A stretch of DNA of 5,523 nt from a virus, in UHGV virus genome UHGV-1006037; one strand, written 5' to 3'. This document shows positions 1 to 5,523 of this stretch, piece after piece; the first letter of the stretch is position 1; each line of letters starts with the position of its first letter. The notes beneath the pieces are model-generated. The model made no database searches and was not told the DNA's origin. It saw only the letters and a list, made by a program, of their open reading frames with translations. The translations under genes were made by a program, and so were the position numbers.

Positions 1-1
1 G

Positions 2-199
2 AAAAACGGCGTATTCGTGCTGATCCGCAACAAGAAAAACAAATGGATAATCACAATGTGCGGCTCGATAGTAAACGCAAAGGTATTCGACACCAAAGAA
101 GAAGCGGAAGAACACATAGCTAAAAAAGAATGGGAAGACATCCTGACCGTAGCATTCATATTCATCATGCACATAAACGAAGAAATGAAAAACAATTAA
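2..199 (+). CDS. Hypothetical protein, 3' portion. The frame is open to the left window edge, so the true start lies upstream, or at the other end of a circular genome. ORF track shows only the M17-initiated part
   Basis: Frame 2 is open from nt 2 to TAA at 197-199. Codon usage (gta, ttc, gac, atc, aca, gaa) matches the confirmed genes. It ends 12 nt before the VP1 start. No recognisable motif. Confidence 0.45.
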   Translation, partial: KNGVFVLIRNKKNKWIITMCGSIVNAKVFDTKEEAEEHIAKKEWEDILTVAFIFIMHINEEMKNN

Positions 200-211
200 A
201 CAAAATAAGCC

Positions 212-2254
212 ATGAAAAAAACATTAGGAGGAGACAGAATCCGAAGCGAAAGCAAAATGGAAGTATATCTGCCTAATTTCGGTAGATCATCACATAACAT
301 AGGAAAAATAATCCGGACATCGCAAGCATGCGGTACAATCGTTCCCTATTGGTGCCAGATAGGCATGGACGGAACGACATTCTATATCGACATCACGACA
401 AAAGTAAAAACACTGCCGACAACCGGACCCGTATTCGGCAGCTTCAAACATCAAATCGACGTATTCGTAATTCCGATCAGACTCTATATAGCAGCACTGC
501 ATAATAACGCTTTAGGAGTAGGGTTGAACATGAGTAAAGTACTATTGCCACAATTTGAAGTATACACAGCCAATACATCGATCTATGAAGACGACGTCAA
601 CAGAGGGCAGGTCAATCCGAGCTCGCTACTCTCATACTTGGGAATAAAAGGATTCGGACACTCCAGAACCAATCAATACCTCCGAAGATTTCCTGCGATA
701 TTCAATCTGGCGTACTGGGATATATTCAAAAACTACTACGCCAATAAACAAGAAGAAAACGCATATGTAATCACCGGAATAAACCATATCTGGAAGAGCA
801 TCAGCGTAGGAGATGGAGTTAAGGTACTCAAGACATGGGTGGAAAACAAAAGCCAAGCATACAAGATGGCTCCGACAGCTGAGAAACCGTTATATATCAT
901 AATAGAGTTCGAGGAGAATATCTCACCCGAAGAGGTCAACGAGATCCAGTTAATGACGAATATTCCCGACTCAACGCAGAAATTAAACGAGCTGACGAAA
1001 CTCGGTGACTCCTTTGTATTCGAACGAACAGATCCGGACGCGCTGGGACTCAGGGAGCCGAGCAACCCGAGAAAGGCAGCCAAGGTCTTCGCGTACAAAG
1101 TCAAAAAGAATATCACAATCGCATACAACATGGATGCGGCCGGAGAGAATCTGATAACAATGCCGGACAACCAGAAGATCAAACTAACGCAATTTCCATT
1201 AAAAAACATCGACGACGAACGGAGCGCAATCTTAGCAGCACCCAGCACCTCGGCATATATAGTAAGCAATTCAAAAATGCCATACGGGGCAGCAACAGGG
1301 ACTTTAGATCTGCCGGATCACAACCGCACAAAAACATATCACAGCTCAAATGCATGGTACTCACAAGCAGGATTAGCAGTAAAAACGTATCTCAGCGACA
1401 GATTTAACAACTGGCTGAACACCGAGTGGATCGACGGGACGACCGGAGGGATCAACGCGATCACAGCGGTAGATGTAAGCGAAGGAAAACTTACGATGGA
1501 TGCTCTGATCCTCCAAAAGAAGATTTTCAACATGCTGAATCGCGTAGCCATTACAGACGGCACCTATCAGGCGTGGAGAGAAGCAACGTACGGGGTCAGG
1601 AGCACAACGCTGCCTGAATCTCCTATCTTCTGCGGCGGAATGCAGAGCGAAATCGCATTCGACGAAATCGTATCGAACTCAGCAACAGATGAAGAGCCAT
1701 TAGGAACACTTGCCGGACGAGGAGTCGCAACCATGTACAAATCCGGAAGGGGCTTAAAAATCAAATGCACAGAACCCTGTATGATTATGGCCCTGGGATC
1801 GATCACACCTCGAGTCGATTACAGTCAAGGCAATAAATGGTGGACAAGACTACAAAATATGGATGACTTCCATAAGCCAACATTGGACGCAATCGGATTT
1901 CAAGAACTGATAGCAGAAGAAGCAGCGGCATGGAGTACGGAAACCACTGAAAACTACAAACAAACGTATCAATCATTAGGAAAGCAACCGTCATGGATCG
2001 AATATACGACAGACGTAAACGAAACGTACGGCGAATTTGCCGCGGGAATGCCTTTAGCATTCATGTGTTTGAACAGGGTATACGAACAAGGGATAAATAG
2101 AACAATTACCAACGCGTCGACGTACATCGATCCGACAATATATAACAATATATTCGCGGAGTCGAGACTGAGCTCGCAAAACTTCTGGGTTCAAGTAGCG
2201 TTCGACGTAACAGCACGTCGAGTAATGTCAGCAAAACAAATTCCAAATTTATAA
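212..2254 (+). CDS. VP1: Microviridae major capsid protein (VP1 / F-like), 680 aa
   Basis: The longest ORF. Its N-terminal region "LPNFGRSSHNIGKIIRTSQACGTIVPYWCQIGMDGTTFYIDITTKVKTLPTTGPVFGSFKHQIDVFVIPIRLY" follows the conserved order of gokusho/alpavirus VP1 (basic N-terminus, S.H, G.L.P, G.TF, ...P..GP, FFVPxRL-like 'FVIPIRLY'). A length of roughly 550-780 aa is typical for VP1. ATG at 212 and TAA at 2252-2254. Confidence 0.9.
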   Translation: MKKTLGGDRIRSESKMEVYLPNFGRSSHNIGKIIRTSQACGTIVPYWCQIGMDGTTFYIDITTKVKTLPTTGPVFGSFKHQIDVFVIPIRLYIAALHNNALGVGLNMSKVLLPQFEVYTANTSIYEDDVNRGQVNPSSLLSYLGIKGFGHSRTNQYLRRFPAIFNLAYWDIFKNYYANKQEENAYVITGINHIWKSISVGDGVKVLKTWVENKSQAYKMAPTAEKPLYIIIEFEENISPEEVNEIQLMTNIPDSTQKLNELTKLGDSFVFERTDPDALGLREPSNPRKAAKVFAYKVKKNITIAYNMDAAGENLITMPDNQKIKLTQFPLKNIDDERSAILAAPSTSAYIVSNSKMPYGAATGTLDLPDHNRTKTYHSSNAWYSQAGLAVKTYLSDRFNNWLNTEWIDGTTGGINAITAVDVSEGKLTMDALILQKKIFNMLNRVAITDGTYQAWREATYGVRSTTLPESPIFCGGMQSEIAFDEIVSNSATDEEPLGTLAGRGVATMYKSGRGLKIKCTEPCMIMALGSITPRVDYSQGNKWWTRLQNMDDFHKPTLDAIGFQELIAEEAAAWSTETTENYKQTYQSLGKQPSWIEYTTDVNETYGEFAAGMPLAFMCLNRVYEQGINRTITNASTYIDPTIYNNIFAESRLSSQNFWVQVAFDVTARRVMSAKQIPNL

Positions 2255-2258
2255 TACC

Positions 2259-2582
2259 ATGAAAACAGCAAAAAGTAGAAAAGGATGTATCAATAATCCA
2301 GACCTTACCTACGAGGCAGAACCGAGGGAAGTAAAACTAAGAAAGATAATCAGCGGAGAGGCCAGTAACATGGAGGATGGAGTATTTCCAACAATCTACA
2401 CGGAAAAAAAAGATGGAGTACAACCCGAATACGACATAAGAACAGATCGATTCGAAGTAGCAATAGACGCAATAGACAAAATCAACCAAAGCACAGCAAA
2501 CCAAATCGCAAAAAACAAGGGCGAAACCGAGGCTGTGAAAAATTTCGGGACAGAAGGAAAAACCGATCCCGAAGAAAGCTAA
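2259..2582 (+). CDS. Hypothetical acidic protein, 107 aa. By position it could be a VP3-like internal scaffolding protein; this is speculative
   Basis: The ATG lies 4 nt after the VP1 stop, giving a tightly coupled gene. Codon usage is gene-like, the stop is TAA at 2580-2582, and a strong terminator follows. No motif recognised. Confidence 0.55.
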   Translation: MKTAKSRKGCINNPDLTYEAEPREVKLRKIISGEASNMEDGVFPTIYTEKKDGVQPEYDIRTDRFEVAIDAIDKINQSTANQIAKNKGETEAVKNFGTEGKTDPEES

Positions 2583-2611
2583 AGCAGTCGTATAAAGATC
2601 TACCAAAACTC

Positions 2612-2645
2612 AAAGAGGGGGGATATTTCCGCCCCCCTCTTTTAA
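2612..2645 (+). terminator. Rho-independent terminator hairpin
   Basis: AGAGGGGGG (2614-2622) pairs perfectly with CCCCCCTCT (2632-2640) across a 9-nt loop, followed by TCTTTTAA. It sits 30 nt after the stop of the 2259-2582 ORF. Confidence 0.7.
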
Positions 2646-2737
2646 CCCTCATAAATACATGTGGCACAGGGCGGTAGACATTTATACATATATAACAAGA
2701 ATAATAGGTATAAATTCTTTTAAAAAAAAGAACGAAA
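2646..2737 (+). promoter_or_regulatory. AT-rich intergenic leader upstream of VP2 and putative promoter region. No canonical element was identified confidently
   Basis: It is the only noncoding stretch longer than 40 nt. It contains TAGACA (2675-2680), TATATAAC, GGTATAAAT (2707-2715) and an A8 run directly before the VP2 ATG. No Bacteroidetes-type TAnnTTTG or well-spaced sigma70 -35/-10 pair was found. Confidence 0.25.
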
Positions 2738-3946
2738 ATGAACTTCAAAAAACTAATAGACCTACTCGAAAAAGGAGAAGACCTTACAAGTCCTCTCTCG
2801 GGAATAATCGGCGACGTTTCAAGTATCTTCAACGTGCTGGGCATAGGCAGGAGGAAACAGATAAGACAGCAGAAAGAAATGGCAGAGAATGCAGCCAAAA
2901 TAAATTACAAATACGGAGAAATGGCTGCGGAGAACGCATTCGAAAGACAGCAAGTGTTATACAACAGAACCTATCAAGACCAAAGTTATGCCAACCAAGT
3001 CGCGCAAATGGATGCAGCGGGATTGTCTCCCGGTCTGATGTATGGCAAAGGAGGCGCCGGGGGCGGAGGAGCCGGATCGACAACAGGTGCTCCAATGGGT
3101 GCAACAGGAGCTACAGGAGCAGGGTCAGCAGCCGATCCGAATATGCAACTACAGGCATTGATGTCATTGCGACAGGTACGGATGAGCGAACGAAAGAACG
3201 AGGCGGAAATCAACCTACTCAATACTCAAGCAGATGCACTCAAGGCAGAAGCGGGTAAAAACAAAGAGGAGACCCAATCGATAATCGATAAAAGATTGTG
3301 GCAAGTAAAACAAGAGATGTACGAAGGGTGGAAGGACTTCATCGATACGGCTAACCAACTATGGGACCAGATGGTAAAATGGCAGCCTACAAAGAAAACG
3401 AAAATCGACGACAAGGAAATCGAAATACCGAAGTACTTCGAGATAGAAGATGACAAATTCGGCAAAATCGTATTCGGAGAGGAATCATTCCAGGGCGATA
3501 TGATGAAAGCCGAAAAACAAATCCTCGAAGGAACAGCGGCAATCAAAACTCTGGAGAGCATATATGCAGACGAAAAACTATCGACAGAAATCAGAAAAAT
3601 ACACGCGGACGCATGCAGCGCAATGGCTCAGGCAGCTTACTTCTACGCAGCAGGCGAAACCCAAAAAGCAGAAGCAAAAGTACTCGAAGCAAAAAAGAGA
3701 ACCGAAGAAGCGACCGCAGACCTGCGAGAACTCCAATATTGGACCGAAATAGCGAACACAATCCTCAAGCTGGCGCAAGTAGTAGGAAACATGGTAATCG
3801 GAGGAAAAACAGGAAAAGCGATCAGGGAATACACAGAAAAAAAGATGAACAATACTCCCCCCATGAACTCATCAACAGTAACGCAGCACTATGATCCAGA
3901 AATGAATTTTAAGGGAGCGGACAAGACCGTAACGACAAAATGGTAG
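2738..3946 (+). CDS. VP2: Microviridae minor capsid / DNA pilot protein (VP2 / H-like), 402 aa
   Basis: "ENAFERQQVLYNRTYQDQSYANQVAQMDAAGLSPGLMYG" resembles the conserved ...YQR.V.DMKAAGLNPML.Y... block of gokushovirus VP2. This is followed by a Gly/Ala-rich linker (GKGGAGGGGAGSTTGAPMGATGATGAGSA, nt ~3047-3130). The remaining sequence is K/E/A/Q-rich and reads as helical / coiled-coil. Its size and its position after VP1 fit VP2. Confidence 0.8.
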   Translation: MNFKKLIDLLEKGEDLTSPLSGIIGDVSSIFNVLGIGRRKQIRQQKEMAENAAKINYKYGEMAAENAFERQQVLYNRTYQDQSYANQVAQMDAAGLSPGLMYGKGGAGGGGAGSTTGAPMGATGATGAGSAADPNMQLQALMSLRQVRMSERKNEAEINLLNTQADALKAEAGKNKEETQSIIDKRLWQVKQEMYEGWKDFIDTANQLWDQMVKWQPTKKTKIDDKEIEIPKYFEIEDDKFGKIVFGEESFQGDMMKAEKQILEGTAAIKTLESIYADEKLSTEIRKIHADACSAMAQAAYFYAAGETQKAEAKVLEAKKRTEEATADLRELQYWTEIANTILKLAQVVGNMVIGGKTGKAIREYTEKKMNNTPPMNSSTVTQHYDPEMNFKGADKTVTTKW

Positions 3947-3985
3947 AAAAAATGATTTTAAAGGGGAAAAATTCAATCAAAAGCA

Positions 3986-4897
3986 GTGTGTCTATATCCA
4001 AGTACCATAGAGAATCCAAAATACGCCAAATCGAACGAAAACGCTAAAAGAATAAGAGATCGTCGTCTGAGATGGATCCAAATTCCATGCGGACACTGCG
4101 AAGAATGTAGGCGCGCAAAAGCAAATGAATGGAGAGTAAGATTGATGGAAGAAATAAAATCTAATCCAAAAAATACTATATTTGCAACGCTGACATTCTC
4201 GGAAGAAAGCCTAAAAAAATTAGAATATGACAAAAACGAACCGAACAAAACACCTCAAAAAGCAATCAGCCTATTCAGAAAACGATGGTGGAAAAAGCAT
4301 AAAAAACCACTCAAACACTGGCTAATCACAGAAATGGGACACGACAATACCAAAAGAATACATCTACACGGCATTATATGGACAGAACTAACAGAAGAAC
4401 AATTCGAAAAAGAATGGGGGTACGGCTGGGTATTCTTCGGGTATGAAGTAAACGAAAGAACAATAAACTATATCATAAAATACATAACGAAAAAAGACGA
4501 GGACAACCCTGAATTCAACGGAAAAATATTCACTTCAAAAAAAATCGGAATAAGCTACATAAACAAAAACACACTCAACAGGCATAGATATCAGGATAGA
4601 TTCACAGAAGAAACATACAGAACAAATTCAGGAATAAAAATAGCACTACCAGCATACTACAGACAAAAAATATGGACAGATCAAGAACGCGAAGCCCTTC
4701 GAATCATAAAAGAGGAAAAACAAATAAAGTACTACAACAAAACTCCTATCAAAGTAGAGACAATAAAACAATACGAAGAGTATGTACACGCAGTAAAATA
4801 TTGGCAATCGATCAAAAAATATGACGGAAAGAGAAAAGAAGGAAATATGCAAGGCATATGGAGACCTGACCATAAAGAAGGAGAAATTAATTCGTGA
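3986..4897 (+). CDS. VP4: Rolling-circle replication initiation protein (VP4 / gene A-like), 303 aa, GTG start
   Basis: GTG at 3986 is the first start after the in-frame TAA at 3959-3961 and gives the N-terminus MCLYPS typical of microvirus Rep. There is a Cys cluster PCGHCEEC (aa 34-41). Motif 1 is FATLTF (nt 4181-4198). Motif 2 (HUH) is HLHGIIW (nt 4361-4381). Motif 3 is NYIIKYITKK (nt 4469-4495), with two Tyr as in phiX174 A protein YVAKYVNKK. Stop is TGA at 4895-4897. Confidence 0.9.
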   Translation: MCLYPSTIENPKYAKSNENAKRIRDRRLRWIQIPCGHCEECRRAKANEWRVRLMEEIKSNPKNTIFATLTFSEESLKKLEYDKNEPNKTPQKAISLFRKRWWKKHKKPLKHWLITEMGHDNTKRIHLHGIIWTELTEEQFEKEWGYGWVFFGYEVNERTINYIIKYITKKDEDNPEFNGKIFTSKKIGISYINKNTLNRHRYQDRFTEETYRTNSGIKIALPAYYRQKIWTDQEREALRIIKEEKQIKYYNKTPIKVETIKQYEEYVHAVKYWQSIKKYDGKRKEGNMQGIWRPDHKEGEINS

Positions 4898-5018
4898 AAT
4901 ATGGGAAACAGAATTTGCAATCAAAAAAATAGAGAATATATTAACCAGAAACAGGATAATAAATTCACCGGAAGAAGAGGATACATCGGAGATAGATCCA
5001 CTAATCTCACAAAACTAA
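4821..5018 (+). CDS. Hypothetical small protein (65 aa) overlapping the 3' end of Rep in another frame; possibly the 5' part of a gene that continues in the 4901-5257 frame
   Basis: It has an ATG start and gene-like codons, and translates as a helical-looking peptide (EKKEICKAYGDLTIKKEKLIREIWETEFAIKKIENIL...). It overlaps Rep by 77 nt. Overlapping genes are classic in Microviridae. Confidence 0.35.
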   Translation: MTEREKKEICKAYGDLTIKKEKLIREIWETEFAIKKIENILTRNRIINSPEEEDTSEIDPLISQN

Positions 5019-5257
5019 TCGGTGTAGAAAGAGTATCTCGACAAGACTTCAAATACGAAGGAACATACTACGTAACAGAAGATGGAGAAATATTCGACAA
5101 AGAATACGTAGAAACTCAAAAACCACAAAGAACCGGCATCAGCTTCTACGAAGTAACCAACTGGATGTACAACGAAAAAAAACAAATGTACGAACCTGTT
5201 ATCAGAAGAATAGTAATGATCAAAAACACCAACACTCAATTATCAATGGACCTATGA
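4901..5257 (+). CDS. Hypothetical protein (118 aa as an ATG-initiated ORF). The C-terminal two thirds are convincingly coding
   Basis: Same frame as Rep, with the ATG 3 nt after the Rep TGA. From about 5019 onward the codon usage and sequence (GTYYVTEDGEIFDKEYVETQKPQRTGISFYEVTNWMY...) look like real protein. The first ~40 codons overlap the 4821 ORF and look like low-complexity out-of-frame sequence. There is no alternative start between 5019 and 5170. Confidence 0.4.
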   Translation: MGNRICNQKNREYINQKQDNKFTGRRGYIGDRSTNLTKLIGVERVSRQDFKYEGTYYVTEDGEIFDKEYVETQKPQRTGISFYEVTNWMYNEKKQMYEPVIRRIVMIKNTNTQLSMDL

Positions 5258-5424
5258 ATGAAAAAGTAAAAAAAATCGTAAAATGGATCGCGGTAATAGC
5301 AGCCGCAATCGGCGCCGCGGCCGCCGTAATCATGGAACAGGGATGCACTCACAAGCGCTACTTCAAAGCAAACGGCATTAAAATCGACACAGTCGAAGTA
5401 TCAACATCAACAAAAATCAAGTAA
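5254..5424 (+). CDS. Small single-pass membrane protein, 56 aa (not in the supplied ORF track); candidate lysis or membrane-targeting protein
   Basis: The ATG at 5254-5256 overlaps the TGA at 5255-5257 of the upstream ORF (ATGA coupling). It translates as MNEKVKKIVKWIAVIAAAIGAAAAVIMEQGCTHKRYFKANGIKIDTVEVSTSTKIK. The N-terminus is basic, there is a ~17-residue Ala/Ile hydrophobic helix and a basic C-terminal tail. TAA at 5422-5424. Confidence 0.5.
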   Translation: MNEKVKKIVKWIAVIAAAIGAAAAVIMEQGCTHKRYFKANGIKIDTVEVSTSTKIK

Positions 5425-5425
5425 C

Positions 5426-5523
5426 ATGGACAAAAAATTCAGAAATCAGCTACTTGCTGAAAGCGGAAAAAAAGAAGGGGAAGTCAAAAGCGCAAACCTC
5501 GAAATCGAAGAAAGAGTACAATC
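5426..5523 (+). CDS. Hypothetical protein, 5' portion (MDKKFRNQLLAESGKKEGEVKSANLEIEERVQ...), running off the right window edge
   Basis: The ATG lies 1 nt after the previous stop and the frame is open to the end of the window. Its phase is compatible with the open frame at 2-199 if the sequence is circular. Confidence 0.4.
   Translation, partial: MDKKFRNQLLAESGKKEGEVKSANLEIEERVQ

Follow-up and report, generated by a model that had tools for sequence, protein, structure and literature searches.

The lysis protein E of phiX174 is overprinted in gene D, has an essential proline in its helix, lacks a signal-peptidase site and inhibits MraY; its functional part is the transmembrane (TM) domain, and its tail is permissive. 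Small phage lipoproteins other than spanins are classically exclusion factors, and the mature parts of Llp and Cor are folded and about 60 amino acids long. The o-spanins are proline-rich proteins with multiple cysteines. Entericidin A and B are very small bacterial lipoproteins, with mature parts of about 21-27 amino acids, that are bacteriolytic. The microviruses outside the phiX174 group count among the commonest phages in the human gut. They have no known lysis gene, and the way in which they lyse the host remains to be explained (PMC3394797; PMC7062461). In other microvirus families, lysis-associated accessory genes sit between VP1 and VP4 (PMC9239249). Bacteriocin release proteins (BRPs) are about 47 amino acids long with a 19-residue signal peptide, are lethal if overexpressed and permeabilise the envelope (PMC2896534). 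Work cited in PMC5727409 describes the BRP signal peptide as stable and functional in its own right.

The window, that is, the whole 5,523-nt stretch of DNA that was analysed, is the complete, circular genome of a human-gut microvirus. The open reading frame considered here, ORF 5254-5424, starts with the ATG at 5254-5256 and ends with the TAA stop at 5422-5424, and its 56-aa product, read from the sequence, is MNEKVKKIVKWIAVIAAAIGAAAAVIMEQGCTHKRYFKANGIKIDTVEVSTSTKIK. Its parts and its neighbours are collected in Table 1. A gene call for this ORF was present on every contig examined. The ATGA overlap with the upstream ORF, pointed out in an earlier sequence-only reading of this DNA, is real and was kept throughout an alignment of 35 sequences, made up of the window and 34 relatives, and translation of the ORF is presumably coupled to that of its upstream neighbour. 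The downstream junction, consisting of the stop, 1 nt and the ATG at 5426, was also kept in 35/35 aligned sequences, and a 101-aa homologue of the downstream ORF was uninterrupted in relatives. A scan for sigma-70 promoters and terminators, which does not cover Bacteroidota promoters, gave no excess over shuffled controls.

Table 1. Coordinates of ORF 5254-5424, its parts and the neighbouring genes in the window
Feature	Position	Strand	Remarks
Upstream 118-aa ORF, stop overlapping the start of ORF 5254-5424	4901..5257	+	
CDS of the 56-aa pre-protein, including stop	5254..5424	+	pN/pS 0.116; sole frame open in 35 sequences; ~190 clusters
ATGA start/stop overlap with upstream ORF 4901-5257	5254..5257	+	TGA at 5255-5257 read directly
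Basic n-region, codons 1-10 (MNEKVKKIVK)	5254..5283	+	K4, K6, K7, K10 nearly invariant; pN/pS 0.037
Hydrophobic h-region / TM helix, codons 11-27 (WIAVIAAAIGAAAAVIM)	5284..5334	+	pN/pS 0.062, pS 0.34
Lipobox-like motif E28-Q29-G30-C31, atypical	5335..5346	+	Lipidation and cleavage predicted to occur at C31
Tail past C31, codons 32-56 (THKRYFKANGIKIDTVEVSTSTKIK)	5347..5421	+	Cationic; pN/pS 0.238
Best-conserved tail motif K43-I-D45-T-V-E-V-S-T51	5380..5406	+	D45 invariant
Downstream 98-aa ORF, 5' part	5426..5523	+	Begins 1 nt past the stop of ORF 5254-5424; crosses the circular junction
Downstream 98-aa ORF, 3' part	1..199	+	Continues from 5523; conserved small gene immediately 5' of VP1
Major capsid protein VP1, synteny anchor	212..2254	+	PHROG 514, Pfam Phage_F

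So short an ORF might have stayed open by chance, or might shadow either a GC-rich element of the DNA or RNA or a gene of the opposite strand. The segment 5284-5346 has a GC content of 63% in a genome of 42% GC, and short minus-strand ORFs overlap ORF 5254-5424, as such an explanation would have it. This extremely improbable reading is already refuted, and the ORF is, with hardly any room for doubt, a real gene, on several observations: 1) its frame was the sole stop-free frame in all 35 aligned sequences, 2) its Nei-Gojobori pN/pS was 0.116, whereas four of the five other frames gave 1.6-3.3 and the codon-antisense frame, whose similarly low ratio is an expected artefact, contained stops in most of the 35 sequences, 3) synonymous change was free, all four GCN codons being used for the alanines of codons 13-24 at invariant amino acids, so that the GC-rich patch does not reflect an element at the nucleotide level, and 4) the length of 56 codons was preserved in 103 of 120 clusters. 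The sequence-only reading had named absence from close relatives as a second ground for doubt beside a frame shadow; the ORF was found in 36/36 close IMG/VR relatives that cover the region. About 190 clusters (90% identity) matched the 56-aa protein, nearly all of them exactly 56 amino acids long, and separate sequencing runs yielded at least 24 contigs that encode the identical protein. The same reading had placed the ORF below the length at which typical ORF callers operate, which proved mistaken: gene callers do call it, and an nr homologue, DAG62868.1, has been deposited with the label 'hypothetical protein'.

The basic N-terminus and single hydrophobic helix that had been described for the product were borne out. 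K4, K6, K7 and K10 are followed by 17 uncharged residues, W11-M27, a layout that agrees with the n-region and the uncharged h-region of 7-22 residues of a lipoprotein. The helix (codons 11-27) has a mean Kyte-Doolittle hydropathy of 2.4, consists of 53% Ala+Gly and contains the pattern A16-x3-G20-x3-A24. AlphaFold placed a helix at residues 3-29 with a pLDDT of about 86; the tail, which has an alternating, beta-strand-like pattern, had a pLDDT of about 51-55 with strands predicted at low confidence. No other TM segment was found in the coding-strand ORFs of the window, and the 56-aa protein is the sole membrane-targeted product of the genome. Its export with an N-in/C-out topology is predicted with high confidence. 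Within the family of the 56-aa protein, the signal/TM half had a pN/pS of 0.039 and the 25-residue tail one of 0.238, an approximately 6-fold stronger constraint on the former, so the helix probably has a functional, sequence-specific role.

Whether the exported product is a lipoprotein turns on the four residues that follow the h-region. The classical lipobox is [LVI][ASTVI][GAS]C, and the PROSITE pattern allows [LIVMFWSTAG] at -3. In the 56-aa protein the motif is E28-Q29-G30-C31, in which G30 and C31 were invariant (104/104) and E28 and Q29 were present in 103/104 sequences, the sole exception at E28 being D. The motif showed synonymous codon variation, with a pS of 0.64 and a pN of 0. There is accordingly a small residue at -1 and a Cys at +1; PROSITE admits the Q at -2, which also occurs in the VQSC lipobox of the syntenic L057-type family, but the residue at -3 is not apolar, and a PROSITE-style lipobox scan gave no match in the 56-aa protein. 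On the minus strand, which is rich in T, such a scan lacked specificity, with matches at 23 loci, and reliance was therefore placed on coding-strand position and synteny. Cleavage by signal peptidase I under the Bacteroidetes Q-rule (PMC5837995) was weighed and set aside, as E falls at -1 or -3 and no site has small residues at -1/-3 before a Gln.

The nearest outgroup carries a syntenic homologous ORF (L077 type) with a canonical lipobox, F-T-S-C, that aligns with E-Q-G-C, the Cys residues being equivalent when M-E-Q-G-C is laid on x-F-T-S-C. The L077-type lipobox was [FL][TAM][SG]C in 44 of 45 sequences, with FTNC as the single exception. The homology of the two families is statistically supported: hhalign gave a P of 9.8e-5 over the full length and 8.6e-6 when confined to the mature part, hmmsearch gave a P of about 1e-6 in both directions, and a Cys-anchored permutation test of the tail against the L077 type gave z = 4.8 (5/200,000). 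Pairwise BLASTP of the 56-aa protein against L077 produced no alignment, the homology being visible via profiles and the Cys-anchored test only. The D-[ST]-[VI]-E-[VLM] block of the tail motif recurs in the L077-type family, and its D-[ST] core was present in all syntenic lipoprotein families examined.

The 56-aa product is thus most likely a tiny exported lipoprotein, and, by analogy with its homologs, C31 is probably lipidated. The sequence-only reading was right that, with E at -3, the motif is no classical lipobox; its conclusion that the product is not a lipoprotein was probably wrong, given the invariant G30-C31 and the lipobox-bearing homologs. It had also said that the product is not a spanin; the coding-strand ORFs of the window include no i-spanin-like partner, and the product has no C-terminal TM domain. 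The strict selection of the lipobox-breaking E28 itself (103/104 E, once D) would also suit a protein that descends from a lipoprotein but is now an uncleaved, non-lipidated, single-pass membrane protein, either an E-like 'protein antibiotic' or a pinholin/SAR-like helix. In such a protein E at -3 would have put an end to processing by signal peptidase II, and the Ala/Gly-zipper helix would oligomerise or bind a host inner-membrane enzyme. The hyper-conservation of the helix as protein, with its small-xxx-small pattern and high Ala+Gly content, points the same way, and the constraint asymmetry of phiX174 E, a functional TM domain with a permissive tail, recurs here. We nevertheless regard this as unlikely. 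The invariance of G30-C31, the residues most needed by the lipoprotein pathway, would be hard to explain otherwise, a periplasmic disulfide being an improbable role for C31 in an anaerobe. Moreover, homologs and analogues have canonical lipoboxes throughout, the helix lacks Pro, overprinting of the kind seen in E is absent and there is no endolysin for a holin to release.

Lipobox ORFs of several more sequence families occupied the same slot, and lipoprotein ORFs were present in 22 of 57 distant relatives. In the census of these 57 genomes, coding-strand lipobox ORFs ended 12-693 nt upstream of VP1 and nowhere else. The lipobox variants in the syntenic families were LLTSC, GLTSC, MIGGC, VQ[SGA]C, GVSC, LLAC, FTSC, TTGC and ITIGC. 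These lipoproteins (L077, L076/L081/L068, L039/L062, L072, L043, L057/L050, L059, L065 and L083 types) share the locus and strand of ORF 5254-5424. They resemble its product in their size (49-87 amino acids), in the arrangement of n-region, h-region and Cys and in a cationic, Ser/Thr/Asn-rich mature part with the D-[ST] core. They differ in that their lipoboxes are canonical, their h-regions are of the ordinary hydrophobic kind and their linkers are in most cases longer. In the L057/L050-type families the mature part was the more conserved half, so the argument for a functional signal peptide is limited to the family of the 56-aa protein.

In one sequence, P0305, the signal peptide is of the L077 type and the mature part of the L039/L076 type. 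Apart from this bridge, homology across the superfamily is unproven, because hhalign against the L057-type family was suggestive at most (P = 0.03-0.04) and an HMM of the tail gave no significant match to the syntenic families other than L077. All of the syntenic lipoproteins were labelled 'hypothetical protein' or were unannotated. A mixed profile retrieved 2,403 candidate clusters of small lipoprotein genes at a lenient E <= 10, of which the best 120 were inspected. ORF 5254-5424 apparently belongs to an undescribed class of lipoprotein genes located just 5' of the capsid gene in Bacteroidales-associated microviruses; in the searchable literature, no publication was found that describes microvirus lipoproteins or ties these small genes to the lipoprotein pathway.

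Database searches returned little beyond the family itself. Among deposited phages, neither megablast with the window nor tblastn with the 56-aa protein found a match, and the closest deposited VP1 had 56% identity. Searches of PHROGs, Pfam (E <= 10), NCBIfam, PADLOC and PDB sequences returned nothing relevant for the 56-aa protein, and six analogues were likewise without a relevant Pfam match. A HMMER search of 1.84 billion representatives with the family profile recovered the same tight family, fragments and fusions, together with one 769-aa repeat protein whose match is probably fortuitous; no distant homologs were therefore detected by HMMER. The NCBIfam model NF033879, 'smalltalk protein' of Bacteroidota (cut-off 24.7 bits), was rejected: the 56-aa protein did not match it, and three analogues scored 15-18 bits with the match ending at the Cys. 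An L077-type homologue, DAG76425.1, is labelled 'Lysis protein' in nr, a label that hmmscan on this protein did not reproduce.

Four relatives were found inside long bacterial contigs, in 4/4 cases in Bacteroidales genomes or metagenome-assembled genomes, and the wider clade of this microvirus integrates into Bacteroidales genomes. An integrated Paludibacteraceae prophage (L072) has a syntenic ORF with a canonical lipobox that belongs to another sequence family. A scan of eight ORFs against PHROG and Pfam revealed no endolysin and no peptidase or lysozyme domain. Some relatives have an M15 peptidase and a small TM ORF in the same slot between Rep and VP1; none of the four genomes with the peptidase (three of them in the 57-genome census) had the lipoprotein, a number estimated to be too small for significance. 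In 18 of the 57 distant relatives, including L067 (56% VP1 identity), there was no lipoprotein, peptidase or TM ORF. The clade can thus complete its cycle without such a gene, and the argument that this must be the lysis gene is weakened accordingly.

Judged from context only, host lysis or envelope permeabilisation late in infection, in line with the lysis or membrane role suggested by the sequence-only reading, is the leading candidate for the job of the 56-aa protein, although we would stop short of calling it probable. The basic n-region and the 17-residue Ala/Gly-rich helix would insert the product through Sec, and C31, at the periplasmic face, would most likely be modified with diacylglycerol. 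Cleavage by signal peptidase II would follow, at a rate probably lowered by the unusual E at -3, and would yield a cationic lipopeptide of 26 residues together with a signal peptide that also looks functional. The protein would act on the host envelope in the manner of the colicin-lysis (bacteriocin-release) lipoproteins, with the mature lipopeptide and the stable signal peptide both damaging membranes. A more specific and very unlikely proposal is that a putative decoy pro-lipoprotein is the missing lysis gene of Bacteroidales-associated microviruses, with a mechanism new among phages. The poor lipobox, with its nearly invariant E at -3, and the hyper-conserved Ala/Gly-zipper signal helix would jam or exploit the host lipoprotein-maturation and Lol pathway (Lgt, LspA), or would form a membrane lesion. 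If true, this would constitute a new class of single-gene 'protein antibiotic' directed against lipoprotein biogenesis and not against peptidoglycan precursors.

In the mature peptides, the Cys was not followed by acidic residues. Acidic residues after the Cys are the surface-export signal of Bacteroidota lipoproteins (PMC13056109), so that the mature peptides should face the periplasm. That orientation would also serve a lipoprotein that excludes superinfecting phages or masks a receptor in the way of T5 Llp and the Cor proteins, a role that we consider rather unlikely. Acting from the periplasm, the lipopeptide would disable the receptor of the phage, or the machinery that energises it, so that infected or lysogenic cells would be protected and progeny would not be wasted on debris and vesicles. 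The accessory occurrence of the gene, in 22/57 distant relatives, is as expected of a non-essential fitness gene, and the syntenic canonical-lipobox ORF of the Paludibacteraceae prophage also favours exclusion. Nevertheless, no match to Llp, Cor or any exclusion family was found in Pfam, PHROG or PADLOC, and the tighter constraint on the signal/TM half than on the effector tail would be unexpected if the mature lipopeptide alone mattered.

In a specific form of the exclusion proposal, the D-T-[IV]-E-V strand would mimic a TonB box and block TonB-dependent (SusC-like) receptors, and the putative lipopeptide may be a TonB-box mimic that switches these receptors off. A TonB-box-like pattern, [DE][ST]-phi-x-phi, was present in the 56-aa protein/L077 and the L076/L081 families with a shuffle P of about 0.02 each, but the likeness was chosen post hoc, and the strict pattern was missing in 6 of 10 family representatives; the proposal is retained as a lead. 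Resistance to the sole cultured Bacteroides microvirus correlates with phase variation of susC/susD and with other loci (PMC13064476); as those other loci vary too, the correlation does not single out susC/susD.

What had been a vague 'small TM ORF' is now a defined and testable object, a conserved 56-aa protein under purifying selection that is probably lipidated. Genes of this kind may be the missing lysis or host-envelope factor of Bacteroidales-associated microviruses. Whichever function holds, a 26-residue lipopeptide and a 30-residue signal helix permit complete mutational and synthetic dissection, and the existing Bacteroides microvirus isolate offers an experimental entry point (PMC13064476).

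Set against the known systems, the genome is unlike one with a holin-endolysin system in having no muralytic enzyme, and the relatives that do carry the M15 peptidase are without the lipoprotein. The spanins, both the o-spanin Rz1 and the u-spanin T1 gp11, are comparable as lysis components of phages that are outer-membrane lipoproteins. However, the coding-strand ORFs of the window include no type II membrane protein with a coiled coil in the periplasm, as an i-spanin would be, and the 56-aa protein has neither the C-terminal TM domain of u-spanins nor the proline-rich, multi-cysteine character of o-spanins. T5 Llp and the Cor proteins of phi80 and N15 resemble the candidate as small accessory phage lipoproteins that act from the periplasmic side on outer-membrane receptors. 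The 56-aa protein differs from them in its 26-aa mature part and in a signal segment more conserved than that mature part, and it has no sequence match to them. Entericidin A and B are similar as very small lipoproteins, but they are chromosomal toxin/antidote pairs with amphipathic helices, whereas the tail of the 56-aa protein is predicted, at low confidence, to form strands and has no Pfam match.

The E protein of phiX174 (Bullavirinae) is also a small microvirus protein in which the N-terminal TM helix is more constrained than the basic C-terminal tail, and each of the two would be the sole lysis candidate in a genome that lacks an endolysin. The 56-aa protein is unlike E in being encoded in its own frame with a 4-nt overlap, in having no Pro in residues 1-31 and in its invariant G-C and lipoprotein homologs; no similarity to E was found for it in PHROG.

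Pfam includes a colicin-lysis model, and at E <= 10 neither the 56-aa protein nor six analogues gave a relevant match that would place them in that family. The colicin lysis proteins, which belong to enterobacterial colicin plasmids and not to an ssDNA phage of a Bacteroidales-associated clade, have no sequence similarity to the 56-aa protein, and their lipobox is canonical where it has E at -3. They cause quasi-lysis or cell death and activate the outer-membrane phospholipase A; the one indirect hint of such behaviour in the 56-aa protein is the tighter constraint on its signal segment than on its tail. In architecture, the colicin lysis proteins or BRPs (Kil, Cel) are nevertheless like it, each being a tiny lipoprotein precursor that gives a short mature lipopeptide, with 30 of the 56 residues preceding the Cys in the microvirus protein. 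Its dimensions, 56 amino acids for the precursor and 26 for the predicted mature part, fall at or near the BRP size class (precursor about 45-55 and mature part about 25-35 amino acids), albeit with an atypical lipobox. Finally, the stable signal peptide described for BRPs parallels the hyper-conserved signal segment of the 56-aa protein.

The 56-aa ORF at 5254-5424, its translation and its hydrophobic stretch (WIAVIAAAIGAAAAVIM) were found as the sequence-only reading had described them. The ATGA overlap with the upstream ORF118 was present and was kept in all 35 aligned sequences, as was the downstream junction, where a single nucleotide (1 nt) separates the stop codon from the ATG of the following ORF. 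The frame was the only one without stops across the 35 sequences and had a pN/pS of 0.116. Four of the five other frames gave values of 1.6-3.3; the 0.13 of the codon-antisense frame is an artefact, and stops break that frame in most sequences. A lack of conservation in close relatives had been raised as a possible objection, but the ORF was encoded in 36 of the 36 relatives covering the region, and about 190 clusters (90% identity) matched it, nearly all exactly 56 aa long. The ORF had also been described as unannotated and below typical ORF-caller length. Gene callers, however, reported it on every contig examined, and nr holds a homolog deposited as 'hypothetical protein'. The local GC content is 63%, compared with 42% for the genome, and its source is the Ala and Gly codons. 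The proposal that the frame is a shadow of a GC-rich element was excluded because the third positions of these codons take all four bases and the encoded residues never change.

The genome is a complete circle of 5,523 nt with all genes on the plus strand. Circles of 5,553 nt (5,523 nt plus assembly overlap) with the same genome were recovered from many independent sequencing runs. No close relative was found among deposited phage records, where the closest VP1, the major capsid protein, had 56% identity and came from animal faeces; IMG/VR contained 36 relatives at 80-89% VP1 identity. Because the 98-aa ORF crosses the junction, the window represents a circular permutation, and a listed ORF at 17-199 is only its C-terminal portion. 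Homologs of the 98-aa ORF lie directly upstream of VP1 in nearly all relatives and have a common F.T.EEAE..I..K.WE.IL motif and an amphipathic C-terminus. ORF118 is another conserved small gene; its motif, Y-V-x-E/D-D-G-x-I-x-x-K-E, is common to 66-74-aa ORFs in distant relatives, which precede the lipoprotein gene in some of these genomes and follow it in others. A hairpin directly after the 107-aa ORF, where the capsid gene block ends, had a minimum free energy of -19.9 kcal/mol (z = -3.97; none of 200 shuffles folded as well). It was not picked up by the terminator scan, we think because its loop exceeds 8 nt, and could be a terminator or a replication- or packaging-related element.

Features of the microvirus genome and of related genomes (L numbers)
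Genome	Feature	Coordinates	Strand	Remark
UHGV-1006037	VP1, major capsid protein	212-2254	+	PHROG 514, Pfam Phage_F
UHGV-1006037	107-aa ORF	2259-2582	+	
UHGV-1006037	GC-rich hairpin	2612-2642		11-bp stem (AAAGAGGGGGG ... CCCCCCUCUUU), 9-nt loop, then T residues
UHGV-1006037	VP2, pilot protein	2738-3946	+	
UHGV-1006037	VP4, replication initiator	3986-4897	+	
UHGV-1006037	small ORF	4821-5018	+	VP4-VP1 block
UHGV-1006037	ORF118	4901-5257	+	VP4-VP1 block; stop overlaps start of 56-aa ORF
UHGV-1006037	56-aa ORF	5254-5424	+	VP4-VP1 block
UHGV-1006037	98-aa ORF	5426-5523, then 1-199	+	crosses window junction
L069	56-aa ORF homolog	1765-1935		
L067	ORF with ORF118 motif	5033-5239		
L076	ORF with ORF118 motif	2075-2275		
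L081	ORF with ORF118 motif	823-1047		
L068	ORF with ORF118 motif	1511-1711		
L039	ORF with ORF118 motif	824-1036		
L057	L050/L057/L059-type ORF	4707-4904		
L074	putative M15-type peptidase	4573-4989		
L075	putative M15-type peptidase	2759-3115		
L089	putative M15-type peptidase	468-899		
L109	putative M15-type peptidase	670-1101		
L040	two-segment ORF	2888-3070		
L041	two-segment ORF	697-879		
L042	two-segment ORF	2213-2365		

The Glu at position -3 had led to the statement that the protein is not a lipoprotein. Three observations counter it: 1) an invariant Gly30-Cys31, 2) syntenic ORFs with lipoboxes and 3) homology to the L077 type, a small lipoprotein family. Gly30 and Cys31, the predicted lipidation site, were invariant in 104 sequences and Glu28 and Gln29 were present in 103 of them; codons 28-31 had no non-synonymous change at a pS of 0.64. 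Distant relatives (VP1 37-60% identity) carry small ORFs of the same layout in the same place with textbook lipoboxes, for example LLTSC-NAKQFVSQ, LGLTSC-NVTR (from an integrated prophage within a Paludibacteraceae contig of 104 kb), MIGGC-EST, VQ[S/G/A]C-TMS, GVSC-TNM, LLAC-TNS, FTSC-SAS, TTGC-SVN and ITIGC-KTT. These ORFs lie on the coding strand, in most cases immediately ahead of the 98-aa ORF homolog, and end 12-693 nt upstream of VP1. Of 57 distant, near-complete genomes surveyed, 22 had a lipobox ORF, and on the coding strand such ORFs were confined to this slot, with none elsewhere.

The nearest outgroup family, the 67-aa L077 type (IISIFTSC-SASYMLHKKGVHTDSVEVWIKTKTNNAVY), has the lipobox [FL][TAM][SG]C in 44 of its 45 sequences; the remaining one reads FTNC. 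When the mature parts were compared as Cys-anchored profiles without gaps, z was 4.8 (5 of 200,000 permutations as good). In both directions hmmsearch gave P values of 1e-6 to 5e-6, and hhalign gave P = 9.8e-5 at full length and 8.6e-6 with the mature part alone, pairing W11 with W17, M-E-Q-G-C with x-F-T-S-C, G41 with G and D45 with D. The family of the 56-aa protein and the L077 type are demonstrably homologous. The 56-aa protein is thus probably lipidated, which would require Lgt and LspA to accept the Glu at -3. Two 71-aa proteins, P0305 and P0306, are natural chimeras of an L077-type signal peptide (LLFTSC-SAS) and an L039/L076-type mature part (YTKGDTTTTIIKYEQVGNIRK), the former from inspected sequence and the latter inferred from its hit profile. 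Judged from its two halves, P0305 links these types, and the pair suggests modular exchange or common ancestry among microvirus lipoprotein families. A weak resemblance links the signal peptides of L050/L057/L059-type ORFs to NCBIfam NF033879, 'smalltalk protein'; this model of 29 positions serves NCBI in naming proteins, for example in B. thetaiotaomicron. The match (E 0.002-0.016, 15-18 bits, below the 24.7 cut-off) ends exactly at the Cys; the 56-aa protein itself did not match the model.

The putative signal peptide was better conserved than the putative mature peptide, with a pN/pS of 0.039 for codons 1-31 versus 0.238 for codons 32-56 and a mean pairwise identity of 0.91 versus 0.70. In L057/L050-type families the opposite holds, the mature part being the better-conserved half. 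The helix is 53% Ala plus Gly with an A16-x3-G20-x3-A24 pattern. In the AlphaFold prediction residues 3-29 form a confident helix, and the tail has two strands of low confidence. Such constraint is more than a targeting signal alone should show; specific packing of the helix, with itself or with a host membrane protein, is probable. A constrained helix could also belong to an uncleaved transmembrane effector in which the Cys is kept for another reason; given next to the invariant Gly-Cys and the syntenic lipoboxes, this reading is considered quite unlikely.

All four relatives found inside long bacterial contigs were in Bacteroidales (two Dysgonomonas, one Paludibacteraceae and one Phocaeicola), whose phylum has very many lipoproteins and does not obey the E. 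coli '+2' sorting rule (PMC5837995). L069 (NZ_JACWEU010000076.1), a complete relative with 83% VP1 identity, occurs as a free contig of 5,673 nt in the assembly of an Acinetobacter lwoffii isolate; contamination or a non-integrated passenger is the most likely explanation, and the contig gives no host evidence. The mature peptides are cationic (+1 to +3), and all but one are devoid of acidic residues after the Cys, a mark of surface export in Bacteroidota (PMC13056109); they should therefore remain on the periplasmic side. The main rival to a lytic role is that the protein is an Llp/Cor-like lipoprotein that would exclude superinfecting phage or mask a receptor; this is considered unlikely. 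In a speculative variant, the conserved D-T-[IV]-E-V strand mimics a TonB box, but the strict motif, chosen post hoc, occurs in only two independent families, and the susC/susD link of the sole cultured Bacteroides microvirus is correlative (PMC13064476).

That the protein is an envelope-disrupting lysis effector is a tentative reading, with chances somewhat below even. It is the sole membrane-directed product of the genome, in which profile searches found no endolysin. Microviruses outside the phiX174 group have no known lysis gene (PMC3394797; PMC7062461), and other microvirus families are reported to have lysis-associated accessory genes between VP1 and VP4 (PMC9239249). Some relatives have an M15 peptidase and a small TM ORF in the Rep-to-VP1 slot. 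The M15-type calls, which are putative, were made from an S-x-H-x-x-G-x-A-x-D motif and mutual phmmer matches; in L074, L075 and L089 the small TM ORF lies beside the peptidase, upstream of VP1. The lipoprotein ORF was absent from all four genomes with a putative M15 peptidase, and the small number on which this exclusivity is based counts against a lytic role. So does the finding that neither a lipoprotein nor a peptidase nor a TM ORF is present in 18 of the 57 distant relatives, among them one whose VP1 is 56% identical, since the clade can apparently lyse without one. In L040, L041 and L042 the place of the lipoprotein is taken by a different ORF of 50-60 aa, 281-474 nt upstream of VP1, which has two hydrophobic segments (METQPIGNTLVENLALILAILVGVWEVIARVIPTVNNWSGTALVLKVLNFLSELLNRTKK) and may be a holin-like alternative. 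A 39-aa L077-type homolog called from an internal Met (P0307, DAG76425.1) is labelled 'MAG TPA: Lysis protein [Microviridae sp.]' in nr and its siblings 'hypothetical protein'; hmmscan against Pfam gave no hit, and the basis of the label was not reproduced.

The protein matched no family by sequence in Pfam, PHROG, NCBIfam, PADLOC or PDB. In microvirus genomes in GenBank the related ORFs carry the name 'hypothetical protein' or no annotation, and no description of microvirus lipoproteins turned up in full-text literature searches that paired Microviridae or microvirus with lipoprotein, lipobox or signal peptidase II. With a cut-off of E <= 10, a mixed profile of the syntenic families retrieved 2,403 protein clusters, most of them from contigs near 6 kb in length; the best 120, which were inspected, were all of the L057/L050 type. 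The only profile match outside the family was P0252, a 769-aa Cys-rich repeat protein with Pro/Thr-rich linkers and five copies of PLKVNGVCVDTIQVSATHKLKC. Its repeats resemble residues 35-56 (E = 2e-10, whole library), a similarity between short beta-hairpin-like repeats that is probably fortuitous.

As read here, the product is a small envelope lipoprotein of a kind known from phages and plasmids, now in ssDNA microviruses, with an atypical lipobox and a hyper-conserved signal helix. It renders the question of microvirus lysis directly testable. The protein lacks the features that define E-type lysis proteins, spanins and holin-endolysin systems, and its nearest analogues in function would be the colicin-lysis (bacteriocin-release) lipoproteins, lipid-modified products of 47-aa precursors that are lethal when overexpressed and activate the outer-membrane phospholipase (PMC2896534). 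By analogy, the lipobox is perhaps deliberately slow, and a signal peptide that is stable and active alone, as is reported for bacteriocin-release proteins (PMC5727409), would account for the constrained helix.
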